Source: Patescibacteria group bacterium (GTDB lineage Bacteria; Patescibacteriota; Minisyncoccia; CAIUEV01; JAHKAQ01). Taken from it: a stretch of 64,000 nucleotides of DNA. The DNA lies in assembly GCA_034716235.1 (NCBI GenBank), contig JAYEHH010000037.1, forward strand, positions 566 to 64,565. The letters run 5' to 3'. The translations under genes were made by a program, and so were the position numbers. Positions 1 through 64,000 of this stretch are shown here, in pieces. Below the pieces are notes generated by a model. That model had not been told where the DNA came from and searched no databases. It saw only the letters and a list, made by a program, of their open reading frames with translations. Position 1 is the first letter of the stretch. Each line of letters opens with the position of its first letter.

Positions 1-2
1 CC

Positions 3-224
3 AGAGTAAAGCTTACCAATAAAATGGAAGTTACGGCTTACATTCCAGGGATTGGTCATAATCTGCAAGAGCACTCAATTGTAGTTATCAGAGGTGGCAG
101 AGTAAAGGACTTACCGGGAGTGCGTTATCATGTGGTTAGGGGAGTCTTGGATGCAGCTGGGGTTACTGATAGAAAAAGAGGCCGTAGCAAATATGGAGTC
201 AAGAAGCCTAAAGATAAAAAATAA
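3..224 (+). CDS. rpsL: 30S ribosomal protein S12, C-terminal part (5' end lies outside the window)
   Basis: Translation ...[36 protein letters not shown]... matches the conserved S12 C-terminus; rpsG and fusA follow in the canonical str-operon order. Confidence 0.9.
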
Positions 225-278
225 AAGGTAAGTAATTAATTACGTAATTAATTAAGTAAATAGGTATCTGATTATTAA

Positions 279-725
279 ATGATTAAAAAATATTCCCCCG
301 ATCCTAAATTTGATAATGTTTTAGTTGGACGCTTAATAGGTCAACTAATGAAAAAGGGTAAAAAATCAAAAGCTCAGGACATTATCTATGGTTGCTTTGA
401 TATTATAAATGAAAAAAGTAAGCAGGACCCGCTAGATGTTTTTGATGAAGCGGTAAAAAATGTGACTCCGTCTCTTGAAGTTAGAGCAAAAAGAGTAGGA
501 GGTGCTAATTACCAAGTACCCGTGCCGGTTATGGGGGAAAGAAGAATGACTTTAACTTTGCGTTGGATTCTTGATGCCGCTAGAGCTAAAAAGGGTAAAA
601 TTATGGCTGAAAAACTGGCTTCAGAAATTATGGATGCTTCTAATAAACAAGGTACAGCGGTTAAAAAAAGAGAAGATGTGCATAGAATGGCTGAGGCTAA
701 TAAGGCCTTTGCTCATTTCGCTTAA
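279..725 (+). CDS. rpsG: 30S ribosomal protein S7
   Basis: 148 aa with an S7-like N-terminus ([24 protein letters not shown]); lies between rpsL and fusA. Confidence 0.93.
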
Positions 726-763
726 AACTACAAAAATTATAATTTTTTGTTCTTGCTGTGTAT

Positions 764-962
764 GTCACCCCCGCGAAAGCGGGGGTCCCGAGCAAATTTA
801 GGAAAAACTAACTTGGCAAAGCCTTGTCTAGACGTACCGGGATTCCCGCTTTCGCGGGAATGACAGAATGGGAATGACAGTGAAAAATAGGAGTAGTAGA
901 CCAATTCTCCATTCTCCATTCTCCATTATCAATTCTCAATTATCAATTATCAATTATCAATC
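764..962. repeat. Composite intergenic repeat (GC-rich hairpin module A plus TTATCAA/TTCTCCA heptamer array), left arm flanking fusA
   Basis: gtcacccccgcgaaagcgggggtcccgagcaaatttagg...gtctagacgtaccgggattcccgctttcgcgggaatgacag, then ccattctccattctccattatcaattctcaattatcaattatcaatc directly abutting the fusA ATG. Related copies occur at more than 10 other loci. Confidence 0.75.
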
Positions 963-3092
963 ATGCCTCGTAAATATCCTCTAGAAAAAACAAGAAATAT
1001 TGGCATTATCGCCCATATTGATGCTGGTAAAACAACCGTAACCGAACGGATTCTTTTCTATACGGGGATTTCTCACAAGATTGGAGAGGTTCATGAAGGT
1101 GAAGCAATTATGGATTGGATGGAGCAGGAGCGAGAAAGAGGCATCACTATTACTTCGGCAGCTACCACCTGTTTTTGGTCTCCGTCTGTCTTTGACGAGG
1201 AAGGTCAAGTAAAAGCCGGCAAAAAAGAATATGCCATTAATATTATTGACACTCCAGGGCATGTAGATTTCACAGTTGAAGTAGAGCGTTCTCTACGAGT
1301 TTTAGATGGAGGAGTAGTTATTTTTGATGGGAAAATGGGAGTAGAGCCCCAGTCGGAAACGGTTTGGAGACAAGCAGATAAATATAAAGTGCCTCGCATT
1401 TGTTTTGTTAATAAAATCAATCAAACGGGAGGTGATTTTTATATGAGTCTAGAATCTATTCAAAGCAGATTAAGTCCTAAAGCGGTAGCCATTACTTTGC
1501 CGATTGGAAGTGAACAGGATTTAAAAGGACTTATTGATTTAGTTGAAATGCAGGCTTATGTTTTTACCGATGATGAACATACAATTCTTCAAAAAACTGA
1601 GATTGATAAAGATATGCAAGAAAAAGCTCAGCAATATCATGATCAATTAGTAGAGAAAGTGGCTGAGACTGATGATAAATTATTAGAAGTTTTTTTGGAA
1701 GATGGTAAAATTTCTCCAGCAGAATTAAAATATGCTATTCGGAAAGCTACTTTAACCAGTAAACTATTTCCAGTTATTGGAGGTGATGGAAGAACCGTTA
1801 TTGTGACAAAACTATTAGATTATGTTTTGGATTATCTTCCTAGCCCATTGGATGTACCTGCCGTTGAAGGAGATGATCCTAAATTAGAAACTAAAATTAC
1901 TCGCAAAACGAACGATGAAGAAAGTTTTTCAGCTCTAGCTTTTAAAATTGCCACCGACCCCTTCGTGGGAACTCTTTGTTTTCTGCGGGTTTACTCGGGA
2001 GTTTTAAAAGTTGGAAGTTATATTCTAAACGCTACTAAGGACGAAAAAGAAAGAGTAGGCAGAATTGTTAGAATGCACTCCAACAAGAGAGAAGAAGTAG
2101 AAGAAGTATATGCCGGAGAAATTGCTGCTATTGTTGGTTTGAAAAATACTACTACCGGAGATACCCTTTGTGATGTAAACAACCCTATAATTTTAGAAAA
2201 AATTACCTTCCCAGAACCAGTAATTTCAGTAGCAGTTGAACCTAAAACTAAAGCTGATCAAGAAAAAATGGGTCTGGCTCTCAAGAAATTAGCTCAAGAA
2301 GACCCAACTTTTCAAATAAGGACTGATGAGGAAACTCTAGAGACTATCATTTCCGGTATGGGAGAGTTACATTTGGAAGTTTTGATAGATAGGATGAAAC
2401 GAGAATTTAAAGTGGGAGCTAATATTGGTAAACCTAGAGTGGCCTACAAAGAAGCCATAGCCACAGAAACAGAAGTTGAAGAAAAATATATTCGTCAAAC
2501 CGGTGGACGCGGTCAGTATGGCCATGTTTTATTAAAACTAGAACCTCAAGAAGCCGGTAAAGGATGTGAATTTGTGAATGCCATAAGGGGAGGACGTATT
2601 CCTCAAGAATTTATTCCGGCAGTAGAAAAAGGGATTAAGGGAGCTATGGAAAGTGGAGTGATTGCTGGTTACCCAGTAGTTGATACAAAAGTTACTTTAT
2701 TTGATGGGTCATATCACGAAGTAGATTCTTCAGAAGCAGCTTTTAAAATTGCTGGCTCTAAAGCTTTTAAGAGAGGCTTTAAGGCCGCTAAACCTTATTT
2801 GCTAGAACCAATAATGAAAGTAGAAGTGGTTACTCCAGAACAATTTATGGGAGATGTGGTTGGAGATTTAAGTTCTAGACGAGGAATCGTTGGTAATATG
2901 GAAGATCGGGGTGAAGACAGTGTGTCCGTTAAAGTCATTGCAGCTAATGTGCCGTTATCATCTATGTTTGGATATGCCACCGCCTTGCGTTCTTTAAGCC
3001 AAGGGAGATCTAACTATTCAATGGAATTTAGCCATTATGAAAAAATCCCGGCTAATATTGCAGAAGAAATTATGGGCAAAGAGGAAGAATAA
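963..3092 (+). CDS. fusA: Translation elongation factor G
   Basis: 709 aa; G1 motif AHIDAGKTT and a full EF-G domain set by similarity to canonical EF-G (e.g. DTPGHVDF). Confidence 0.97.
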
Positions 3093-3272
3093 ATGGATAA
3101 TGGATAATTCACAATGCCACCCAAAGGCTGGTCACCCTCTGGGTGAGATAATGGAGAATTGATAATTTCCCTGTCATTCCCGCGAAAGCGGGAATCCCGG
3201 TACGTCTAGGCAAAACTTTGTCAAAATGATTTTCCTAAATTTGCTCGGGACCCTTGCTAGCACGGGGGTGGT
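3093..3272. repeat. Composite intergenic repeat, right arm flanking fusA, inverted relative to 764-962
   Basis: atggataatggataattcac (heptamers), ccaaaggctggtcaccctctgggtga (module B hairpin), ctgtcattcccgcgaaagcgggaatcccggtacgtctaggcaaaactttgtcaaaatgattttcctaaatttgctcgggaccc (module A). This is the reverse complement of the 764-880 element at roughly 85-90% identity. Confidence 0.75.
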
Positions 3273-3293
3273 ACATACATCAGGGGCGAAAAA

Positions 3294-3321
3294 TCTATAA
3301 TCTATAATCTATAATCTATAA
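3294..3321. repeat. Tandem heptamer TCTATAA x4 (each unit contains TATAAT)
   Basis: tctataatctataatctataatctataa immediately upstream of the HD-hydrolase gene. Confidence 0.6.
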
Positions 3322-3329
3322 TTTTCGAA

Positions 3330-3902
3330 GTGAATCCTTTTAAAATAATAAACAAATACTACAATGCTGATTCGGAGGAGTACCAAACATTGGTGCTTCA
3401 TTCAGTCATGGTAGCCAAAAAAGCATTAGAAATTGTTAGCCAACTAACAATCAGTCAATCTATTGCAGAAAATGTTTCCAGAGAATTTATTTATGAAGCT
3501 GCTATGTTGCATGACATTGGATTTAAATTTCCCGGAGAATTAAAAAACAAAACCGAGCTTGCCTCTCAATATCTCACCCATGGTTATTATGGTGCTGAAA
3601 TTTTAAGAAAAGAAGGACTTCCTCAGCATGCTCAAGTGGCTGAAAATCATGTTGGAGTAGGCTTAACTAGACAAGAAATTGAAAATAACAAATGGCCAAT
3701 GCCTCCAAAAGATTATTTTCCTCAAACAATTGAAGAAAAAATTATATCCTATGCGGATTTATTTTATTCAAAAAGTTATAAAACTTCGCCAGGTTTTTTT
3801 AAGGAAAGAACCATGGAAGAGGTTATTGAAAAGATAAAAAAATACCAAAATGGGAGTGAAAAAATCAAAGTTTTTCGAGAATGGGATAAGATTTTTACTT
3901 AA
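3330..3902 (+). CDS. HD-domain phosphohydrolase (YqeK-like size), inserted between fusA and tuf
   Basis: 190 aa with an H...HD signature (LHSVMVAKKA ... AAMLHDIGF) typical of the HD superfamily. Confidence 0.6.
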   Translation: MNPFKIINKYYNADSEEYQTLVLHSVMVAKKALEIVSQLTISQSIAENVSREFIYEAAMLHDIGFKFPGELKNKTELASQYLTHGYYGAEILRKEGLPQHAQVAENHVGVGLTRQEIENNKWPMPPKDYFPQTIEEKIISYADLFYSKSYKTSPGFFKERTMEEVIEKIKKYQNGSEKIKVFREWDKIFT

Positions 3903-4006
3903 TATTTAAGGATTACTTGACTTTAAGTTAAAATTCCGCTAATTATTAACTAATGTATTGCAACAATTACTAAATTATTAATAAGTCTAAGTTTAATAAA
4001 ATAATT

Positions 4007-4063
4007 AAGACCAATTGGGTAAAACTCAATTCTTGATGAAAGCAATTGGGATTGGTCTTTTGA
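4007..4063 (+). promoter_or_regulatory. tuf 5' leader hairpin (9-bp inverted repeat AAGACCAAT/ATTGGTCTT enclosing a duplicated CAATTGGG), followed by a T-run and the RBS
   Basis: aagaccaattgggtaaaactcaattcttgatgaaagcaattgggattggtcttttgaaaaggag; possible attenuator or terminator between the HD gene and tuf. Confidence 0.3.
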
Positions 4064-4079
4064 AAAGGAGTTTTTAAAA

Positions 4080-5273
4080 ATGGCAGAAAAATTTGATCGC
4101 AGTAAACCACACGTAAACGTAGGAACCATTGGTCATGTTGACCATGGTAAAACTACATTAACCGCTGCTATCTTGCATGCTTTGAAGCTGACAGGAAAAT
4201 TAGCCAGCGACAAAGACATTAGTCAAATAGATGCAGCCCCAGAAGAGAAAGAAAGAGGAATTACTATCGCAACAGCTCATGTTGAGTATGAGTCTGACAA
4301 AAGGCACTATGCTCATGTAGATTGTCCAGGGCATGCCGATTACATAAAAAATATGATTACTGGAGCCGCTCAGATGGATGGAGCTATTTTAGTGGTTTCT
4401 GCTACTGATGGTCCTATGCCTCAGACAAGAGAGCATATTCTTTTAGCTCGTCAAGTAGGAGTTCCAGCAATTGTTGTATTTTTAAACAAAGTTGATCAAG
4501 TTGATGATCCTGAATTAATAGATTTGGTAGAAAGTGAAGTCCGAGAACTCTTAAACAAGTATGAATTTGATGGTGATAATGCTTCCATAATTAGAGGGTC
4601 TGCGTTAAAAGCGTTAGAATGCAAAGATAAAGATGATGAAGATATTAAACCCATTTTAGAGCTTGTAACCGCTTTAGATGAAAAAATTCCCGCTCCAGAA
4701 AGAGAAACAGATAAACCTTACCTTATGCCAATAGAAGATATTTTTTCTATTGAAGGGCGAGGGACAGTAGTTACTGGTAGGATTGAGAGAGGTGAAGTAA
4801 ACATTAACGACAAGGTAGAAATTGTAGGTATTAAAGATACCACCGAAACTGTAGTTACGGGGATTGAAATGTTTAACAAAGAGTTGGATAAGGGACAGGC
4901 AGGAGATAACGCCGGGGTTCTTTTAAGAGGAATTAAAAAGGAAGAAATAGAAAGAGGGCAAGTTTTGGCCAAGCCAGGATCTATAACTCCTCACAGTGAG
5001 TTTGAAGCAGAGGTGTATATTTTAACGAAAGAAGAAGGTGGTCGTCACACTCCTTTCTTTACCGGATACAAACCGCAATTCTATATTAGAACTACCGATA
5101 TTACAGGAGATGTCACTCTACCAGAAGGAACTGAAATGGTAATGCCAGGAGATACGATAAGTCTGCAGGCTAAACTGATTGGTAAAGTAGCTATGGAAGA
5201 GGGTATGCGATTTGCGACCAGAGAAGGTGGCAAAACTGTAGGAGCAGGAGTAGTAACTAAGATTATCAAATAA
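4080..5273 (+). CDS. tuf: Translation elongation factor Tu
   Basis: 397 aa with [17 protein letters not shown] and NKVD motifs. Confidence 0.97.
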
Positions 5274-5284
5274 TGAAGTAGCTC

Positions 5285-5319
5285 AACAGAAAGAGGCGGA
5301 TTACCTGCCTCTTTCTGTT
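5285..5319 (+). terminator. Stem-loop after tuf (12-bp stem ACAGAAAGAGGC/GCCTCTTTCTGT); weak T tract
   Basis: aacagaaagaggcggattacctgcctctttctgttg sits 12 nt after the tuf stop; could be a terminator or an RNA-stability hairpin. Confidence 0.4.
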
Positions 5320-5347
5320 GTAAGCTTAATAGATCATTAATAAATAG

Positions 5348-5683
5348 ATGGAAAAGAAGAAAGAGCAAAAGTCAGAGGAAAAATCAAGGATTAGGATTAA
5401 AATTAAAGCTTTTGATCATCGAGTAATTGATCAATCGGCTAAACAGATTATGGATACCGCTGAAAGAACAGGGGCTAAGGTTATCGGACCAGTTCCTCTT
5501 CCTACAGCCATTAATCGTTTCACAGTGAATCGGTCCACCTTTGTCAACAAAGATGCTCGCGATCAATATGAAATGAGAACCCATAAGCGTTTGCTGGATA
5601 TTGAAAATTTTACCCCTAAAACGATTGATTCTTTGATTAACCTTGATTTACCAACAGGAGTAAACGTAGAGATTAAGATGTAG
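5348..5683 (+). CDS. rpsJ: 30S ribosomal protein S10 (with a short Lys/Glu-rich N-terminal extension)
   Basis: [39 protein letters not shown]... is the canonical S10 core. Confidence 0.95.
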
Positions 5684-5859
5684 TCCAGTGTGATTATTTG
5701 GCTGAGTGGTTAATTGTGGTTTAGACAATTTATTGAGCTTATAAATTGAATTTTTTCCATAGAGACGTAAAATTTTGCGTCTTTACAATTTTTTGAAGGT
5801 GCAAAAAAGCTCATTTTTCAAACATTCGAACATTTAGATTGAAGGAATAAATAAAGGTT

Positions 5860-6411
5860 ATGTTTATAATCGGTAAAAAATTGAATATGTCGCAGGTTTG
5901 GGACGATAAGAATAGAATTATCCCCATAACTAAACTAAAGTGTACTCCCAGTAAACTGGTAGGTTTTAAGACAGTGGAAAAAGATGGCTATCAAGCTATA
6001 ATCATTAATTGTGAAGGAATTACTAAAGAATTCAAGCTATCTTCAAAAGTGAAAAATGATTTAAAACAAGGAGCTGAAATAACCGTAAGTTCTTTTGCTC
6101 CAGGAGATCGAGTGAAAATTACCGGTAAAAGTAAGGGGAAAGGATTTCAGGGAGTTGTTAAAAGGCATGGTTTTAAAGGAGGAGGAGCTACTCATGGTCA
6201 TCGGCACGATTTAAGACAAGGTGGTTCAATTGGTTCAGCTTATCCTCAACATGTTATGAAAGGAAAAAAAATGGCCGGTAGAATGGGGAGCGATAAAATT
6301 TCTATCAGCAGGGCTTTAGTGGTCAAAGTAGATGAGAAGGAAAATATTTTAATGGTTAGAGGAGCCATACCGGGTAGAAGAGGCGGAATAGTATTTATTA
6401 GTAAACGATAA
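5860..6411 (+). CDS. rplC: 50S ribosomal protein L3
   Basis: IIGKKLNMSQVWDD... is an L3 N-terminus; RBS aaggaataaataaagg lies upstream. An unusual 176-nt gap separates it from rpsJ. Confidence 0.95.
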   Translation: MFIIGKKLNMSQVWDDKNRIIPITKLKCTPSKLVGFKTVEKDGYQAIIINCEGITKEFKLSSKVKNDLKQGAEITVSSFAPGDRVKITGKSKGKGFQGVVKRHGFKGGGATHGHRHDLRQGGSIGSAYPQHVMKGKKMAGRMGSDKISISRALVVKVDEKENILMVRGAIPGRRGGIVFISKR

Positions 6412-6422
6412 TTATTTTTTTA

Positions 6423-7076
6423 ATGCAACAACCAATTTATAATTTAGACGCCAGCAAACAAGGGGAACTAAAATTAGCTCCCGCAGTGTTTGACGTTCCT
6501 ATGAATTATGATTTGGTTCACAGAGTAGCAGTTTCACTTTCCTCTAACAGAAGACGACCGATAGCTCATACTAAAACTAAAGGAGAAGTCCGCGGTGGAG
6601 GTAAAAAACCATGGAGTCAAAAAGGAACTGGAAATGCACGGGCAGGGTCAATCCGAAGCCCAATTTTTAAAGGTGGTGGAGTTACTTTTGGTCCAAGAAA
6701 CGAAGTGAATTTTCAGAAAAAGATTAATAAGAAAGAACGTAAGAAAGCCTTTGTAGAAGTGCTTTCTAGCAAACTAAGAGATGGTGAGCTTAAAATTATT
6801 GAAAGTTTTAAATTGGAAACACCCAAGACCAAAAAGTTAGCTGATTTATTTAAAAAATTAGGGACTGAGGGTAAATCTGGTCTGGTGGTTACCTTGGAAA
6901 ATAACGATCAGGTAAAGAAATCGTTGGCCAATTTACCAAGGATTAGTTTTGCCCAGGCAGCCAATATTTGCTCATTAGATTTATTGAATTACAAGTTTCT
7001 ATATTTAGAGAAAGCAGTAGTGGGGTATTATGAAAAGAAATACGCTACCGTAGAGGTAAAAAAGAGTAAAAAGTAA
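6423..7076 (+). CDS. rplD: 50S ribosomal protein L4
   Basis: KGEVRGGGKKPWSQKGTGNARAGSIRSP motif. Confidence 0.95.
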   Translation: MQQPIYNLDASKQGELKLAPAVFDVPMNYDLVHRVAVSLSSNRRRPIAHTKTKGEVRGGGKKPWSQKGTGNARAGSIRSPIFKGGGVTFGPRNEVNFQKKINKKERKKAFVEVLSSKLRDGELKIIESFKLETPKTKKLADLFKKLGTEGKSGLVVTLENNDQVKKSLANLPRISFAQAANICSLDLLNYKFLYLEKAVVGYYEKKYATVEVKKSKK

Positions 7077-7084
7077 TTTTTGTT

Positions 7085-7507
7085 ATGGCAGGATTATTAG
7101 AAAAAATTGGAGTAAAAGGTAAAAAGAAGCCAGTTGTTAGTTCGGCTAAAGAAGAGACTAAAAGTAAAGGCAAAGTAGGGAAAAAGCGGTCTCAAAAAGA
7201 GACTAGCGATAAATTGCCAGAGCATAAAGCTAAAGTTGAAAATGCCTATAGAGTTCTTTTGGGCTTTGTAAATACAGAGAAGTCTAGTCAAGATGCTCAG
7301 TTGGGAAAGTATTGTTTTAAGGTTAACCCTAAATTTGGCAAACGGATGATACAGAAAGCGGTAGAGGAATATTATGGAGTAGTAGTGACCAGGGTGAATG
7401 TAATGAATTATAAACCCAAGTCAAAAAGATTTCGTTTAATTAAAGGTACTAGAGGTACTTATAAGAAAGCGGTTGTAACTCTTAAAGATGGAGATAGTAT
7501 AAAATAA
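7085..7507 (+). CDS. rplW: 50S ribosomal protein L23 (with a Lys-rich N-terminal extension)
   Basis: Position in the S10 operon plus an L23-like C-terminal core (YKVLLGFVNTEKS...). Confidence 0.85.
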   Translation: MAGLLEKIGVKGKKKPVVSSAKEETKSKGKVGKKRSQKETSDKLPEHKAKVENAYRVLLGFVNTEKSSQDAQLGKYCFKVNPKFGKRMIQKAVEEYYGVVVTRVNVMNYKPKSKRFRLIKGTRGTYKKAVVTLKDGDSIK

Positions 7508-7512
7508 CACTT

Positions 7513-8346
7513 ATGTTGAAAGTTAAAAAAATTAAAAATAGAGGCAAGCGAGTAATGTCGTATGTATGGGGAGATAAAATTGATCGATCTGCTAAACCCT
7601 ATAAACCGCTTACCCGTACTTTAAAGAAAAGATCTGGGCGAATGCGTTCCGGAAAAATTTCTGTGAGACGCAGAGGAGGGGGGAATCGTAGGAGATATCG
7701 TTTGGTTGATTTTAAGAGAAAGTCTGGGGAATTCAAGGTAGAGAGAATAGAAAAAGATCCTAACCGTAGTGGTTTTATTACCTTGGTTACCGATGAAAAA
7801 GATCGTAAATACTATTTGCCGGCCACCGTTGATATGAATGTTGGTGATACTTTTCAGGCAGGTGAGAAGGTTGCCATTGCTAAGGGCAATCGGACCTGCT
7901 TAGCGAGGATTTTGACCGGTTCTATGGTTTCCAATATTGAACTTTATCCGGGCTCCAGAGGACAATTAGCCAGAGCTGGTGGAACTTATGCAATTGTGAT
8001 GGGACGCGAGAATGGATTGAGCCAACTTAAGATGCCTTCTGGAGAAATTCGTCAGGTTAATGAAGAATGTTATGCTACTATTGGACAAACTTCTAATCTA
8101 GAGAATAATATGATTAGGATAGGGAAGGCTGGCAGAGTGCGTTTAATGGGGCATCGGCCAAAGGTTAGGGGAAAGGCTATGAATGCAGTTGATCATCCAC
8201 ATGGAGGGGGAGAGGGTAATGTATCAATCGGAATGAAACATCCTAAAACTCTTTGGGGGAAACCGGCTTTGGGAGTTAAAACCAGAAAGAAGAATAAACA
8301 AAGTAGTCGGTATATTGTAAAGAGACGAGCACGCAGACGAAAATAA
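7513..8346 (+). CDS. rplB: 50S ribosomal protein L2
   Basis: 277 aa; GHRPKVRGKAMNAVDHPHGGGEG motif. Confidence 0.96.
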   Translation: MLKVKKIKNRGKRVMSYVWGDKIDRSAKPYKPLTRTLKKRSGRMRSGKISVRRRGGGNRRRYRLVDFKRKSGEFKVERIEKDPNRSGFITLVTDEKDRKYYLPATVDMNVGDTFQAGEKVAIAKGNRTCLARILTGSMVSNIELYPGSRGQLARAGGTYAIVMGRENGLSQLKMPSGEIRQVNEECYATIGQTSNLENNMIRIGKAGRVRLMGHRPKVRGKAMNAVDHPHGGGEGNVSIGMKHPKTLWGKPALGVKTRKKNKQSSRYIVKRRARRRK

Positions 8347-8387
8347 ATAAGCTAGAATCGCAATAATTAATTTCAATTTTAATAGAT

Positions 8388-8723
8388 ATGTCCAGAAGTT
8401 TAAAGAAAGGTCCCTATGTGGATCCCAGAATTTTAAAGAAGATTAAAAATTTAAAGCCGGGAGATAAGACAGTGATTAAGACTTGGTCGCGTGATTGCGT
8501 TATTACTCCAGAAATGATAGGCTTCGTTTTTGGCGTGCATAATGGTCAAAAGCATATTGAAGTTTCGATTGCTGAAGAAATGGTAGGTCATAAATTGGGA
8601 GAATTTTCTTTAACTAGAAAGTTTCAAAAGCATGGAGGCAGGATGCAGAAAGAGATAGAACAAGGAGAAAATCAAGTAATGGGAGAATCTCAAAAGGGAG
8701 CCGAAAAGAAGGACGATAAATAA
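8388..8723 (+). CDS. rpsS: 30S ribosomal protein S19 (C-terminal extension)
   Basis: [19 protein letters not shown] ... [11 protein letters not shown]. Confidence 0.95.
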
Positions 8724-8751
8724 GCTTAAAAGGTAATTTCAATTTAATTTT

Positions 8752-9306
8752 ATGCAAGTTAGAGCAAGATTGAAAAATTTTAGAATGTCAGCTAAAAAAG
8801 CCCGCTTAGTGGCTGATTTAGTTAGAGGGGAGAACTTTATTGATGCCAGGGCTCAGTTGCAACATCTGAAAGGTAAAATGGCAGAACCTCTTCTAGGATT
8901 GATTGATTCTTGCGCTGCCAATGGATTACATAATTTTGGGCTAGAAAAAACTAATTTATATATTGATAAAATTGAAGTAGGTGAAGGGACGGTTATGAAA
9001 AGGTGGCGACCAAGGGCTCATGGAAGAGCTTATCCCATTTTTAAAAGAGCTTGTCATATAGAAGTTATTTTAGATGAGATAGAAGCTGGCAAAGGAAGAG
9101 TTAAGGTGAAGAAGCAAAAAGCTAAAACCCTGACCTATAAAGAATTACAGAAAATTACCAGTCAAGCCGATAAGATGTTAAGCAAGCAACAAGAAAAGAA
9201 GCAAAAGGAGAAGAAGCAAGAGCAGGGAAAACAACAGGCTTCCAAAGGAAAGGGTAGCGGTGCAGAACGAGCTATCTCTAAAATTTTTAGAAGAAAAAGT
9301 ATTTAA
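8752..9306 (+). CDS. rplV: 50S ribosomal protein L22 (long KQ-rich C-terminal extension)
   Basis: MSAKKARLVADLVRG...AHGRAYPIFKRACHIEVIL core. Confidence 0.9.
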   Translation: MQVRARLKNFRMSAKKARLVADLVRGENFIDARAQLQHLKGKMAEPLLGLIDSCAANGLHNFGLEKTNLYIDKIEVGEGTVMKRWRPRAHGRAYPIFKRACHIEVILDEIEAGKGRVKVKKQKAKTLTYKELQKITSQADKMLSKQQEKKQKEKKQEQGKQQASKGKGSGAERAISKIFRRKSI

Positions 9307-9311
9307 GTTAT

Positions 9312-9998
9312 ATGGGCAAAAAAATTAATCCAATTAGCTTCAGATTAGGAATTGTAACCGATTGGTCCTCAAAATGGTTTAGCACAAAAGAATATGCTAA
9401 TTTTTTGGAAATGGATTTGGCGATTGAGAAATATATTAAAAAGGTCCTCAAAGGTAGTGCCGTTAAAGATGTAAATATCAGTAGGTCAGAAAATTCCTTA
9501 AAAATTAAAATTTTGTCAGGTCGTCCAGGTATGATAATCGGACGAGGAGGATCGGGAATTGAAGAATTAAAGAATAAGCTTTCTGCTTTACTAATGTCTT
9601 TAAGAAGCAAACAGAAGAAAGGAAAGAAGAAAAGTAAGTTAGAAATTGAGATAGAAGTAGAAGAGGTTAAGAATTTTGAAGAGCATGCAGCTCTAGTTGC
9701 TCAAAGTGTAGCGGAACAGTTAGAAAAGAGGGTGGCTTTCAGAAGAGTTTTGAAAACAACATTGGATTCAGTTTCTAGACAGAGCAATGTAAAAGGAGTA
9801 AAAATAATGGTAGCTGGTCGATTAAATGGAGCTGAAATGAGATCCAAGGAATGGGTTATTGAAGGAGGAATTCCGTTGCACACCTTAAGAGCTAATGTTG
9901 ATTTTGCTAAATATTCTGCGCATACTAATTGTGGGGTAGTTGGCATAAAAGTTTGGATATATAAGGGAGAAGTTTTTAAAAAGGATAAAAGAAGCTAA
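9312..9998 (+). CDS. rpsC: 30S ribosomal protein S3
   Basis: KINPISFRLGIVTDWSSKWF N-terminus, KH domain and S3 C-terminal domain. Confidence 0.95.
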   Translation: MGKKINPISFRLGIVTDWSSKWFSTKEYANFLEMDLAIEKYIKKVLKGSAVKDVNISRSENSLKIKILSGRPGMIIGRGGSGIEELKNKLSALLMSLRSKQKKGKKKSKLEIEIEVEEVKNFEEHAALVAQSVAEQLEKRVAFRRVLKTTLDSVSRQSNVKGVKIMVAGRLNGAEMRSKEWVIEGGIPLHTLRANVDFAKYSAHTNCGVVGIKVWIYKGEVFKKDKRS

Positions 9999-10000
9999 TT

Positions 10001-10405
10001 ATGCTGTTACCAAAGAAAATTAAGCATCGGAAACAACACGAAAGGAAATTCAGACAGGTTACGAAAAGAGGAAGCACTTTAGAATTCGGAAATTTTGGTT
10101 TAAAAGTGCTGGAAGCTACTTGGATATCTTCAAGACAGTTGGAAGCTGCTAGACGAGCTATGACTCGTTATGTACAAAGACAAGGTAAGATTTGGATTAG
10201 GATTTTTCCCGATTCTCCAATTACTCAGAAGGGAGCAGAAGTTCCAATGGGTAAGGGCAAGGGTAGTGTAGACCATTTTGTGGCTGCAGTTAGTCCCGGA
10301 AGAATTATTTTTGAGATAGGTGGGATTGAGAAAGAGATAGCTGAGGTTGCCCTTAAAAGAGCTGGAGATAAAATATCAGCCAAGACTAAAGTTATTAGTA
10401 AATAA
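10001..10405 (+). CDS. rplP: 50S ribosomal protein L16
   Basis: MLLPKKIKHRKQHERKFRQ... canonical L16. Confidence 0.95.
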   Translation: MLLPKKIKHRKQHERKFRQVTKRGSTLEFGNFGLKVLEATWISSRQLEAARRAMTRYVQRQGKIWIRIFPDSPITQKGAEVPMGKGKGSVDHFVAAVSPGRIIFEIGGIEKEIAEVALKRAGDKISAKTKVISK

Positions 10406-10407
10406 TT

Positions 10408-10608
10408 ATGAAAAGAAAAGAATTAATCCAAGTGAATATAGAGAACTTAGAAGATATGGTAAGCTTAAAGAAAAGCGAGTTGTTGAAGTTAAAGTTGGAT
10501 CTCTCAAAAGGGCAAAATGAGGGAGACATTAGAAAGATTAGAAAAGGTAAAAGAGAATTAGCCCAAATTCTAACCATTATTAAAGAAAAAAAGCAACATG
10601 ATAAGTAA
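10408..10608 (+). CDS. rpmC: 50S ribosomal protein L29
   Basis: 66 aa coiled-coil protein in the expected position; ELLKLKLDLSKGQ pattern. Confidence 0.85.
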   Translation: MKRKELIQVNIENLEDMVSLKKSELLKLKLDLSKGQNEGDIRKIRKGKRELAQILTIIKEKKQHDK

Positions 10609-11026
10609 GAAAACACCGTCAAAAAAATTGGTTAATGACTTGGAAACAAAACCGGTAAAAGCTGGTAAGACAAATCCTGTTTCTAAATCCAAGAAAGTTT
10701 TAGCTAAAAAAAAGACTAAAGCTAAATTGGAATACAAGCGGCCTAAATTGAAATTTGAAAGAATCAATACGGATCCATCAGAAAAGAAAGTTGAGATTAA
10801 GAAAAAAATTCAAGGTGTGGTTGTTTCAGATAAAATGGATAAAACGGTGGTAGTTTCTGTGGTTGGGATTAAGGTTCATTCTAAATACCACAAAAGGTAT
10901 AAAAGGAACAAGCGTTATAAAGTCCATGATCCAGAGAATAAATATAAGATTGGGGATGAAGTGGTATTTTCACCATCTAAGCCTTATAGTAAAGGGAAGA
11001 AGTGGGAGGTAGTAGAAAGTTCATAA
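10598..11026 (+). CDS. rpsQ: 30S ribosomal protein S17 (Lys-rich N-terminal extension)
   Basis: GVVVSDKMDKTVVVSVVGIKVHSKYHKRYKRNKRYKVHDPEN core. Confidence 0.9.
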   Translation: MISKKTPSKKLVNDLETKPVKAGKTNPVSKSKKVLAKKKTKAKLEYKRPKLKFERINTDPSEKKVEIKKKIQGVVVSDKMDKTVVVSVVGIKVHSKYHKRYKRNKRYKVHDPENKYKIGDEVVFSPSKPYSKGKKWEVVESS

Positions 11027-11044
11027 AGTTATAAAGTTATAAAG

Positions 11045-11410
11045 ATGATTCAACCAGAGACAAAATTAAAGGTAGCCGATAATAGTGGAGCTAAAATGAT
11101 TAAGTGTTTTCGTGTCCTAGGAGGAACCAGGAAGCGTTATGCTAGATTGGGAGAAATTATTGTCGCCTCGGTAAAGGAAGCTGAGCCAAGAGCTTCAGTT
11201 AAGAAAAAAGAAGTGGTTAGAGCAGTTATTGTTAGGCAGAAATCTCCTCACCGCAGAGCAGACGGTACCTATATTCGTTTTGACGAAAACGCTGCCATTA
11301 TATTAGACGGAGAAGAAATGAAAGCTACTAGGGTGTCTGGTCCTATTGCTCGGGAGATACGAGAGAAAGGATTTAAGAAGATTATATCTTTAGCTCCAGA
11401 AGTTTTATAA
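11045..11410 (+). CDS. rplN: 50S ribosomal protein L14
   Basis: [27 protein letters not shown] canonical L14. Confidence 0.96.
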
Positions 11411-11418
11411 AAATTTTT

Positions 11419-11727
11419 ATGAAGATCAAAAAAGACGACAATGTTATAATAATTTCTGGCAAAGATAAAGGATTTAAAGGGAAGATTGTTCAGATTGATA
11501 ACAAAAAAGACCGAGTAGTAGTTGATGGTGCCAACTTAATTAAAAAGCATATTAAGTCCTCTAAAAAAGGGGAAAAAGGGCAACGAGTTGAAATACCAGC
11601 TCCTCTGCATATTTCTAATGTTCAACTTTATTGTGATAATTGTAAAAAGGGAGTGAAGGTTAGTTTTGCTAAACAAGAAGATGGATCTAAAAAAAGAATT
11701 TGTAAAAAATGTAATCATGAAATCTAA
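11419..11727 (+). CDS. rplX: 50S ribosomal protein L24 with a C-terminal CxxC...CxxC zinc-ribbon-like tail
   Basis: KOW motif IISGKDKGFKGKIV; C-terminal CDNCKKGVKVSFAKQEDGSKKRICKKCNHEI. Confidence 0.9.
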   Translation: MKIKKDDNVIIISGKDKGFKGKIVQIDNKKDRVVVDGANLIKKHIKSSKKGEKGQRVEIPAPLHISNVQLYCDNCKKGVKVSFAKQEDGSKKRICKKCNHEI

Positions 11728-12499
11728 GAGCCAAGCGAAAAAAACTTTAAATAAAGATAAGAAAGTTTCAAACAAGAAACCGGATTCTATTAAAAGAAAA
11801 CCGGCAATAAAAGTAACGAAAAAAGCGAAAGCGATAAAGAAAAAAAAGAATGTTCCAGGCAAAGGGTTGCAGGCGAGCAATGTATATATCAAATATATCT
11901 CAAAAGTATTGCCTGAAATGATGAAGAAGTTTAAATACAAAAGCCCAATGGCGGTGCCTCGGTTAGAAAAAATTGTAGTGAACACAGGAATTGGTCCTTG
12001 GGTGGATAAAAAAGAAGAAGTAAGGGCTGAGATAAAAAAAGACTTAGGAATGATTTGCGGACAAAGACCAGCTCCTACTAGAGCTAGAAAAGCAATCGCT
12101 GGATTTAATATAAGAGAGGGGCAAGAAGTAGGAATGAAAGTTGTTTTAAGAGGGATTAGGATGTATGATTTTCTAGAAAGATTAATTACGGAAGCTCTTC
12201 CCAGAATTAGGGATTTTAGAGGTATCCCAGAGAAAAGTTTTGGAGAAAAAGGAGAACTGAGTTTTGGAATAAAGGAACATATTTCCTTCGCAGAAATTAA
12301 CAGTGAAGATACAGAGAACATTTTTAGTTTAGAGGTAAGTATTGTAAGTACTAGCACTAATAAGCAAGAAGGAGTAGAGTTATTAAAATTACTAGGATTT
12401 CCGATTAGAAGCGATGAAGAAGCGGGCGTGATGGAGAAAATAGAGCCAGACGCAAAAGACTCTAAAAAGGATAAAACGGGGAAGGCAAAGAAGTCTTAG
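11717..12499 (+). CDS. rplE: 50S ribosomal protein L5 (Lys-rich N-terminal extension; start at ATG 11717 overlapping the rplX stop, alternative upstream start 11666)
   Basis: Core ...MAVPRLEKIVVNTGIG...RPAPTRARKAIAGFNIREG...RDFRGI... Confidence 0.88.
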   Translation: MKSKSQAKKTLNKDKKVSNKKPDSIKRKPAIKVTKKAKAIKKKKNVPGKGLQASNVYIKYISKVLPEMMKKFKYKSPMAVPRLEKIVVNTGIGPWVDKKEEVRAEIKKDLGMICGQRPAPTRARKAIAGFNIREGQEVGMKVVLRGIRMYDFLERLITEALPRIRDFRGIPEKSFGEKGELSFGIKEHISFAEINSEDTENIFSLEVSIVSTSTNKQEGVELLKLLGFPIRSDEEAGVMEKIEPDAKDSKKDKTGKAKKS

Positions 12500-12559
12500 G
12501 GTTGCTTTGAACTTATTTAAAGAGTAAGATTTAACATTATCTTTAACTTGTAGGATTTT

Positions 12560-12745
12560 ATGGCAAGACAGGCTTTAATTGAAAAAGCGAAGAAAACACC
12601 TAAATTTAGCACTAGAAAAGTTAGTCGTTGTTTTAGGTGTGGAAGAAATAGAGGATATTTAAGAAAATTTGGGCTTTGTCGTATTTGCTTTAGAGAATTA
12701 GCAGAACAAGGAAAAATTCCAGGGGTGAAAAAAGCCTCTTGGTAA
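12560..12745 (+). CDS. rpsZ: 30S ribosomal protein S14, Zn-binding type Z
   Basis: 61 aa; [23 protein letters not shown]. Confidence 0.92.
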
Positions 12746-12769
12746 TTATTAAATAACTTATTCTAACCA

Positions 12770-13159
12770 ATGGATCCAGTCGCTGATATGTTTAGTGGGA
12801 TTAAAAATGCTCAAGCAAGAAAACATTCCGAAGCAGTTTTCCCTTATTCAAATTTAAAATTTGAAATAGCCAAGCTTTTAAAGGCAGAAGGTTATTTGGA
12901 AAATGTTAAAAAGATTAGTAATGGAGATAACAAGTTTAATTTAAAACTAGCTTTAGGTTATGATGACAATGAAGCTAAGATAACCGATATTAAAAGAGTT
13001 TCCAAACCCGGTTGTCGTGTTTATAAAAATCATCGGCAAATCAAAAAAGTTTTAAACGGAGTGGGCATGGCTGTTATTTCAACTTCTCATGGAATTTTAA
13101 CGGATGATCAAGCCAGAAGGAAGAAAATAGGCGGAGAAATAATTTGTGAAATTTATTAA
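12770..13159 (+). CDS. rpsH: 30S ribosomal protein S8
   Basis: MDPVADMFSGIKNAQ ... canonical S8. Confidence 0.95.
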   Translation: MDPVADMFSGIKNAQARKHSEAVFPYSNLKFEIAKLLKAEGYLENVKKISNGDNKFNLKLALGYDDNEAKITDIKRVSKPGCRVYKNHRQIKKVLNGVGMAVISTSHGILTDDQARRKKIGGEIICEIY

Positions 13160-13161
13160 TT

Positions 13162-13710
13162 ATGTCAAGAATAGGTAGAAAGCAAATTAAAGTGCCCGAT
13201 TCAGTTGAAATAAAATTGGATAAAGGCAAGATTGAAGTTAAGGGTCCAAAGGGTGAGCTGAAGTTTGATATCCATAAAAACATTAAAGTTTCTCAGGAAG
13301 CTAATTTTATTATTGTTGAGCCAAAGAATATTGAAAAGCCGGGCAGTAGAGCTCTCTGGGGTACCGTTAGAATGTTAATTGCCAATATGATTAAAGGGGT
13401 AACGGATGGTTACGAGAAAAAATTAGAATTGCAGGGTACCGGTTATAAAGTTGCAGTTTCAGGGAAAAAATTAACTATGGAATTGGGGTTTTCTCATCCG
13501 GTTGAAATTGAAGCCCCGGAGGGGATTGAATTTTTAGTGGAAAAGAATATCATTACTGTTTCAGGCATTGATAAGCAATTGGTAGGAGAGATGGCAGCTC
13601 AAATAAGATTAAAGAAAAGGCCGGAACCGTATAAGGGGAAAGGTATTAGATATGTTGGTGAATATGTCCGTCGCAAAACAGGTAAAAAAGTGGTTGGGGA
13701 AGACGAATAA
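13162..13710 (+). CDS. rplF: 50S ribosomal protein L6
   Basis: MSRIGRKQIKVPDSVEIKLDKGKIEVKGPKGEL. Confidence 0.95.
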   Translation: MSRIGRKQIKVPDSVEIKLDKGKIEVKGPKGELKFDIHKNIKVSQEANFIIVEPKNIEKPGSRALWGTVRMLIANMIKGVTDGYEKKLELQGTGYKVAVSGKKLTMELGFSHPVEIEAPEGIEFLVEKNIITVSGIDKQLVGEMAAQIRLKKRPEPYKGKGIRYVGEYVRRKTGKKVVGEDE

Positions 13711-13725
13711 TAATAAAGATTATTT

Positions 13726-14079
13726 ATGCATTTATTAAGTAGAGAAATTGCTAGAAAGCAGAGGAAAAAAAGGATTCAGGTCAAGGGGACTAAAGATGTC
13801 CCTCGCCTTTCTGTTTATAGAAGCAATAAGAGAGTGTATCTTCAGCTTATAAATGATGATACTCAAAAAACTCTACAAGGAGTAAGAGGTGAAATTTATG
13901 CTAAAGGTTCGCAAGGAATCGCAATGGCTTTTCAAGCAGGAGAAAAAATTGGAAAATTGGCAGTGAAAGCTAAAATAGAAAGAGCGGTGTTTGATCGAGG
14001 TGGGTATAAATTTCACGGACAGATTAAAGCAGTTCATGAAGGTGCTTTAAAGGGTGGACTTAAATTTTCAAAAGCATAA
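13726..14079 (+). CDS. rplR: 50S ribosomal protein L18
   Basis: PRLSVYRSNKRVYLQLINDD...FDRGGYKFHGQIKA. Confidence 0.9.
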   Translation: MHLLSREIARKQRKKRIQVKGTKDVPRLSVYRSNKRVYLQLINDDTQKTLQGVRGEIYAKGSQGIAMAFQAGEKIGKLAVKAKIERAVFDRGGYKFHGQIKAVHEGALKGGLKFSKA

Positions 14080-14103
14080 CAATAAATTAAGTTTTTATAA
14101 TTT

Positions 14104-14628
14104 ATGAGAGAAACACGCAGGAACCAAAACCATGAATTTGAACAAAAGCTTTTAGATTTAGCTAGAGTAACTCGAGTTGTTAGAGGAGGGCGTCGTTTTC
14201 GTTTTAGAGCGACTATGGCCATTGGGAATAGAAGGGGGAAGGTTGGTATTGGAGTAGCTAAAGGAGCAGATGTAAGCAGTGCGATATCTAAAGCTTTCAA
14301 TAAAGCTAAGAAATCAATTGTTCAAGTTAAAATCTATCAAGGCACCATTCCGCATGCTGTAAAATGTAAATTTAAAAGTGCGCGAGTGCTTTTAAAGCCG
14401 GCCAAGAAAGGACGAGGCATTGTAGTTGGGGGGGCGGTAAGGTCTATTGTGGAATTAGCTGGAATTAGTGATATGTCAGCTAAAATTTTAAAAAGAGGAA
14501 ATAAGGTGAATAATGCCATGGCAGCCCTTAAAGGATTAGCTTCTTTAAAAGATTTTAGTAAGGGCAGACAACATTTAAATAGTAGTAATAAGCAAAATGC
14601 AGATTCACGAGTTAAGACCCAAAAATAA
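14104..14628 (+). CDS. rpsE: 30S ribosomal protein S5
   Basis: VTRVVRGGRRFRFRATMAIGNRRGKVGIGVAKGADV. Its stop overlaps the L15 start; no L30 gene lies between them. Confidence 0.95.
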   Translation: MRETRRNQNHEFEQKLLDLARVTRVVRGGRRFRFRATMAIGNRRGKVGIGVAKGADVSSAISKAFNKAKKSIVQVKIYQGTIPHAVKCKFKSARVLLKPAKKGRGIVVGGAVRSIVELAGISDMSAKILKRGNKVNNAMAALKGLASLKDFSKGRQHLNSSNKQNADSRVKTQK

Positions 14629-15052
14629 GTCTAAGAAAAAGAAAAGAATTGGTCGAGGTGGTAAAAGAGGAACCTATAGTGGTAAAGGTTTAAAAGGCCA
14701 GAAAGCTAGGAGTGGGACAGGAGGAACCAATATTACCGAAAAAGGACGATCTTCTTGGATTAAAAGATTCCCAAAATTGGGAGGTTTTAAGGCTACTCGT
14801 CTTGAAAACTTAGTTGTTAAAAGTAGCGTTATTTCTAAAATGTTTAAAGATGGAGAAACGGTTGACCCTCAAATTTTGCTTAAGAAAAATCTCATCAATA
14901 AACCCAAGAGAGGTGTGTCGGGAAAATTACAATTTGTAAAAATCTTGGATGATGGTCCGATTACTAAAAAATTAAATATCAAAGACTGCCTTACCTCTAA
15001 AGCAGTAAAAAAAATGGTAGAAAAAGCAGGTGGAAAGATAGAGAGAAAGTAG
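14597..15052 (+). CDS. rplO: 50S ribosomal protein L15
   Basis: KRIGRGGKRGTYSGKGLKGQKARSG motif. Confidence 0.9.
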   Translation: MQIHELRPKNKSKKKKRIGRGGKRGTYSGKGLKGQKARSGTGGTNITEKGRSSWIKRFPKLGGFKATRLENLVVKSSVISKMFKDGETVDPQILLKKNLINKPKRGVSGKLQFVKILDDGPITKKLNIKDCLTSKAVKKMVEKAGGKIERK

Positions 15053-15062
15053 AAAGCAATTA

Positions 15063-15150
15063 CCAGTATAAAGTAGAAAGTTCATAAAGTTGAAAGTAGG
15101 AACTTGATAACTTTACAAACTTTACAAACTTTTTACTTTACAAACTTGAC
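15063..15150. repeat. Tandem/palindromic array of AAAGTT/AACTTTACA units
   Basis: agtagaaagttcataaagttgaaagtaggaacttgataactttacaaactttacaaactttttactttacaaacttgacaacc; the same unit family occurs at 11023-11044, 17041-17060, 51047-51125, 52300-52365 and 54103-54125. Confidence 0.6.
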
Positions 15151-15158
15151 AACCTTCC

Positions 15159-15974
15159 ATGCCTTTCTGTTACTTCAATAAAAAAATTATTTCTGAGAAA
15201 AAAGCGAGTGTCTCCTTGAGAGATTTAGGATTGCTTCGTGGTTACGGAGTTTTTGAGGTTTTAACATCTCATCAGCAAGAGTTATTTCTTTTTAAAGAGC
15301 ATTTTAAACGTTTACAGAATTCTGCCAAAGAGCTGAGACTCAAACTACCTGTTTCAGAAAAAAAATTAGAGCTTTTAATAAGGAAATTGCTTGTAAAAAA
15401 TAAATTAGCAGAGGCTAGCATTAGGATTGTTTTAACGGGTGGAGTTTCTCAAGATGGAATTACTTTAGGGAAGAAGCCCACTCTTTTTATTTTGGTTAAT
15501 AAAATTCATAGATTCAAAAAATCAAATTATCTTCAAGGGGTAAAGTTAATGACCGTGGATTATCAGCGAGAAATTCCTCGAGCTAAAATTTCCAACTACA
15601 CCAAGGCCATTAAATTGCAAAAAGAAAAAGATAAAAGAGGAGCAATTGAAATTCTGTATACTCACCAAGGTTTAGTTTTAGAAGCATCAACCAGTAGCTT
15701 CTTTATTTTTAAGGGAAACACCCTGATTACTCCCAAGAATAATATCCTGTTAGGCACTGTCAGGGGTTTTATTTTAAAAATTGCTCGGCAAAAATTTAAA
15801 ATTCAGGAAAGAGATTTGCGGTTGGAAGAATTAAAAAAAGCCGACGAGGCCTTTCTCACTGCGACAATTAAAGAAATAATGCCGGTTGTGAAAGTGGATA
15901 ATTTTAATATTGGTGATGGAAAAGTAGGAGAGAATACCAAATGGTTAATGGAGGAATTTAAAAAGAAACAATAA
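15159..15974 (+). CDS. Class IV PLP-dependent aminotransferase (branched-chain/D-amino-acid aminotransferase or aminodeoxychorismate-lyase family)
   Basis: 271 aa; N-terminal LLRGYGVFE motif and overall fold-type IV pattern. It sits where secY would be expected. Confidence 0.55.
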   Translation: MPFCYFNKKIISEKKASVSLRDLGLLRGYGVFEVLTSHQQELFLFKEHFKRLQNSAKELRLKLPVSEKKLELLIRKLLVKNKLAEASIRIVLTGGVSQDGITLGKKPTLFILVNKIHRFKKSNYLQGVKLMTVDYQREIPRAKISNYTKAIKLQKEKDKRGAIEILYTHQGLVLEASTSSFFIFKGNTLITPKNNILLGTVRGFILKIARQKFKIQERDLRLEELKKADEAFLTATIKEIMPVVKVDNFNIGDGKVGENTKWLMEEFKKKQ

Positions 15975-16094
15975 TATGTAAGATTCCCTAGCATTGTTTA
16001 TGTTTTTCATAATTCATCAACTAAAAATATTCAGAGGTGCTCAAGAAATATCTCATCTTATGCGGAGATAATCAAAGGGCGAGATTCTGTGCTT

Positions 16095-16910
16095 CTATTG
16101 TTTCTGTACTAAAATTATAACTTTTTCTCCTTCTAAAATCCTCTCTTTTTTGCCGGGGAAGTCATGAATACTCTCTAACAGATTTTTGTAAGAGTATTGA
16201 AACCCTTCACCTCTTTTGGTACCAGGGTCATTAGTGATAAAGCGTTGTTTTTTCTCGTCATAACCAGTAATTACTAGGGCGTGATATAGTGGTCCGGGTT
16301 GCTTGAAGTAAGGATTAGCCAAAACTCTGCCAGCTACTGGGACTATGATAATAGATCCCTGAGCAAGATATTTTTTTAAATCTTCTAAGAGATAATTTTG
16401 GACCAATTGATATTTGTCTCCATAAAATTCTTGGGCAAGAGTTATTATTTTTTGAGCATCTAAGTCTGTATGAGCTCCGTAATTTTTCTGCTGATAGGCA
16501 ACCATTTTTAAAATTTCAGCTTCTCCTTCCTGTTTAGATAATTTTTTCTCACCCAGTAAATAGTAATGCGCGATAATAATGGCAGCTTCTTCACAGGCCT
16601 CTCCATGGAGATGGTCCCAATTAGCAAAAGGAGCTTGAGGAATGAAAGGAACTGGATTGTTTATTTTTAAAGGGAGAGGATCTGTTGCCTCTGTTGTTTT
16701 TTTGTTTTTTTGGTTGCTTTCAATACTCGTATCTTTTTCTCCTGTAAGCTTGTCTAGCTGAGCAGTATTTTCTTTAATCTCTTTAAAGATTGGGAAATAG
16801 TCTTTAACTAAATTTGATTTCTGGAAAAAATAATAAAATAAACACCCTAAAACAAGAGTACAAACACTGGCGACTAGAACCCATTTAACACACGGTTTAA
16901 TTTTTCCCAT
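16095..16910 (-). CDS. Membrane-anchored C39-like (papain-fold) peptidase domain protein
   Basis: N-terminal TM helix, then QAPFANWDHLHGEACEEAAIIIAHYY (candidate catalytic Cys) and later HALVITGYDE...FITNDPG (His/Asp), as in Peptidase_C39_2-like domains. Confidence 0.45.
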   Translation of the reverse strand: MGKIKPCVKWVLVASVCTLVLGCLFYYFFQKSNLVKDYFPIFKEIKENTAQLDKLTGEKDTSIESNQKNKKTTEATDPLPLKINNPVPFIPQAPFANWDHLHGEACEEAAIIIAHYYLLGEKKLSKQEGEAEILKMVAYQQKNYGAHTDLDAQKIITLAQEFYGDKYQLVQNYLLEDLKKYLAQGSIIIVPVAGRVLANPYFKQPGPLYHALVITGYDEKKQRFITNDPGTKRGEGFQYSYKNLLESIHDFPGKKERILEGEKVIILVQKQ

Positions 16911-17065
16911 AGGAAATTTTAAAGATTTGTTCTTATTTTATAATTTTAGCTTACTTTTCGTCAAAGGAAAACACAGAAAACTGTCTTTGTTTAATTTATT
17001 TTTTCGATTGTTTTAATAAGTGGAGGAGTAGGGTAGATACAGGTTTGTAAAGTTATAAAGTGACT

Positions 17066-17093
17066 TGTCATTCCCGCGAAAGCGGGAATCCCG
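17066..17093. repeat. Module A hairpin repeat core (GTCATTCCCGCGAAAGCGGGAATCCCGG), left flank of the GIY-YIG gene
   Basis: Exact 28-nt core shared with 3171-3200; cccgc-gaaa-gcggg hairpin. Confidence 0.8.
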
Positions 17094-17120
17094 GGAAGCT
17101 ATAGAATCAAACATTAAATC

Positions 17121-17444
17121 ATGAATAAAAACTATTACGTTTATATTGTAACCAATAATAAGAATAGTACTTTCTATATAGGTATCACTAACAATTTAGA
17201 ACGACGTGTCTATGGACATAAACAAGGGATAGTTAAAGGATTTACTAAACAGTATAATCTCAATAAATTAGTATATTTTGAAGAAACAGGAAATGTTATA
17301 TCTGCAATCTCAAGAGAGAAATGTTTAAAAAAATGGAATAGAAAGTGGAAGGTAGAACTTATTGAGAAAGAGAATCCAAAATGGGAAGATTTAACAAACA
17401 AGTTTCTTCTAAAGCATATCGAGATTCCCGCTTCGCTTGTCTAA
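17121..17444 (+). CDS. Small GIY-YIG nuclease domain protein
   Basis: 107 aa; YYVYIVTNNKNSTFYIGITNNLERRVYGH is a textbook GIY-YIG motif; flanked by inverted copies of the module A repeat. Confidence 0.75.
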   Translation: MNKNYYVYIVTNNKNSTFYIGITNNLERRVYGHKQGIVKGFTKQYNLNKLVYFEETGNVISAISREKCLKKWNRKWKVELIEKENPKWEDLTNKFLLKHIEIPASLV

Positions 17445-17514
17445 TGACAGGCAGGTGCCAAGGATAACAAAAGAATAGATTTCTTAATTGAAAATTATTA
17501 TAATGTTTTTAAAA

Positions 17515-17548
17515 CGTACCGGGATTCCCGCTTTCGCGGGAATGACAG
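17515..17548. repeat. Module A repeat core, inverted copy, right flank of GIY-YIG; contains the ATG of the downstream gene
   Basis: cgtaccgggattcccgctttcgcgggaatgacag is the reverse complement of the 17066-17093 core; its terminal gaATGACAG supplies the start codon at 17542. Confidence 0.8.
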
Positions 17549-19812
17549 CAAATTTAACAACCTTCTTAACCTTCATAACTCTCACCCTCTTTTTCTTTCT
17601 CTTCCCTTTCTCCGTCAGAGCAACGGCGATTGATATTACGGAAAATACAACTTGGAATGAAGATCAAGTAGTGGAGGATAGGGTTATTGTCATGGGAGGA
17701 GCAACTTTAACCATTGAACCGGGAGTCCAAATTAAATTTAAGCCAGGAGGTAATTTAAGAATCTATGGAGATTTAATAGTGGAAGGAGAAAAGAATCAAC
17801 CGGTAATTTTCTTTAGAGAAAAACCTAAGCCAGAGGAAGAAAGGTGGATGTATTATTTAACCTTTGGAGCCGATTCTAATTCTGTCATCAAACATGCAAT
17901 CATTAAAGAGGCTGGTGGTTATTCTGACTCAGGCTCTCGAATGCCGGGAATGAAAATTAGGGGTAATTTAGAAATTTACGACAGTTTAATCACTCAAAAT
18001 TATTGGGCATTAGAAGTGAGAGACGATGGGCATTTAAAAATGAGAAATTCTGATATTTATGATAATCATACAACTTGGGGCGTAGAAGTATTGGGTCATT
18101 CTGCCGCCGCCGATATTGTTGATAATTATTGGGGAGATAATTCAGGCCCCTTTCATTCTTCTTTTAATAAATTGGCTACAGGAGAAAGAATCAATGGAGG
18201 CAATCTTGAATTTACACCCTGGGAAACAAGAGGTAAGAAGCCAATCATTCTAATCCCTGGATTTGGAGAATCTTTAAATTTCGGAAAGTTTTTTCAGAAT
18301 CAAGTAGGGAGATGGTGGCTTTTCCCGCCTACCAAATCAACCTCAGCCTTAAAAACTTTGCTAGAGGATGCTGGCTATGAAGATGAAGTAGATTTATTTG
18401 TTGGTTTTTATGACTGGCGGAAATCAATTCATCAAAATGCGACGGATTATTTAAAGCCAATTATAAATTTGGCTAAAGAAAAATCTGGTTTTAAAGAGGT
18501 GGACATTGTTGCTTTTAGTTTCGGTGGGCTTGTTTCCAGAAGCTATGTCCAAGGGAATTCTTTTGGGTTTGATGTAAATAATTTAATAACTTTAGGGACT
18601 CCCCATCAAGGAATTTCAAAAATTTACACTTTTGCAGCAGGCGGTCAGTTGCCAGCTGGCTGGAACCCCTTACTTTACATTTATCTCTGGTATGAACAAA
18701 TAGAGGAAGGTCAATCTGCCTTGGGTTATATCCAAAATTATTTACCATCCGTTTATGAGATAATGCCCACCTATGATTTCTTAAAAATGTCAGGGAGCTT
18801 GATTAATCATCAAGAAATGTCTATCACCAATAATATTTTGCAAGAGTTAAATAATGGAATTGGAGATTTACAAAATAGGGTAGATGCATTCTTTGTCGGA
18901 GGGACCGATCAACTAACCTTAGACAATATTCCAGTAAGACCACATCTACCAAACGATGGAGCATTTTGGCTGGACGGAGCTCCTGACCCAGCAAGACCAG
19001 TACCCAACAGTACTGAAGGAGATGCGACGGTCCTTACCAAAAGTGCTATTTGGGGAGTAGAAGATATTAAAAGCACTTTAATCCAGAGCCAGCATGAAGA
19101 TTTACCGTTAGAAGCAAAAACAGAAATTGAGAATATTTTAGACATTGATTTAGGAGAAACAAACTTTGATTTTAATTATTCGGAGGATTATCTTATTTTT
19201 TGCTTAGCTTCTCCTTTGGAAGTGGAAATCGTGGATCAGGCAGGGCATAGGCTTTCTCGGGAAATAAATGAAATTGAAAATGCTTATTTTTATGAAGAAG
19301 ATCCGTTGGGAAAAAAAATAATTTTAATTTATAATCCGGATACTGAATATTCAATGGAGGTTTCCGGGTTGGCGAACAGTGATTATAGAATTTTAGCAAT
19401 GTCAGCTGATGCTAATAGTGAAATAGTTTCTGCTGAAATTTCTGCAGAGATTGCTCTAGGAGAAAATGTTGAATATTGGGCAAGAAGAGTGGTGACTGAT
19501 ACCGAGGGAAATGAGCAGGGGGATGCGAATGAGTTAAAAATTGAAATTTATGAGAAAATCGTAGCTGACTATAAAGTGCTTGTTGGTCGAGTAAAAGATT
19601 TTTATAAAACTGGATTTTTGAAAAGTTGGGAGGTCAGACAGGAACTTTTAGAAAGAATACTGGCTAGCTATAATTTTTCAAAGAGAGATCAATTAGAAGA
19701 AGAGGGATTAATGATTGAAGATATAAAAGCAAAGGTTATTGAACTAGAAGTAAATGAGCTACTTGATTCCTCGAGTTCCCAATTGTTACTAGATGCCCTA
19801 GATGAGTTCTAA
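17542..19812 (+). CDS. Secreted protein: N-terminal signal peptide, right-handed parallel beta-helix repeats, LCAT/PGAP1-like alpha/beta-hydrolase (phospholipase/lipase) domain
   Basis: Signal peptide MTANLTTFLTFITLTLFFFLFPFSVRA; beta-helix-like repeats (NSDIYDNHTTWGVEV...); hallmark FYDWRKS and AFSFGG (A-x-S-x-G-G nucleophile elbow). Start reassigned from the TTG at 17488 to the ATG at 17542. Confidence 0.6.
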   Translation: MTANLTTFLTFITLTLFFFLFPFSVRATAIDITENTTWNEDQVVEDRVIVMGGATLTIEPGVQIKFKPGGNLRIYGDLIVEGEKNQPVIFFREKPKPEEERWMYYLTFGADSNSVIKHAIIKEAGGYSDSGSRMPGMKIRGNLEIYDSLITQNYWALEVRDDGHLKMRNSDIYDNHTTWGVEVLGHSAAADIVDNYWGDNSGPFHSSFNKLATGERINGGNLEFTPWETRGKKPIILIPGFGESLNFGKFFQNQVGRWWLFPPTKSTSALKTLLEDAGYEDEVDLFVGFYDWRKSIHQNATDYLKPIINLAKEKSGFKEVDIVAFSFGGLVSRSYVQGNSFGFDVNNLITLGTPHQGISKIYTFAAGGQLPAGWNPLLYIYLWYEQIEEGQSALGYIQNYLPSVYEIMPTYDFLKMSGSLINHQEMSITNNILQELNNGIGDLQNRVDAFFVGGTDQLTLDNIPVRPHLPNDGAFWLDGAPDPARPVPNSTEGDATVLTKSAIWGVEDIKSTLIQSQHEDLPLEAKTEIENILDIDLGETNFDFNYSEDYLIFCLASPLEVEIVDQAGHRLSREINEIENAYFYEEDPLGKKIILIYNPDTEYSMEVSGLANSDYRILAMSADANSEIVSAEISAEIALGENVEYWARRVVTDTEGNEQGDANELKIEIYEKIVADYKVLVGRVKDFYKTGFLKSWEVRQELLERILASYNFSKRDQLEEEGLMIEDIKAKVIELEVNELLDSSSSQLLLDALDEF

Positions 19813-19945
19813 ATTCAAGAATTTAGAACTCTTTTTATAAAAGTGATTTTTTATAAAAAATAGGTTACAATGTAAATATAATTTAACATAGTAGAAGTAG
19901 GGATATTCAAATAAACATTCATGGTCTTAAAAACCATTAAAGATT

Positions 19946-20161
19946 ATGCAAAAACCATATTACGAAAAACCAAATTTTAAATTATATAAAACAGATAGTT
20001 TAGAGTTTCTAGCACAATTACCAGAAAATTCTATTGATATGATTTTTGCCGATCCTCCCTATTTTCTTTCAAGTGGAAGTTTCACCTGCCACAATGGAAA
20101 AATGGTAAATGTAAAAAAGGGAGATTTTATAATTTTTCGACAAAAGAAACCATGCAATTAA
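19946..20161 (+). pseudogene. N-terminal 71-aa fragment of a DpnA/beta-class N6-adenine (GATC) DNA methyltransferase; truncated, displaced by the downstream gene
   Basis: MQKPYYEKPNFKLYKTDSLEFLAQLPENSIDMIFADPPYFLSSG...VNVKKGDF matches the N-terminus and DPPY motif IV of DpnA-like MTases. The reading frame ends after 71 aa and overlaps the start of the next ORF. Confidence 0.65.
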
Positions 20162-20919
20162 TTTTGAATACAGATTTAGCTACTCAATACAAAAGTCAAT
20201 CTCAGAAAGTTAGAGTTTTGACTGAAAATTGGGTAAAAAATGAGATTTTTTGTCCGAATTGTGGGAATATTATTTCTAAATATCCAAACAATAAGCCAGT
20301 TGGAGATTTCTATTGTTCTGATTGTTTAGAAGATTATGAATTAAAAAGTAAAAAAGATTCAATTGGTAATAAAATTGTTGATGGAGCTTATAAAACAATG
20401 ATTGAAAGATTACAAAGCTCTACAAATCCAAATTTTTTCTTTTTAAACTATAATTTGCATACTTACGAAGTTGTAAATTTTGTTGTTATTCCAAAACATT
20501 TTTTTATTCCAGAAATAATTGAAAAAAGGAGACCCTTATCAGAGAATGCTCGTCGTGCTGGCTGGGTTGGTTGTAGTATTTTATTACAAAGTATTCCTGA
20601 AAGTGGAAAGATTTTCTACATTAAAAATCAACGAAAACAAAAAAAAGAAAAAGTTTTAAAAAATTGGCAAAAGACTTTATTTTTAAGACAACCTCAAGAA
20701 ATAGAATTAAAAGGCTGGATTTTAGATATTATGAAGTGCATTGATAAATTAGGGAAAAAGAAATTTTCGCTCGAAGAAATGTATTCATTTGAGAAAATCT
20801 TATCAGAAAAATATCCTGAGAATAATCATATTAAGGATAAAATAAGACAACAACTCCAGTTTTTAAGAGATGAAGGTTATTTAGATTTTTTATCTCGTGG
20901 TATTTATCGTTTAAAATAA
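20152..20919 (+). CDS. DpnI-like methylation-dependent (G-m6A-TC) type IIM restriction endonuclease: PD-(D/E)XK catalytic domain plus C-terminal winged helix
   Basis: 255 aa. From my memory of the S. pneumoniae DpnI sequence, the blocks match closely: YKSQSQKVRVLTENWV, FCPNCGN, DFYCSDC, ELKSKK, DGAYKTM, NPNFFFLNY, RRAGWVGC, GLFLR, NNHIKDKIRQQLQFLRD. Length is also the same. Confidence 0.75.
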   Translation: MQLILNTDLATQYKSQSQKVRVLTENWVKNEIFCPNCGNIISKYPNNKPVGDFYCSDCLEDYELKSKKDSIGNKIVDGAYKTMIERLQSSTNPNFFFLNYNLHTYEVVNFVVIPKHFFIPEIIEKRRPLSENARRAGWVGCSILLQSIPESGKIFYIKNQRKQKKEKVLKNWQKTLFLRQPQEIELKGWILDIMKCIDKLGKKKFSLEEMYSFEKILSEKYPENNHIKDKIRQQLQFLRDEGYLDFLSRGIYRLK

Positions 20920-20922
20920 AAA

Positions 20923-22218
20923 ATGGAAAAAGAAAAGTTAGCTAAAAAGAAAAAGAAGAAGACTATGTCTTTGTCTTTCCCGAATGATTTTTTTTGGGGA
21001 AGTTCTACTTCGTCTTATCAAGTAGAGGGTGGGAATGTAAATGACTGGAGCCAATGGGAAAAGAAAAATGCTAAAAAATTAGCTCATTCGGCAAAAAGTT
21101 ATTGGAAACCTTGGCAAATAAAAAAATTTCCCCAAATACTTTCTCCAGATAATTATATTTGCGATAAAGCTTGTGATCACTATCATCGCTACGAAGAGGA
21201 CTTTGATTGGATTAAATCCTTACATCAAAATGCCCATCGTCTTTCTATAGAGTGGTCACGAATAGAACCAGCAGAAGGAAGATTTGATAAAAAAGAACTC
21301 CAGCATTATAGGAAAGTGCTAGAGGCTTTAAGGGCGAGAGGAATTGAACCTTTTGTAACTTTGAAACATTATACTAATCCAATCTGGCTTTCTGAAAAGG
21401 GAGGAATAGCGAGCCCAGCTTATCCGCGTTTATTTTCTCGTTATGTTCAAAAAGTGGTTCAAGAATTGGGCGATCTTTGCCAATATTGGATTACGGTGAA
21501 TGAACCGATGGTGATTATTCATAATGCCCATCTAACAAATAATTCTTGGCCCGGAGAAAAAAGCCTTATAAAAGCTCATAAATATTTTACTGCAACGGTT
21601 AAAGCTCACAATATGGCTTATGATTGCATTAAGCAAAAATTTCCCCAGGCTCAGATTGGTGTCGCCAAGCTTTTAAATTCTTGGGAACCGGTCAATAAAA
21701 AATCTTTCCTAGATATGTTAACCGTTAGATTAGCTCGTTATTTTAGCAATGAAAAATTTATCAACGCGATAAAATCTAAATTAGATTTTATAGGAGTAAA
21801 TTATTATTTTCATGATCAATTAAAATTTCCGTATCAACGTGTAACTACAAAAACGAAAGTTTCTGATTTGAATTGGGAAATTTATCCCAAGGGTATCTAT
21901 AAAGTATTGCAGGAAATTAAAAAATATAATCTTCCAATTTATATTACGGAAAATGGCTTAGCGGATGCGAGTGATAAATATAGAGCAGATTTTATTAAGG
22001 AACATCTGTTTTGGATAAATAAAGCCATTCAAGAAAAAATTCCAGTTAAAGGATATTTTCATTGGTCCCTTATGGATAATTTTGAGTGGAATAAAGGTTT
22101 TTGGCCTCGTTTTGGTCTTCTAGAAATAGATTATCACACGCTGACAAGAAAACTTCGTCCTAGTGGTAAAATTTACGCTGAAATTTGTGCTACTAATAAG
22201 CTTAAATTTGATAAATGA
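20923..22218 (+). CDS. Glycoside hydrolase family 1 (beta-glucosidase/beta-galactosidase)
   Basis: FPNDFFWGSSTSSYQVEGG N-terminal signature; TVNEP (acid/base) and YITENG (nucleophile) motifs. Confidence 0.9.
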   Translation: MEKEKLAKKKKKKTMSLSFPNDFFWGSSTSSYQVEGGNVNDWSQWEKKNAKKLAHSAKSYWKPWQIKKFPQILSPDNYICDKACDHYHRYEEDFDWIKSLHQNAHRLSIEWSRIEPAEGRFDKKELQHYRKVLEALRARGIEPFVTLKHYTNPIWLSEKGGIASPAYPRLFSRYVQKVVQELGDLCQYWITVNEPMVIIHNAHLTNNSWPGEKSLIKAHKYFTATVKAHNMAYDCIKQKFPQAQIGVAKLLNSWEPVNKKSFLDMLTVRLARYFSNEKFINAIKSKLDFIGVNYYFHDQLKFPYQRVTTKTKVSDLNWEIYPKGIYKVLQEIKKYNLPIYITENGLADASDKYRADFIKEHLFWINKAIQEKIPVKGYFHWSLMDNFEWNKGFWPRFGLLEIDYHTLTRKLRPSGKIYAEICATNKLKFDK

Positions 22219-23129
22219 TTTTAGGCTTAACAATTGCAATCTTCGCTTATTTTTTAAATGCTATCACAACGATAGTGGATAAGTATTTATTACGACGTTC
22301 TGTCCCCAGTCCGATAAGCTATGGTTTTTACATGGGGATTTTAAGTATTTTTGCTCTTCCGCTTTTTATTTTTGGATTTGAATACCCAGGTTTTCTTTTA
22401 TTACTGTTTGATTTTTTAGCCGGCTTCGTTTTCTTGATTTCCATTTTGCTAATGTATGTTGCTTTGAAGAATGGAGAGGCTTCTAGAGTGATGCCAATTA
22501 TTGGAGGGCTAACCCCGATTCTACTTTATGTTTACGAAACCTTAATCGCCAAGAACCACATTGGCAGTGGGCAACTAGTAGCCTGTAGCCTGTTAATTGC
22601 TGGAAGTATTTTAATCTCAATGAGAATAAAAAATAATAAAAAACATCAGCAACGAATACATTTTGAGAGTTTAGGCATTGCGACTCTCTCTGCTTTTTTC
22701 TTAGCTGGCTATTTTATTTTGATAGATCAAATTTACACAACCCAGGTTTTTATAGCTGGTTTTGTTTGGACTAGAATAGGCAGTTTTTTAGGAGCCCTAT
22801 TATTACTAAGCTTTCAAAAAAATCGAAAGAAAATATTTATTACTACCAAAAAAATAAAATTAACTGTAGCCAGTATTGTAATCTCTAATAAAATTATTGC
22901 TGGGATAGCTTTTATTTTGTTAAATTTAGCTGTAGCTAAATCTTCTGGTTTGATAGTAAATTCATTAAATGGGACGCAATATGTATTTTTGTTCTTAATG
23001 ATTATTATTCTATCGTATAAATATCCTAAAATAATCAAAGAAAAGTTTAATAAATGGGTAATTTGGCAAAAGTCTTTGGCACTTGTTTTGGTTGGGATGG
23101 GATTAGTTCTCCTTTTTATAGCCAATTAG
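22215..23129 (+). CDS. DMT-superfamily (EamA-like) 10-TM transporter
   Basis: Two internal repeats each with a G-x-AS-x-V/I motif (ALKNGEASRVMPIIGG; AVAKSSGLIVNSLNG). Start overlaps the GH1 stop by 4 nt, so the two are probably co-transcribed. Confidence 0.55.
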   Translation: MILGLTIAIFAYFLNAITTIVDKYLLRRSVPSPISYGFYMGILSIFALPLFIFGFEYPGFLLLLFDFLAGFVFLISILLMYVALKNGEASRVMPIIGGLTPILLYVYETLIAKNHIGSGQLVACSLLIAGSILISMRIKNNKKHQQRIHFESLGIATLSAFFLAGYFILIDQIYTTQVFIAGFVWTRIGSFLGALLLLSFQKNRKKIFITTKKIKLTVASIVISNKIIAGIAFILLNLAVAKSSGLIVNSLNGTQYVFLFLMIIILSYKYPKIIKEKFNKWVIWQKSLALVLVGMGLVLLFIAN

Positions 23130-23186
23130 GGGTATCTAGATAAATTTTAAATTTTCAAATAAAATCGTTTGTCTTTGTTGGATGGG

Positions 23187-23253
23187 TCATTCCCGCCTTT
23201 ACAGGAATGACATATCTGTCAGTGAATTATCTAACTTTTACAGGAATGACAGG
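23187..23253. repeat. Degenerate module A-like repeat pair (GTCATTCCCGCCTTTACAGGAATGACA ... TTTTACAGGAATGACAGG)
   Basis: Same GTCATTCC...GGAATGAC termini as module A with an altered loop. Confidence 0.55.
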
Positions 23254-23294
23254 TCTCGCGACAAAAAATTTTCTAACTTTAAAATTTCTTCCTC

Positions 23295-24299
23295 ATGTTA
23301 TCTAAAAAAATAAAATTATTCACATTAGTATTAATTTTGGTTTTTGGTAGTGGCCTATTTTTAATGCTCCGTAAGCCTTCAAATTATACGGAAGATATTA
23401 AATGGGGAATTACTTATTCTAAATTTTTTGCAGAAAAAGCAGGGCTTGATTGGCAAAAAACCTACCTTGCTATTTTAGATGACCTGGGAAGTAAAAAGAT
23501 ACGCTTGCCCGTCTATTGGCAATTTGTAGAGCAGAAAGAAGGGGAGTACGACTTTGCAGACCTAGACTGGATGATGGAGGAGGCCGAAAAACGTCAAGTA
23601 GAAATCATTTTAGTTGTTGGAAGAAAAGTACCTCGTTGGCCAGAATGTCATATTCCTGATTGGGCAAGAGAGCTAGATGAATCTGAGCAACAAGCGAAAA
23701 TACTTAAACTTATTGAAGTAGTGGTTAAACGTTATCGAGAGTCTGATAGTCTTGCCGTTTGGCAGATTGAGAATGAACCCTTCTTAGCTTTTGGAGAATG
23801 TCCAGCTCTAGATGTTGACTTTCTTGATCAAGAAATAAAGAAAACAAAGTCATTGGATCCAAAACATCCAATCTTAATTACGGATAGCGGAGAAATGAGT
23901 ATTTGGCTTAGGGCGGCCAAAAGGGGAGATATCTTTGGAACAACCATGTATAGAATAATTTGGAATAAACATTTGAAGTATTTCAAGTATCCTCTACCTC
24001 CAAGGTTTTTCTGGATGAAAGCTAACTTAATAAATTTATTCTATAAAGATAAACCGATAATTGTTTGTGAACTCCAAGGAGAATATTGGGGACCCAAACA
24101 ATCCTATGAAACTCCATTGGCGCTTGAAATGGAACATTATCCCTTGGAAGAATTTCAGCAGAGCTTAGCTTATGCGAAAGCGGTTGGATTTGGTGAAGTT
24201 TATTTGTGGGGAGTAGAATGGTGGTACTGGCTCAAAGAAGAACATGGTGATGCTACCTATTGGGAAGAAGCTAAAACATTACTTCAACAATCAGATTAA
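23295..24299 (+). CDS. Secreted/membrane-anchored TIM-barrel glycoside hydrolase (GH5/GH113-like)
   Basis: N-terminal TM/signal; WQIENEP (NEP acid/base motif); later CELQGEYWG is a candidate nucleophile region. Confidence 0.45.
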   Translation: MLSKKIKLFTLVLILVFGSGLFLMLRKPSNYTEDIKWGITYSKFFAEKAGLDWQKTYLAILDDLGSKKIRLPVYWQFVEQKEGEYDFADLDWMMEEAEKRQVEIILVVGRKVPRWPECHIPDWARELDESEQQAKILKLIEVVVKRYRESDSLAVWQIENEPFLAFGECPALDVDFLDQEIKKTKSLDPKHPILITDSGEMSIWLRAAKRGDIFGTTMYRIIWNKHLKYFKYPLPPRFFWMKANLINLFYKDKPIIVCELQGEYWGPKQSYETPLALEMEHYPLEEFQQSLAYAKAVGFGEVYLWGVEWWYWLKEEHGDATYWEEAKTLLQQSD

Positions 24300-24324
24300 A
24301 AATAATAACACATAAGAATTTATC

Positions 24325-25197
24325 ATGAAATTTACTATTGGTTTTGACATTGGAGGGTCTAGTATCAAAAGTGTTGTTTACGGCAAGGGGAAAATAATGT
24401 TTAAACATTCCGAGGATAGTCGGGATATTACCAATATCCACGAACTTACAAAAAAATTATCTAAAATATACCAAAAAATGCACCGGCAATTTAAAATTGA
24501 AAAAAATCCATTGGTTGGGGTAGCTATTGCTGGAGTTTTAGACAAAAAAAGAGAGATTATGTTGAAAAGTCCAAATATTCCCTATTTAGATGGGCTAAAT
24601 TTAAGAAAAATATTCACCAAACAGCTTAAGGGAAGAATTTTTTTGGAGAATGACGCCAACTGTTTTCTTATTAGAGAAAAAGAAAAAGGAGTACTCAAAA
24701 ATATTAAAAGTGCTTTCTGCCTAACTCTAGGAACGGGCATTGGAGGAGCAATTCTTTTAAATGGAGAAATTTATAGAGGATATAATGGAGCAGCTGGAGA
24801 AATAGGACATATGATTATGGGAGAAAAAAATAATTTTGAATTTGAAGATTTAGCTTCAATAAAATTATTGAAAAAACATTTGAATCTTGGTCCCCAAGAA
24901 GTCAAAAAATTAGCAGACATTGGCGATAAAAAAGCCTTGAAGGTTTTAAAAACTTTCGGAGAGAATTTAGGAGCAGGTATCGCGAATATTATAAATATTT
25001 ATGATCCGCAACTTATAATTATTGGAGGAGGATGCGCCCAGCTTAAAAAACACCTTTTGCCAGTAGTGGAAAAAGTAGTAAGGAGTAAGATTGTCTCCCC
25101 ACCAGCTAAAACAACTGAAATAATTTTTATTTGGGAAGGCTCTAAATCTATTTTTGTGGGAGCAGAAGGAGCAGCTATTATGACTCAAAAAAAATAA
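24325..25197 (+). CDS. ROK-family sugar kinase (glucokinase-like)
   Basis: FDIGGSSIK ATP-binding start; LENDANCF; GTGIGGAILLNGEIYRGYNGAAGEIGHM. Confidence 0.8.
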   Translation: MKFTIGFDIGGSSIKSVVYGKGKIMFKHSEDSRDITNIHELTKKLSKIYQKMHRQFKIEKNPLVGVAIAGVLDKKREIMLKSPNIPYLDGLNLRKIFTKQLKGRIFLENDANCFLIREKEKGVLKNIKSAFCLTLGTGIGGAILLNGEIYRGYNGAAGEIGHMIMGEKNNFEFEDLASIKLLKKHLNLGPQEVKKLADIGDKKALKVLKTFGENLGAGIANIINIYDPQLIIIGGGCAQLKKHLLPVVEKVVRSKIVSPPAKTTEIIFIWEGSKSIFVGAEGAAIMTQKK

Positions 25198-25284
25198 TAT
25201 TTTTTGCTAAAAAACCACTAGAGTGTTTTTTTAAATAATGTATAATAGATTACATCGCATAATAGATTTATAGATTAAAACAAA

Positions 25285-27609
25285 ATGTTATCTAAAAAAC
25301 CAGCTATTTTTATTTTATTTTATACCCTGCTTTTTACTTTTCCGATTGTTTTTTTCTTGTTTTTTAGAATTCCCGGTAAATATGCAGATACCTATCAAGT
25401 TTGGGGAAAAGCATTGGAATTTAGGAATCTAATCGCAGAAAAGGGAATAATTGAGACTATTGGGTGGCAATTACATAATCTACGGATTACTCCCATTGAA
25501 GCCATTGGTTGGGCTCAAAAAATTACCAATCAATTTATGGGCTATAATTTAGTCTGGTTGTTTTCTTTTTTTATGGCAGCTTGGGGGATGTATTGCCTGG
25601 CTAATTATTTGATTAAAAACCGTTTTGCAGCCATTACTTCGGCCATAATTTTTTCTTTTTCTCCTTTCCATTTTTTTCAAGGAATATCTACCAATATTGG
25701 AACAATGCACTACGAATGGATTCCGTTTTTTGTCCTGTATTTGATTAAATTTTTAAGAAATACCAAATTAAAGGATTTTCTTCTAACTGCTTTGTTTTTA
25801 GTGTTGATTGCTCTAGCCGAACATCAACTGCTAGCCTTTACTTTAATTCTAGCGAGTATTTTAACGGTGGCCTTTCTTATAAAAAATCGCCGGGTTCTTT
25901 ATCGGTTTAAATTTTGGCTTTATGGGGCAGGAGGTATCTTAATTTTGTTACTAGCCATTAAATTTATTTTCGGAGGATTACTAGAAGTCACCCAATCGGA
26001 AGAAAATTATTTAGATCCTGGATCGGATCAAGTAAAGCGTTATTCAACCGATGCCGTTGATTTTTTTGTTCCTGCTTCAATCAATCCTTTTTGGGGAGAA
26101 AAATTTAATTATTTACGTAAAGATACAGAAGCCAATGGAATGGGACGACAATCTAATTATATTGGTTATACGGTAATATTTTTAATATTGCTTTCTTTAC
26201 TAAGCCTCTTAGGTACTCAAAAAAGACCCGCTATTAAATTATTTTTTTTAGGTATAGGTATTTTCTTTGCTATTTTAAGTCTAGGACCCTACTTACACTG
26301 GAAAGGAGAAATTAGGGAAGGGCTCTGGATGCCGTACACCTTTTTATACGAGCATATCCCTTTTTGGTATATTATCCGAACGGTTAATCGTTTGTATGTT
26401 ATTTCTTTGTTAGGTTTTGCCTTGTCAGCAGGGTTTGGTCTAAACTATGTTTTAAGTTTTTTAGATGGTAAGAAAAAAAAGGCCACAGAGGAAGAGAATG
26501 AAAAAAATAGAAAAAACAGAGTAGAGGCTCAGGAAGAAAAACCGAATAATATTTCTCAAAAAGAGAAAGCAGTACTTTCTCCAAGACAAATAAGGATAGA
26601 ACAGAATAAAGTAGCTGGCACTAAATTTTCTAAATTTCTTAAAAATAAATCTCTTGAATTTTTTAGAAACAAGCCTTTATTTATAACCACTATTTTTATT
26701 TTATTAATTTCCATAGAGTATTTAAGCATCCCGGTTCCTACTCTTACCTTAGATTATAGTCGGTTTTATGATGATTTGGCCGCTGAGGAAGGGGATTTTT
26801 CAATTATAGATATTCCCGGAGCCACCAGTTATGATTATGGCTCCAAGTTGATGTTCTACGATCGCATTCACCAAAAGAATAATTTAGCCGGTATGGATTT
26901 TGCTAGGATTATTGAAGATAAGTGGGATTTTCAAAAAAATACTCCCATTTTAGGTGATTTATTGTACAGTCTTTCTACTGGAGGGAAGCCTCCCAACAAG
27001 GAAATTATTAATGATTATTATTATAATTTAGCTACTAAGATATTGAATTTTTACAATATAAAATATATTATAGTTTCTAAGGCCTATCTCAGGGATAGTA
27101 AAAAATTTGATGGTGAAGCCTATGAAAATACTTTGAATTTCATTGATGGCCAATTAGATGCCGAACTGGTTTATGAGGATAACTTTTTAGTGGCTTTTAA
27201 AATTAATCCAAGTAAGCAACTAGATGGATGGTTTTTAGCTCTAGATCTTACTGGAGATTATTGGGCAAAAAAGGAAGGAGAAAAAGACTCTGTGGCTCGT
27301 TGGGCCAAAAATGGAGCCAGTTTAAGGCTAGTTAATATGGGTGACTCTCCTCAAAAAATACGCTTGTCTTTTAAGACTAGAATTAGAGATCTTCGGAGGG
27401 TGGAAGTTTATCTAAATGGGGTTAAACAAGGTGGTTTTAAAACTAAGGAAAAGAAAGAAGAGCATGCTGTCCTGTTAGAAGAAGTTGTTCCGGGAGACAA
27501 TCGGATAGTTTTTAAAATCTTAGACCTAGCTGGAAATTATGTAGAAAGCTATGAGCTAAAAAAGGGAATTAAATTTTCTAATTTCAAAACTGTGAGTTGG
27601 GACAAATAG
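25285..27609 (+). CDS. Large polytopic membrane protein with a C-terminal extracytoplasmic domain (YfhO/GT-C-like putative glycosyltransferase)
   Basis: At least 12 predicted TM helices in the first ~400 aa, a KE-rich linker, then a ~330-aa soluble domain; architecture only, no diagnostic motif recognised. Confidence 0.3.
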   Translation: MLSKKPAIFILFYTLLFTFPIVFFLFFRIPGKYADTYQVWGKALEFRNLIAEKGIIETIGWQLHNLRITPIEAIGWAQKITNQFMGYNLVWLFSFFMAAWGMYCLANYLIKNRFAAITSAIIFSFSPFHFFQGISTNIGTMHYEWIPFFVLYLIKFLRNTKLKDFLLTALFLVLIALAEHQLLAFTLILASILTVAFLIKNRRVLYRFKFWLYGAGGILILLLAIKFIFGGLLEVTQSEENYLDPGSDQVKRYSTDAVDFFVPASINPFWGEKFNYLRKDTEANGMGRQSNYIGYTVIFLILLSLLSLLGTQKRPAIKLFFLGIGIFFAILSLGPYLHWKGEIREGLWMPYTFLYEHIPFWYIIRTVNRLYVISLLGFALSAGFGLNYVLSFLDGKKKKATEEENEKNRKNRVEAQEEKPNNISQKEKAVLSPRQIRIEQNKVAGTKFSKFLKNKSLEFFRNKPLFITTIFILLISIEYLSIPVPTLTLDYSRFYDDLAAEEGDFSIIDIPGATSYDYGSKLMFYDRIHQKNNLAGMDFARIIEDKWDFQKNTPILGDLLYSLSTGGKPPNKEIINDYYYNLATKILNFYNIKYIIVSKAYLRDSKKFDGEAYENTLNFIDGQLDAELVYEDNFLVAFKINPSKQLDGWFLALDLTGDYWAKKEGEKDSVARWAKNGASLRLVNMGDSPQKIRLSFKTRIRDLRRVEVYLNGVKQGGFKTKEKKEEHAVLLEEVVPGDNRIVFKILDLAGNYVESYELKKGIKFSNFKTVSWDK

Positions 27610-27649
27610 TGGTTAAGCTATTATGCTAATCTAACACTTGATATAATCT

Positions 27650-29524
27650 ATGAGTTATAAAGTAAAAAATAAATTTACCATTCTTATAATTTTAGCTATC
27701 CTCGTCTTATTTGGTGCCTGTCTTCGTTTATATCGGCATGATGATTTCCTACATTTTCAATTAGATCAAGCCCGAGATGCTATGGTTATTAGCAAAGCTG
27801 TTGAAGAAGGATTGGGAGAGTTGCCCTTATTGGGCCCAAGAGCTGCTGGAACAATGTTGAGATTGGGACCAGCTTTTTACTATTTGGAGTATCTGAGCGC
27901 TAAATTATTCGGTAATTCTCCAGCCGGGATGAATGGTATTAATTTGTGGCTTTCTATTTTTTCTATCCCACTTATTTATTTGTTGTTTCGTTGGTATTTT
28001 TCTCGTCTGACCAGTGTTTCTATTACAACAATTTATACAGTGTCTTTATTTACGGTAACCTATGGACGCTTTGCCTGGAACCCCAATCCGCTCCTTTTCT
28101 TTGTTCCTAGCCTTCTTATCAGTTTGTTATTGTTAGCTAAAGGTGGGAATAAACGGACTCAAATATGGTTTATCTATCTAACTGCTATTTTATTGGCTAC
28201 TACTATTCAGCTTCATTTCTTAGCTTTTATAGTTTTCCCATTATTGATTTTTCTGTTTTTACTTTATCAAAAATTAAGAGACAAATTTTTTACCACTGCT
28301 GAAAAAATACCAAAAATTTCTCAACATTATTGGTTGCATTACTTATTGGCTGGGGTATTAATTCTAGCAATAAATACTCCTATTTTTATAAATGAATATC
28401 TAACTCAAGGAGATAATACTAAAGAATTTTTTGAAGCAGTTGTTGCTAAGACCGAAAAAAATGAAAGGTACAGCCAGCTAGAGAAATTAACCAGGAATGC
28501 GGGAAAGTATGCTCAAGGTTATTTCTTAATAGTGACTGGTGTTGAAAAAACTAAAGTTCCAGAAGTTTGGTTTACAAAGGGGAGTTGGATAATCAATACT
28601 ACTGCCGATGTTGTCTGCGATTATACTTGCAGAAAAAGACTTCCATTGATGTCGGTAGCAGTGCTTTTTTTTATGGGAGGAATAACTTTCTTTTTGAATG
28701 ATATAATAAAACTTTGGAAACGAAAGGCTAAAAAGGAGTCCGATCTAAAAAAAATCAATTTCTTGGTTTTAAATGTTTTGCTTTTTAGTATTACTTTCTT
28801 TGTTTTTTTATCATCTGCTTTTAAATTTCCGCCTAGGTTTTTACTAACAACTTTTCCAGTAGCTTTTGTTTTTTTGGGATTGTGGTTAGAAAAACTGAGT
28901 AGCGTTGTGGGTATAATAGCAAAAAAAATCAATGCTAAAATTACTAAACAGGGGATTAGTAAAATTAAAGCAGGATTGATAATCTTAATAACTTTAATGT
29001 TGGCTTACTTTAATCTAATGTTTGTTATTGAACGTTTCATTTCTCAATCAGCGGCTCATACAGAAAATTATATTAATGTTGAAAGAGACTTGGTGCTTAA
29101 GGAAGATATTCGTTTTACCTTACTCCAGCAAAATTTAATTGTTGATTGGATTTTAGAGAATTCAAACAACAACCCAATTTTTGTTTGGGCACCACCTAAA
29201 TATTACCGTCCCTTTCTTTACCATTTAAGATATCAAAGAGGTAGAAAAAATAGTCGAAGATTGCGTTGTAGTGCTCCCTGTAGCCAAGCAACATATTTTG
29301 CAATAACTCGGGCCACTGCTCCAGATGATTTTTTCGAAAAAGATGGAAAATTGTTCAAGGCCGTAATCAGCCAAAATTTTGGTACCTTTGTGGCACATAA
29401 GCTTATTCTTAAAGATGCTAGTTCAGCAGAACAGGAGCAATGTGAGCCTTTTACAGAAAAAAAAGCGGAAAGTTATGCTAGAAGATATACCTGGAAAGAA
29501 GCCTTTAACCCAGCTTCTAGATAG
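27650..29524 (+). CDS. GT-C fold glycosyltransferase, ArnT/PMT (GT39/GT83)-like
   Basis: N-terminal TM then LRLYRHDDF...LDQARDA (DE-type loop motif), multiple TM helices, C-terminal soluble domain. Confidence 0.45.
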   Translation: MSYKVKNKFTILIILAILVLFGACLRLYRHDDFLHFQLDQARDAMVISKAVEEGLGELPLLGPRAAGTMLRLGPAFYYLEYLSAKLFGNSPAGMNGINLWLSIFSIPLIYLLFRWYFSRLTSVSITTIYTVSLFTVTYGRFAWNPNPLLFFVPSLLISLLLLAKGGNKRTQIWFIYLTAILLATTIQLHFLAFIVFPLLIFLFLLYQKLRDKFFTTAEKIPKISQHYWLHYLLAGVLILAINTPIFINEYLTQGDNTKEFFEAVVAKTEKNERYSQLEKLTRNAGKYAQGYFLIVTGVEKTKVPEVWFTKGSWIINTTADVVCDYTCRKRLPLMSVAVLFFMGGITFFLNDIIKLWKRKAKKESDLKKINFLVLNVLLFSITFFVFLSSAFKFPPRFLLTTFPVAFVFLGLWLEKLSSVVGIIAKKINAKITKQGISKIKAGLIILITLMLAYFNLMFVIERFISQSAAHTENYINVERDLVLKEDIRFTLLQQNLIVDWILENSNNNPIFVWAPPKYYRPFLYHLRYQRGRKNSRRLRCSAPCSQATYFAITRATAPDDFFEKDGKLFKAVISQNFGTFVAHKLILKDASSAEQEQCEPFTEKKAESYARRYTWKEAFNPASR

Positions 29525-29601
29525 ACTTTCTTGCCAATTGGGTTTATCTTGTATAGAGTTGGAAGATTAGTAGAAACTTTAAAAACTTTAAACTACCTAC
29601 C

Positions 29602-30540
29602 ATGACCGTTAAACAAATCTATCAATTAGCTATCCAAGCAGGGATTAAAAATGATTTACGGAGTCAAAAAGTTATCAATGAACAGCTTAAACAAGCAAAA
29701 GCAAAATATCAAAAACTTGATAAAGTAAAAAAGAAATTTTTTGACAAAGAGCGTTTAACCAATCCTTTTTCGGACAGTCGAACCCATGTTGATGCCAATA
29801 AAAAATCCGTAAAGAAAGCTTTGGTTGGTATTGATATCACCAGTGGCGAAGTATTACTGGCTAAAGAATTAGGAGTGGATTTAATTATAGGCCATCATCC
29901 AGTTGGTTTAGCTTTGCATGGGTTAGACGATGTAATGCGTCTTCAAGCAGATGTTTTGGAAATGTACGGAGTTCCTATTAATGTTGCCGAAGGGGTATTG
30001 AAGGAAAGAATTTCTGAAGTAGCTAGAGGAGTTCATTCTTCCAATTCTTTCGTTTCGGTAGATGTGGCTCGTAATTTAGGGATTAGTTTTATGAATTTAC
30101 ATACTCCGGCAGATAATATGGTGGCCACTTTTATTAAAAGACGATTAGAAAAAGAAAAGCCACTTTATGTTAAGGAAATTCTAGCTTCTTTGGAAAAAAT
30201 TCCCGAATACCAAGAAGCAATGAGAAGAGGTTCTGCCCCCGCTCTTTACTCTGGCAATCCTGAGAATAGGACTGGAAAAATCGCTGTAACGGAAATAACG
30301 GGAGGGACAGAAGGATCTCCAGCTATTTATGAAAAAATGGCTAATGCTGGTATTGGAACAATTATTGCAATGCACCAATCGGAAAAACATGCTCGCAGTG
30401 CTAAAAAAGCTCATATTAATGTGGTAGTAGCTCCGCATATTGCTTCAGACTCAATCGGTATGAATTTAATCATGGATATATTAGAAAAAAAAGGTATTCA
30501 GATAATAGTTGCCGGAGGGTTTATTAGAGTAAAAAGATAA
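29602..30540 (+). CDS. NIF3/YbgI-like dinuclear-metal-centre protein
   Basis: LIIGHHPVG (compare YbgI VIVHHGYF), NLHTPADN (compare HLPLDAHPE), C-terminal IIAMHQSEKHARSAKKAHINVVVAPHIASDSIG (compare ...AGHHATE...). Confidence 0.45.
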   Translation: MTVKQIYQLAIQAGIKNDLRSQKVINEQLKQAKAKYQKLDKVKKKFFDKERLTNPFSDSRTHVDANKKSVKKALVGIDITSGEVLLAKELGVDLIIGHHPVGLALHGLDDVMRLQADVLEMYGVPINVAEGVLKERISEVARGVHSSNSFVSVDVARNLGISFMNLHTPADNMVATFIKRRLEKEKPLYVKEILASLEKIPEYQEAMRRGSAPALYSGNPENRTGKIAVTEITGGTEGSPAIYEKMANAGIGTIIAMHQSEKHARSAKKAHINVVVAPHIASDSIGMNLIMDILEKKGIQIIVAGGFIRVKR

Positions 30541-30580
30541 TAAACATTGTAGCAATTAATTATTTAGTAGGATTATTAAT

Positions 30581-31852
30581 ATGTATAAGCTAAAGAAGAC
30601 AAAAGCCGGATTAGCCATTATTACTGCTCCCGTTAAAGGAATAAAAACTGTTACAGTAATGGCTTTATTTGGCGTAGGCTCAAAATATGAGAATCGAAAA
30701 AATAGAGGAGCGGCTCATTTTGTAGAGCACATGATGTTTAAGGGCACCGATAAAAGACCTAGCCCTAAAATTATTTCTGAAGATTTAGATAAAATTGGGG
30801 GAGAGTATAATGCTTTTACAGGTAAAGAATATACTGGATACTATGTTAAAGTAGATTCTGGTCATTTGGATTTAGCTCTAGATTGGATTTCAGATATTAT
30901 TCTTAATTCTCAGTTCAACAAAAAGGAAATGGACAAAGAAAGAAGAGTAATTTTAGAAGAAATGAATATGTGCCAAGACAATCCAATGCAATATGTGGAA
31001 GATATCTATGAAACTTTAATTTATGGAGATCAGCCAGCTGGTTGGGAAATATTGGGGACTAAAGGAATTGTCAATAATATCTCCAGAGCGAAATTAGTTG
31101 CCTTTAAACAAAAAAACTATGTGCAGTCTAATTGTGTCGTTTGTTTAAGTGGCCATTTCGGTAAAAATATAGAAAAACGAGTAGAAAAATATTTTTCTAA
31201 TTTACCCACTGGTAACCCAAATACCAAGTTGAAAGTCAAAGAAGCTCAGCAAGTTTTTCGTTCTAAGATGCAATATAAAAAGACCGATCAAAGCCATTGC
31301 ATTCTAGGTTTTCGAGCGACCGATTTATTTAACAAGGAACGCTATCCTTTAAGTCTAATAGCTACTATTCTTGGGCAAGGGATGAGCTCTCGTTTATTTC
31401 TTGAGATTAGGGAAAAAAGAGGATTAGCTTATTATATCAATGCCAGCTTAGAACTTTATACCGACTCGGGTTATTTAGCGGTTCAGGCAGGATTAGATAG
31501 TTCAAGGCTGGAAGAGGCAGTAAAAGCTATCTTAGGTGAATTTCATAAAATGACTCAAGAAAAAGTAGGAACAGATGAACTTAAAAAAGCTAAAGAGTAT
31601 TTAAGGGGTAGAAGTTCAATCTCTATGGAATCTTCAAATGCTCAGGCTCTTTATTATGGAAATCAACAAATTCTTAAGAAAAAAATTGAAACTTTAGAGG
31701 AGAAGTTTAAAATATTAGAGCAAGTTACTCCAGCTGATATTTTAAGAGTAGCCAAAAAGACTTTTTCTCCCAAGGCACTTAACTTGGCAGTTATTGGTCC
31801 ACGCAGGCAAAGCCAGAAAATGAAAAAAATTCTTCAAGAGTGGTATAAGTAA
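30581..31852 (+). CDS. M16-family zinc peptidase (insulinase/PqqL-like)
   Basis: Inverted zinc-binding motif HFVEH at the N-terminus; two M16 half-domains. Confidence 0.85.
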   Translation: MYKLKKTKAGLAIITAPVKGIKTVTVMALFGVGSKYENRKNRGAAHFVEHMMFKGTDKRPSPKIISEDLDKIGGEYNAFTGKEYTGYYVKVDSGHLDLALDWISDIILNSQFNKKEMDKERRVILEEMNMCQDNPMQYVEDIYETLIYGDQPAGWEILGTKGIVNNISRAKLVAFKQKNYVQSNCVVCLSGHFGKNIEKRVEKYFSNLPTGNPNTKLKVKEAQQVFRSKMQYKKTDQSHCILGFRATDLFNKERYPLSLIATILGQGMSSRLFLEIREKRGLAYYINASLELYTDSGYLAVQAGLDSSRLEEAVKAILGEFHKMTQEKVGTDELKKAKEYLRGRSSISMESSNAQALYYGNQQILKKKIETLEEKFKILEQVTPADILRVAKKTFSPKALNLAVIGPRRQSQKMKKILQEWYK

Positions 31853-31860
31853 TCAAATCA

Positions 31861-32886
31861 ATGTCAAAAACTACTATTGATATTTCGGCAGGCACCATTT
31901 ACCGAACAATTTTTATTGTGCTGGTATTGATTTTTTTGTATTACGTAGCTGATATTCTATTACTTATTTTTATTTCTTTTATCATTGTTTCTACCCTTTC
32001 TCCTTTAGTTGATAAGCTGGAAATGAAAAAAATTCCTCGTTCTGTAAGTACAGTATGTATATATGCTGGTGCTCTTTTTGGATTTGGCTACTTGATTTCG
32101 TTAGCAGTACCGCCATTGATAAGTCAAAGCAGGGGATTGCTAGAACATCTGCCTCAATATTGGAGCAATATTACTGCTAGTTCTTGGGCTAGACATCTTT
32201 TTAATATTAACGAGGCGACTGATGTTTCCGATAGCCAAATATTTCAAATGATTGGAGAAAAGTTATCTTTCTCGCAAGGTTTTTTTTCTAAAGCAGGCTC
32301 TTTATTGATTCGTTTTGTTTATTTTGCAGTTATTTTTTCCTTGTCTTTCTACATGACAATCCAGAAAGATGCTTTGAAAAAGGGGATTAAAATGTTAGTG
32401 CCCCAAAAACATAAACGCTATGCAGTTTATTTAGCTGATAGAATTCAGGAGAAAATGGGACGCTGGTTGCAGGGGCAACTAATATTGAATGTCATTGTAG
32501 GCGGTTTGGTTTATTTAGCACTTTTCTTATTGGGAGTTCCCTATGCCTTAGTCTTAGCTTTAGTGGCTGGATTTTTAGAGTTTATTCCCAATATTGGTCC
32601 TATCATTGCAACTATTTTTGCAGCCGTAGTGGCTTTGACGGTTAGCCCTTTAGTGGCTATTCTAACAGTAGCTGTTTTTATAGTTATCCAACAGCTAGAG
32701 AATCATTTTATTGTTCCCCTGGTGATGAAAAAGGCGGTAGGGTTGAATCCGGTGGTAGTTATTGCGGTTATCTTAATAGGTTTTAAGCTAGGAGGACCAC
32801 TGGGAGCGTTAATGGCAGTTCCAATTACTACAGCCTTATCAGTTTTCATCAAAGACTTGCTTGATAGAGGTGGCAATAACGCCTAA
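31861..32886 (+). CDS. AI-2E family transporter (PerM/UPF0118)
   Basis: 341 aa with 8 TM helices and typical AI-2E topology and N-terminus. Confidence 0.75.
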   Translation: MSKTTIDISAGTIYRTIFIVLVLIFLYYVADILLLIFISFIIVSTLSPLVDKLEMKKIPRSVSTVCIYAGALFGFGYLISLAVPPLISQSRGLLEHLPQYWSNITASSWARHLFNINEATDVSDSQIFQMIGEKLSFSQGFFSKAGSLLIRFVYFAVIFSLSFYMTIQKDALKKGIKMLVPQKHKRYAVYLADRIQEKMGRWLQGQLILNVIVGGLVYLALFLLGVPYALVLALVAGFLEFIPNIGPIIATIFAAVVALTVSPLVAILTVAVFIVIQQLENHFIVPLVMKKAVGLNPVVVIAVILIGFKLGGPLGALMAVPITTALSVFIKDLLDRGGNNA

Positions 32887-32906
32887 CTATTTTATAATTA
32901 TTTTTT

Positions 32907-34331
32907 ATGAAATATTTTATCACTACTCCAATTTTTTATGCTAACGCTGAGCCGCATATTGCACATGCTTATACGGCAGTTATTGCTGATGTGTTGGCTC
33001 GTTTTCATCGTCAGCAAAAAGATGATGTCTTTTTTCTGGCTGGAATGGATGAACACGGAAATAAAGTTTTTAAAAAAGCAGAAGAAGCTGGCAAAACGCC
33101 TCAAGATTTCTGTGATGAAATTGCCGAAAAATTTGAGCAAACTTGGAAGAATTTAGACATTAGCTATGATAAATTTATTCGAACCACCAGCGAGGAGCAT
33201 AAAAAGGGAGCTCAGTTTATTTTGAATAAATTATATGCCAAAAAAGATATTTACCAAAAAGATTACACGGGTCTTTACTGTGAAGGTTGTGAGAAGTTTA
33301 TTACCAAGAAAGAGTTAGTTAACGGAGAATGTCCAGATCACAAGAAAAAGCCAATAGTAGTTAAAGAAAAGAATTATTTTTTCAAATTAGCAAGTTATTT
33401 ACCGGAGATAAAAAGAAAAATAGAGACTGGAGAATTATTAATAAAGCCCGAAAAGAGAAAGAACGAAGTGTTAAAGATGCTTGAACAAAAGCAGGAAGAT
33501 ATTTCAGTTTCTCGAGAATCTGTAAAATGGGGGATTGATGTGCCTTTTGATAAAAAACAAACAATTTATGTTTGGGTAGAGGCTTTAACTAACTACATTA
33601 CAGCTTTGGGCTATGGCGAGAAAGGGGAAAAAGCAGAACTTTTCCAAAGATATTGGCCCGCGGATCTTCATTTAGTTGGTAAAGATATTATTAAATTTCA
33701 TACTATTCACTGGCCGGCCATGCTTTTGGCGCTAGGTCTTCCTCTGCCAAAACAAATTTATGCCCATGGTTTTATTACTGTTTCTGGAGAAAAAATGAGT
33801 AAGACCATTGGTAATGTTATAAGCCCTAACGACTTGGTGAAAAGGTGGGGTAGTGATGCTGTGCGTTATTTACTCCTGTCTCAATTTCCGCTAGGAGAAG
33901 ACGGAGATGTTTCTTTGAAGAAAATGCAAGCTCGGTATGAAGCTGATTTGGCCAATGATTTAGGAAATTTACTTCAGCGAACCTTGGTGATGATGAAAAA
34001 ATATGAGGTTGAACCAGCCGTTGATAACCCTGCTGATACTTTTGATTTTAATGAAAATAAATTTACAGAACATTTAAATAAACTTGAAATTACTGAAGCT
34101 CTGGCAATGATTAGGCAGATTATTACCGATGGGAATAAATATATTGAAGAGAAAAAACCATGGGAATTGGCTAAAGATAATCTAAAAGAATGCCGACGAA
34201 TTTTAGAGGATTTACATTTTCGCTTAAAATTGGTGGGTTCTTTAATTCAGCCTTTTATGCCTAGGGTTTCTCAAGAAATGTTAAAGCAACTAAAAACAAT
34301 GGATCCAGAGCCGATGTTCAAGAAGGGCTAG
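32907..34331 (+). CDS. metG: Methionyl-tRNA synthetase (short form)
   Basis: HIGH-class motif PHIAHAYT; KMSKT (KMSKS); CxxC...CP zinc knuckle CEGCEKF...GECPDH. Confidence 0.95.
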   Translation: MKYFITTPIFYANAEPHIAHAYTAVIADVLARFHRQQKDDVFFLAGMDEHGNKVFKKAEEAGKTPQDFCDEIAEKFEQTWKNLDISYDKFIRTTSEEHKKGAQFILNKLYAKKDIYQKDYTGLYCEGCEKFITKKELVNGECPDHKKKPIVVKEKNYFFKLASYLPEIKRKIETGELLIKPEKRKNEVLKMLEQKQEDISVSRESVKWGIDVPFDKKQTIYVWVEALTNYITALGYGEKGEKAELFQRYWPADLHLVGKDIIKFHTIHWPAMLLALGLPLPKQIYAHGFITVSGEKMSKTIGNVISPNDLVKRWGSDAVRYLLLSQFPLGEDGDVSLKKMQARYEADLANDLGNLLQRTLVMMKKYEVEPAVDNPADTFDFNENKFTEHLNKLEITEALAMIRQIITDGNKYIEEKKPWELAKDNLKECRRILEDLHFRLKLVGSLIQPFMPRVSQEMLKQLKTMDPEPMFKKG

Positions 34332-34332
34332 G

Positions 34333-34477
34333 AGTTTGTAAAGTTTAGGTAATGGATAATGGACGATGGAGAATTGACAATTGATAATGAATAATGCCAG
34401 CCTCTGGCTGGCGATTCCTTACCAAATTAGTTTCTCCTAAATTTGCTCGGGACCCCCGCCTACGCGGGGGTGACAAG
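34333..34477. repeat. Composite repeat (GGATAAT heptamers, module B-like AATGCCAGCCTCTGGCTGGC, module A half AAATTTGCTCGGGACCCCCGC...GCGGGGGTGAC)
   Basis: Same module order as 3093-3272. Confidence 0.65.
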
Positions 34478-34497
34478 TCACTTTTTAACTTATATTT

Positions 34498-35352
34498 ATG
34501 TCGTCTCCTAAAATTATTGATTCCCATGCTCATTTGAATTTTTCCGACTTTGATACAGATCGGGATGCTATTTTAGACGATACTTTAGATTCAGGAACAT
34601 GGGTCATAAATGTAGGATCTAATTTTGAAACCAGTAGAAAAGCGGTTGAAATCGCTCAACGGTATTCTCAAGGGGTTTATGCAGCGGTGGGGATTCATCC
34701 CATTCATGTTTTGGACGAAGGATCTAGTAGAGAGGCGATATTAGACTTGATCCAGAATAATGAAAATGTAGTAGCTATTGGAGAAATCGGGCTGGATTAT
34801 TTTCATCTAGAAAGCGAGAAAGGAAAATTAAAGGCGAATGAAGAAGATGCTCAATTTGTAGCAGTAGTCAAGAAAAAACAACAGACATTGCTTGCTCAAC
34901 AGCTGGAATTAGTAAGGGCTGTAAATTTACCGGTTATTTTTCATTGTCGCCATTATAAAAACTACGATGCTCATTATGATATGCTGAAAGTTATAGAGAA
35001 GTTTGCCACTTTGTATCAAAATTTTAAATTGCAAGGGGTGGTACATTGTTACACGGGCAATCTACAGTTAGCTGAAATTTATTTAAGGTTGGGGCTTTAT
35101 CTTGGCTTTACTGGAGTGATTACTTTTTCTGATGATTATAATGAGATTATCAAAAAAACTCCCCTAGAAAGAATCCTTATTGAAACTGATTCTCCCTATT
35201 TATCTCCTGAGCCAAAAAGAGGAAAAAGAAATGTACCCGAAAATGTTAAATATGTTGCTGAGAAAATTGCTAAAATAAAAGGGATTAAAGTCTCTGAAGT
35301 AAGGAGCCAAACAGTGAAAAATACAAAGGAACTGTTTGGGCTAGGTAATTGA
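34498..35352 (+). CDS. tatD: TatD-family metal-dependent DNase/hydrolase
   Basis: IIDSHAHLNFSDF N-terminal motif; 284 aa with an insertion. Confidence 0.88.
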   Translation: MSSPKIIDSHAHLNFSDFDTDRDAILDDTLDSGTWVINVGSNFETSRKAVEIAQRYSQGVYAAVGIHPIHVLDEGSSREAILDLIQNNENVVAIGEIGLDYFHLESEKGKLKANEEDAQFVAVVKKKQQTLLAQQLELVRAVNLPVIFHCRHYKNYDAHYDMLKVIEKFATLYQNFKLQGVVHCYTGNLQLAEIYLRLGLYLGFTGVITFSDDYNEIIKKTPLERILIETDSPYLSPEPKRGKRNVPENVKYVAEKIAKIKGIKVSEVRSQTVKNTKELFGLGN

Positions 35353-35745
35353 CAATGGACAATTGACAATGGAGAATGCCAGCCAGAGGGTGACAATCTT
35401 TTTCCCACTGTCATTCCCGTCCCGTCATCCCAGCATTCGCGGGACAGGTCCGACGGGATAAATTCCAGCCCGCCTAAGCTCGCTAACTAATGTACCCATT
35501 ACAGTTTTGTGACACGGCGAGGCAAGCGGGAATCCCGAGCAAATTTAGGAAAGGCTAACACAACTTGTCATTCCCGCCTGCGCGGGAATGACAAATAAAA
35601 TTGTGAAGCGGGGGTGACAGTGGAGAAGCATTCCATAATTGTAAATTGCCAGCCAAAGGCTCGCATGGACACGGCGAGACTGGCTGGTTTGTCTCGCCGA
35701 AGGCTGGTCACCCTCTGGGTGAAAAATTATTTTCCCTTGTCCCCA
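35349..35745. repeat. Large composite repeat block (heptamers, module B, module C CCCGTC..CGCGGGACAGG..GACGGG, module D, module A, module B) upstream of tRNA-Leu; inverted partner at 44827-44990
   Basis: 35399-35545 is ~92% identical to the reverse complement of 44827-44986, including the unique segment gctaactaatgtacccattacagttttgtgacacggcgaggcaagcggg. Confidence 0.75.
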
Positions 35746-35819
35746 TACTTAAGAAATGATACGTTTATTGATAGAAAGCATGCTAATGGTCAGAGGTTAA
35801 TAGTTAGTAGTTGCGAAGC

Positions 35820-35903
35820 GCCGCGGTGGCGGAACTGGTAGACGCGCCAGCTTTAGGAGCTGGTGAGATTTATCTTGTGGGAGTTCAAATCTCCCCCGCG
35901 GCA
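35820..35903 (+). tRNA. tRNA-Leu (anticodon TAG), class II with long variable arm
   Basis: Acceptor GCCGCGG/CCGCGGC, D-arm GCGGAACTGGTAGACGC, anticodon stem CCAGC/GCTGG with loop TTTAGGA (TAG), variable arm TGAGATTTATCTTGT, T-arm GGGAG-TTCAAAT-CTCCC, discriminator A; CCA not encoded. Confidence 0.8.
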
Positions 35904-35907
35904 CCCT

Positions 35908-38900
35908 ATGTCTATTTTCAAAACTCACTATAAAAAACTAAATACTGGTCAGAAAAAAGCCGTTGACTCTCTTGAGGGACCAGTAATGGTAGCCGCTGGT
36001 CCTGGAACCGGTAAAACGGAAGTTTTAGCTTTGCGAATTGTTAATCTTATTCGGCAGAAAAAAGCCAACCCAGAAGAAATTTTAGCGCTTACTTTTAGTA
36101 ATAGCGCTACGGTTTCTATGCGGAGGAGAGTAACGAAATTTTTAGGAGCTCAAGCTTATAATATTGGTATTAAAACTTTCCATAGTTTTTGTAATGATGT
36201 TATTAGTCAATATCCGGACAAATTTGTACTTCTTAAAGAATTGAGCCAGTTAAATGAATTGGAATCAATAAAAATTATTAAAACTATTTTACGCAGAGGA
36301 AAATTTAAACAGTTGAAACCTTTTTACAGCCCCTACTGCCACCAAAAAGAAATTATTAGTACCATAAGTCAGCTTAAACAGGAAGGGGTTTCACCAAAAG
36401 AATTGGAGAGTGCTCTAGAAACAATGGCTCAAGATTTAGAGGACACTAAAAAGATTAATCCTAGAACAGGCAAGCCTACCGGTAAATGGCAAACTCAATA
36501 CAAGCAATGGGAAAAATTAAATGATTTGTTAAAAATTTATCAAGAATATTTAGAGAAAACTCATCGGGAGGGTTGGTATGATTTTAGCGATATGATTACC
36601 TGGGTGACGGAGAAATTAAAAGAAGACCAGGAATTAAGAAATTATTATCGTGATCAGTTCAAATATATTTTGAGTGACGAATATCAGGATACGAATATCC
36701 CCCAAAGTGAAGTTATTGAAATTTTAGGCAAACCTCAAAAAAATCCTAATATTTTTATAGTAGGAGATGATGACCAGTCAATTTATCGTTTTCAAGGGGC
36801 TAGCCTGGATAATATTATTTCTTTTGAGAAAAAATATCCGACAGCCAAAATTATTCCTCTTAATATCAATTACCGTTCTCAACAAAAAGTGGTATCTCTC
36901 TCCAAGACTTTGATTGAAAAAAATGAAGAGAGGTTAGTGAATGTTACTCAGCAGGCTATTGATAAAAATATTCAATCATTTGCCGAGAAAGAGCAAGGGG
37001 GTCAAGTTTCGCTAGCCGAATTTTCCGAATCAGCGGTGGAAGATTATTTTATTGCTCAAAAAATTAAAGAATTGCATAAAAAGGGGATTCCTTTTAAGGA
37101 GATGGCTATTATTAACAGAACTAATCAAGATGTTTCTCAAATAGCCGATTATCTTATTAAGGCGGGTATCCCGGTAGAAATGTCTAGCACCGGCTCTATT
37201 CTTGATAAAAAAGAAACTAAGGAGATTATGAGCCTGTTAGCGGTAGCCGTTACTCCCCATAGTAACGCTATTATTTATGAGGCTATGAGTTTGGAGGTTT
37301 GGGAAATTGAACCGCGAGATTTTCTAGAATTTACCTATCAAGCCGGTAAAGAGAAAATTAACTACTTTGATTTTTTCAACCGATTAGAAAGTGAGTCAGA
37401 GAAAAAATCACTAGAAAATACAACTAAATGGCAAGACTTTAAAAAGATTAAATTTTTCTTTGAGACGGTTGCTCGTTGGCATCAGGAAAGTGTATCTACG
37501 CCGGCGATTTTAATGTTAGAAAAAGTTATCAATGATTCGGGGCTCATTAAAAGTTGTCTAGAAAAAAAAGATATTAGAAAACTTAATCGAATATTCTCGC
37601 TATTTTCTTTTGTGAAAGAAAATAATCGTAAGAATCCTTTTTTAAAGTTAAAGAGCGTAATAAATGATTTAGAAATAATGCGGGAAGACAGATTAACCAT
37701 TAAAGAAAAGGAGCTTTCTATGGCAGAGGATGATGTGCGAGTTATCACAGCTCACGCCGCTAAAGGTTTAGAATTTGAAGTAGTCTTTATTCCTCGGCTG
37801 TATCAAGGTAACTGGGACGGAAAAAGAAAAAACCAAGTTATCAAAATTCCTTGGAATCTTTTAACTAGACTCAAAAGAGAAGAAAACGAATCGGCAAAAA
37901 GTGATGATGAAAGAAGACTGTTTTTTGTAGCTCTTACCCGGGCTAAAAGTCAGCTATTTTTAAGCCGAGCCGATCGTTACGATTATTTGAATAGTTCTGG
38001 GGAGAAAACTCCTTCTAGGTTTCTAGCAGAAATTGACAGCCAGTTAGTAAAAAAGTGTTCTCCTGAAAAATACGAGGATGCGACCTTAGCAAGAATGAAA
38101 ATTGAACTTAAAAAAACACCAATTGTCAAAAAGGGGAATCGGTTAAAACAGGAAACCAGTTTCTTGCGTCAAAGAGTGGAGGACTTAGCTCTGAGTCCTA
38201 CCAGTTTAAACCTTTATCTAAATTGTCCTCGTCGGTATAAATACGAGAAATTATTGATGATTCCTAGCGCTAAAAATAAAGCGGCTTCTTTGGGAACGGC
38301 TATTCATGAGGCACTAGAGAAGTTTTTTCAAGATTTCCAAAAAGATAAAAAGGTCAATCAGGCTTCTTTGATTTCCTTTTTTAGAGAGGCTGTAGCAAAG
38401 GAAGTTTTGGCTAAAAGTGATTTGGAAGATATGCTTAGGGAGGGAGAAAGACTCTTGAATGATTATTATGCAGAATACAGTCAAGATTTTGTAAAACCGG
38501 TAGAGCTAGAAATGAGTTTCGGTAAGGTTTATTTATCGGGGGCATCAGCAACCAACAAGAAAAATGAGAAGGCGGTTTTATTGACCGGTAAAATAGATAA
38601 AATTGAAAAAATTAGCCAACAGGAAAAAACTGAAAAAGGCAAAATTCCGGTCAAAGTTATTGATTACAAAACAGGAATGCCTCAAACTAAAAATCAGATT
38701 TTAGGTAATACAAAAAACTCATCTGGAGATGTTTACCGACAAATGGTTTTCTATAAGCTACTCTCTCTTTTAGATAAAAAATTTCCTTATTCAGTGACAG
38801 AAGTTGAAGTTGATTTTATTAAATCTCAAAATGGACGCTTCAGAAGAGAAAGTTTTGAAATAACTAAAGAAGAAACAGATAAATTACAAAAACAAATTAA

Positions 38901-39006
38901 CGAAGTAGTCAGAAAAATAAAAAATTTAGAATTTGGACCAACTAAAGATACCAGGAATTGCCAGCGTTGCGATTTGAAGGATCTTTGTTCCTTGGTTGAA
39001 GAATAG
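35908..39006 (+). CDS. UvrD/PcrA-family SF1 helicase fused to a C-terminal Fe-S-cluster RecB/Cas4-like PD-(D/E)XK nuclease
   Basis: Walker A AAGPGTGKT, helicase motifs (DEYQDTN, QSIYRFQGA, VITAHAAKGLEFEVVF). C-terminal GKIDKIEKI...VIDYKTG...YRQMVFYKLL (D...D/ExK...QxxxY) plus four Cys (CPRRYKY...CQRCDLKDLC). Start moved to the ATG at 35908 because the upstream GTG lies inside the tRNA. Confidence 0.8.
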   Translation: MSIFKTHYKKLNTGQKKAVDSLEGPVMVAAGPGTGKTEVLALRIVNLIRQKKANPEEILALTFSNSATVSMRRRVTKFLGAQAYNIGIKTFHSFCNDVISQYPDKFVLLKELSQLNELESIKIIKTILRRGKFKQLKPFYSPYCHQKEIISTISQLKQEGVSPKELESALETMAQDLEDTKKINPRTGKPTGKWQTQYKQWEKLNDLLKIYQEYLEKTHREGWYDFSDMITWVTEKLKEDQELRNYYRDQFKYILSDEYQDTNIPQSEVIEILGKPQKNPNIFIVGDDDQSIYRFQGASLDNIISFEKKYPTAKIIPLNINYRSQQKVVSLSKTLIEKNEERLVNVTQQAIDKNIQSFAEKEQGGQVSLAEFSESAVEDYFIAQKIKELHKKGIPFKEMAIINRTNQDVSQIADYLIKAGIPVEMSSTGSILDKKETKEIMSLLAVAVTPHSNAIIYEAMSLEVWEIEPRDFLEFTYQAGKEKINYFDFFNRLESESEKKSLENTTKWQDFKKIKFFFETVARWHQESVSTPAILMLEKVINDSGLIKSCLEKKDIRKLNRIFSLFSFVKENNRKNPFLKLKSVINDLEIMREDRLTIKEKELSMAEDDVRVITAHAAKGLEFEVVFIPRLYQGNWDGKRKNQVIKIPWNLLTRLKREENESAKSDDERRLFFVALTRAKSQLFLSRADRYDYLNSSGEKTPSRFLAEIDSQLVKKCSPEKYEDATLARMKIELKKTPIVKKGNRLKQETSFLRQRVEDLALSPTSLNLYLNCPRRYKYEKLLMIPSAKNKAASLGTAIHEALEKFFQDFQKDKKVNQASLISFFREAVAKEVLAKSDLEDMLREGERLLNDYYAEYSQDFVKPVELEMSFGKVYLSGASATNKKNEKAVLLTGKIDKIEKISQQEKTEKGKIPVKVIDYKTGMPQTKNQILGNTKNSSGDVYRQMVFYKLLSLLDKKFPYSVTEVEVDFIKSQNGRFRRESFEITKEETDKLQKQINEVVRKIKNLEFGPTKDTRNCQRCDLKDLCSLVEE

Positions 39007-39087
39007 ATTTGTCTAAATTTGCTCGGGATTGTCATCCAAGGGGTGACCAGCCCGGCACATTTAAGAAATGTTTAATTTTGTTTGGTT

Positions 39088-39115
39088 GTAGAGACGCAAG
39101 ATTTTGCGTCTCTAC
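39088..39115 (+). promoter_or_regulatory. Perfect 10-bp palindromic hairpin GTAGAGACGC-N8-GCGTCTCTAC; a homologous element lies at 5762-5790
   Basis: gtagagacgcaagattttgcgtctctac versus atagagacgtaaaattttgcgtctttac upstream of rplC. A third related hairpin is at 39195-39222 (tagagacaggttttaaacctgtctcta). Confidence 0.4.
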
Positions 39116-39306
39116 GGAAAATAATCACAATCGTAATAAATTTGGACCACAATCTAAAAATTGTCTCACGTTAGGTAGACGCGGAGATAACAAATAGAGA
39201 CAGGTTTTAAACCTGTCTCTACAAATTTAAAATTTCTTTCATCTTCCTTTAATTTATTTTTTCAGGTCTTTTAATAATCTATTCTCTATACTGAATTAGA
39301 ATAATT

Positions 39307-40005
39307 TTGAAGAACGGAGGTGATAAAATGAGCAATAGAAAATTTTCAGCTAATTCTTTTGAAGCTTCCAATGGTAACCTTGCCTTTCTGGGAAGCCGAA
39401 AAAGAAAAATTGTCTTAGCCACTTTAATTTTATTGGTGCTTGCTTTTGCCTTAAGTGTTCGTTCTTATTTTTCTGCCGATAAAGGCATTCTTGGAAATAA
39501 TGTGGCTATGGCTACCTTGGATTTAGAAATAACTGAAGAAGATGGTTCAGCATTAACCCCTTTTGATTTTGGAGATATTTATCCAGGTTGGAATCATGAA
39601 ATGCGGGGGAAAATTAAAAATGTCGGTTCGGCGGATTTGATTTTTAGAACACAGGTACAGGGTGGTACTGCCGATTTTGAAAGTCTAGCCAGGACCATTC
39701 TTTATGATTTGCAAATAAAAAATGAGTTTGGAGTGATGGTTTATTCTCAAAATGGCTATTTGGATAATCTAGGATCAGATAATTGTCTTATGAACATTGC
39801 TATTAATCCGAACGATTCTTTTGTTTATTCTCTTAGCTTAAACATCCCGGTTGATATGGATGATCATACCACTCCCGAAAATGACGACGACAACCAGTAT
39901 CAGGGGAAGAATGCTCAATTTGATTTTGTGATTCAATCCACTCAAGCAAATAATACGAGCTGGACCGGACTTTTGACAGGTTTTAATTTCCCTCATCAAG
40001 CCTAA
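39307..40005 (+). CDS. TasA/CalY/camelysin-family (peptidase M73-like) secreted protein with SipW-cognate-type signal peptide
   Basis: TM/signal then SYFSADKGILGNNVAMATLDLEI (compare TasA AAFNDIKSKDATFASGTLDL), DIYPGW...KNVGSADL (compare NLKPGD...ENNGSLAI) and C-terminal QYQGKNAQFDFVIQSTQANNTSWTG (compare KYQGNSIKLQFSFEATQWNG). Confidence 0.6.
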   Translation: MKNGGDKMSNRKFSANSFEASNGNLAFLGSRKRKIVLATLILLVLAFALSVRSYFSADKGILGNNVAMATLDLEITEEDGSALTPFDFGDIYPGWNHEMRGKIKNVGSADLIFRTQVQGGTADFESLARTILYDLQIKNEFGVMVYSQNGYLDNLGSDNCLMNIAINPNDSFVYSLSLNIPVDMDDHTTPENDDDNQYQGKNAQFDFVIQSTQANNTSWTGLLTGFNFPHQA

Positions 40006-40104
40006 AAGTTATGAAGTCCAGAAATTTAAGTCATTAGGCTTAACAAGTTTGAAGTGGCAATAATTAGGTGGTAGTAACTAGGAATTAATTAATTAGTAAA
40101 TTTA

Positions 40105-41391
40105 ATGCTGAAAACTCTCGGGCTCATTTGCTTGTTATTTATAACGATTAGTTGTTGGGTTGAGCCGGAATATGCCGAAGCTAATTTTTCCAAAAGTTTC
40201 TTTGTTCAAAACAACAGACTGGGTTTAGGGGATTGGACAAGTCCTAGCCTAGAAATTATTCAAAGTCCTCAGGAAAATATGGCTTACGAGAGTTTAAGCA
40301 TTAGGGTTAAAGGGGTAGATACTATTTCTGCTATTAGTAATTTTGAATACTTACTTTATTCGCATACCCCAGCTGATCTTGCGTCGGATTGGGTTCAAAC
40401 ATTAAAAACAATTACTTGCGACGACCCAGAAGAAAATTCAGAAAGTGAAGGTCTGACTCAAGAAAAAGAAATACTATTGTCTTTAGATAAAATTGAAAAT
40501 TCAAATCATAAACTTTGCCTTGATGATGAAATATGGTGCGAAGATGGCCCGCTACCTGCTGGAGAATACTATTTAATTATTCACGCTTATGACTCCAGCC
40601 AGACCCTGGATGTTTTAGGAAACAAAAGTGAAGATTTAATCTACCAATTTATCAAAAAAGAAGCTCAAGTTATTTGCCAACTAGGAACTATTAAAGTTAA
40701 AGCAGGAGAAGAAATTAATTTTCCTAATGTTACTTGTGCTGACGAACCGGAACTTGAAGAAATTAAGTGGGATTTAGACGAAGCGGACGGAGTAGATTTT
40801 ACTAATCCCGATTTATTGGGTAACGCTCCTATATTAACGGAAGGAATTACCATCCCAGGCACCTATTCTGTTACCGTTGAAGCTAAAAATATAGAGGGAA
40901 TAGTTAAAAGACAATCTTTCAGAATGGATGTAAGCAATCCCGTACTTAATTATGGAGATTTAATCATTAATGAATTTATTCCAAACCCTGTCGGAGATGA
41001 CAAGGCTGTAATGCCAGCAGGGGAATGGGTAGAAATCTATAATAAATTGGCAGTAGGAATAGATTTATTGGGATTTGTAGTTTATGACAACTATGATGAA
41101 CATGATTTGCCTTTAACTAAAAATAATTGTCAGGATAATTCTACCTTAATTTTCCCGCACTCTTATAAAGTGATATACCGAAATGGTGATCCACAATTCT
41201 CACTCAATAATAGTGGTTTAGAAAAAATTCGTCTCTTTAATGGATTTATAGAAAACGAGGCTATTATTTTAACTGATTATGAATATTCAGGAGGAGTCAT
41301 AGAGGGAAAATCTTTGGCTCGGATGCCTAATCTTGACGGTGATTTTCAGCAAATGGTTCCTACTCCAGGAGAAGAAAACAAAAATCCCTGA
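40105..41391 (+). CDS. Secreted protein with C-terminal lamin-tail domain (LTD)
   Basis: Signal peptide MLKTLGLICLLFITISCWVEPEYAEA; LTD signature DLIINEFIPNPVGDDKAVMPAGEWVEIYN...LGFVVYDN. Confidence 0.6.
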   Translation: MLKTLGLICLLFITISCWVEPEYAEANFSKSFFVQNNRLGLGDWTSPSLEIIQSPQENMAYESLSIRVKGVDTISAISNFEYLLYSHTPADLASDWVQTLKTITCDDPEENSESEGLTQEKEILLSLDKIENSNHKLCLDDEIWCEDGPLPAGEYYLIIHAYDSSQTLDVLGNKSEDLIYQFIKKEAQVICQLGTIKVKAGEEINFPNVTCADEPELEEIKWDLDEADGVDFTNPDLLGNAPILTEGITIPGTYSVTVEAKNIEGIVKRQSFRMDVSNPVLNYGDLIINEFIPNPVGDDKAVMPAGEWVEIYNKLAVGIDLLGFVVYDNYDEHDLPLTKNNCQDNSTLIFPHSYKVIYRNGDPQFSLNNSGLEKIRLFNGFIENEAIILTDYEYSGGVIEGKSLARMPNLDGDFQQMVPTPGEENKNP

Positions 41392-41408
41392 CATTGCAGG
41401 GATTTTTG
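41381..41408 (+). terminator. Rho-independent terminator after the LTD gene
   Basis: aaatccctg-acattg-cagggattt followed by ttgtt; 9-bp stem overlapping the stop codon. Confidence 0.55.
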
Positions 41409-41534
41409 TTAACTAAGCTTATGTTTAAACCGAGTAATTTGTGGGTAAAGTACGACGAAGAATATACCTCGGAAATCTTTTATTTTTGTTCATTTTATTC
41501 TATCTATTCTGTAAATTAATTAATTTACAGACAT

Positions 41535-42233
41535 TTACAGGCTCGGAACTTGCTGGCTAAAAACTTTTAAGTGATCCAGTTGTCCCGGTGTTAATGTCTT
41601 CGACGCTTCTAAAGCTGACTCAATATCACTTTCAGAAAATGCTTTCGTTTCTCCTATGTTGAGTCGGGAGGAATATCCCATTTTTTTCGCTAAATAATCC
41701 TCCATGTAAATCTTGTGTTCCGCAGTGACTGAGGAATCATTATGAGTATCCAAATACTGACTGACCGCTGAACGGGCTAAAGTTGTTAAACTGTCGCCAC
41801 TAGCAGCCGTTACTTCATAAGAACCATTAGTTTGGGAAACTACCGCTTCCTGTTTAGGAGCTTCTTCTACTGCTTCTGCTGCTTCTGCTACTGCTTCTTT
41901 CACTTCATCTCCAGTAGCTATTTCATCTCCAGTTTTTTCTTCAATGCCAGCTACTTGTTCTGCATCAGCATCTCCCTCTTCTTCATCAGCAAGTTTAGCA
42001 GAATCTTCTTCAATTAATTTCTGTAAATCTGTTTTTTCAGTAGTTTCTTCTGCTAATTTTTCTCCAGCATCTTCAGCCCCTCGTTTAGAATAGGAGTAAA
42101 CTCCTAAAGCGATAACTAAGACAATAACAATTGATAGAACTATTCGAACATTGTCCTGTATCCAAGTTTTGATTTCCGAAGGCCAATTTCCTGAAGGTTC
42201 AGGAATATCACCTTCATTCTTCATCTTGCTCAC
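41535..42233 (-). CDS. Hypothetical membrane-anchored acidic protein (N-terminal TM, Glu/Ala-rich linker, ~90-aa C-terminal domain)
   Basis: ORF with TM helix IVLSIVIVLVIALGVY and a low-complexity AEAAEAVEEA region; no recognisable family. Confidence 0.4.
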   Translation of the reverse strand: MSKMKNEGDIPEPSGNWPSEIKTWIQDNVRIVLSIVIVLVIALGVYSYSKRGAEDAGEKLAEETTEKTDLQKLIEEDSAKLADEEEGDADAEQVAGIEEKTGDEIATGDEVKEAVAEAAEAVEEAPKQEAVVSQTNGSYEVTAASGDSLTTLARSAVSQYLDTHNDSSVTAEHKIYMEDYLAKKMGYSSRLNIGETKAFSESDIESALEASKTLTPGQLDHLKVFSQQVPSL

Positions 42234-42408
42234 CTCCCTTCATTTATTTTTGTAACAAACTTTTAATAAAAGTTTCGACCGTTAGGCAATCCTAGCAATA
42301 GAGCCAGTAAGTGTCAAACGAATGTGGTTACAATGTCTAATAATATACCATTAAAACCAATGTTATATACTAGAATAGAATCTAGGTGCTATAAATGCGA
42401 TTTATTAT

Positions 42409-43353
42409 TTATTTTATTTCTTTTTTAATTCTCAACACTCTATATTTTTTACTTAGGTCTTTAAAGAATTGAACATCTGAGAAGGCATTTTTCTTTTGCA
42501 GATACAGCTCTAATGGTTTCTTTTGCCGAGGGTCTATCTCCAGAAAGGTGTAACAGGTTGTTTTGTTTTCTAAACTAGCAATTTGGTCTAACAGTTTTTT
42601 AATGAGTTCCATCCCCATATCTTTAGCGATTAGAGCTGATTTGGGTTCATATTTAATATCCGGTGCTGTAGCTAGGTATTGTTTTTTTGAAAGATAGGGC
42701 AAATTAGCGGTAATTATTAAAGAGGAAAATTTATTTAGCTTATTTTTAGAAAGAAAAGATAAAAGATCTGCTTGAAAAACCTTTAATTTCTGATGAGGAT
42801 TATGTTTTTTAAAATTTTGGGAAGCTATTTTTAAAGCCTCGGCCGATTTATCGGAAGCAAAATAAGTTATTTTTTGACTAGCCTCTAGTTTTTTAGCCAG
42901 AGCGGTAATAATACAACCGCTACCAGTACCAACATCAACCACTAACAAAGAAGTTTGTTTCTCATTATTATTCTCTTTATTTTCTTGGATATTTTTGTTC
43001 CCATCCTTATTTTGTTGAAATTTGCCAATAGTTTGTAGAGTAAGATCTACCAACAATTCAGTTTCAGGGCGAGGGATGAGAGTATTTCTATCTACTCTAA
43101 AGTTTAGACCATAGAATTCTTTAGATTCAGCCAAATAAGCCATTGGCTCTCCTTGCATCCTGCGCTTAATCAGACGATTAATTTTATTTTGAGTGTTTTT
43201 AGCTACCAAAAAAGTTGGGTTAGCATAAATCCATTCTTTTGTTTTCTTTAAAATCTGACCAATAATTAATTCACTATCTAGCGGAGAGAGAGGAGATTGA
43301 GCTAAGATTTCTTGTAAAGTTTTAGTAGGTAAAGTTTTTTGGCTGGTATCCAT
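42409..43353 (-). CDS. prmC: Release-factor glutamine N5-methyltransferase PrmC/HemK (with a low-complexity N/K-rich insertion)
   Basis: LIPRPETELLVD, VVDVGTGSGCI (SAM motif I), ITANLPYL (NPPY-type motif IV); directly downstream of prfA. Confidence 0.85.
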   Translation of the reverse strand: MDTSQKTLPTKTLQEILAQSPLSPLDSELIIGQILKKTKEWIYANPTFLVAKNTQNKINRLIKRRMQGEPMAYLAESKEFYGLNFRVDRNTLIPRPETELLVDLTLQTIGKFQQNKDGNKNIQENKENNNEKQTSLLVVDVGTGSGCIITALAKKLEASQKITYFASDKSAEALKIASQNFKKHNPHQKLKVFQADLLSFLSKNKLNKFSSLIITANLPYLSKKQYLATAPDIKYEPKSALIAKDMGMELIKKLLDQIASLENKTTCYTFLEIDPRQKKPLELYLQKKNAFSDVQFFKDLSKKYRVLRIKKEIK

Positions 43354-43368
43354 AGTAAGAAGAATAGG

Positions 43369-44451
43369 TTATACCGAATAGTTATTTTCTTCAGCCGTCA
43401 TTTTCAATTTTAATTCTTGCTTTTTTAGGGCTTCTAAAATATCATCAATTTCTCCATCCATTATTTTTTCCATACCGTGCCAACTTTGTCCTATCCGATG
43501 GTCAGTCACTCTGTCTTGAGGAAAATTATAGGTGCGGATTTTCTCGCTACGGTCCCCAGTGCCAATTTGAGAACTCCTTAAGTTGCTAGCTTTCTTTTGT
43601 TTCTCTTCTTTATCATGGGCTAGCAAACGAGAGCGTAAAATAGAAAAAGCTTTCGCCTTGTTTTTATGTTGAGATTTTTCATCCTGACAGGTAACCACAA
43701 GATTGGTTGGTAAGTGAGTTAGGCGAATAGCAGAATCGGTAGTATTAACACTTTGCCCTCCGGGTCCCGAGGAACGGTAAGTATCTATTTTGACCTCCTC
43801 AGGTTTTATCTCAATATCATGTTCTTCGGCCTGAGGAAGAACAGCTACCGTAGCGGTAGAGGTATGAATCCGACCACTTTTTTCAGTTTCTGGAATGCGC
43901 TGTACTCGATGAACCCCAGATTCATGTTTCAATATTCCGTAGATATCTTTTCCATCAATTTGAGCAATTATTTCTTTGGTTCCACCTATGTTATTTTTAC
44001 TGGCGTTAAGAATAGCTATTTTGAAATCATTTCTTTCTACATAGCGACTATACATTCTAAAAATATCACCAGCAAAAATACCTGCCTCGTCTCCACCAGC
44101 TCCCGCTCTTATTTCTACAATAACATTGCGAGCATCATCCGGATCACGAGCAATGGTTAAGTAATTAAACTCTTTCCGCAATTGCTTTAATTCTTTAGAG
44201 AATTTTAAATTTTCTTCCTCAGCCATAGTCACCAATTCTGTCTCTTCTGCTTCTTTAATCAACCCCTCATTCTCTTGAATGGAATTGTTTAGTTTGTTGA
44301 TTTTATCTACAACCTCTTTTATTTTTCTTAACTCAGCATGTTCTCTACTGAGAGCTTTTAGTTTCTGGACATCAGAAACTATCTTAGGGTCACTAAGTTT
44401 TTCAGAGATTTCCTCATATCTCTTCAAGTATTTTTTATAGAGATTAGACAT
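43369..44451 (-). CDS. prfA: Peptide chain release factor 1
   Basis: PET tripeptide (RF1 PxT type), GGQ motif SGPGGQSVNTTDSAIRLTHLPT, RAGAGGDEAGIFAGDIFRMY. Start set at MSNLYKK (44451) because the upstream in-frame extension is encoded by the heptamer repeat. Confidence 0.9.
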   Translation of the reverse strand: MSNLYKKYLKRYEEISEKLSDPKIVSDVQKLKALSREHAELRKIKEVVDKINKLNNSIQENEGLIKEAEETELVTMAEEENLKFSKELKQLRKEFNYLTIARDPDDARNVIVEIRAGAGGDEAGIFAGDIFRMYSRYVERNDFKIAILNASKNNIGGTKEIIAQIDGKDIYGILKHESGVHRVQRIPETEKSGRIHTSTATVAVLPQAEEHDIEIKPEEVKIDTYRSSGPGGQSVNTTDSAIRLTHLPTNLVVTCQDEKSQHKNKAKAFSILRSRLLAHDKEEKQKKASNLRSSQIGTGDRSEKIRTYNFPQDRVTDHRIGQSWHGMEKIMDGEIDDILEALKKQELKLKMTAEENNYSV

Positions 44452-44456
44452 AGAGA

Positions 44457-44600
44457 TTGATGGACAATGGATAATGGATGAATATCTTTTTCTAATTTTC
44501 AATTTTATTTGTCATTCCTGTAAAAGTTAGGTAATTCGTTGACAGATATGTCATTCCCGCGTAGGCGGGAATCCAGAAACTAGAATAAAATTTCTGAGAC
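44457..44600. repeat. Composite repeat (GGATAAT/GGACAAT heptamers plus module A variants GTCATTCCTGTAAAAG... and GTCATTCCCGCGTAGGCGGGAATCCAGAAACTAGAATAAAAT)
   Basis: Near-identical to 54125-54180 (gtcattcccgcgaaggcgggaatccagaaactagaataaaatta). Confidence 0.65.
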
Positions 44601-44739
44601 TAAATACAAATTAACAATTACTAGAAAGCTGACCTGTATCATTTTCTAAGTTTCATATAGCTTTACTAGAAGAAATAAGTATTATTTAAAAGTTATTTTA
44701 CTGTTACAGTAAAATAAGTGCAGTATGTTTTAGAAATCT

Positions 44740-44990
44740 GGATTCCTGCCTTCCTGCCTCACCTACCTCACGGTAGGCAGGCGGTAGGCAGGCACGGGGA
44801 ATGACAAATAAGAAAGTATTGTCTAAAACGTCTCGGGACCCCCGCTTGCCTCGCCGTGCCACAAAATTGTAATGGGTACATTAGTTAGCGAGTTTAGGCG
44901 GGCTGGAGTTTATCCCGTCGGACCTGTCCCGCGAATGCTGGGGTGACGGGGCGGGAATGACAGGGGAAAAAGCTAGTTGGCTTTGATCTT
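44740..44990. repeat. Large composite repeat block, inverted partner of 35399-35545; includes CACCTACCT-type microsatellite
   Basis: cctcacctacctcacggtaggcaggcggtaggcagg ... then the reverse complement of modules A/D/C as at 35399-35545. Its end overlaps the 3' end of rpmE. Confidence 0.75.
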
Positions 44991-45317
44991 GGTCTTGGCC
45001 TTGGCTTTGGCTTTCTTTCCAACCTTAAGATCGCTAATTTTTTTCTTGCCAATAATTTTTTTCTTGGTTTTCTTTTTAGCCTTCTTAGCGCTGGTAACTA
45101 CTTTTTTTTCAATGCTCTTGGATTTACCGAGTCTTTTCATGAAACGGTCAACTCTTCCTGTGGCATCTACAATTTTTTTCTTGCCTGTATAGAAAGGATG
45201 ACAAGCGCTACAAATTTCTATATCCATGGTAGAAACAGAAGCTCTAGTTTTTACTACATTGCCGCAAGCACATTTAATAGTGCAAGGACCATATTCTGGG
45301 TGGATGTCTTTTTTCAT
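44973..45317 (-). CDS. rpmE: 50S ribosomal protein L31 (Lys-rich C-terminal extension)
   Basis: MKKDIHPEYGPCTIKCACGNVVKTRAS...ICSACHPFYTGKKK canonical L31 Zn-ribbon. Confidence 0.9.
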   Translation of the reverse strand: MKKDIHPEYGPCTIKCACGNVVKTRASVSTMDIEICSACHPFYTGKKKIVDATGRVDRFMKRLGKSKSIEKKVVTSAKKAKKKTKKKIIGKKKISDLKVGKKAKAKAKTKIKAN

Positions 45318-45533
45318 AATTGGTTAGTTATATTTTTTCTATGTCAATAAAATCGCATATTTGCGGGAAATAGTCAATTGAATTTACAATCCCATCGGTT
45401 ATCGGTCGTTAGAGCCATTTGCGTCGTTACCTTGTTACGGTATATAATGCCAATAAGGAAGTTGTAGTTGAGTGACATTTTTGAGTAAGTGGGTCTGAGA
45501 AATTTTAAGCTTGTCAGCCTTAATAAAAAAAAG

Positions 45534-46625
45534 ATGACAGAATTAAAAACTATAGACAAAAATGATGTTTCTAACAAGACGGTTGTTTTGAGAGTGGACT
45601 TTAATTGCCCGATTAAAAAAGGACAGGTCCTAGATACTTATCGGATTGATCGTAGCCTAGACACAATCCAGTATCTATTTAATAACGGGGTTAAAAAAAT
45701 TGTTATCTTGGCTCACTTAGGGCGTCCTAACGGAAAATTTAAAAAATCGCTTTCTCTGGCACCAATAGTAGCAGTTTTTGCTAATAGAATGGCAGATTTT
45801 GGTTTGGGGGATTTTAATATTAAGTTACTCAAATACAAAAAAGATGTTGGAGAATGTGTGGCCGAGGCTAATAAAATAAAAAACAGAGTAACCTTTTTAC
45901 CCAATATTCGTTTCTGGAAAGAAGAAATAGAAAATAATGAAGATTTTAGTAAAAAACTGGCCGAATTGGGTGAAATTTTTGTAAATGATGCCTTTAGCGT
46001 TGCTCATCGGTTACAGGCCTCAGTTGTAGGCATTCCTAAATATCTGCCCAGTTACGCTGGATTTCTTTTAGCAACCGAAGTAAAACAAATTGAGGAAACT
46101 ATTAAACATCCAGTTAGCCCTGCTGTAGCTGTAATTGGAGGAGTAAAATTAGAAACTAAAATCCCTGTTTTAAAATCTTTAGCTAAAAATTATGATAAAA
46201 TTTTAGTGGGAGGACTAATCGCCGTTGAATTGCAGAAGGAATCTCCAGCAGCCAAAGAGCTACTAAAACATTTTTCAGCTGGCAAACTAATACTTCCGCT
46301 AGGATACAAAGACGAAAAAAAACGAGATATAAATGAAGAAACGGCTCAAAAGTTTGCCAAAATAATTGCTTCTGCCAAAACAATTCTTTGGAACGGACCT
46401 TTGGGAAAATTTGAGGAGGCACCTTTTGACAAGGGAAGCAAAATTGTTGGTCAAGCTGTCGCCGAATCTAAAGCCTACACAATGGCTGGAGGTGGAGAAA
46501 CCAATGCCCTGCTTAAAATACTTGGAATTTTTGATAAAATAGACTTTGTTTCTACTGGAGGAGGAGCGATGTTGAAACTTATCGGAGAAGGAGAATTGCC
46601 AGGAGTAAAAGTTCTGAGACAATAA
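45534..46625 (+). CDS. pgk: Phosphoglycerate kinase
   Basis: VVLRVDFNCPIKKGQVLDTYRIDRSLDTIQYL...AHLGRPNG N-terminal motifs; C-terminal GGGA...L; ATG at 45534 preferred over the upstream GTG. Confidence 0.92.
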   Translation: MTELKTIDKNDVSNKTVVLRVDFNCPIKKGQVLDTYRIDRSLDTIQYLFNNGVKKIVILAHLGRPNGKFKKSLSLAPIVAVFANRMADFGLGDFNIKLLKYKKDVGECVAEANKIKNRVTFLPNIRFWKEEIENNEDFSKKLAELGEIFVNDAFSVAHRLQASVVGIPKYLPSYAGFLLATEVKQIEETIKHPVSPAVAVIGGVKLETKIPVLKSLAKNYDKILVGGLIAVELQKESPAAKELLKHFSAGKLILPLGYKDEKKRDINEETAQKFAKIIASAKTILWNGPLGKFEEAPFDKGSKIVGQAVAESKAYTMAGGGETNALLKILGIFDKIDFVSTGGGAMLKLIGEGELPGVKVLRQ

Positions 46626-46671
46626 AAATCAAGGCAATGGAATATCTTGACCCTATTTTTAAATTTATTTC

Positions 46672-47931
46672 ATGAAAATTAAAAAAATCACTGCTTATGA
46701 AATTCTCGATTCCCGAGGGAATCCGACAGTTAGAGTCAAACTTACAACGGAGAATGGAGCATTAGCCTCTGCTAATGTTCCCTCAGGAGCTTCAACGGGA
46801 GAACACGAGGCTTTAGAATTAAGAGATAATGATCCAGCCAGATTTAATGGTAAGGGGGTTTTACAAGCAATTAAAAATATAAAGGAGAAAATTGCCCCTG
46901 AGTTAATCGGTATGGAAATAACCGATCAAGAAAAAATTGATCAGAAAATGATTCAACTGGACGGAACTGCCAATAAGACAAATTTAGGAGCTAACTCTAC
47001 CCTAGGAGTTTCGCTAGCTATTGCTAGAGCAATGGCCGAAGAAAAACATTTACCACTCTATAAATATTTAGCGCAACTTAATGGCTCTGCAGAAGAAGAA
47101 ATTGTCTTCCCTAATCCAATGTGCAATGTTATCAACGGTGGCGCTCATGCTGATTCTGGGATGGATATTCAGGAATATATGCTTGTTGCTACAGGGATTG
47201 ACTCTGTTCAAGAAAAGGTTAGAGCTTTATCGGAAATCTATCATGCTTTAAAAACAAGGCTCAAAAAAGATAAATATACTATAGCGGTTGGCGATGAAGG
47301 AGGATTTGCCCCAAGACTTAAAAGCAATGCAGAGCCATTGGAATATTTAACGGTGGCCACCGAAGAAGCTGGTTATAAAGTAGGAAAAGATATTAATTTT
47401 GCTCTTGATGTAGCTGCTTCTGAATTCTATGATCCGCAATCTCAGAAATATATTTTAAAGCTGGATGAGAAAGAATTATCAGCTGAAGAATTAATCAGTT
47501 ACTATGAGGAACTAATCGCCAAATATCCAATAATCATCATAGAAGATGGGTTGGCAGAAGATGATATTGAAGGCTGGAAACTATTTAATCAAAAATGCGG
47601 AGAAAAAATCAGTATTATGGGAGATGATTTTACCGTAACCAATAAACAAAGATTGAATTGGGCGTTAGAGAATAAAGCTCTCAATAGTATTCTCATAAAG
47701 CCTAACCAGATTGGAACCCTTACCGAAACTCTAGAATGTATAAAAATAAGTCAGGAGCAAGGATTGAAAATAGCAATTTCTCATAGAAGTGGAGACACTC
47801 GGGATGACTTTATTGCCGATTTAGCGGTAGGAGTTGGAGCAGACTGGCTTAAATCTGGTTCAATGGCTAGAAGCGAAAGAGTATCTAAATATAATCGTCT
47901 GCTGGAAATTAAAAACGAAGAAGCAAATTAA
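46672..47931 (+). CDS. eno: Enolase
   Basis: ITAYEILDSRGNPTV N-terminus; SHRSGDTRDDFIADLAVG signature. Confidence 0.97.
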   Translation: MKIKKITAYEILDSRGNPTVRVKLTTENGALASANVPSGASTGEHEALELRDNDPARFNGKGVLQAIKNIKEKIAPELIGMEITDQEKIDQKMIQLDGTANKTNLGANSTLGVSLAIARAMAEEKHLPLYKYLAQLNGSAEEEIVFPNPMCNVINGGAHADSGMDIQEYMLVATGIDSVQEKVRALSEIYHALKTRLKKDKYTIAVGDEGGFAPRLKSNAEPLEYLTVATEEAGYKVGKDINFALDVAASEFYDPQSQKYILKLDEKELSAEELISYYEELIAKYPIIIIEDGLAEDDIEGWKLFNQKCGEKISIMGDDFTVTNKQRLNWALENKALNSILIKPNQIGTLTETLECIKISQEQGLKIAISHRSGDTRDDFIADLAVGVGADWLKSGSMARSERVSKYNRLLEIKNEEAN

Positions 47932-47942
47932 TTTTGAAAATA

Positions 47943-49487
47943 ATGGAATCTCAAAAAAATACTAATCCTTACGTAGCTGTTATCTTAGATGGTTTTGGTA
48001 TGGCTCCGAAATATGAAGGTAATGCAGTAGAACTTGCTAGAAAACCAAACTATGACAAATTAAAAAAGCAATATCCCTATACAGAATTAGGGGCATCAGG
48101 AAAAGATGTTGGGCTAGAAGCTGGTGGAATGTCGGGAAGTGAAGTAGGGCATACCAACATTGGCGCCGGGCGAGTAATTGAACAAGAATCAAAAATTATT
48201 TCTCAGGGTATTGACGATAAGACATTTTTTCAAAATCCGGTTTTACTAAAAGCGGTAAATCATGTAGAAAAAATTGGTTCTAGATTACATCTGGTGGGGC
48301 TTCTCTCTAGTGATAACAGCCCTCACTCAAAACTCAAACATTTTACTGCCATTTTAGAAATAGCCAAACAAAAAGGGATTAGTGAAGTTTTTATTCATTT
48401 TTTTACTGATGGTCGAGATTCTAAGCCTCAGAGTGCAGAAAAACATTTGAAAAAGTGGAACAATATAATGGATACAATTGGAATTGGAAAAGTGGCTACT
48501 GTCGGAGGTAGGTTTTACGGAATGGATAGGGTTAAAAATTGGGATCGGTTAAAAATGGCTTATAATGCCATGGCTAAAGGAGAAGGAGAAAAAGCTGATT
48601 CTGCCCAAGAAGCCATTAAGCAAGCCAGGGCTCAGAAATTAATCGATGAATATATTTTGCCCACGGTAATTTATGAGCAAGGAAAACCAGTTGCTAAAAT
48701 AGCAGACAACGATGCAGTTATCTTTTTCAATCTGCGATCAGATAGAGCTCGACAACTAACCAAACTATTTGTTTTAGAAGAATCAACGGAAACAGAGTTA
48801 CCTCAACCGAGAGTCAAAAATCTTTTCTTTGTTACTCTGACTGATTTTGGTCCCGATATTAATACGCACACTGCTTTTGCTGCTAATAATATCTATCAAA
48901 CCCTACCTAGCGCCTTGGCTAATTCTCGACAATTATATATTTCAGAAACGGAAAAATTTGCCCACGTAACTTTTTTTCTCAATGGGGGCTTTCCGGATTC
49001 TGTCGCTGGAGAAAAACGAATTATGATTCCTTCTCCAGATGTGAATTCCTACGCCGAAACTCCAGAAATGTCTGCTAAAGCCATTACAGATGTTATAATA
49101 AAATATACAGAAGAAGAAGCCTATGATTTTATTTTGGTCAATTATCCCAATCCAGACATGCTTGGCCATACCGGAGATATAAAGGCAACGGTCAAAGGGA
49201 TAGAATTTGTAGATAAATGTTTAGGGAGGCTCTGGAAAGAAATTCAGAAACGGGAAGGAGGAATGTTTGTTTTTGCTGACCATGGGAATGCAGACGAAAT
49301 GCTTGATAAAAAAACGGGAGAAAAATTGACTTTCCATACAACAAATCCGGTTCCTTTTATTATGGCTTATGATAAGCTGAGAGGAAAGAAGTTAGCGACC
49401 GGTGGAAAATTAGGGAATATCGCTCCGTCTATCTTAAAAACTATGGATATAAAAAAGGAAAGAAAGATGGGAGAAGAATTATTTTAA
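47943..49487 (+). CDS. gpmI: 2,3-bisphosphoglycerate-independent phosphoglycerate mutase
   Basis: VILDGFGMAPKYEGNAV, TDGRDSKPQSAEKHL, ADHGNADEM motifs of iPGM. Confidence 0.92.
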   Translation: MESQKNTNPYVAVILDGFGMAPKYEGNAVELARKPNYDKLKKQYPYTELGASGKDVGLEAGGMSGSEVGHTNIGAGRVIEQESKIISQGIDDKTFFQNPVLLKAVNHVEKIGSRLHLVGLLSSDNSPHSKLKHFTAILEIAKQKGISEVFIHFFTDGRDSKPQSAEKHLKKWNNIMDTIGIGKVATVGGRFYGMDRVKNWDRLKMAYNAMAKGEGEKADSAQEAIKQARAQKLIDEYILPTVIYEQGKPVAKIADNDAVIFFNLRSDRARQLTKLFVLEESTETELPQPRVKNLFFVTLTDFGPDINTHTAFAANNIYQTLPSALANSRQLYISETEKFAHVTFFLNGGFPDSVAGEKRIMIPSPDVNSYAETPEMSAKAITDVIIKYTEEEAYDFILVNYPNPDMLGHTGDIKATVKGIEFVDKCLGRLWKEIQKREGGMFVFADHGNADEMLDKKTGEKLTFHTTNPVPFIMAYDKLRGKKLATGGKLGNIAPSILKTMDIKKERKMGEELF

Positions 49488-49514
49488 TTAATGATTTTTT
49501 AATTTATTAAACAT

Positions 49515-50453
49515 ATGGATAATCAACTTACTACTATTGGTTCAGCTACTAGGGATATTTTTCTAATTCCTAAAAAGGTGGATATAATTGACAATAAAAA
49601 AGATTTAACTCGTCAAAAACTGATGGCTTTTGAATATGGGGCTAAAGAAACAGTTGATTATCTAAGTATCCATACGGGAGGAACGGCGGTAAATGTAGCA
49701 GTGGGATTGGCAAGGCAAGGGATAAAAACTGCTGCCAATTGTGCCGTTGGTAACGATGAATCAGGTCAATCAGTTTTGGACACTCTAAAGAAAGAAGGAG
49801 TAGCTACTTCTTTAGTAGCCATTTCCCAGCACAGTAAAACTGATCGCTCTCTTATTATTCTAGATAAAAAAACAGGCGAACGGACGGTATTTATTAACAA
49901 AAGTGCCAGTCGGCACTTAACAGTTGACTGCTCTTCAATTGAATCGGAATCCATATTCCTTTCCTCTCTAAAATATAATTGGGAAAAAAAGTTTAAAGTA
50001 CTTGAAAAATGTGTAGTCGCTTCTCATAAAAGATTATTCTTTACCCCCGGAACGGCTCAAATTAAAGCGGGCACAGAAAAATTGGCCGATTTCCTGCGAC
50101 AGGTTGAAGTGATATTTCTTAATGAGGACGAAGCTCTTGAATTTACTCGTCAAAAAACAAAAGTAGAAATTAAAGAAATGATGAAAGATATTTATAGCTA
50201 TGGTCCTAAAGTGGTGGTGATTACCGCCGGGGAAAAAGGAGTTTATGTTTATAGTGACCATACCTTTTTTCATACTCCTTCTGAAAAAATAAAAATTAAG
50301 GATGCTACTGGGGCGGGAGACGCTTTTACTTCGGGCTTTTTAGCAACGTATCTCAGAGGTGGGTCATTGAAAGTGGCGGTTAAGAATGGTATCCGCAACT
50401 CTGTTTCAGTAATAACTCACCTTGGAACATTAGAAGGATTATTAAAAAAATAA
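49515..50453 (+). CDS. PfkB-family carbohydrate kinase (ribokinase-like)
   Basis: GGTAVNVAVGLARQG (motif 1) and DATGAGDAFTSGFLA (motif 2). Confidence 0.8.
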   Translation: MDNQLTTIGSATRDIFLIPKKVDIIDNKKDLTRQKLMAFEYGAKETVDYLSIHTGGTAVNVAVGLARQGIKTAANCAVGNDESGQSVLDTLKKEGVATSLVAISQHSKTDRSLIILDKKTGERTVFINKSASRHLTVDCSSIESESIFLSSLKYNWEKKFKVLEKCVVASHKRLFFTPGTAQIKAGTEKLADFLRQVEVIFLNEDEALEFTRQKTKVEIKEMMKDIYSYGPKVVVITAGEKGVYVYSDHTFFHTPSEKIKIKDATGAGDAFTSGFLATYLRGGSLKVAVKNGIRNSVSVITHLGTLEGLLKK

Positions 50454-50462
50454 ATTATTTTT

Positions 50463-51050
50463 ATGCAACGAATTCCTATCGAAATTTCAGCACGGCACTT
50501 ACACCTATCGCGAGCTGATACAGATATTATTTTTGGGAAAGGCTACCAATTACATGTTTTTAAAAAATTATCGCAACCAGGATCTTTTTCTACTCAAGAA
50601 ACTGTTAAAATAATTTACAAGGGAAAATCTGGGGAAAAAAGTTTAGAGAAAGTTAGAATCATTGCTCCTCTAAGAGATCATTCTCAGCTGGAGCTTGCTG
50701 GAACAGATGCTCGACGGTTAGGAGCTAAGCCTCCTATTCGTCTTAGTGGGAATATTGAGGGTACCCCTGGGTTTGAAATTGTAGGGCCAGCAGGAGCAGT
50801 GGCTAAAGAAGAAGGGATGATAATTGCCAAAAGACATTTACATGTTTCTCCTAAAGAAGCGGAGGAGTTATCCCTTAAAAACGGAAATGAAATTAAGGTT
50901 AAAGCTGGTGGAGATGGAGAACGAGAGCTTATTTTTTGCAAAGTGGTTGTGAGGGTGGCAGAAAATTTCAAATTAGCCATGCATATTGATACCGATGAAA
51001 GTAACGCCGTTGGTATGACAAGTTGTGGATATGGGGAAATAACTTTATAA
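50463..51050 (+). CDS. pduL: PduL-type phosphate acyltransferase (phosphotransacetylase/propanoyltransferase)
   Basis: Duplicated PduL motifs ISARHLHLSRAD...IFG and IAKRHLHVSPKEAEEL; the acetate kinase gene follows immediately. Confidence 0.75.
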   Translation: MQRIPIEISARHLHLSRADTDIIFGKGYQLHVFKKLSQPGSFSTQETVKIIYKGKSGEKSLEKVRIIAPLRDHSQLELAGTDARRLGAKPPIRLSGNIEGTPGFEIVGPAGAVAKEEGMIIAKRHLHVSPKEAEELSLKNGNEIKVKAGGDGERELIFCKVVVRVAENFKLAMHIDTDESNAVGMTSCGYGEITL

Positions 51051-51125
51051 CCTTATAACTTTACAACTTTACAAACTTTACAAACTTTATAAACTTTACA
51101 AATTTTATAACTTTATGAACTTTCT
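51047..51125. repeat. Tandem nonamer array CTTTACAAA (about 8 units, degenerate)
   Basis: ccttataactttacaactttacaaactttacaaactttataaactttacaaattttataactttatgaactttc between pduL and ackA. Confidence 0.7.
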
Positions 51126-52181
51126 ATGTCTATCTTAGCTATAAATTCAGGAAGCCAAACTTTAAAGTACAAGCTGTACCAAGCGGAAAGTTTTAAATTA
51201 ATAAAAGAAGGAAAGATTGAAAATATCGGGTTTGGTAAAATAAAAAATCATTTTGAAGCTATTAATCAGGTCAGGGAAGAAATTCAAGAATATGAGTCAG
51301 AACTTAAAATTATTGGACACCGTTACGTCAATGGAGGACTGGAATTCATTGATCCTCAAGTCATAGATCAAGCTAAGGCGAAAACTCTGGAACAATATAA
51401 TAGCTTAGCCCCTCTCCATAATCCAGCCAACTTAGCAGGAATCAGGGCTACCTTAAAAATGATTCCGCAAGCTACAAATGTAGCGGTTTTTGATACGCAT
51501 TTTTACAAAGATCTTCCAGAAGTAGCTTGGCGCTATGCTTTAAATAAAAAAATAGCTGACGAGAATAATTATCGTCGCTTAGGTTTTCATGGTATTTCTC
51601 ACGCCTATGCTGTTTCTCAAGTTGCTACCGTTCTGAAAAAGAAGGTTAATGAAATGAAAATAATTTCTTTGCATTTAGGGGGAGGAGCCAGTATAACGGC
51701 TACCAATAATGGTAAGGTGGTGGATACCAGTATGGGCTTTACTCCGGCAGAGGGCTTAATGATGATGACCCGTTCTGGTGATATTGATCCAGGGATTCTT
51801 ATTGATTTAGTCAGGAAGGGGATGGGAGGAGATGAGTTGGACGAACTCCTGAATTACCAAAGCGGTATTTACGGTATTTGTAATAAGCAAAGCATGTTAG
51901 CAGTGTTGGAAGATTTAAAAGAGAAAAAAACTAAAGATGTTCAATTAGCTTTTGAAATGTATGTTTATCGGATTAAGAAATATATCGGAGCTTACTATGC
52001 GATTTTAGGAGGTTGTGATGCTTTAGTTTTCACGGGGACAATAGGGGCTGGCAATCCTGAGACCCGAGAAGCCGTAATGGAAGGCCTAGATTTTGTTGCC
52101 GAGGTTCCAGTATTAGTTATTCCTACCGATGAAGAAATTATGATTGCTAAAGAGGCATACGATGTAGTGAAAAGTTCATAA
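51126..52181 (+). CDS. ackA: Acetate (propionate) kinase, compact 351-aa form
   Basis: ILAINSGSQTLKYKLY N-terminus; FHGISHAY; C-terminal VIPTDEEIMIAKEA. Confidence 0.85.
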   Translation: MSILAINSGSQTLKYKLYQAESFKLIKEGKIENIGFGKIKNHFEAINQVREEIQEYESELKIIGHRYVNGGLEFIDPQVIDQAKAKTLEQYNSLAPLHNPANLAGIRATLKMIPQATNVAVFDTHFYKDLPEVAWRYALNKKIADENNYRRLGFHGISHAYAVSQVATVLKKKVNEMKIISLHLGGGASITATNNGKVVDTSMGFTPAEGLMMMTRSGDIDPGILIDLVRKGMGGDELDELLNYQSGIYGICNKQSMLAVLEDLKEKKTKDVQLAFEMYVYRIKKYIGAYYAILGGCDALVFTGTIGAGNPETREAVMEGLDFVAEVPVLVIPTDEEIMIAKEAYDVVKSS

Positions 52182-52185
52182 AGGA

Positions 52186-52365
52186 ATTTTTTACACAGAG
52201 GGTGATCCGCCTCTGGATAATGGATAATGGATAATGGACAATTGATGATTCCACCTAGAGGGTGACCAGTCTCTGGCTGGTTGCTTAATGACAAGTTCGT
52301 AAAGATGGGACAATTCATAATTTCTTAATCACTTTATGAACTTTATGAACTTTATGAACTTTCTA
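52186..52365. repeat. Composite repeat (module B AGAGGGTGATCCGCCTCTGG, GGATAAT heptamers, module B AGAGGGTGACCAGTCTCTGGCTGG, tandem CTTTATGAA x3)
   Basis: cacagagggtgatccgcctctggataatggataatggataatggacaattgatgattccacctagagggtgaccagtctctggctggttgc...ctttatgaactttatgaactttatgaactttc. Confidence 0.65.
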
Positions 52366-52384
52366 CTTTTAAATTACATTGCTT

Positions 52385-54103
52385 ATGAAAAAATGGATTT
52401 TACGGTCTCAACCGGGAGACAAATACAGAAAAAAGTTTTCTAATTATTCTAAATTTGTTCAAACCATTTTTTACCAGATAGGTATTAAGACTGACAAGGA
52501 GGCGGAAGATTTTTTTGGTTTAGACTATGAAAATGGATTGCATGATCCCCAGCTACTTTCGGGAATGGAGAAAGGAGCTGAAAGGATTTTAAAGGCTATT
52601 AAAAATAACGAGCAGATTGCTATTTACGGTGACTATGACGCTGACGGAGTAACAGCGACTGCCGTTTTGAGTCAATTCTTTAAAGAATTGAAAATTGAGC
52701 CAGTTGTTTATATCCCTGAACGAGTTAATGAAGGTTATGGTTTGAATGGAAAAGCGATTGATTATCTTAAGGACAAAAAAGTTAAATTAGTTATTACCGT
52801 AGATACTGGCATTAGAAATGTTGAAGAAGCTCAACTTTTTAAAGAAGAAGGAATTGATTTAATTATTACCGACCATCATTCATTGCCAGAAAAGCTTCCC
52901 GAGGCAGTTGCCGTTATTAATCCTCATCAAGATAAAGGGAAATATCCTTTTGAAGATTTAGCGGGAGTGGGAGTGGCTTTCAAATTGGTCCAATTTTTGA
53001 TTGGTAAAATAGGCGAGAATAAATTTTCGGCTGGTTTTGAAAAATGGCTTTTAGATTTAGTAGCCTTGGGGACAATAGCCGACATGGTCCCTCTCAAAGG
53101 AGAGAATAGAATTTTAGCTAAATATGGTCTTATTGTTTTAAGCAAAACTAAGAGATTTGGATTAAGGTCATTAATGAGCAATACTAGAATTTCTCTTAAC
53201 GACGAACAGCCAATTACTTCAGAAACGGTAGCTTTTCAAATAGCTCCCAGAATAAATGCGGCCGGTAGAATGGACCACGCTAATAATGCCTTGGTCCTCC
53301 TAAATGCAGAGAATAACACCGAAGCTAAGAAATTAGCCGACCAATTAGAAGATCAAAATAAAGCGCGTAGGAACATTACCAGTAAAATTCTTAGAGAAAC
53401 AGAAAAAATGGACTTTGGTGATAAAAAGATTATTATTGTCGGTAAAGATAGCTGGCCACTTGGCGTGATAGGATTGGCGGCGGGCAAACTTTGTGATAAA
53501 TTTAATCGTCCCGTTTTAGTTTATGGCAAGGACGGAAATCAAGTGCGTGGTTCCGCCAGAAGTATAGTTGGTTTCAATATTATAAAAGCATTGGATGAAT
53601 TGGATGATTTATTGGTGGCTCATGGAGGGCATAAACAGGCAGCCGGGTTTACTGTTCCCAGAGAGAAGTTGTCAGAATTTAAAGAAAGGTTAGAAAAGAT
53701 TGCAGAACAGGAAATACAAACAAAAGACTTGATGGCTAAACAAAAGATTAATTATAGGATTAACTTTAATGAGATAGGGAAGGATTTAGAGGAGGAGTTA
53801 AAAGCTTTTGAGCCTTATGGAGTTGGCAATCAAGAACCAGTTTTTTTAATTAAAGATGCTCAAGTTTGCCAAGCAAAATTTGTTGGTAAAACACAAAAAC
53901 ATTTAAAACTATTGGTTTGCGAGGGAAAAAAGAAAGCAGGTTTAATAAAGTATATTGGTTGTATTGGGTTTAATTTTGAAAATTACACCGGCAAAATAAA
54001 GCCGGGAGATTTGATAGACATTGTGTTTAATTTAAGTGTTAATAATTTTAATGGCAAAGCAGCATTAGAATTTAAAATGATAGACCTGAGAGTGAAAAGT
54101 TAA
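52385..54103 (+). CDS. recJ: Single-stranded-DNA-specific exonuclease RecJ
   Basis: DHH family motifs: DYDADGVTATAVL, VDTGIRN, ITDHHS; DHHA1 C-terminal region GGHKQAAGF. Confidence 0.9.
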   Translation: MKKWILRSQPGDKYRKKFSNYSKFVQTIFYQIGIKTDKEAEDFFGLDYENGLHDPQLLSGMEKGAERILKAIKNNEQIAIYGDYDADGVTATAVLSQFFKELKIEPVVYIPERVNEGYGLNGKAIDYLKDKKVKLVITVDTGIRNVEEAQLFKEEGIDLIITDHHSLPEKLPEAVAVINPHQDKGKYPFEDLAGVGVAFKLVQFLIGKIGENKFSAGFEKWLLDLVALGTIADMVPLKGENRILAKYGLIVLSKTKRFGLRSLMSNTRISLNDEQPITSETVAFQIAPRINAAGRMDHANNALVLLNAENNTEAKKLADQLEDQNKARRNITSKILRETEKMDFGDKKIIIVGKDSWPLGVIGLAAGKLCDKFNRPVLVYGKDGNQVRGSARSIVGFNIIKALDELDDLLVAHGGHKQAAGFTVPREKLSEFKERLEKIAEQEIQTKDLMAKQKINYRINFNEIGKDLEEELKAFEPYGVGNQEPVFLIKDAQVCQAKFVGKTQKHLKLLVCEGKKKAGLIKYIGCIGFNFENYTGKIKPGDLIDIVFNLSVNNFNGKAALEFKMIDLRVKS

Positions 54104-54612
54104 AAGTTTATAAAGTTAGAAAGTTAAACTATTAAAGTCATTCCCGCGAAGGCGGGAATCCAGAAACTAGAATAAAATTATCATTGATAAATAATGGATG
54201 GTGATTATCAAAAACACTAGCCTACATAAATTTACTAGAAGAAATAAATATTGTTAAGAATTGGCTTATTGTTATAATGAAATAAAATTGGTGCATTCTA
54301 AATTTCTAGATTCCCGTCCGGCATCCCAGCATCCGCGGGACAGGTTCGCCGGATTGCACTTCCCTACCTCACCTACCTCACCTACCTCACGGCAGACAAG
54401 TGGCAGACAAGTGGCAGACAGGCGCGGGGAATGACAGGGGAAAAAGGCTGACTGGCTTGTCTCGCCGAAGGCTCGCCTAAACTCGGTGAGGCTAGAGGAG
54501 ATCCCGAGCAAATTTAGAAAAAAACTAATTTGGCAAGGCTCTGCCTAGACGTACCGGGATTCCCGCTTTCGCGGGAATGACAGGAATGCAACTTTACAAA
54601 CTTTTAACTATT
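54103..54612. repeat. Composite repeat block (AAAGTT units, module A, module C, CACCTACCT x3 and GGCAGACAAGT x3 microsatellites, module A)
   Basis: gtcattcccgcgaaggcgggaatccagaaactagaataaaatta; cccgtccggcatcccagcatccgcgggacaggttcgccgg; cctcacctacctcacctacctcacggcagacaagtggcagacaagtggcagaca; ...gtctagacgtaccgggattcccgctttcgcgggaatgacagg (near-identical to 828-866). Confidence 0.7.
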
Positions 54613-54616
54613 TATT

Positions 54617-55033
54617 ATGACAGACAAAATAATTATTTATTCCGATGGTGGATCAAGGGGCAACCCCGGACCGGCAGCCATTGGAGCTTTAGTGGAAATT
54701 AATGGCAATGCCTTTGAGGTGTCAGAATGTATCGGAAAAGCTACTAATAATATTGCTGAGTATGAAGCAGCTATTGCTGGTCTTAAAAAAGCTCAACAAC
54801 TTTTAGGTAAGCGTAGGGCTAAGATGGCAACAGCGGAGTGTTTTTTAGATAGTGAATTGGTGGTAAAACAAATAAATGGAGAGTACAAGATTAAAGAGTC
54901 AACACTTTACGCGCCTTTTATAGAACTGAGAAATTTAACCCTTGATTTTAGGAAAGTTAAGTTTGTTCATATTAAAAGAGAACTAAATAAAAAAGCAGAC
55001 AGTCTAGTTAATCAAGCGTTGGACAGTGCTTAA
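54617..55033 (+). CDS. rnhA: Ribonuclease HI
   Basis: IIYSDGGSRGNPGPAAIG, NNIAEYEAAIAGL, ...DSELVVKQI...; conserved catalytic DEDD context. Confidence 0.9.
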   Translation: MTDKIIIYSDGGSRGNPGPAAIGALVEINGNAFEVSECIGKATNNIAEYEAAIAGLKKAQQLLGKRRAKMATAECFLDSELVVKQINGEYKIKESTLYAPFIELRNLTLDFRKVKFVHIKRELNKKADSLVNQALDSA

Positions 55034-55133
55034 TTATCAAAAGTCCTGTTAGTGTTTTGTATGTTAGGTTATTATGTTTACAAAAATATAATTGGTTAGT
55101 AATCTATAGCTAATAATTTATAAATTTTTGATC

Positions 55134-55841
55134 ATGCAAGTTGTTATTTTAGCTGCTGGAAAAGGTACTCGTATTAAACCATTGTCTAATGATACACCTA
55201 AGCCACTCATAGAAATTATTCCAGGAGTTTCTATTGTGGATAAAACTATTGAAGCCCTTCCTGATGAAATAGACGAAATTATTTTTGTGGTTAATTATCA
55301 CCAAGAACAAATTAGAAAAAAATATGGCAATAAAATAGGAAACAGGAAAGTTTCTTATGTGGTCCATGAAAAATTAGATGGAACCGCTCAGGCTCTTTGG
55401 CAATGCATAGACATTTTAAAAAATGATTTCCTAGTACTTTGTGGAGATGATATTTACAGCCAACAAGATCTTAAAAAACTTATTAAACATCCCTTGGCGT
55501 TGCTTGTAGCAGAAAGAAGCGGAACACCAAAGGGGGGACAGGTGGTTGTAGATGAAAAGCAACGGTTAATTGAGATCGTGGATTATCCTAAGGTAAAACT
55601 TGGAAAATACTTATTCAACACTGGAGCCTACAAATTAACTCGCTTATTTTTTGAATTTGAGCAGGTTTTAATAAAAAAAGATAGTGACGAGTATGGTCTT
55701 CCGCAGACCTTAGCCCAAGTTGCCCAAAAGCATGCAGTAGTGGTTGAGAAAACAGAGGCTCTCTATTTACAAATAAATACCTTAGAGGATTTAGAAAAAG
55801 CTAAAGAGACTTTGAGCAATAATGGTAAAAATATCAATTGA
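55134..55841 (+). CDS. Sugar-phosphate nucleotidyltransferase (NTP_transferase domain)
   Basis: VVILAAGKGTRIKPLSNDTPKPLIEI N-terminal signature; ATG at 55134 preferred over the TTG at 55128. Confidence 0.8.
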   Translation: MQVVILAAGKGTRIKPLSNDTPKPLIEIIPGVSIVDKTIEALPDEIDEIIFVVNYHQEQIRKKYGNKIGNRKVSYVVHEKLDGTAQALWQCIDILKNDFLVLCGDDIYSQQDLKKLIKHPLALLVAERSGTPKGGQVVVDEKQRLIEIVDYPKVKLGKYLFNTGAYKLTRLFFEFEQVLIKKDSDEYGLPQTLAQVAQKHAVVVEKTEALYLQINTLEDLEKAKETLSNNGKNIN

Positions 55842-55865
55842 ACTTTAAAAGACAAGAAAAAAATA

Positions 55866-55886
55866 AAAGACCGGTTGGTCTTTTGG
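55866..55886 (+). terminator. Rho-independent terminator
   Basis: aaagacc-ggtt-ggtctttt 25 nt after the stop codon. Confidence 0.5.
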
Positions 55887-56347
55887 GAGGATGGGAGGGG
55901 AGAGATGTTAGGCTTTTAAAAAATTGCCCTTTTCTCCCCTCCCTGAGGAGGTAATAATGAGCTTCCATTAGTATAGAGATAAAAAACTTTTTGTCAACAC
56001 CTCGCATCAAATCATTTAAAATGACACCGAAAGTTTCCTTGATACATCATCTAAAATAACACCCAAATTTATGATAATATTATGAGTCAATTACCTTTAG
56101 AAATGATATACTCAAGGGTTTTTTAAAAAAATAAAAAGGCTCTGTTGGGCCTTTAAAAAAATGGTGAGGAAGAAGTGTGGGGAATCAGGGTGCTTGTTAG
56201 CAGGTTCACACTTCTTCCTCTCTAGGAGGATAGAGATAAAAAACTATTTTAAATATAGCGTTTAAAGTGATTTTTGTCAATAGAAAATGTAGTTAGTGCA
56301 AATTCTTGAATTTACACTAGAAGCATTTTTATTAAAAATAATTAAAA

Positions 56348-57001
56348 ATGGAAATTTTTAATCTGAAAGATGAGAATGATTTTGTTGAAGCAGTTAGTAT
56401 TGCCTCTGACTATCTCCAGAGAGGAAAAATAATTGTTTATCCAACGGACACTATTTATGGTTTTGGTTGTGATGCTAAAAACAGGGAAGCTATAGAAGCT
56501 ATTCGTAAATTGAAAATGCGTGAGCAGGAAAAACCTTTTTCGGTAATTATGAAAGATATTACAGAAATTAAGAAATATGTTATTCTTAATAAAATAAGAG
56601 AAAATTTCTTGCAACGAGTTTTCCCTGGTAAATTTACAGTGATTTTAACAAGTAAAAATAAATTTCCAGTTGAACTTACTGGAGGAGGAAAAACTTTAGG
56701 GGTGCGCATTCCTAATTATAGATTGACCAATCATATTGCTGAGAAGTTTGGGAAGCCTTATGTGACTACCAGTGTTAATGTCTCAACGGAAAAACCGGAA
56801 ATTCGAGGTGAGGAAATCATTAGAAAATATCAACGACGGCTTCCTAGGCCAGATTTAGTAATTAATGCCGATGAGTTAATCCAAAAGGATGGGGAATTAA
56901 TGGCTTCAACGGTTATTGATTTGACCAAGGAGAAACCTCAAATTATCCGAATAGGAATAATGAAGCCCAAAGCTTTATTAAAATTATTAAAAGCTTGGTA
57001 A
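56348..57001 (+). CDS. tsaC: L-threonylcarbamoyladenylate synthase TsaC/YrdC
   Basis: IVYPTDTIYGFGCDAKNREAIEAIRKLKMREQEKPFSVIM YrdC signature. Confidence 0.85.
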   Translation: MEIFNLKDENDFVEAVSIASDYLQRGKIIVYPTDTIYGFGCDAKNREAIEAIRKLKMREQEKPFSVIMKDITEIKKYVILNKIRENFLQRVFPGKFTVILTSKNKFPVELTGGGKTLGVRIPNYRLTNHIAEKFGKPYVTTSVNVSTEKPEIRGEEIIRKYQRRLPRPDLVINADELIQKDGELMASTVIDLTKEKPQIIRIGIMKPKALLKLLKAW

Positions 57002-57025
57002 AAAATAAATATAATTTAAACAAAT

Positions 57026-58237
57026 ATGCTTTCTGTTTTTAGTTTATTTCGCAGGTTGAATATTTTTCCTAAGATGTCCAGAGAGTTGGCAGAACAATAC
57101 CTTTCGGTTTTACTCCGTAATTTTGGGATAGGACTCATCCGTCTTTTTGAACCAGTCTATATTTATAAATTAGTTGGAGAACAAATTAAATGGGTGGCTC
57201 TTTACTATGGAGCAACTTATCTGATTCGTTTTTTCTTTATTCCTCTGGCAGGAAAAATTTCAGCTAGATATGGTTTTGAACGTTCTATGACCATGTCGCT
57301 TCCTCTGCAAATAGCCTATTTTTACATACTAACCCTGATTGGCGACCATCACCAGCTAATTTTTGTAGCTCCTTTCTTGTCAGCTCTTTCGTCATCAATT
57401 TATTGGATAGCCTATCACACCAATTTTGCTCATTATGGCGATGACCAAATAAGAGGAAAACAATATTCTGGTTTAAGCTTAATTAATGATATTTTTGCAG
57501 TTGTAGCTCCAATTGTTGGAGGCATTCTTTTAGCTATTTTTAACTTCCAGGTTTTGTTTGTTGTTGCCGGTGTAATCATCTTACTTTCTTGTGTCCCGAT
57601 GCTTTCTACTAAAGAAAAATTTGCACCTTCAAGATTTTCCTATTTTAGAGCTTTAAAAAGAATTATTACTTCCTACAAAACCTATAAACATAATTATCTG
57701 CTATCTTATATAGGCTATGGAGCAGATGTTATTTCTGGAACTTTTTGGGCCATCTTCATAGCAATTATGCTTAAAAATGATTTTTCATTGATGGGCTTTT
57801 TAAGTGGAGCGGTTGCTTTATTGATCGCCACTTACTCAGTGTATATTGGAAGTGCCTATGATAAGCGTAACTTTAATCGAAACCAATCCTCTTATTACAC
57901 CTCTTTAATTATTTATATAGCTTCTTGGCCATTAAGGGTTTTAGCTATTGGTTGGTGGGAGATTTTGTTAATGAAGATTGTGGTTGGTCTGAGTGGTCGG
58001 AGCTTAGAAATAGGTACGATTCCAGCTATGTATCGTCGGGCGGGGATTTATGGCAATTTAAAATATATTGTTTTCTTTTCTCAATCAATTAATTTAGGAA
58101 GAATTCTTTTGTTAGCTATTATTTTCTTTTGGGATTTCTCGCTAGGTATTGGTTGGCAAGAAATATTTATTCTGGGTGGAATTTGGTCAATTCTTATGGG
58201 AGCAATGTGGAGAAAGAAGAGTAGGGGGATTGCTTAA
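57026..58237 (+). CDS. MFS-type transporter (12 TM)
   Basis: Polytopic; MFS motif A-like LAGKISARYGFER between TM2 and TM3. Confidence 0.5.
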   Translation: MLSVFSLFRRLNIFPKMSRELAEQYLSVLLRNFGIGLIRLFEPVYIYKLVGEQIKWVALYYGATYLIRFFFIPLAGKISARYGFERSMTMSLPLQIAYFYILTLIGDHHQLIFVAPFLSALSSSIYWIAYHTNFAHYGDDQIRGKQYSGLSLINDIFAVVAPIVGGILLAIFNFQVLFVVAGVIILLSCVPMLSTKEKFAPSRFSYFRALKRIITSYKTYKHNYLLSYIGYGADVISGTFWAIFIAIMLKNDFSLMGFLSGAVALLIATYSVYIGSAYDKRNFNRNQSSYYTSLIIYIASWPLRVLAIGWWEILLMKIVVGLSGRSLEIGTIPAMYRRAGIYGNLKYIVFFSQSINLGRILLLAIIFFWDFSLGIGWQEIFILGGIWSILMGAMWRKKSRGIA

Positions 58238-58305
58238 AGATTAAAGGGTTTCAGGAATTACTATGATAAGTTACGGCGTTATTTCAAATGATGTGACGCG
58301 AAAGT

Positions 58306-58334
58306 TTGACAGTTACGGTCTCTTTGTTTATATT
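58306..58334 (+). promoter_or_regulatory. Sigma-70-type promoter candidate for the 16S rRNA gene (TTGACA-N17-TATATT)
   Basis: ttgacagttacggtctctttgtttatatt about 115 nt upstream of the mature 16S 5' end. Confidence 0.45.
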
Positions 58335-58566
58335 AAATAAACCGCTGGGCACAAATAGTCGAGCGGTGTTTAAAATAGTGTCCCTTAACAATTTAAGAGC
58401 AAGATAATTGTACAATTCTAATTTTGTACGGTTACCCAACTATTTTTTTTAGAGAGTTTGATCCTGGCTCAGGACGAACGCTGGCAACGTGGATAAGGCA
58501 TGCAAGTCGAGCGGCGCGACTGCCAACTCCTAACATTTAACCAATAACAAACATTAAGCATCTAAG

Positions 58567-58917
58567 ATGTTGAGGTATAGAAATTTTAAGGTCTATAAAG
58601 ACGCAAAAGATTTTCATAAATTAACGGTTAAACTAGCTTCTCAATTTTCTGGAGGCTTCAATTATTTAAGTAACCAGATCCGGAGAAGTTCACTATCGGT
58701 TGTACTGAATATTGCCGAGGGATCGGCAAAGGGTTCAGATAAAGATTTTAATTGTTATTTAAAAAACTCATTGGGCTCAATGAGTGAAACTTTAGCAGGA
58801 TTTGAAATTGCTTTAGAGTTTCAATTAATTTCTCTTTCAGATTTTGAAAATATTGAGGCTAAGGCTAAAAGTATTATTAAACAACTGGGAGGTTTTTCAA
58901 AAAAGTTAAAAGGTTAA
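58567..58917 (+). CDS. Four-helix-bundle 'rRNA intervening-sequence (IVS) protein' encoded inside the first 16S insertion
   Basis: 116 aa. KDAKDFHKLTVKLASQF...SNQIRRSSLSVVLNIAEGSAKGSDKDFNCYLKNSLGSMSETLAGFEIA matches the family normally found in 23S IVS elements (RRS/A-x-SI/V-x-NIAEG; ...GS..E...L). Confidence 0.7.
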   Translation: MLRYRNFKVYKDAKDFHKLTVKLASQFSGGFNYLSNQIRRSSLSVVLNIAEGSAKGSDKDFNCYLKNSLGSMSETLAGFEIALEFQLISLSDFENIEAKAKSIIKQLGGFSKKLKG

Positions 58918-59068
58918 TAGTTAGAAGTTGGTAGTTGCGTAGCGGCAAACGGGTTAGTAACACGTGAGAATCTACCCTAAAGTTTGGAATAACTCGGAGA
59001 AATCCGAGATAATACCAAATATGTTCTTCGGAGTAAAGCCTTCGGGCGCTTTAGGAGGAGCTCGCGTA

Positions 59069-59105
<37 letters not shown>

Positions 59106-59165
59106 TATGACGGTTAGGGAGCGTGAGAGCGTGATTCCCAACATTGGCACTGAAACACTGGCCAA

Positions 59166-59196
<31 letters not shown>

Positions 59197-59763
59197 CCAC
59201 AATGGGGGAAACCCTGATGGAGCGACGTTGCGTGCGGGATGACGGCCTTCGGGTTGTAAACCGCTTTTGTAGGAGATGAATACGCTCAACTTTTTTGATT
59301 TTATTTTTGATTATGTTTTTTATAATTAATAGAATTAAAAAACTTGGGCGTATGACAGTATCCTTTCGAATAAGAGGTTGCTAACTCTGTGCCAGCAGCA
59401 GCGGTGATACAGAGACCTCGAGCGTTGTCCGGATTTATTGGGCGTAAAGGGTTCGTAGGGGGTTTGAAGGGTTTCAAGTAAAATCTTAAGGCTCAACCTT
59501 GAGTTGGCTTGAAAAACTAGCAAACTAGAGCATACCAGAGGTGTTTAGAACTCATGGTGTAGGAGTGAAATCCGTTGAGATCATGGGGAATACCAAAGGC
59601 GAAGGCATAACACTAGGGTATTGCTGACCCTGAGGGACGAAAGCGTGGGGAGCGAAATGGATTAGATACCCATGTAGTCCACGCTGTAAACGATGAGCGC
59701 TAGATATTTGAGGCTTCGACCCCTTGAGTGTCACAGCTAACGCATTAAGCGCTCCGCCTGGGA

Positions 59764-59795
<32 letters not shown>

Positions 59796-59914
59796 AGACG
59801 GGGATCCGCACAAGCGGTGGAGCGTCCGGTTTAATTCGATAATAAGCGTGGAACCTTACCAGGACTTGACATCCCACGATAGCTTTAGAAATAAAGTTTC
59901 CTTCGGGCGTGGTG

Positions 59915-59945
<31 letters not shown>

Positions 59946-60257
59946 CTGTGAAGTGTTCCGTTAAGTCGGGAAACGAGCGCAACCCTTGTCATGTGTTAAA
60001 TTTCTCACATGATACTGCTCGGGTTAACCGAGAGGAAGGCAGGGATGACGTCAAATCAGCATGGCCCTTATGTCCTGGGCTACACGGGCGCTACAATGGC
60101 AAATACAAAGGGTAGCCAAGTCGTAAGACGGAGCTAATCCTCCAAAGTTTGTCTTAGTTCGGATTGAAGGCTGCAACTCGCCTTCATGAAGCTGGAATCG
60201 CTAGTAATCGTGAATCAGCCACGTCACGGTGAATATGTTCCCGGATCTTGTACTCAC

Positions 60258-61176
60258 AATAAAAGCGCCAGGCAGTTTAATAATCCAGAGAGTTAAAATC
60301 TCTCCCTCTGTTCGTCGCAGAGCGTAATAGAAAGATAGGCCTTAAACCGCGAGGTTGAGGCTGAAGGATCTTAAAATAAACTGCAGTCAGATATTTTCAC
60401 AGGCAGTATTGACCCTTGATTGGGCGGTGAGCATGGGGAAAATACGCTAAAAATGCCTATCTGAATGCAGGGAACGGAGTATTAAATAACCCTGGGAGAT
60501 CTTATATTGTCCCACCCAAATTTTTAGTGACTAATAAAAATTGTTATATATTTATTATATGATGAGTAGTCACCATAAATTTGGGCGGGTAATGAAACTT
60601 AAGCAATGTAAGAAGTCAGCTGAGTCATAGTAACTTTCAATGCTATATTGAAACGAAGGACTCATTTTAATGTTATGAAGAAAATAAATTTCGACTATAT
60701 CGTTGGATTGGTAGATGGAGAAGGAAGTTTTACGGTTTATGTAAAAAATCCCTATCTATTGAAAAAAGTAAAGCGTCGATCCAAGGTAGAACCAAGATTT
60801 TATCTTAAGCTTATAGACAAAGATAAAGAGAGTCTCTATAAGCTAAAAGAATTTTTTGGGTGCGGAAATGTTTATTTTCAAAGAGATAGAAGAGCCAACC
60901 ATAGAAATTGTTATCGGTATGAAGTAGTAGCAAGGCAAAATTTGCAGAAGATTATAATACCTTTTTTCAAGAAACATGAATTGAGATTGAGATCAAAGGC
61001 TTATGATTTTAAAATTTTCTGTAAAATAATGGAAAAAATAATAAGGAAAGAACATTTAACTCAAAATGGTTTGGAAAGAATATTCTTCTTGAAGATGAAA
61101 ATGCATTAGAACTCGTCGTATGCGGGAAATCCGCAGGTACGATGGGAACGTCAATGCCAAGTTTCTGGCAGATAAT
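60258..61176 (+). mobile_element. Intron-like insertion (~919 nt) in the 16S 3' domain at about E. coli position 1399/1400, carrying a homing-endonuclease ORF
   Basis: The conserved TGTAC(A/T)CAC and CGCCCGTCACACC halves of the 1390-1410 region are split by 0.9 kb; boundaries are approximate (+/- a few nt). Confidence 0.65.
60648..61109 (+). CDS. Single-motif LAGLIDADG homing endonuclease
   Basis: 153 aa; FDYIVGLVDGEGSFTV (LAGLIDADG motif), ...FFGCGNVYFQRD... typical family architecture. Confidence 0.85.
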   Translation: MKRRTHFNVMKKINFDYIVGLVDGEGSFTVYVKNPYLLKKVKRRSKVEPRFYLKLIDKDKESLYKLKEFFGCGNVYFQRDRRANHRNCYRYEVVARQNLQKIIIPFFKKHELRLRSKAYDFKIFCKIMEKIIRKEHLTQNGLERIFFLKMKMH

Positions 61177-61880
61177 CGCCCGTCACACCAAGAGAGTTGG
61201 TAAGTCCTGAAAGATCGCTTTAAGCGGCATTACGGACAGATCAGCAATAGGGGTGAAGTCGTAACAAGGTATCCGTAGGGGAATCTGCGGATGGATCACC
61301 TCCTTTCTAGGGAGAAAAATCTTGATTGCTTTCTCGTTTTTCACGAGATACCTGCAATCTACATTGGTCGAGAGATAACCTAAATTTATTTAGAATATCT
61401 TTCTGATAAGTTTGATTTTATCAAGCTTATCAAGGTTCTGGAGAGACCTAAACTGCTCCACTAAGTCCTCAGCAGAGTACGCCGAGGCATGTTGGGTAAC
61501 CATATAAAATTAGAATTTAAAAATCTTGTTTGTTAAGTTTTGGGAAGAGTTTGAGAGCAAAAATTGGCACAGAGCCGAAGCTTAAACCTCCATATGCCAC
61601 TCGTGTGGTAATACATTGAAAAATGTCGGAGTTGCTCGGACTTTTAGTAAAAGAGCCGTAGAGAATTTTCTACAATCTGCTCAAGTCATTATTGACTATA
61701 AACAAGGGATGGCACAGAATCAGCTGACTGCGCTGGGTTAAACCAATTAAGCCCACCCTCTTTCAAACTTTCCCAATCAATTTTAGGGAATCTAATATGA
61801 TTCCCTCCAAAACTTAGCAAACAAGTAATAAATTTCTCCGGAAACGATTCTGAAGAACTAAAAAGGGGGGAGATTTTAAA

Positions 61881-61906
61881 AAGACACCCGAGTGGGTGTT
61901 TTTTGA
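61881..61906. terminator. Bidirectional rho-independent terminator between the rRNA transcript (+) and the convergent ABC operon (-)
   Basis: aaaaagacaccc-gagt-gggtgttttttg: 6-bp GC-rich stem flanked by an A-run and a T-run. Confidence 0.55.
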
Positions 61907-62146
61907 GTTGGGGGAGGTATTCTCCCTTGACTTCCACCCCCACGAAGCTAATTTGTCCTTGTTAATAATTAAACAATGACAAACTTATATAAAATTTCAT
62001 CTCTCAAAGAATTCAAAGCCACAACACGAGAAATAGTAGGAGAGCGTCACATTTAATTTGGTTAATTGTAACATTTATGTTATAATTAGAGCATAAAAAT
62101 GTTACAATTATTTTGGGTAAAAGAGTAAGATCTAATTTGTTTTTCT

Positions 62147-62893
62147 CTACACCTGAATTTTTGAAAAAGAATAGCTTCCAATTAATAAAAACAAAAAAGC
62201 GACAGCGAGGAGAACACTAATATCGGTTAATAATCCAAATTGAGAAATGTCTGTTAAGATATTTCTCAAAGCGTCTACTCCGTAAGTAAGAGGATTTATT
62301 TTTGCTAAGGAGACGATAGTTTTCGGCAGACCCTCTAGCGGGAATAAAGCTCCAGAGAGAAAAAATAAAGGCATGACTAAAAAATTTACGATTAGATGAA
62401 AGCCTTGCATATCTTCTAGGTGAGAAGCAATAGCCGTTCCTAAAGCGGTAAAAAGTAAGGATACCAAAAGCATAATAGAGATAGCAAAGAAAATATTTAA
62501 ATAGCTGATAGGACGAAATCCGGCGGCTAGAGACATCAGTAATACTAAAATCCCTTGTGTGGTAGCTACTGTAGCTCCTCCTAATGTTCGGCCGAGCATA
62601 ATATTAAAGCGTGAAATTGGGGCTACCAAAGTTTCTTTTAGAAAGCCGAACTGCCGGTCCCAGATTAGTTCCATGCCTGAAAAAGTAGCGGAAAAGATAA
62701 TGCTCATTCCGATAATTCCCGGAGCTAAAAATTCTAGATAGTTGCCCTCTCCCGCTTTTTGGAAGATTGGTCCGAAGCCGTAACCTAAAGCTAGCAAGAA
62801 AAGCAAAGGCTGAGCCAAAGATCCTATTAATCTGGATTTGGAACGAAAATGTCGTTTGATTTGCCTAAGCCATAAAATATAGATTGCGTTCAT
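62147..62893 (-). CDS. ABC-2 type transporter permease
   Basis: 248 aa with 6 TM helices, directly downstream of the ABC ATPase. Confidence 0.75.
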   Translation of the reverse strand: MNAIYILWLRQIKRHFRSKSRLIGSLAQPLLFLLALGYGFGPIFQKAGEGNYLEFLAPGIIGMSIIFSATFSGMELIWDRQFGFLKETLVAPISRFNIMLGRTLGGATVATTQGILVLLMSLAAGFRPISYLNIFFAISIMLLVSLLFTALGTAIASHLEDMQGFHLIVNFLVMPLFFLSGALFPLEGLPKTIVSLAKINPLTYGVDALRNILTDISQFGLLTDISVLLAVAFLFLLIGSYSFSKIQV

Positions 62894-62899
62894 TTTAAA

Positions 62900-63685
62900 T
62901 TAGCGCTTATTTCTAAATAATCTCATTCGATCAATACCAGTACCTATTTCCTCCCGAATGTTTTTCCCTGTTAGTTTCAAAAAAGCTTTCTCGAGTGAAC
63001 TGGCGTCGGTTTTCTCTTTTAACTCTTTAGCGGATCCATCCGCAATTATTTTCCCATTATCTATAATAACAATGCGTTTAGCAATTTTTTCTGCCTCTTC
63101 CAAATAATGAGTGGTAAAGAATATGGTAGTTTTATTTTTCGTATTTAATTTTTGAATATAGTGCCAAACATGATTTCTGGTTTGCGAATCAAGTCCTAAG
63201 GTTGGTTCATCTAAGAAAAGTATTTTAGGGTGGTGAATAAATCCGCGGGCGATTTCTAGTCGGCGCTTCATCCCACTGGAGAATTTTTTTACTAGATCTT
63301 TCCTGCGGTCCCACAATTCTACGAATTTTAATAATTCTTTAACTCTTTCCCGTCGCACTTTCCGAGGGATACTATAAAGTATTCCATGAAACTCCATATT
63401 TTCGTAGGCGGTAAGTTCATCATCTAGACTGGGATCTTGAAAAACGATTCCAAAAGACCGCCGTACTTCGTTTGGATCTTTCAGAGTGTCGTAGCCGTTA
63501 ATTTTTATTCGGCCGCTATTTTGCCGCAGAAGAGTAGTAAGCATTTTTATGGTGGTTGACTTGCCAGCGCCGTTTGGTCCTAAAAAAGCAAAAAGTTCTC
63601 CCTTTTTAACGCTGAAGGAAATATTATCAACGGCAGTTAAGCCGTTGAATTTTTTAGTGAGATTTTTTACTTGGATTGCTTCCAT
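62900..63685 (-). CDS. ABC transporter ATP-binding protein
   Basis: Walker A GPNGAGKST, signature FSSGMKRRLEIA, Walker B ILFLDEPT, H-loop. Confidence 0.93.
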   Translation of the reverse strand: MEAIQVKNLTKKFNGLTAVDNISFSVKKGELFAFLGPNGAGKSTTIKMLTTLLRQNSGRIKINGYDTLKDPNEVRRSFGIVFQDPSLDDELTAYENMEFHGILYSIPRKVRRERVKELLKFVELWDRRKDLVKKFSSGMKRRLEIARGFIHHPKILFLDEPTLGLDSQTRNHVWHYIQKLNTKNKTTIFFTTHYLEEAEKIAKRIVIIDNGKIIADGSAKELKEKTDASSLEKAFLKLTGKNIREEIGTGIDRMRLFRNKR

Positions 63686-64000
63686 AGAGGCAGGCTATAA
63701 AAAAGTAAGAATGGAATTTTTTATTGCACTCCTTCTTTATAGCATTATTGGTTAGATTCTCAAGGGTTGTTTATTTAATTGTTAGCTTATTTGAAACTAA
63801 CGAATTTTGTAAATAACGCTAGGGTAGCTTTCTTCCGATAGGAGCATTAGTCTTTAACACTTGAGCCAGGGTGTAAAAACCCTGGTTTTATTTTAGTCTA
63901 GATCGTCAAGGGGATTACAAAAACGATCTTCTCCGAATTTTCCGGTAGATATTAGTTTCTTGGGAATTATTAAAACTTTCTAAAGTTTTTATTAAAGCTT

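Follow-up and report, generated by a model that had tools for sequence, protein, structure and literature searches.

A GIY-YIG nuclease gene between inverted hairpins in a Patescibacteria genome: a probable member of the Ssn system beside a remodeled lipase gene

The 64-kb stretch of a Patescibacteria metagenome-assembled genome (MAG) analyzed here (the window; 35.9% G+C) contains a small GIY-YIG nuclease gene between inverted copies of a 28-nt repeat, the right-hand copy of which overlaps the 5' end of a secreted lipase gene. This raises the question of whether the gene and its repeats form a single unit and, if so, of what kind. The original prediction offered two readings: that the nuclease gene is the cargo of a minimal mobile unit with the two repeats as its ends, or that insertion of a repeat has remodeled the start of the lipase gene, with the right copy creating its start codon. 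We conclude, with a probability of about 0.88, that the locus is a member of the Ssn system, in which the gene of a GIY-YIG endonuclease lies between inverted copies of its own recognition hairpin. The locus is a new example of an already known kind, Ssn having been published in 2025. In the description of that system by Chenal et al. (2025, Nat Commun; PMC11893778) the Neisseria form of the hairpin is called NTS (CGTCATTCCCGCGMAVGCGGGAATCYRG) and the degenerate form SRM. The elements of the window locus are as follows.

17066..17094, plus strand: left SRM/NTS hairpin of the Ssn cassette, with a TGTC head, stem-loop and CCCGG tail (exact 28-mer and SRM pattern match)
17121..17444, plus strand: ssn, encoding a 107-aa single-domain GIY-YIG protein of the Ssn (cd10448-like) family (Pfam GIY-YIG, E = 1.1e-16)
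17422..17450, minus strand: decayed remnant of the cassette's right-hand SRM, which runs over the ssn stop codon and retains the head, one arm and the tail, the other arm being replaced
17503..19812, plus strand: secreted beta-helix/LCAT-like lipase gene (Pfam Palm_thioest, LCAT and PGAP1), with candidate starts ATG 17503 and ATG 17542
17514..17548, minus strand: second, perfect SRM, a 35-nt unit (ACGTACCGGGATTCCCGCTTTCGCGGGAATGACAG in plus-strand letters) lying across the 5' end of the lipase gene, with ATG 17542 inside it

The inverted repeats are present as predicted, 1 to 2 nt away from the positions first assigned to them (17066-17093 and 17521-17548). Exact copies of the 28-mer GTCATTCCCGCGAAAGCGGGAATCCCGG lie at 17067-17094 (plus strand) and 17519-17546 (minus strand), with more exact copies at 837-864 (minus), 3173-3200 (plus) and 54554-54581 (minus) and a copy with 3 mismatches at 54137 (plus), where dinucleotide shuffles of the window give an expectation of 0. 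The hairpin core, ATTCCCGC-N4-GCGGGAAT, occurs nine times in the window, and the published SRM search pattern has 9 matches against 0.04 expected from shuffles. The matches at 17066-17093 (plus) and 17520-17547 (minus) flank the GIY-YIG gene, both within 500 bp, and the left hairpin ends 27 nt before the ssn ATG, a distance within the typical range among homologues. Read from its outer end, the window hairpin consists of a TGTC head, ATTCCCGC, GAAA, GCGGGAAT and CCC, and on folding as single-stranded DNA (ssDNA) each perfect copy forms an 8-bp stem with a GAAA loop at about -9 kcal/mol. An Rfam scan of the window at gathering thresholds returned only 16S rRNA and one tRNA, with no match to the hairpin.

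Seven more sites in the window carry the repeat without a GIY-YIG gene close by, and all SRM copies in the window are intergenic or lie at gene ends. Those outside the cassette include the following.

763..866, no strand assigned: SRM doublet upstream of fusA, an inverted pair with heads outward, a 47-nt spacer and no gene inside
3172..3280, no strand assigned: second SRM doublet, downstream of fusA, with a degenerate right hairpin
34448..34475, minus strand: SRM copy with a CCCCCGC stem variant (SRM pattern match)
44549..44576, plus strand: SRM copy with a GTAG loop (SRM pattern match)
54136..54583, no strand assigned: non-coding stretch of 448 bp between outward-headed SRMs, enclosing a further SRM with a loop insert at 54310-54436

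The doublet upstream of fusA, with SRM pattern matches at 763 (plus) and 838 (minus), folds as ssDNA into one long hairpin (-30.3 kcal/mol, z = -5.5) and is the counterpart of the cassette without a gene. The 35-mer of the lipase-side SRM recurs at 832-866, 3171-3205 and 54549-54583, and the copies at 54136 and 44549 carry a CCA tail. We considered the SRM-bounded units at 44549-44971 and 54136-54583 as decayed ssn genes and dropped the idea when tblastn found no ssn remnant in them.

The 107-aa open reading frame is confirmed at 17121-17444, with the Pfam GIY-YIG domain spanning residues 4-77. A second Pfam match of the protein, T5orf172, is below cutoff and overlaps the same stretch, and the last ~10 residues are read-through into the decayed hairpin. 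NCBIfam has nothing above cutoff for the protein, NCBIfam and Pfam together giving a generic GIY-YIG assignment only; the NCBIfam homing endonuclease model TIGR01453 (group I intron) reaches 22 bits against a cutoff of 56. A sequence search of the PDB with the window Ssn returned only spurious WD40 repeat matches and weak UPF0213 matches, and an exact database look-up of the 107-aa protein returned no record, so homologues were used instead. No sigma-70-like promoter was found on the plus strand upstream of ssn by a scan that may not suit this phylum.

The family assignment comes from direct comparison with SsnA. Our reference is a gonococcal orthologue of 94 aa, not CAX49033.1 itself, obtained from PLSDB, where two gonococcal chromosomes are labeled as plasmids; it has Y6, Y17 and E64, and its gene sits among NTS copies. 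The window Ssn is 48% identical to it over 85 residues without gaps (pairwise BLASTP, E = 5e-32), and tblastn against the N. gonorrhoeae chromosome gives E = 5e-22 at 84% cover; Chenal et al. counted as homologues proteins with a blastp E value of <1e-10 and at least 75% query cover against SsnA, a threshold within which the window Ssn falls. Residues Y8, Y19 and E66 of the window protein align without gaps to the catalytic Y6, Y17 and E64 of SsnA and are invariant in an alignment of 27 sequences, all 24 invariant residues of which the window Ssn retains. A reading of E32G as a damaging change at a nearly invariant position was abandoned because Neisseria SsnA carries Q at the same position.

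A search of other genomes for homologues with and without flanking repeats was among the checks that the original prediction had proposed. We retrieved 80 metagenomic loci and 80 from named genomes, the latter from Patescibacteria, Bacteroidota, Alpha-, Beta- and Gammaproteobacteria, Planctomycetota, Ignavibacteriota, Omnitrophota, Clostridia, Actinomycetota, Rickettsia and Legionellales; the arrangement recurs in these ~160 loci. Homologues 53-84% identical to the window Ssn occur in many phyla. The typical layout has a hairpin 5-75 nt 5' of the ATG and an inverted copy 10-90 nt past the conserved domain, and the N- and C-terminal tails of homologues are often translated hairpins (IPAFAGMT, VIPAKAGIQ, SPPSRG, GFPLSRE). 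Across loci the hairpin consensus is tGTC-ATTCCCGC-gaaa-GCGGGAAT-CCAg, and the sequence outside the (T/C)GTC head is unrelated between loci, right to the head. A perfect-stem hairpin is present on each side at 53 of the 75 loci with at least 150 nt of flank on both sides, and both hairpins accompany 50 of 84 genes in named genomes, with compensatory stems that are lineage specific (ATTCCTGC in Flavobacteriia, ATCCTCGGG in Rhizobiales and ATTGCGGG in Burkholderiales). The loops of paired copies are mutual reverse complements (GAAA/TTTC, GTAA/TTAC, GCAG/CTGC, and long loops too).

The association is also quantitative. Over the 160 loci, 166 of 225 SRM matches lie within 250 nt of ssn, a density of 1.85 per kb at up to 250 nt from the gene versus 0.041 per kb elsewhere (45-fold), and heads point outward in 73 of the 93 matches that lie 5' of the gene and in 60 of the 73 that lie 3' of it. 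Most homologous loci have few hairpins other than those beside the gene, and whole units are repeated in tandem in Flavivirga, where three copies are 95-97% identical, and in Rhizobium. The enrichment and the outward bias bear out the earlier idea that the GIY-YIG gene and the hairpins make up one unit.

Which hairpins delimit that unit in the window is another matter. The original prediction took the two perfect copies for its ends, and this was not supported. L172-L175 are a set of related loci with an orthologous cassette whose Ssn is 84% identical to the window Ssn. Here ssn follows the left hairpin, its stop codon is immediately succeeded by an intact right hairpin, and beyond a spacer the 5' end of the lipase gene carries another hairpin. 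The window retains at the inner position only the remnant GAGATTCCCGCTTCGCTTGTCTAATGACAG (17422-17450), which yields no hairpin on folding (z = -0.2) and lies ~30 nt past the conserved domain, the usual place of the right hairpin in most homologues. Because L172 has both hairpins and the inner copy of the window is decayed, the perfect right copy (17514-17548) is probably a separate, lipase-side hairpin rather than the cassette's own end; it is kept at the same place in L006, L172 and L173. With its right hairpin broken, the window copy of the cassette may itself be decaying.

The neighboring genes allow the site to be followed through related genomes, with two further features as landmarks.

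16095..16910, minus strand: Peptidase_C39_2 gene (Pfam), the left synteny anchor
17020..17541, no strand assigned: block that is extra in the window relative to the empty-site loci L007 and L008-L011 (locus comparison)

Empty sites, whose existence the original prediction had proposed to check, were found in L007 and L008-L011. The gene order of L008-L011 is that of the window (Aminotran_4, Peptidase_C39_2 on the minus strand, lipase); in these loci and L007 the lipase is 60-61% identical, the peptidase-lipase spacer measures 136-138 bp, and neither a GIY-YIG gene nor an SRM occurs anywhere in 8.6-14 kb. The shared landmark ttaatttattttttcg..ttttaataa ends at window position 17019, and in L007 and L008 it is followed by 44-50 nt of unrelated spacer and then the lipase ATG. 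Locus L006 comes from the same sample as L172, and their flanks are 90-98% identical (lipase 93.5%, nucleotide), yet at the same site L006 carries a different Ssn, 48% identical at the protein level and framed by ATTGC-type hairpins. In L175 a hairpin links the inner segment to the left flank in reverse complement, a junction of the type expected from inversion between inverted hairpins, which may also be an assembly chimera. One orthologous site is accordingly seen empty, with the cassette, with a cassette of a different Ssn and, from a junction on a single contig, inverted. Together these four states show the peptidase-lipase spacer to be a dynamic site, although each of these events could also be produced by ordinary recombination.

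At the lipase gene, the reading in which repeat insertion remodeled a gene start fares well: the orthologues without the repeat start with MLVRR or MLAKR after the hairpin-free spacer of 136-138 bp, and, whichever start is used, the repeat has clearly rewritten the 5' end. Less straightforward is the claim that the right copy creates the start codon. The ATG at 17542-17544 does lie in the repeat, as part of GGGAATGACAG, and shares the frame of the lipase open reading frame (17488-19812), but its role as start is rivaled by the ATG at 17503, where the NCBI protein begins (P0121, 769 aa; orthologues P0122-P0128). Two in-frame ATGs, equivalent to 17503 and 17542, are present in 4 of 4 repeat-bearing loci. 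We favor ATG 17503, with somewhat better than even confidence. Translation from it begins MFLKR (MFYLKR in relatives), which resembles the ancestral MLAKR/MLVRR and without which the signal peptide would have no positive charge; repeat-bearing relatives differ by a 3-nt indel that preserves the frame from this ATG; and the SRM would then encode RTGIPAFAGMT as an in-frame intragenic insertion. That the repeat itself supplies the functional start at ATG 17542 is quite possible, if not what we would expect. From 17542 there are 29 residues before the conserved IDITE motif (23-27 in repeat-free orthologues), MAFFT aligns the ancestral ATG of L007 and L008 with ATG 17542, the codon is retained in all four repeat-bearing loci, and it would survive a cassette inversion of the L175 type. 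Against this, the A and U of AUG 17542 are paired in an 8-bp G+C-rich RNA stem (centroid structure, -14 kcal/mol), and the resulting MTANLTT is uncharged at its start, lacking the K or R found among the first five residues of every orthologue; the near-ancestral MFLKR, its retention in four loci, the frame-keeping indel and the NCBI annotation also speak for 17503. Orthologues that lack the repeat begin with MLVRR, MLAKR, MNIFK, MKSR or MFNR. In L172 and L173 the stem has undergone a compensatory change (GC to GT and GC to AC) that alters two encoded residues and retains the hairpin, which argues for constraint on the DNA hairpin and not on the peptide; selection appears to keep the repeat rather than the peptide.

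The published biochemistry of the family indicates what the window protein might do at these hairpins. SsnA and three homologues bind the hairpin as ssDNA only and on the head strand only; the bound strand reads (C/T)GTC-stem-loop-stem-C and is cut a few nucleotides 5' of the GTC head, with the GTC before the palindrome governing cleavage and the C after it governing binding, and homologues vary in specificity (PMC11893778). In N. meningitidis, SsnA reduces transformation by NTS-bearing DNA, that is, it restricts incoming ssDNA (PMC11893778). Given 48% identity and a near-identical site, the window Ssn would be expected to bind and cut hairpin ssDNA as its family does, and the earlier suggestion that a small GIY-YIG protein serves as the cutter at the hairpins agrees with this work. 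With the left head on the plus strand and the right heads on the minus strand, the heads point outward, so the cuts are predicted to fall just outside the cassette, on opposite strands. We hypothesize that the peptidase-lipase spacer acquired the cassette in an ancestor shared by the window, L172 and L006, after their lineages had separated from those of L007 and L008, and that its own right hairpin later decayed in the window lineage. The lipase gene has had its 5' end rewritten by a separate hairpin, located at its start or within its first codons, and related hairpins would have spread into other intergenic mosaics of the genome, including the doublets on both sides of fusA. In the host, the system could act in the control of ssDNA uptake and recombination, persist selfishly, or do both.

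A bolder reading takes the hairpin-ssn-hairpin unit for an autonomous, IS-like element in which Ssn would be the transposase or nickase and the doublets would be moved in trans, by analogy with RAYT and REPINs; it is compatible with the Ssn explanation but claims more. The inverted terminal hairpins conserved across phyla, the flanks that are unrelated right to the TGTC head, the empty site in L007 and L008, and the outward-headed doublets that fold like REPINs are all consistent with it. An IS-like layout was remarked on by Chenal et al., who likened NTS-ssnA-NTS to an insertion sequence and did not demonstrate mobility (PMC11893778), and CGTC-tagged REPs are without an associated transposase in the survey of Di Nocera et al. 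(PMC3733652). The different cassettes at one site in L006 and L172 and the tandem arrays of whole units point the same way, but DNA uptake followed by ordinary homologous recombination in the conserved genes on either side can account for the swap, and tandem arrays can arise by unequal crossing-over. No target-site duplication was evident in the flanks inspected, the window holds one ssn copy only (tblastn found no other GIY-YIG gene in the 64 kb), and phage genomes yielded no homologue of the window Ssn. GIY-YIG chemistry is the hydrolysis of DNA, and we know of no strand-transfer or rejoining activity in these enzymes. Autonomous mobility of the cassette is plausible, but the transposase-like reading as a whole strikes us as rather doubtful. 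It is unlikely that we are dealing with a new mechanistic class, in which a GIY-YIG ssDNA nuclease replaces a transposase, moves the doublets and is the missing enzyme of the CGTC REPs, and in which recombination between inverted hairpins flips or swaps the cassette as a switch of the lipase leader with the hairpin-borne ATG kept.

Two simpler alternatives dispense with a link between nuclease and hairpin. The hairpins might be terminators, attenuators or mRNA stabilizers for neighboring genes, their position around the GIY-YIG gene being incidental; REP-type hairpins stabilize mRNA 3' ends in other bacteria (reviewed in PMC3733652), and the intergenic or gene-end location of all window copies would fit such a role. 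The stems are, however, followed by no T-run and a terminator scan found none, the unpaired head and tail bases are conserved and strand specific, the 45-fold enrichment is specific to ssn genes, Rfam has no match and SsnA is inactive on RNA (PMC11893778), which together make this explanation very improbable. Chance, with an abundant genomic repeat falling on both sides of an unrelated small gene, could appeal to the seven further sites without a GIY-YIG gene nearby, but the layout recurs, with hairpins that co-vary, at ~160 independent loci across many phyla, most of which have few hairpins away from the gene; this refutes chance and leaves it a negligible probability. We therefore retain membership in the Ssn system as the best explanation of the locus.

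Patescibacteria are ultra-small bacteria thought to depend on the uptake of foreign DNA. The window locus places Ssn and its hairpins in this phylum, where the cutting of incoming single strands by such a nuclease could be important, given that presumed dependence. The natural variants at one orthologous site bear on whether Ssn cassettes move, and the hairpin copy in, or forming, the first codons of a secreted-enzyme gene is a case of a repeat with an impact on coding sequence.

Our literature search brought up no relevant work on GIY-YIG proteins in connection with REP, REPIN, RAYT, terminal inverted repeats or Patescibacteria, and one on the hairpin sequence itself gave incidental Neisseria mentions only. 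A classical insertion sequence has a transposase gene between terminal inverted repeats, a target-site duplication and multiple identical copies per genome; the window locus has inverted hairpin ends, no target-site duplication evident on inspection, no recognized transposase chemistry and one copy in 64 kb, and tandem near-identical copies exist in other genomes. The UPF0213/YhbQ proteins (PDB 1zg2 and 1ywl) are likewise stand-alone GIY-YIG domains of ~100 aa and include the only solved structures with detectable similarity to the window Ssn, which is weak (E = 0.003-0.01); we know of no reported association of that family with hairpins. GIY-YIG homing endonucleases of the I-TevI type have in common with Ssn the catalytic core, a selfish-looking small gene and a patchy presence, but the window Ssn has neither a separate DNA-binding domain nor an intron or intein context, and the substrate of the Ssn family is ssDNA rather than double-stranded DNA. 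Closer in architecture are the RAYT/REP/REPIN and IS200/IS605 systems, in which a single-copy nuclease gene also lies between inverted hairpins recognized as ssDNA and, for REPINs, dispersed doublets fold into long hairpins. The window gene nevertheless encodes a GIY-YIG hydrolase and not an HUH tyrosine (Y1) transposase, its tag is TGTC/CGTC and not GTAG, and a covalent intermediate and transposition are not among the published features of Ssn.

The hairpin itself corresponds to the CGTC-tagged REPs of Di Nocera et al. (2013, BMC Genomics; PMC3733652), in which an unpaired CGTC or TGTC precedes an 8-9 bp stem starting with AT, with a loop of 4-5 nt and a CCA tail, and whose family CGTC-1 includes Neisseria dRS3 and Rickettsia RPE-6. 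The window hairpin matches CGTC-1 in its (C/T)GTC head, 8-bp AT-starting stem, 4-nt loop and short tail, and in both cases copies are mostly paired in inversion and now and then intragenic, intragenic copies being known for GTAG as well as CGTC REPs (PMC3733652). It differs in its CCC tail, where CCA is usual, and in having ssn as an associated gene, whereas no dedicated transposase or other associated enzyme was reported for CGTC REPs and Patescibacteria are not among the phyla listed (PMC3733652). From these shared features we infer that SRMs are CGTC-tagged REPs; the equation is ours, since PMC11893778 does not cite the 2013 classification.

The nearest relative is the Ssn system itself, in which NTS/SRM hairpins are tied across bacteria to ssnA, the gene of a 94-aa single-domain GIY-YIG protein (CDD cd10448), with at least one flanking SRM in 71% of homologues and SRMs on both sides in 42% (PMC11893778). 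Compared with this system, the window locus has its host in a phylum absent from the main text of that paper, a TGTC head and a CCCGG rather than CYRG tail, so that its specificity may differ, and a cassette with one decayed end and one hairpin overlapping a coding 5' end. The two agree in sequence and layout: the window hairpin departs from the consensus of the Neisseria NTS in 2 of its 28 positions and has both critical elements, the GTC head and the C after the palindrome; the gene likewise encodes ~100 aa with a single GIY-YIG domain and the same catalytic residues; and inverted copies stand on both sides of the gene, with extra copies clustered intergenically near other genes.

The lipase site is variable among relatives of the window's genome that carry the hairpin-ssn-hairpin cassette there. 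Two strains occurring together in sample ERZ27316679 (contigs L006 and L172) have flanks that are 90-98% identical, and at the same site they carry Ssn genes with 48% protein identity and different hairpin types; L172 retains a vestige of a right hairpin arm of the L006 type. A third contig, L175 (sample ERZ27316532), reads from ssn through the right hairpin, a spacer and a hairpin into the left flank of the cassette in reverse-complement orientation (relative to L172). This junction is the one that would be expected if recombination between the inverted hairpins had inverted the cassette, though a chimeric assembly could also account for it. Beside the lipase gene, the window also carries the following segment:

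19946-20919, DpnI-family (methyl-directed) restriction enzyme gene plus a 71-aa fragment, between the lipase and GH1 genes

The fragment has a faint methyltransferase-like match under the Pfam cutoff. The matching space is only ~130-250 bp in L006 and in the empty-site relatives L007 and L008, and the presence or absence of this segment is a separate insertion or deletion.

Whole cassettes are repeated in tandem elsewhere, three times in Flavivirga sp. (L142 9803-11406; period 503 bp, 95-97% identity) and twice in Rhizobium bangladeshense (L134 2159-3352; 89.5% identity). The window itself has non-coding units similar in size to the ssn cassette:

44549-44971, 423-bp unit with hairpins at its ends
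54136-54583, 448-bp unit with hairpins at its ends
35400-35596, related segment grouped with these units

The first 43 nt of both units match the hairpin and leader found in a different type of Ssn cassette (L176-L181), and no Ssn remnant was found in either unit. Positions 35400-35548 and 44823-44971 form a 149-nt inverted repeat that is 91% complementary.

The window and related contigs also carry other short repeats:

54310-54436 (window), L173 720-790 and L175 395-445 (both contigs with the cassette at the lipase site), hairpins with loop inserts
11006-11044, 15067-15159, 17032-17061, 51041-51126, 52322-52365, 54095-54124 and 54589-54615, short arrays of the 9-mer AACTTTACA (complement AAAGTTATA)
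3117-3148, 35697-35722 and 52195-52280, palindromic module ccacccaaaggctggtcaccctctgggtgag

Each loop holds a small inserted palindrome, ctgcctaccg...cggtaggcagg, of 19-39 nt, with a longer form in the window; it looks like a second, nested type of tiny repeat targeting hairpin loops. The 9-mer arrays lie at gene boundaries, one directly preceding the ssn cassette's left hairpin. The module, common to this genome and other Patescibacteria contigs (L001-L005, L176-L181), often adjoins Ssn hairpins within mosaic intergenic regions.

Direct comparison with Neisseria SsnA was possible because the plasmid collection PLSDB files two 2.17-Mb Neisseria gonorrhoeae chromosomes (NZ_CP119140.1 and NZ_CP119142.1) as plasmids. 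Hairpins also occur as doublets around fusA:

763-866, doublet left of fusA, heads outward, spacer ~45 nt
963-3092, fusA, between the doublets
3172-3280, doublet right of fusA, heads outward, spacer ~45 nt

As ssDNA, the left doublet folds into one long hairpin (-30.3 kcal/mol, z = -5.5), in which it is like a REPIN, and the bracketing of fusA by doublets resembles the 'NTS-gene-NTS' configuration of Neisseria.

Follow-up and report, generated by a model that had tools for sequence, protein, structure and literature searches.

In Streptococcus pneumoniae, a single chromosomal site with conserved flanks is occupied by either the DpnI or the DpnII cassette. The gene layout dpnM-dpnA-dpnB has been described for the pneumococcus (PMC3812788), and the functional residues of the DpnI enzyme include the catalytic E25, D53, E64 and K66, a zinc site formed by a pair of CXXC motifs, Q18, the methyl-binding cleft (L129/R135/W138/G140) and K229/R231 of the winged helix (PMC3424567, PMC4117772). 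The winged-helix domain reads fully methylated G(m6A)TC, the roles of the residues being given in PMC4117772. Some meningococcal strains carry drg as an insertion in dam, which is thereby truncated, and in some gonococcal strains drg, the locus of which has a GC content below that of the host, is followed by a DpnIIB-like gene (PMC4269198).

The DNA considered here, the window in what follows, is a stretch of 64,000 nt from a Patescibacteria group bacterium (GCA_034716235.1, contig JAYEHH010000037.1, positions 566-64,565 of the forward strand). Between a lipase-like gene (17488-19812) and the gene of a GH1 glycosidase it carries two ORFs on the same strand (Table 1). The feature is real, the identities of the genes are secure, and the locus is a real but fairly ordinary case of known defence-gene turnover, of the kind represented by Neisseria drg and by pneumococcal DpnI/DpnII; what has to be corrected in the earlier reading of this DNA is that a ready-made insertion takes the place of a local swap. 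Specifically, we consider it likely, with a probability of about 0.8, that the spacer between the lipase-like and GH1 genes holds a horizontally acquired block of ~984 nt, consisting of a leader, a methylase remnant and an intact DpnI gene, that the swap took place in a donor, and that the resulting unit was imported by the mechanism proposed below.

Table 1. Parts of the locus, in positions of the window
Feature	Position	Strand	Evidence
Terminator-like hairpin closing the lipase-like gene; host DNA	19804..19831	+	Perfect 13-nt inverted repeat, then a T run
Host intergenic DNA 5′ of the insert; TATAAT at 19877-19882	19832..19927	+	MAFFT alignment with L173 and L175
TTAAAA direct repeat (6 bp), left copy	19928..19933		Read from the sequence
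12-nt leader CCATTAAAGATT	19934..19945	+	Missing in sister loci; within the low-GC insert
Methylase remnant proper, codons 1-61, including motif IV (DPPY)	19946..20128	+	82% identity to L012; family matches
Junction tail of the remnant ORF, 10 non-homologous codons and TAA	20129..20161	+	Homology stops at codon 61
DpnI-family catalytic PD-(D/E)XK domain, aa 1-180	20152..20691	+	PF06044; 4esj alignment
DpnI C-terminal winged-helix domain, aa 186-253	20707..20910	+	PF17726 (3.7e-32); 4esj alignment
TTAAAA direct repeat, right copy, in the final DpnI codons	20911..20916		Read from the sequence
Host GH1 glycosidase gene	20923..22218	+	Pfam Glyco_hydro_1, 1.7e-83; orthologues 69-83% identical in syntenic sister loci

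The downstream ORF (20152-20919) is intact and full-length, with 255 aa. Pfam DpnI (PF06044) matches residues 1-180 over model positions 1-182 of 183 (1.4e-82), and Pfam DpnI_C (PF17726) matches residues 186-253 over positions 2-69 of 70. The PDB entries of R.DpnI, 4esj/4kyw, align end to end (E 1.7e-81; 4esj over residues 1-253), the PADLOC model of the "type II methyl-directed restriction enzyme" (mREase_II) matches over positions 1-254 of 256 (1.4e-121), and the identity to pneumococcal DpnI is 48.8% over 254 aa. In the alignment to 4esj, the catalytic residues are kept as E25, D52, E63 and K65, and the zinc site as C34-x2-C37 and C55-x2-C58; Q18, L129, R135, W138, G140, K230 and R232, the last two being the counterparts of K229 and R231 of DpnI, are identical in this alignment and invariant across the alignment of relatives. 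Hence the assignment to the DpnI family, made in the first-pass annotation from the letters of the sequence, agrees with Pfam, PDB and PADLOC alike, and the comparison with 4ESJ/4KYW, including the PD-(D/E)XK and the winged-helix methyl-recognition residues, finds every functionally defined residue conserved. As judged from its sequence, the product is a bona fide DpnI-family protein, and the DpnI genes of its clade are under strong purifying selection (dN/dS 0.04-0.12). That the organism would restrict Dam-methylated DNA, as had been proposed, is a reasonable inference. Within the 64-kb window, no Dam or second DpnA-type gene was found (tblastn, best E 0.17), and the frequency of GATC is unremarkable (observed/expected 0.74). 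Exact-sequence look-ups with the DpnI protein and with the 71-aa product of the upstream ORF retrieved no identical record.

The upstream ORF (19946-20161) encodes 71 aa. Its residues 1-61 are methylase-derived and match the N-terminus and the DPPY motif of beta-class N6A/N4C methylases, whereas the last 10 (IIFRQKKPCN) form an unrelated junction tail; the earlier description of the 71 aa as a DpnA-type N-terminus followed by a stop thus holds for residues 1-61, DPPY included, but not for the final 10 codons. The family matches of residues 1-61 are to CcrM in NCBIfam (6.4e-7) and to M.PvuII (2e-4) and CcrM (5e-4) in PDB; DMIFADPPYFLSSGSF, the motif IV region within the N-terminal sequence of the family, is present, and the identity to the corresponding 61 residues of the full-length, 270-aa methylase of locus L012 is 82% (tblastn E 3e-29). 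The ORF has neither a target-recognition region nor the AdoMet-binding motif I (FxGxG) of the C-terminal part, and the part of the methylase past residue 61 is encoded nowhere in the window, in any frame. The remnant is, therefore, a truncation and not a frameshift, and a complete but frameshifted methylase can be ruled out. Judged by its sequence, the upstream ORF represents the dead 5′ end of a gene for a DpnA-type beta-class m6A methylase. A sequence taken to be that of pneumococcal DpnA aligns at 65% to the methylase of L048, at 53% to that of L012 and at 49% to the fragment, a comparison to which we attach little weight; a protein search with the Bacilli methylase of L048 for a DpnA named as such by its source gave no informative names.

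The DpnI gene starts, in another frame, with an ATG (20152) that precedes the end of the remnant's stop codon (20159-20161) by 10 nt. Hence the endonuclease gene does begin within the remnant ORF, as had been noted, with an overlap of 10 nt, but the two genes are not "fused", as the same description had it. A frameshift fusion of the remnant and DpnI was also considered and rejected, the overlap having no slippery sequence and its geometry varying from locus to locus (+4, +10, +17 or +41 nt, or a gap).

The specificity of the remnant can be approached through its intact relatives. A scan of GTDB, one genome per species, with the 61-aa fragment as query retrieved 80 loci, most of which encode an intact methylase of 253-287 aa. 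The gene directly downstream is MutH/Sau3AI-like (Pfam MutH) in 17 of these loci, of the DpnII family in 11 (Pfam 9e-90), a small PD-(D/E)XK protein of 175 aa in another 11, and DUF6996/6997, which matches PADLOC REase_II, in six; in L084, a PLD-wH nuclease adjoins the intact methylase. In three loci, L048 and L083 (both labelled Bacilli) and L065 (Staphylococcaceae), the order is D12-class Dam, methylase, DpnII-family nuclease, which is the dpnMAB layout. Since the intact relatives adjoin GATC nucleases or sit in dpnMAB-like triads, the label "DpnA-like, GATC" given to the fragment at first sight is sound and borne out by gene context, and GATC is supported as the probable specificity of the family through the partner nucleases of its intact members. 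A protein search with the fragment gave a different picture, its best matches being short proteins of 53-124 aa (59-84% identity); the conserved mini-protein suggested by such an all-short list was discarded as partly a bias of ranking, the genes in the GTDB scan being mostly full-length.

Was there ever a complete methylase-nuclease operon at this site? The sister loci that bear on this question were found via homologues of the GH1 protein, the closest of which are 83%, 78% and 69% identical; the neighbour genes of the window showed no shared synteny among the first 170 loci fetched. Three syntenic sister contigs (loci L173 and L175-L178) have 13 genes matching the window at 59-85% identity, in the common order of ribosomal proteins, an aminotransferase, a C39 peptidase on the opposite strand, the lipase-like gene and GH1, followed by an EamA transporter, a cellulase-like gene, a ROK kinase, a protein of ~770 aa and a PMT_2 protein. 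In these loci, the lipase-like gene and GH1 are separated by 130-135 nt, with no trace of the methylase, a nuclease, DpnI or the 63-aa ORF discussed below in between. The first-pass annotation had seen in the window a swap of cassettes, a reading that calls for an intact dpnII-like cassette at the same position in sister genomes; the comparison shows an empty intergenic site instead.

The boundaries of the insert are correspondingly sharp. Removal of 984 nt from the window gives ...CTTAAAAATAAAAAATGG, which agrees with TAAAAATAAAAAATG of the sisters at all 15 of 15 positions just ahead of the start of GH1; TAAAAATAAAAAATG is restored when the insert is deleted together with one copy of the repeat. 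The insert, ~19934-20916, thus starts 12 nt before the ATG of the remnant and ends at the last sense codon of DpnI; the TAA stop of DpnI (20917-20919) already belongs to the sequence common to the window and the sister genomes, and the GH1 start now lies 3 nt past this stop. The TTAAAA copies that flank the insert are short and AT-rich, and could be due to chance; terminal inverted repeats were not found at the ends of the insert. None of 1222 other windows of equal length is as poor in GC as the insert, at 27.2% (their mean is 36.1%, their minimum 30.3%). On the right, the insert stops where the DpnI ORF does, and no remnant of a nuclease gene is present there (20917-20922), which indicates that the scar travelled with DpnI as one block. 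Taken together, the empty sites of the sisters, the exact restoration of their sequence, the flanking repeat and the low GC content argue that the scarred unit arrived ready-made.

The replacement itself can be traced at related loci. In the GTDB set, truncated methylases are followed by DpnI (L009, L026, L061) or by a nuclease-like protein of 251 aa (L001-L008, L016, L075), which has a sub-threshold match to Pfam HARE-HTH (E 0.0016), a weak one to PADLOC REase_II and none in NCBIfam or PDB; its companion ORF of 63 aa has no match in Pfam or NCBIfam. A scan of metagenomes with the DpnI alignment yielded 80 close relatives (63-72% identity), and profile HMMs built for the intact methylase and four nuclease families were run against the flanks of these genes. 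Among the 63 loci with both flanks, 15 have a 5′ remnant of the methylase together with a 3′ remnant of a nuclease, seven, the class to which the window belongs, have the methylase remnant alone, and eight the nuclease remnant alone; at least one remnant is thus present in 30 loci, and no scar is detectable in 33. Four unrelated families are represented among the nuclease remnants (13 MutH-like, five DUF6996/6997, four small PD-(D/E)XK, one DpnII); the methylase remnant is always N-terminal, its end point falling between about residue 34 and residue 190, with clusters near 66, 75 and 147. The double-scar loci, with their four nuclease families, indicate that DpnI has, time and again, taken the place of the central part of GATC methylase-nuclease operons; replacement of methylase and nuclease by DpnI is supported as the probable origin of the arrangement, as a general phenomenon. 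The proposed cassette replacement, accordingly, stands as the source of the arrangement, in view of the double-scar loci, but fails at the present locus, where the site of the sisters is empty.

The DpnI gene and its scars do not share one history. In the pair L103/L115, the DpnI genes are 98% identical with a dS of 0.08, whereas the dS of the methylase remnants is 0.75 and the break points differ; in a sliding comparison, a stretch of 95-100% identity reaches from the ATG of DpnI to ~230 nt downstream of the stop, the two remnants are at 70-90%, and the sequence farther out is no more alike than by chance. Two other pairs are similar. Judging from these contrasts in dS and in identity blocks, DpnI moves relative to the scars. 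The remnant ORF reaches or overlaps the ATG of DpnI in 22 of the 28 remnant-bearing loci, and this overlap of stop and ATG, together with the identity block that begins at the ATG, suggests that the DpnI segment has no start signals of its own and would use those of the gene that it truncates. The pairwise dN/dS of the remnants is 0.04-0.46, mostly <0.25, which would fit a divergence accrued while the genes still were intact methylases.

The sequence of events that we propose would begin in a donor, where a DpnI gene would have overwritten two parts of a GATC R-M operon, the methylase gene at its 3′ side and the nuclease gene at its 5′ side; the scarred unit of methylase stub and DpnI would later have been copied into the present genome as one piece. 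No promoter is evident within the block, so that transcription would probably enter from the host spacer that formerly served GH1, and would probably continue by read-through from the insert into GH1. This spacer region, whose counterpart in the sister genomes lies upstream of GH1, is poorly conserved across the window, L173 and L175 (MAFFT), its TATAAT aligning with one in L173; no canonical two-hexamer sigma-70 promoter was found in 19832-19945, nor any homology of this stretch to the regions upstream of other methylase genes. Ribosomes that read the 71-codon remnant ORF would terminate 10 nt into the DpnI ORF; since the translation of the remnant ends within that ORF, the translation of DpnI is probably coupled to it. 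Shine-Dalgarno-like motifs precede only eight of the 58 genes in the window, so that the lack of one before DpnI says nothing about coupling. The predicted enzyme would cut fully methylated G(m6A)TC, so that incoming DNA from GATC-methylating hosts or phages would be destroyed, while the unmethylated GATC sites of the cell itself, 125 of them in the window, would be spared.

The alternative closest to the earlier reading is a swap in situ, whereby the lineage once had an intact GATC R-M operon between the lipase-like gene and GH1, most of which was replaced by DpnI. Such a replacement would leave exactly the arrangement seen, swaps do occur as the double-scar relatives show, and drg of Neisseria truncates dam in place (PMC4269198); however, three independent sister contigs have an empty spacer of 130-135 nt, and the right boundary is the end of the DpnI ORF, after which the host sequence resumes (15/15), so that an operon would have had to be inserted exactly here and its nuclease remnant later trimmed back to the point of insertion. 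We regard this course of events as quite unlikely. An artefact of assembly, the block being a chimeric join, is extremely improbable: the source is a metagenome-assembled genome and the GC content of the block is an outlier, but the host spacer resumes at the very nucleotide where it left off, and synteny extends over many genes on both sides.

Two further alternatives concern the products and not the site. The 71-aa ORF might encode a functional small protein or a leader, for instance one that regulates DpnI or an ORF indispensable for coupling, and for this reason be open and conserved, as the short best matches of the protein search, the remnant ORFs that reach or pass the ATG of DpnI, the low dN/dS of the remnants and the invariable retention of the 5′ end could be taken to mean. 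Yet the length of the remnant varies from 0 to ~190 residues, and the absence of any scar at 33 of the 63 loci means that DpnI does not require it; the 3′ remnants of nucleases, which have no start, are preserved as well as the methylase stubs (62-93% identity), so that good preservation reflects youth and not function. In addition, a low dN/dS is expected from the time spent as intact methylases, the dS of the remnants in L103/L115 far exceeds that of DpnI, and the list of short matches is partly an artefact of ranking; a function of the remnant is, hence, improbable. It is very unlikely, too, that the DpnI homologue has lost its activity or acquired a different specificity, with no restriction of methyl-GATC: an identity of less than 50% to the characterised enzyme leaves room for change, but the ORF is intact and full-length, the catalytic, zinc-binding, methyl-pocket and winged-helix residues listed above are conserved, and the clade is under strong purifying selection. 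The import of a ready-made unit from a donor thus remains the preferred reading.

A more far-reaching, and rather doubtful, extension of this reading is that the 5′ stub of the methylase and, where there is one, the 3′ stub of the nuclease serve as functional arms of a DpnI cassette that has no promoter. The methylase stub would supply starts of transcription and translation captured from the invaded operon, and both stubs would provide homology for repeated recombination into GATC R-M operons of Patescibacteria, DPANN archaea and others, a route that might also be used by the HARE-HTH nuclease with the conserved 63-aa ORF. If this were the case, the cassette would be a selfish "anti-methylase" that homes to the operon making its own target.

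At the level of the organism, the locus predicts a defence that would kill DNA from GATC-methylating neighbours or phages. The GTDB scan places GATC R-M systems with this methylase family in many Patescibacteria and other uncultivated lineages, so that the complementary population logic of DpnI and DpnII may operate there too. The scarred DpnI unit can be re-inserted elsewhere; therefore, finding a truncated methylase beside a methyl-directed nuclease does not count as evidence for a swap in that genome. What is known of the action of DpnI-type enzymes is not changed by these findings, the interest of which lies mainly in the comparative pattern across related DpnI loci. We found no published description of the same pattern in CPR bacteria, within an incomplete coverage of the literature.

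Among the described systems, R.DpnI of S. pneumoniae (type IIM) is the closest to the nuclease of the window: the two share the two-domain architecture, at 254 and 255 aa, respectively, and all catalytic, zinc, methyl-pocket and winged-helix contact residues are conserved. The differences are that the host of the window is a Patescibacteria MAG and that its DpnI gene is not followed by a second, dpnD-like gene. Unlike the site of the pneumococcal DpnI/DpnII swap, the site in the sisters of the window holds nothing, not an alternative cassette of methylase and nuclease. The Neisseria drg locus resembles the window in that a DpnI-family gene of lower GC content abuts a truncated GATC methylase gene. 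In Neisseria, however, an alpha-class Dam is broken in place at its native locus, whereas the stub of the window is of the beta-class, DpnA type and appears to have been imported with DpnI inside the low-GC block, the site in the sisters being without a methylase.

As for DpnA (M2.DpnII) and the dpnMAB operon of S. pneumoniae, the intact relatives of the fragment fill the dpnA position in loci of the Bacilli type; of the motifs of DpnA, only motif IV survives in the remnant. In contrast to DpnA, an accessory single-strand methylase, the intact enzyme in most loci of the CPR type is the sole methylase of a two-gene system. Finally, the winged-helix fusion nucleases that sense G(m6A)TC (PD-(D/E)XK-wH, PLD-wH and others; PMC11037411) have a winged-helix reader of the DpnI type in common with the protein of the window. 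Unlike the newer fusions of this group that cut at a distance (PMC11037411), the window protein belongs, by its domain architecture, to the classical PD-(D/E)XK-wH DpnI type and would be expected to cut inside its site.

DpnI does not appear to be the sole occupant of its scaffold: a 251-residue protein takes the same place in several comparison loci and, in L001 to L007, has a 76-residue stub of the DpnA-type methylase on one side and a MutH-like nuclease, present as its C-terminal half, on the other. Its N-terminus gives a weak Pfam HARE-HTH match (E 0.0016, under the curated cutoff), and its C-terminus is nuclease-like, with the precomputed Pfam tag NmeDI_C and a weak PADLOC REase_II match. 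In the loci sampled here, this protein is seen only behind truncated methylases, which suggests that it represents a second nuclease family incompatible with GATC methylation.

Features of the window and of the comparison loci (L-numbers; coordinates local to each locus)
Feature	Position	Remark
251-aa HARE-HTH nuclease-like protein	L004:5248-6003; L016:4225-4968; L075:4272-4721	also L001-L008
MutH-like nuclease, C-terminal half	L004:6184-6549	3' of the HARE-HTH protein
63-aa ORF	L103:1376-1564; L115:3739-3927; L167:3774-3962; L004:6005-6196; L016:4970-5158	
Conserved methylase 5' DNA	window 19946-19979	also methylase starts in L023, L030, L103, L120, L132, L159
DpnI followed by 175-aa nuclease	L169:3001-4574	
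PLD-nuclease/DpnI_C fusion	L084:4875-5669	
Methylase followed by DpnI homologue	L171:2074-3768; L172:2084-3780	IMG/VR viral contigs

Both nucleases, although unrelated to each other, can be followed by the same small gene: a conserved 63-aa ORF (MEIQLLPFFAKLILRLNPFNR...YPEFQLW) is located directly 3' of DpnI in 24 of the 77 loci, and also 3' of the HARE-HTH nuclease. It was found neither in the intact methylase-nuclease loci nor in the window, and has no match in Pfam or NCBIfam; it looks like a putative companion gene of the invading cassettes.

At the other end of the scaffold, the methylase gene opens with 23-34 nt (ATGCAAAAACCATATTACGAAAAACC...) that show 96-100% DNA identity between loci of very different lineages. 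In L159, 28 nt of this gene start, 17 nt 5' of DpnI, are the sole surviving piece of the methylase. Such conservation may reflect codon bias in AT-rich genomes or, alternatively, a conserved initiation region. As to initiation in the source organism, a Shine-Dalgarno-like motif is found within the 20 nt 5' of the start codon in 8 of 58 genes (window ORFs of at least 110 aa), so that translation there seems to begin largely independently of Shine-Dalgarno pairing.

Across the whole 64-kb window, GATC occurs at an unremarkable 0.74 of the Markov-model expectation. The palindromes ACGT and TCGA are each at 0.49, about half of the expectation, and GGCC is at 0.58; the rarity of these three hints at restriction pressure, past or present, on sites other than GATC.

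Several loci hold other combinations of genes. In L169, DpnI, with no methylase remnant upstream, is followed after some 270 nt by an apparently full-length 175-aa PD-(D/E)XK nuclease, which in other loci is a partner of the methylase; here it is either inactive or else not what its context suggests. Two viral contigs carry an intact methylase of 305-307 aa, which contains the motifs DHPW and, towards its C-terminus, FAGSG, and is followed by a DpnI homologue (53% identity); in L172, the two genes overlap at the methylase stop and the DpnI start. Because an intact methylase is here paired with DpnI, these pairs imply either a specificity other than GATC or regulation of the pair. Finally, in L084, a fusion of a PLD-nuclease with the DpnI_C winged-helix domain lies directly 3' of an apparently intact DpnA-type methylase; the same self-restriction puzzle has been posed for PLD-wH enzymes adjoining amino-methylases (PMC11037411).

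Follow-up and report, generated by a model that had tools for sequence, protein, structure and literature searches.

Organization of the ORF1–ORF2 locus

The window, which refers here to the whole 64-kb stretch of DNA that was analyzed, contains two co-oriented genes on the forward strand, ORF1 (39328–40005, the last position being the end of the stop codon) and ORF2 (40105–41391). The pair is closed by an intrinsic terminator hairpin at 41377–41410 (ΔG −19.5 kcal/mol, z −7.3). Both reading frames and the hairpin were thus found as in the original prediction, which described two co-oriented secreted-protein genes followed by a clean terminator. The terminator looks bidirectional, owing to a T-run on the 3′ side and an A-run on the 5′ side of the hairpin. 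An Rfam search of the locus returned sub-threshold matches only, all over this terminator. Hairpin folding also revealed two strong hairpins at 39086–39224 (forward strand), in the gap that separates ORF1 from the upstream helicase gene; they probably insulate ORF1 and ORF2 as a transcription unit of their own.

The longest frame of ORF1 spans 39307–40005 and begins with a TTG, which is also the start taken in the NCBI record (MEA3273630.1, “hypothetical protein”). The ATG at 39328 appears to be the better start, given its spacing from a Shine–Dalgarno sequence read off the DNA (GGAGGTG, 39316–39322, 5 nt 5′ of the ATG) and the agreement of the resulting 225-aa protein with orthologues of the same length.

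ORF1 and ORF2 adjoin in every orthologous contig that is long enough, with three different upstream neighbours, and in the most distant relatives the two genes lie only about 1 nt apart. ORF2 appears to be an obligate partner of ORF1 rather than a mere neighbour. The convergent gene at 41535–42233 (reverse strand) was considered as a third component and left out, because the conservation downstream of the pair is common to prmC and prfA, which lie beyond it, and because it belongs to no family.

ORF1 is a divergent member of the TasA/camelysin superfamily

ORF1 begins with a long signal sequence (39328–39465), comprising a 27-residue charged n-region, a 17-residue h-region, and the c-region VRS. 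Aligned to family members and to the cleavage sites of TasA and TapA (PMC10151520), the sequence is predicted to be cut between S46 and Y47. The segment that follows, YFSADKGILGNNVAMATLDLEI (39466–39531), is a predicted donor strand, delineated by alignment, an N-terminal HMM, and a permutation test. Across 25 aligned proteins, F48 and N57 are invariant and T63 is nearly so. The HMM was trained on N-terminal sequences from 20 bona fide members of the family, of which 18 match TIGR04088; the ORF1 N-terminus scored 27.5 bits (E 2e-8), compared with 5.2 bits for the best unrelated decoy ORF of the window, and the permutation test of the motif (A|xF[ST]D...N.F.AGTLDL type) gave a z of 8.8. The SipW-cognate signature expected in ORF1 appears to be present, in the form VRS|YFSADKGILGNNVAMATLDLEI.

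A second region of resemblance lies near the C-terminus, where alignment defines an NxYQG...F.F..(S/A)TQ..N..W.G block (39892–39969). As anticipated, this block matches TasA, with NQYQGKNAQFDFVIQSTQANNTSWTG of ORF1 aligning to QNKYQGNSIKLQFSFEATQWNG of TasA. The TasA interface residues are F29 and Q232 (PMC10151520). F29 corresponds to the invariant F48 of ORF1, and Q232 to Q206, which is at least 90% conserved. The alignment further delineates a clade-specific acidic insertion, DMDDHTTPENDDDN (39853–39894), which we speculate may be a Ca2+ site.

Direct searches with ORF1 returned little. The Pfam family PF12389 (Peptidase_M73) reached 14.3 bits against a cut-off of 22.5 (E 0.037) and covered the C-terminal 26 residues only. 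NCBIfam gave no match, and TIGR04088 none even with the isolated N-terminus. Neither ORF1 alone nor the profile of its clade matched any entry in a PDB search, and the clade profile aligned to the TasA sequence alone over only 19 C-terminal columns, at 3.9% probability. The AlphaFold2 (AF2) model, computed from a four-sequence alignment, is beta-rich and has a mean pLDDT of 38.6, which makes it unusable as fold evidence.

Searching 1.8 billion representative proteins with the ORF1 clade profile retrieved proteins of 175–195 aa. Among the 20 recovered, 19 match PF12389, 18 match TIGR04088, and 14 match the TasA model. Using hhalign, we aligned the ORF1 clade to these M73/SipW-cognate proteins with a probability of 99.55% (E 2.4e-23) over 169 columns. 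On their own, the M73 proteins match two TasA structures (5OF1 and 8AUR, 7e-11) as well as AbpX (6e-6). This profile–profile alignment, which extends over the full domain, shows ORF1 to be homologous to the TasA/camelysin superfamily at the level of sequence profiles, in line with its initial description as TasA/camelysin-like. The link to TasA itself is transitive only, running through the M73 proteins.

The Peptidase_M73 family is named for camelysin of Bacillus cereus, and the weak match of ORF1 to it could suggest a secreted camelysin-type metalloprotease, with ORF2 as its substrate-binding partner. We consider this highly improbable and rejected it for lack of a zinc-binding motif: ORF1 contains no HExxH or other such motif, and no second histidine follows the conserved H90-E91-M92. 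Moreover, members with a characterized structure, such as TasA and AbpX, serve as fibre subunits and are not enzymes (PMC9674648).

ORF2 is a three-domain LTD protein with an apparent TasA-type N-terminus

The reading frame, Pfam matches, and AF2 model together describe ORF2 (428 aa, NCBI MEA3273631.1) as a secreted three-domain protein. A signal peptide (40105–40182) with a predicted cleavage site at AEA26|N27 is followed by the N-terminal motif NFSKSFFVQNNRLGLGDWTSP (40183–40245). The AF2 model has a mean pLDDT of 84.8; residues 24–41 are disordered (pLDDT < 50) and precede three beta domains. The first (40246–40659) is modeled as a beta-sandwich with conserved Cys138 and Cys145 and has no family assignment. 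The middle domain (40672–40944) is Ig-like in the model and weakly PKD-like, below threshold. The third is the lamin-tail domain (LTD; 40948–41364) that had been assigned to the second gene: Pfam LTD (PF00932) scores residues 282–391 at 37.5 bits (cut-off 34.3; E 3.5e-9), and the region is modeled with pLDDT > 90. Comparison of ORF2 with PDB sequences gave no match, and a Foldseek search with the model returned only generic tandem Ig-like matches (TM < 0.3). We found no likeness between the first domain and the TapA Ig domain, either in sequence or in specific fold.

The N-terminus of the ORF2 family, AEA|xF[ST]...NN.I.LGDW, is in register with the TasA-family motif, and residues F28, G42, D43, W44, T45, and P47 are invariant among seven orthologues. 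Aligning the N-termini of the ORF2 family and the TasA-type family with hhalign gave 95% probability in exact register, and a column-permutation test restricted to the mature segment gave a z of 4.4 (p 0.0008). The phenylalanine at +2, asparagine at +11, and glycine at +16 are common to ORF1, ORF2, the M73 proteins, and the LTD proteins of SipW-containing operons. With the N-terminal HMM, five of the seven ORF2 orthologues exceed the decoys, only at 7–12 bits, and the N-termini of the window’s ORF2 and of its closest orthologue do not rise above them. A motif-only HMM of 26 columns did not separate any ORF2 orthologue from decoys, and TIGR04088 did not match the isolated N-termini of the seven orthologues. 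On this evidence ORF2 appears to bear the same TasA-type N-terminal motif as ORF1, with a moderate signal that is weaker in the window’s sequence than in its orthologues. There is likewise a moderate resemblance between the disordered mature N-terminus of ORF2 and the predicted donor strand of ORF1. The disordered N-terminus of TapA is functional, and the disordered leader in the ORF2 model mirrors it (PMC10151520).

A dedicated signal peptidase is present in sibling loci and missing here

The original prediction also held that the window lacks sipW, and this proved correct: sipW is absent within the 64 kb. No ORF of the window contains an SxSMxP or KGDxN box. An HMM built on four SipW-type peptidases gave no match below E 1.3, whether among the six-frame ORFs of the window (minimum length 40 aa) or in loci L001–L019. 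Beyond its four training loci, the same HMM detected peptidases in L020–L022 (E 1e-31 to 3e-38) and in L028–L029 (E 1.5e-44 to 1.6e-53). Neither the window nor any of the orthologous loci contains a signal peptidase I. By comparison, eight of nine distinct M73 loci sampled outside the clade encode a SipW-type peptidase (TIGR02228), located directly upstream of an LTD gene in six of them. The clade of the window has dropped from its operon the dedicated peptidase that sibling operons have kept.

In six sibling loci, L023, L025, L026 (Ca. Gracilibacteria), L027, L028, and L029, an LTD gene lies beside M73 genes, and the LTD proteins carry TIGR04088-type N-termini or M73-like N-terminal regions. 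In one sibling-locus protein, P0041, a complete M73 domain is joined to an LTD (69 bits). The association of TasA-like and LTD genes recurs independently, and LTD proteins turn up repeatedly as an accessory class of TasA-like operons, of which we found no description in the literature searched.

The missing peptidase raises the possibility that ORF1 stays uncleaved and, instead of forming a fibre, coats the surface as a monomer held in the membrane by its N-terminal transmembrane segment. Besides the lack of any signal peptidase in the window, the unusually long n-region, which would form a 27-residue charged cytoplasmic tail, and the drift of the motif below TIGR04088 detection are consistent with such an anchor. 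However, the small-residue −3/−1 site (V-R-S) is conserved at the cleavage register of the family, and long signals are normal in this superfamily, those of TapA and AbpX measuring 43 and 54 aa, respectively (PMC10151520; bioRxiv 10.64898/2026.01.04.697558). Since the donor-strand and acceptor-pocket residues also remain invariant, we regard an uncleaved ORF1 as quite unlikely.

The sibling loci bear on a further reading, in which the shared motif would be a recognition signal only, read by a SipW-type peptidase encoded elsewhere. ORF2 would then be an independent secreted LTD exoprotein, co-expressed with ORF1 but outside its fibre, and might bind, for example, matrix, eDNA, or a surface. Such a role would fit the definition of TIGR04088 as a signal-peptide class, the six other loci in which SipW adjoins an LTD protein bearing this signal, and an ORF2 N-domain that is not detectably TapA-like. 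Yet the conserved F +2, N +11, G +16, and W +18 lie past the predicted cleavage site and are kept on the mature protein, and the same segment is a functional donor strand in TasA and TapA (PMC10151520). The strict adjacency of ORF1 and ORF2, together with the existence of a protein that joins an entire M73 domain to an LTD, favours physical coupling of the two proteins. We therefore judge a pure recognition signal to be unlikely.

Proposed model of fibre assembly

We favour, with modest confidence, the interpretation that ORF1 and ORF2 form a minimal surface-fibre module of the TasA superfamily in a narrow clade of Patescibacteria. Within it, we infer cleavage and polymerization, an initiator or adhesin role for ORF2, and a role in host attachment. 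Both proteins would be exported via Sec and cut just before a conserved x-F pair, at VRS|YF in ORF1 and AEA|NF in ORF2. Mature ORF1 would be a jelly-roll subunit whose free N-terminal strand enters the next subunit by donor-strand complementation, so that a fibre would form in the manner of TasA, AbpA, and AbpX. ORF2 may present the same type of N-terminal strand on its disordered leader. Lacking an acceptor jelly-roll, it could be placed at only one end of the fibre, where it would donate its strand to the first ORF1 subunit, the role held by TapA and AbpB. From there it might display its three Ig-like domains, the LTD last, as an adhesin or anchor. Because the operon of this clade, unlike its siblings, contains no SipW-type peptidase, we assign processing of both proteins to a peptidase that would be encoded elsewhere, either an unlinked SipW-type or a general LepB-type enzyme.

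The stronger proposal, that the locus specifies a SipW-independent, chaperone-free donor-strand fibre with the LTD initiator as a tip adhesin or anchor for host attachment, seems unlikely at present. If it were true, “TasA-like + LTD” operons would constitute an unrecognized and widespread surface-appendage system. Members of the Patescibacteria are generally considered to rely on direct contact with other cells. To our knowledge, few of their surface appendages have been characterized besides type IV pili, and we know of no experimental evidence of fibres in any Patescibacteria. With just two strictly conserved genes, ORF1–ORF2 is a compact candidate for a fibre of the TasA type that brings its own adhesin or initiator, and a clade that has dropped the dedicated peptidase from its operon provides a natural test of the need for SipW in TasA-type assembly.

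Comparison with known fibre systems

An earlier census had recorded PF12389 homologues among Patescibacteria (PMC9245690), so their mere presence in this group is no novelty. The locus resembles tapA-sipW-tasA of Bacillus subtilis in three respects: a major subunit from the same superfamily, an accessory protein whose disordered N-terminus mimics a donor strand ahead of an Ig-like domain, and a phenylalanine at +2 past the cleavage site in both proteins. Here, in contrast, sipW is missing from the operon and from the 64 kb around it, and the subunit gene comes first and the accessory gene second. Compared with TasA, ORF1 is shorter by about 35 residues, carries the acidic insertion, and is too divergent for direct profile-to-TasA detection, while ORF2, in addition to its dissimilarity to TapA in sequence and specific fold, ends in PKD-like and LTD domains.

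The gene layout also resembles abpA-abpB of Pyrobaculum calidifontis (PMC9245690), where the gene of the pilin AbpA (about 200 aa) immediately precedes that of AbpB, a 410-aa signal-peptide protein with three beta-rich domains that has been proposed as filament initiator and adhesin. There too, conservation across lineages is limited to the two genes, and the locus has no dedicated peptidase. The Pyrobaculum system differs in being archaeal, with a general signal peptidase that is already of the SipW/Sec11 type, and AbpB has a TapA-like first domain and no LTD. Its fibres have been visualized by cryo-EM (PMC9245690), whereas the ORF1 fibre is a prediction only.

The M73-SipW-LTD-M73-like operons (L023, L025–L029) couple a TasA-like gene to an LTD protein with the same domain logic and orientation. 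In these operons the TIGR02228 peptidase gene overlaps the start of the LTD gene, whereas the operon of the window's clade has no peptidase, and the N-domains of their LTD proteins are not homologous to that of ORF2. A trailing M73-like gene, which the clade of the window lacks, is present in five of the six loci, the L026 contig stopping at the LTD gene; the three checked (L023, L025, and L027) lack the donor-strand motif. The camelysin operon sipW-calY1-calY2 of B. cereus differs in containing sipW and in using a paralogous subunit, rather than an LTD protein, as its accessory; it is alike in its M73-family subunits, one paralogue of which is thought to be the initiator.

Layout of the gene pair

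The original prediction of two co-oriented genes closing at a terminator holds. The TasA/camelysin-like gene, ORF1, has a longest frame beginning at a TTG (39307–40005, +); its likely start is the ATG at 39328, as this codon lies 5 nt 3′ of GGAGGTG and gives 225 aa, in agreement with orthologues of that length that begin MSNRKFS. ORF2 (40105–41391, +), which encodes a lamin-tail-domain (LTD) protein, follows in the same orientation, and the pair is closed by a 14-bp hairpin at 41377–41410 (ΔG −19.5, z −7.3), with an A-run before it, a T-run after it and a convergent gene next. GenBank has identical entries for both proteins, MEA3273630.1 ("hypothetical protein") for ORF1 and MEA3273631.1 ("lamin tail domain-containing protein") for ORF2; they come from a MAG labelled "Patescibacteria group bacterium", on a contig of 65,172 bp. 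The convergent gene (41535–42233, −) encodes 232 aa, with a TM helix at the N-terminus, then a long linker that is acidic and of low complexity, and a C-terminal domain matching no family; where orthologous loci reach that far (e.g. L001, L007, L011, L017, L018), the pair is likewise followed by a gene of similar size.

Upstream, a UvrD/PDDEXK helicase gene is separated from the pair by two strong hairpins, at 39088–39115 (ΔG −21 kcal/mol) and 39196–39224 (ΔG −17 kcal/mol). The first, a perfect hairpin with the sequence GTAGAGACGCAAGATTTTGCGTCTCTAC, has a second copy with 2 mismatches at intergenic 5759–5786 (chance expectation, 0 matches), and the second, 80 nt downstream of it, has the same stem core; hairpins of this type may represent a terminator or repeat element specific to the lineage. 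At 35820–35905 and 35863, the GTG start of the longest helicase ORF overlaps tRNA-Leu, and translation probably begins instead at an ATG further downstream, which gives MSIFKTHYKK.

The pair is an obligate unit. In every long-enough orthologous contig (L001–L006, L007, L011–L014, L017, L018 and L019, the last a 2,692-bp contig bearing the ORF2 orthologue P0032), an ORF1-like gene (205–229 aa) is directly followed by an ORF2-like gene (424–430 aa). The two abut in the most distant relatives, with ~1 nt between them, and the gene upstream varies by locus (UvrD/PDDEXK helicase, HSP20 or ExoVII small subunit). The clade formed by ORF1 and its close relatives is present in only three GTDB species representatives.

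Relation of ORF1 to the TasA superfamily

On its own, ORF1 scores 14.3 bits against Pfam Peptidase_M73 (PF12389; M73), below the 22.5 cut-off and over the C-terminal block only, and it has no NCBIfam or PDB match; its close clusters number only four among 5.8 billion sequences. Searching 1.8 billion representative proteins with a clade profile recovered twenty proteins, mostly of 175–195 aa (E 5e-8 to 1e-3), of which 19 match PF12389, 18 the SipW-cognate signal model TIGR04088 and 14 the TasA model. Profile–profile alignment of the clade with these twenty spanned 169 columns, the whole mature domain, with a probability of 99.55% and an E-value of 2.4e-23, and the twenty without the clade matched two TasA structures (5OF1 and 8AUR, 7e-11) as well as AbpX from archaea (6e-6). 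When the clade profile is compared with just the TasA sequence, the alignment is limited to the NxYQG...TQ block. By profile comparison, then, ORF1 is a divergent TasA-superfamily protein, and the predicted TasA/camelysin likeness is real but transitive, because the clade reaches the recovered M73 proteins, which in turn match TasA structures. A camelysin-type protease is a far-fetched reading of ORF1, which has no zinc-binding motif.

Positions conserved throughout the alignment of 25 proteins include F48, N57, T63, P86-G87, N98, G100 and Q206. In the alignment, F48 and Q206 are the counterparts of TasA F29 and Q232, and TasA F200 aligns to the hydrophobic I173; these three TasA residues form a pocket at the protomer interface (Roske et al., PMC10151520). 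The acidic insertion DMDDHTTPENDDDN (39853–39894, ORF1 residues 176–189), on the 5′ side of the NxYQG block, is kept in the ORF1 clade only. It may be a Ca2+-binding loop, a candidacy suggested by the reported Ca2+ dependence of AbpX and CanA assembly. The ORF1 structure model, built from a 4-sequence alignment only, has a pLDDT of 38.6.

Domains and N-terminal motif of ORF2

The LTD predicted for ORF2 is borne out by a Pfam match above threshold (residues 282–391). Seven full-length orthologues were found, with identities of 43–74%. The AF2 model (mean pLDDT 84.8) comprises a signal helix, a disordered segment (residues 24–41, pLDDT below 50) and three beta domains: the first (about 45–185) of no family, the second (about 190–280) weakly PKD-like, and the third the LTD (282–420, pLDDT above 90). 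A Foldseek search of the PDB with this model gave no specific TapA match; its hits were all generic, being strings of domains of the Ig-like or macroglobulin type.

The N-terminal consensus of the ORF2 family, AEA|YFS....V.NN.I.LGDWT.P, in which F28, G42, D43, W44, T45 and P47 are invariant, lines up with the M73 motif A|YF[ST]D.....N.F.AGTL without any shift in register. The two sets of N-termini align by hhalign at 95% probability over 42 columns, and column permutation of the ORF2 mature segment only gave z 4.4 (p 0.0008; ORF1 as positive control, z 8.8). With a custom N-terminal HMM, five of the seven ORF2 orthologues beat all decoys (7–12 bits); ORF2 of the window and the orthologue nearest to it did not, and a motif-only HMM failed for all family members. 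The shared motif could be a peptidase signal only, with ORF2 an independent exoprotein, a reading that we consider rather unlikely. That the ORF2 N-terminus is of the M73 type is moderately supported by these sequence comparisons.

Loss of SipW from the locus

As predicted, no sipW is adjacent to the pair: the window and the orthologous loci contain no signal peptidase I catalytic-box motif, and among their six-frame ORFs of ≥40 aa an HMM from four SipW-type peptidases found nothing better than E 1.3. By the SipW HMM and NCBIfam, a SipW-type peptidase is present in eight of nine other distinct M73 loci sampled (120–127 bits on TIGR02228; cut-off 51.85), the ninth (L015/L016) ending at a contig edge. 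In L020/L021 and L022 the order is peptidase, M73, then a 357–402-aa accessory protein with a SipW-type N-terminus. In L023, L025, L026 (Ca. Gracilibacteria), L027, L028 and L029, the peptidase gene lies immediately 5′ of an LTD gene and overlaps it; at least one M73 gene precedes the peptidase in all except L029, whose contig starts at the peptidase gene.

Coupling of TasA-like with LTD proteins is recurrent, because LTD proteins of SipW-containing operons have N-termini of the same class or a fused M73 domain. TIGR04088 scores the L023 LTD protein at 26.4 bits and the LTD protein P0037 at 25.1; the custom N-terminal HMM gives 25.6 bits for P0039 and 26.1 for P0048, while P0047 is similar by eye only and does not score (1.1 bits). 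P0041 (L029, 663–2504; 613 aa) unites an LTD with a full M73 domain (69 bits) in one protein. This fusion joins two domains encoded by separate genes in the window.

A trailing M73-like gene (product 242–330 aa) follows the LTD gene in L023 (3848–4837), L025 (10069–10980), L027 (3445–4374), L028 (2308–3036) and L029 (2570–3478); the L026 contig stops at the LTD gene. The L028 and L029 products score 33–52 bits on an M73 HMM. In those of L023, L025 and L027 an ordinary signal peptide is followed at once by the core motif (PGW...N.G), and the donor-strand motif AYF..N..G is absent. The trailing protein may cap or anchor the fibre without donating a strand. The window's clade lacks this gene and is a pared-down form of the TasA-like/LTD operon, without peptidase and trailing gene.

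Proposed assembly and its precedents

TasA fibres grow as the N-terminal strand of one subunit enters the next (PMC9674648), and TapA nucleates them through its donated disordered N-terminus, of which residues 44–57 alone suffice in vivo; SipW cuts both proteins (PMC10151520). In Pyrobaculum, conservation is limited to the pilin AbpA and to AbpB, a protein of three domains encoded downstream of it and a proposed initiator and adhesin, at a locus with no linked dedicated peptidase (PMC9245690). For ORF1 and ORF2 we infer cleavage, polymerisation and a biological role along these lines. ORF1 would be the polymerising fibre subunit, and ORF2, with a donor-type strand and no acceptor jelly-roll, would occupy the groove end as initiator, anchor or tip adhesin. 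An unlinked peptidase would cut both before x-F, and a general SPase I would fit the −3/−1 residues V-R-S (ORF1) and A-E-A (ORF2). An uncleaved ORF1, tethered in the membrane, seems improbable.

PF12389 homologues in Patescibacteria appear in an earlier census (PMC9245690), and accessory proteins acting as tip or anchor are known from loci of the TasA superfamily (bioRxiv 10.64898/2026.01.04.697558); our literature search found no paper that connects Patescibacteria or CPR with either LTD proteins or SipW. Distinctive of this locus are a TasA-like clade below curated thresholds, an LTD-bearing accessory protein whose donor-type N-terminus is moderately supported, and the loss of operon-encoded SipW. 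With its function inferred only, the locus offers a coherent, testable case bearing on CPR cell-surface biology.

Other features of the window

Further secreted or surface proteins are a membrane-anchored Peptidase_C39_2-like protein (16095–16910, −) and a secreted 774-aa alpha/beta-hydrolase (LCAT/lipase-like; 17488–19812, +) that may include a beta-helix region. The gene at 20152–20919 (+) encodes a restriction endonuclease of the DpnI (Dam-replacing) family (Pfam DpnI, E 1e-82, and DpnI_C). The window also contains a complete 16S rRNA gene (58832–60309, +; Rfam 1183 bits), and the last 3.7 kb after it contain no 23S; the local rise in G+C to 0.42 is due to the rRNA. A small ORF (58567–58917) overlaps the 16S 5′ end, and a LAGLIDADG-like ORF (IVGLVDGEGSF; 60648–61109) lies just downstream of the gene.
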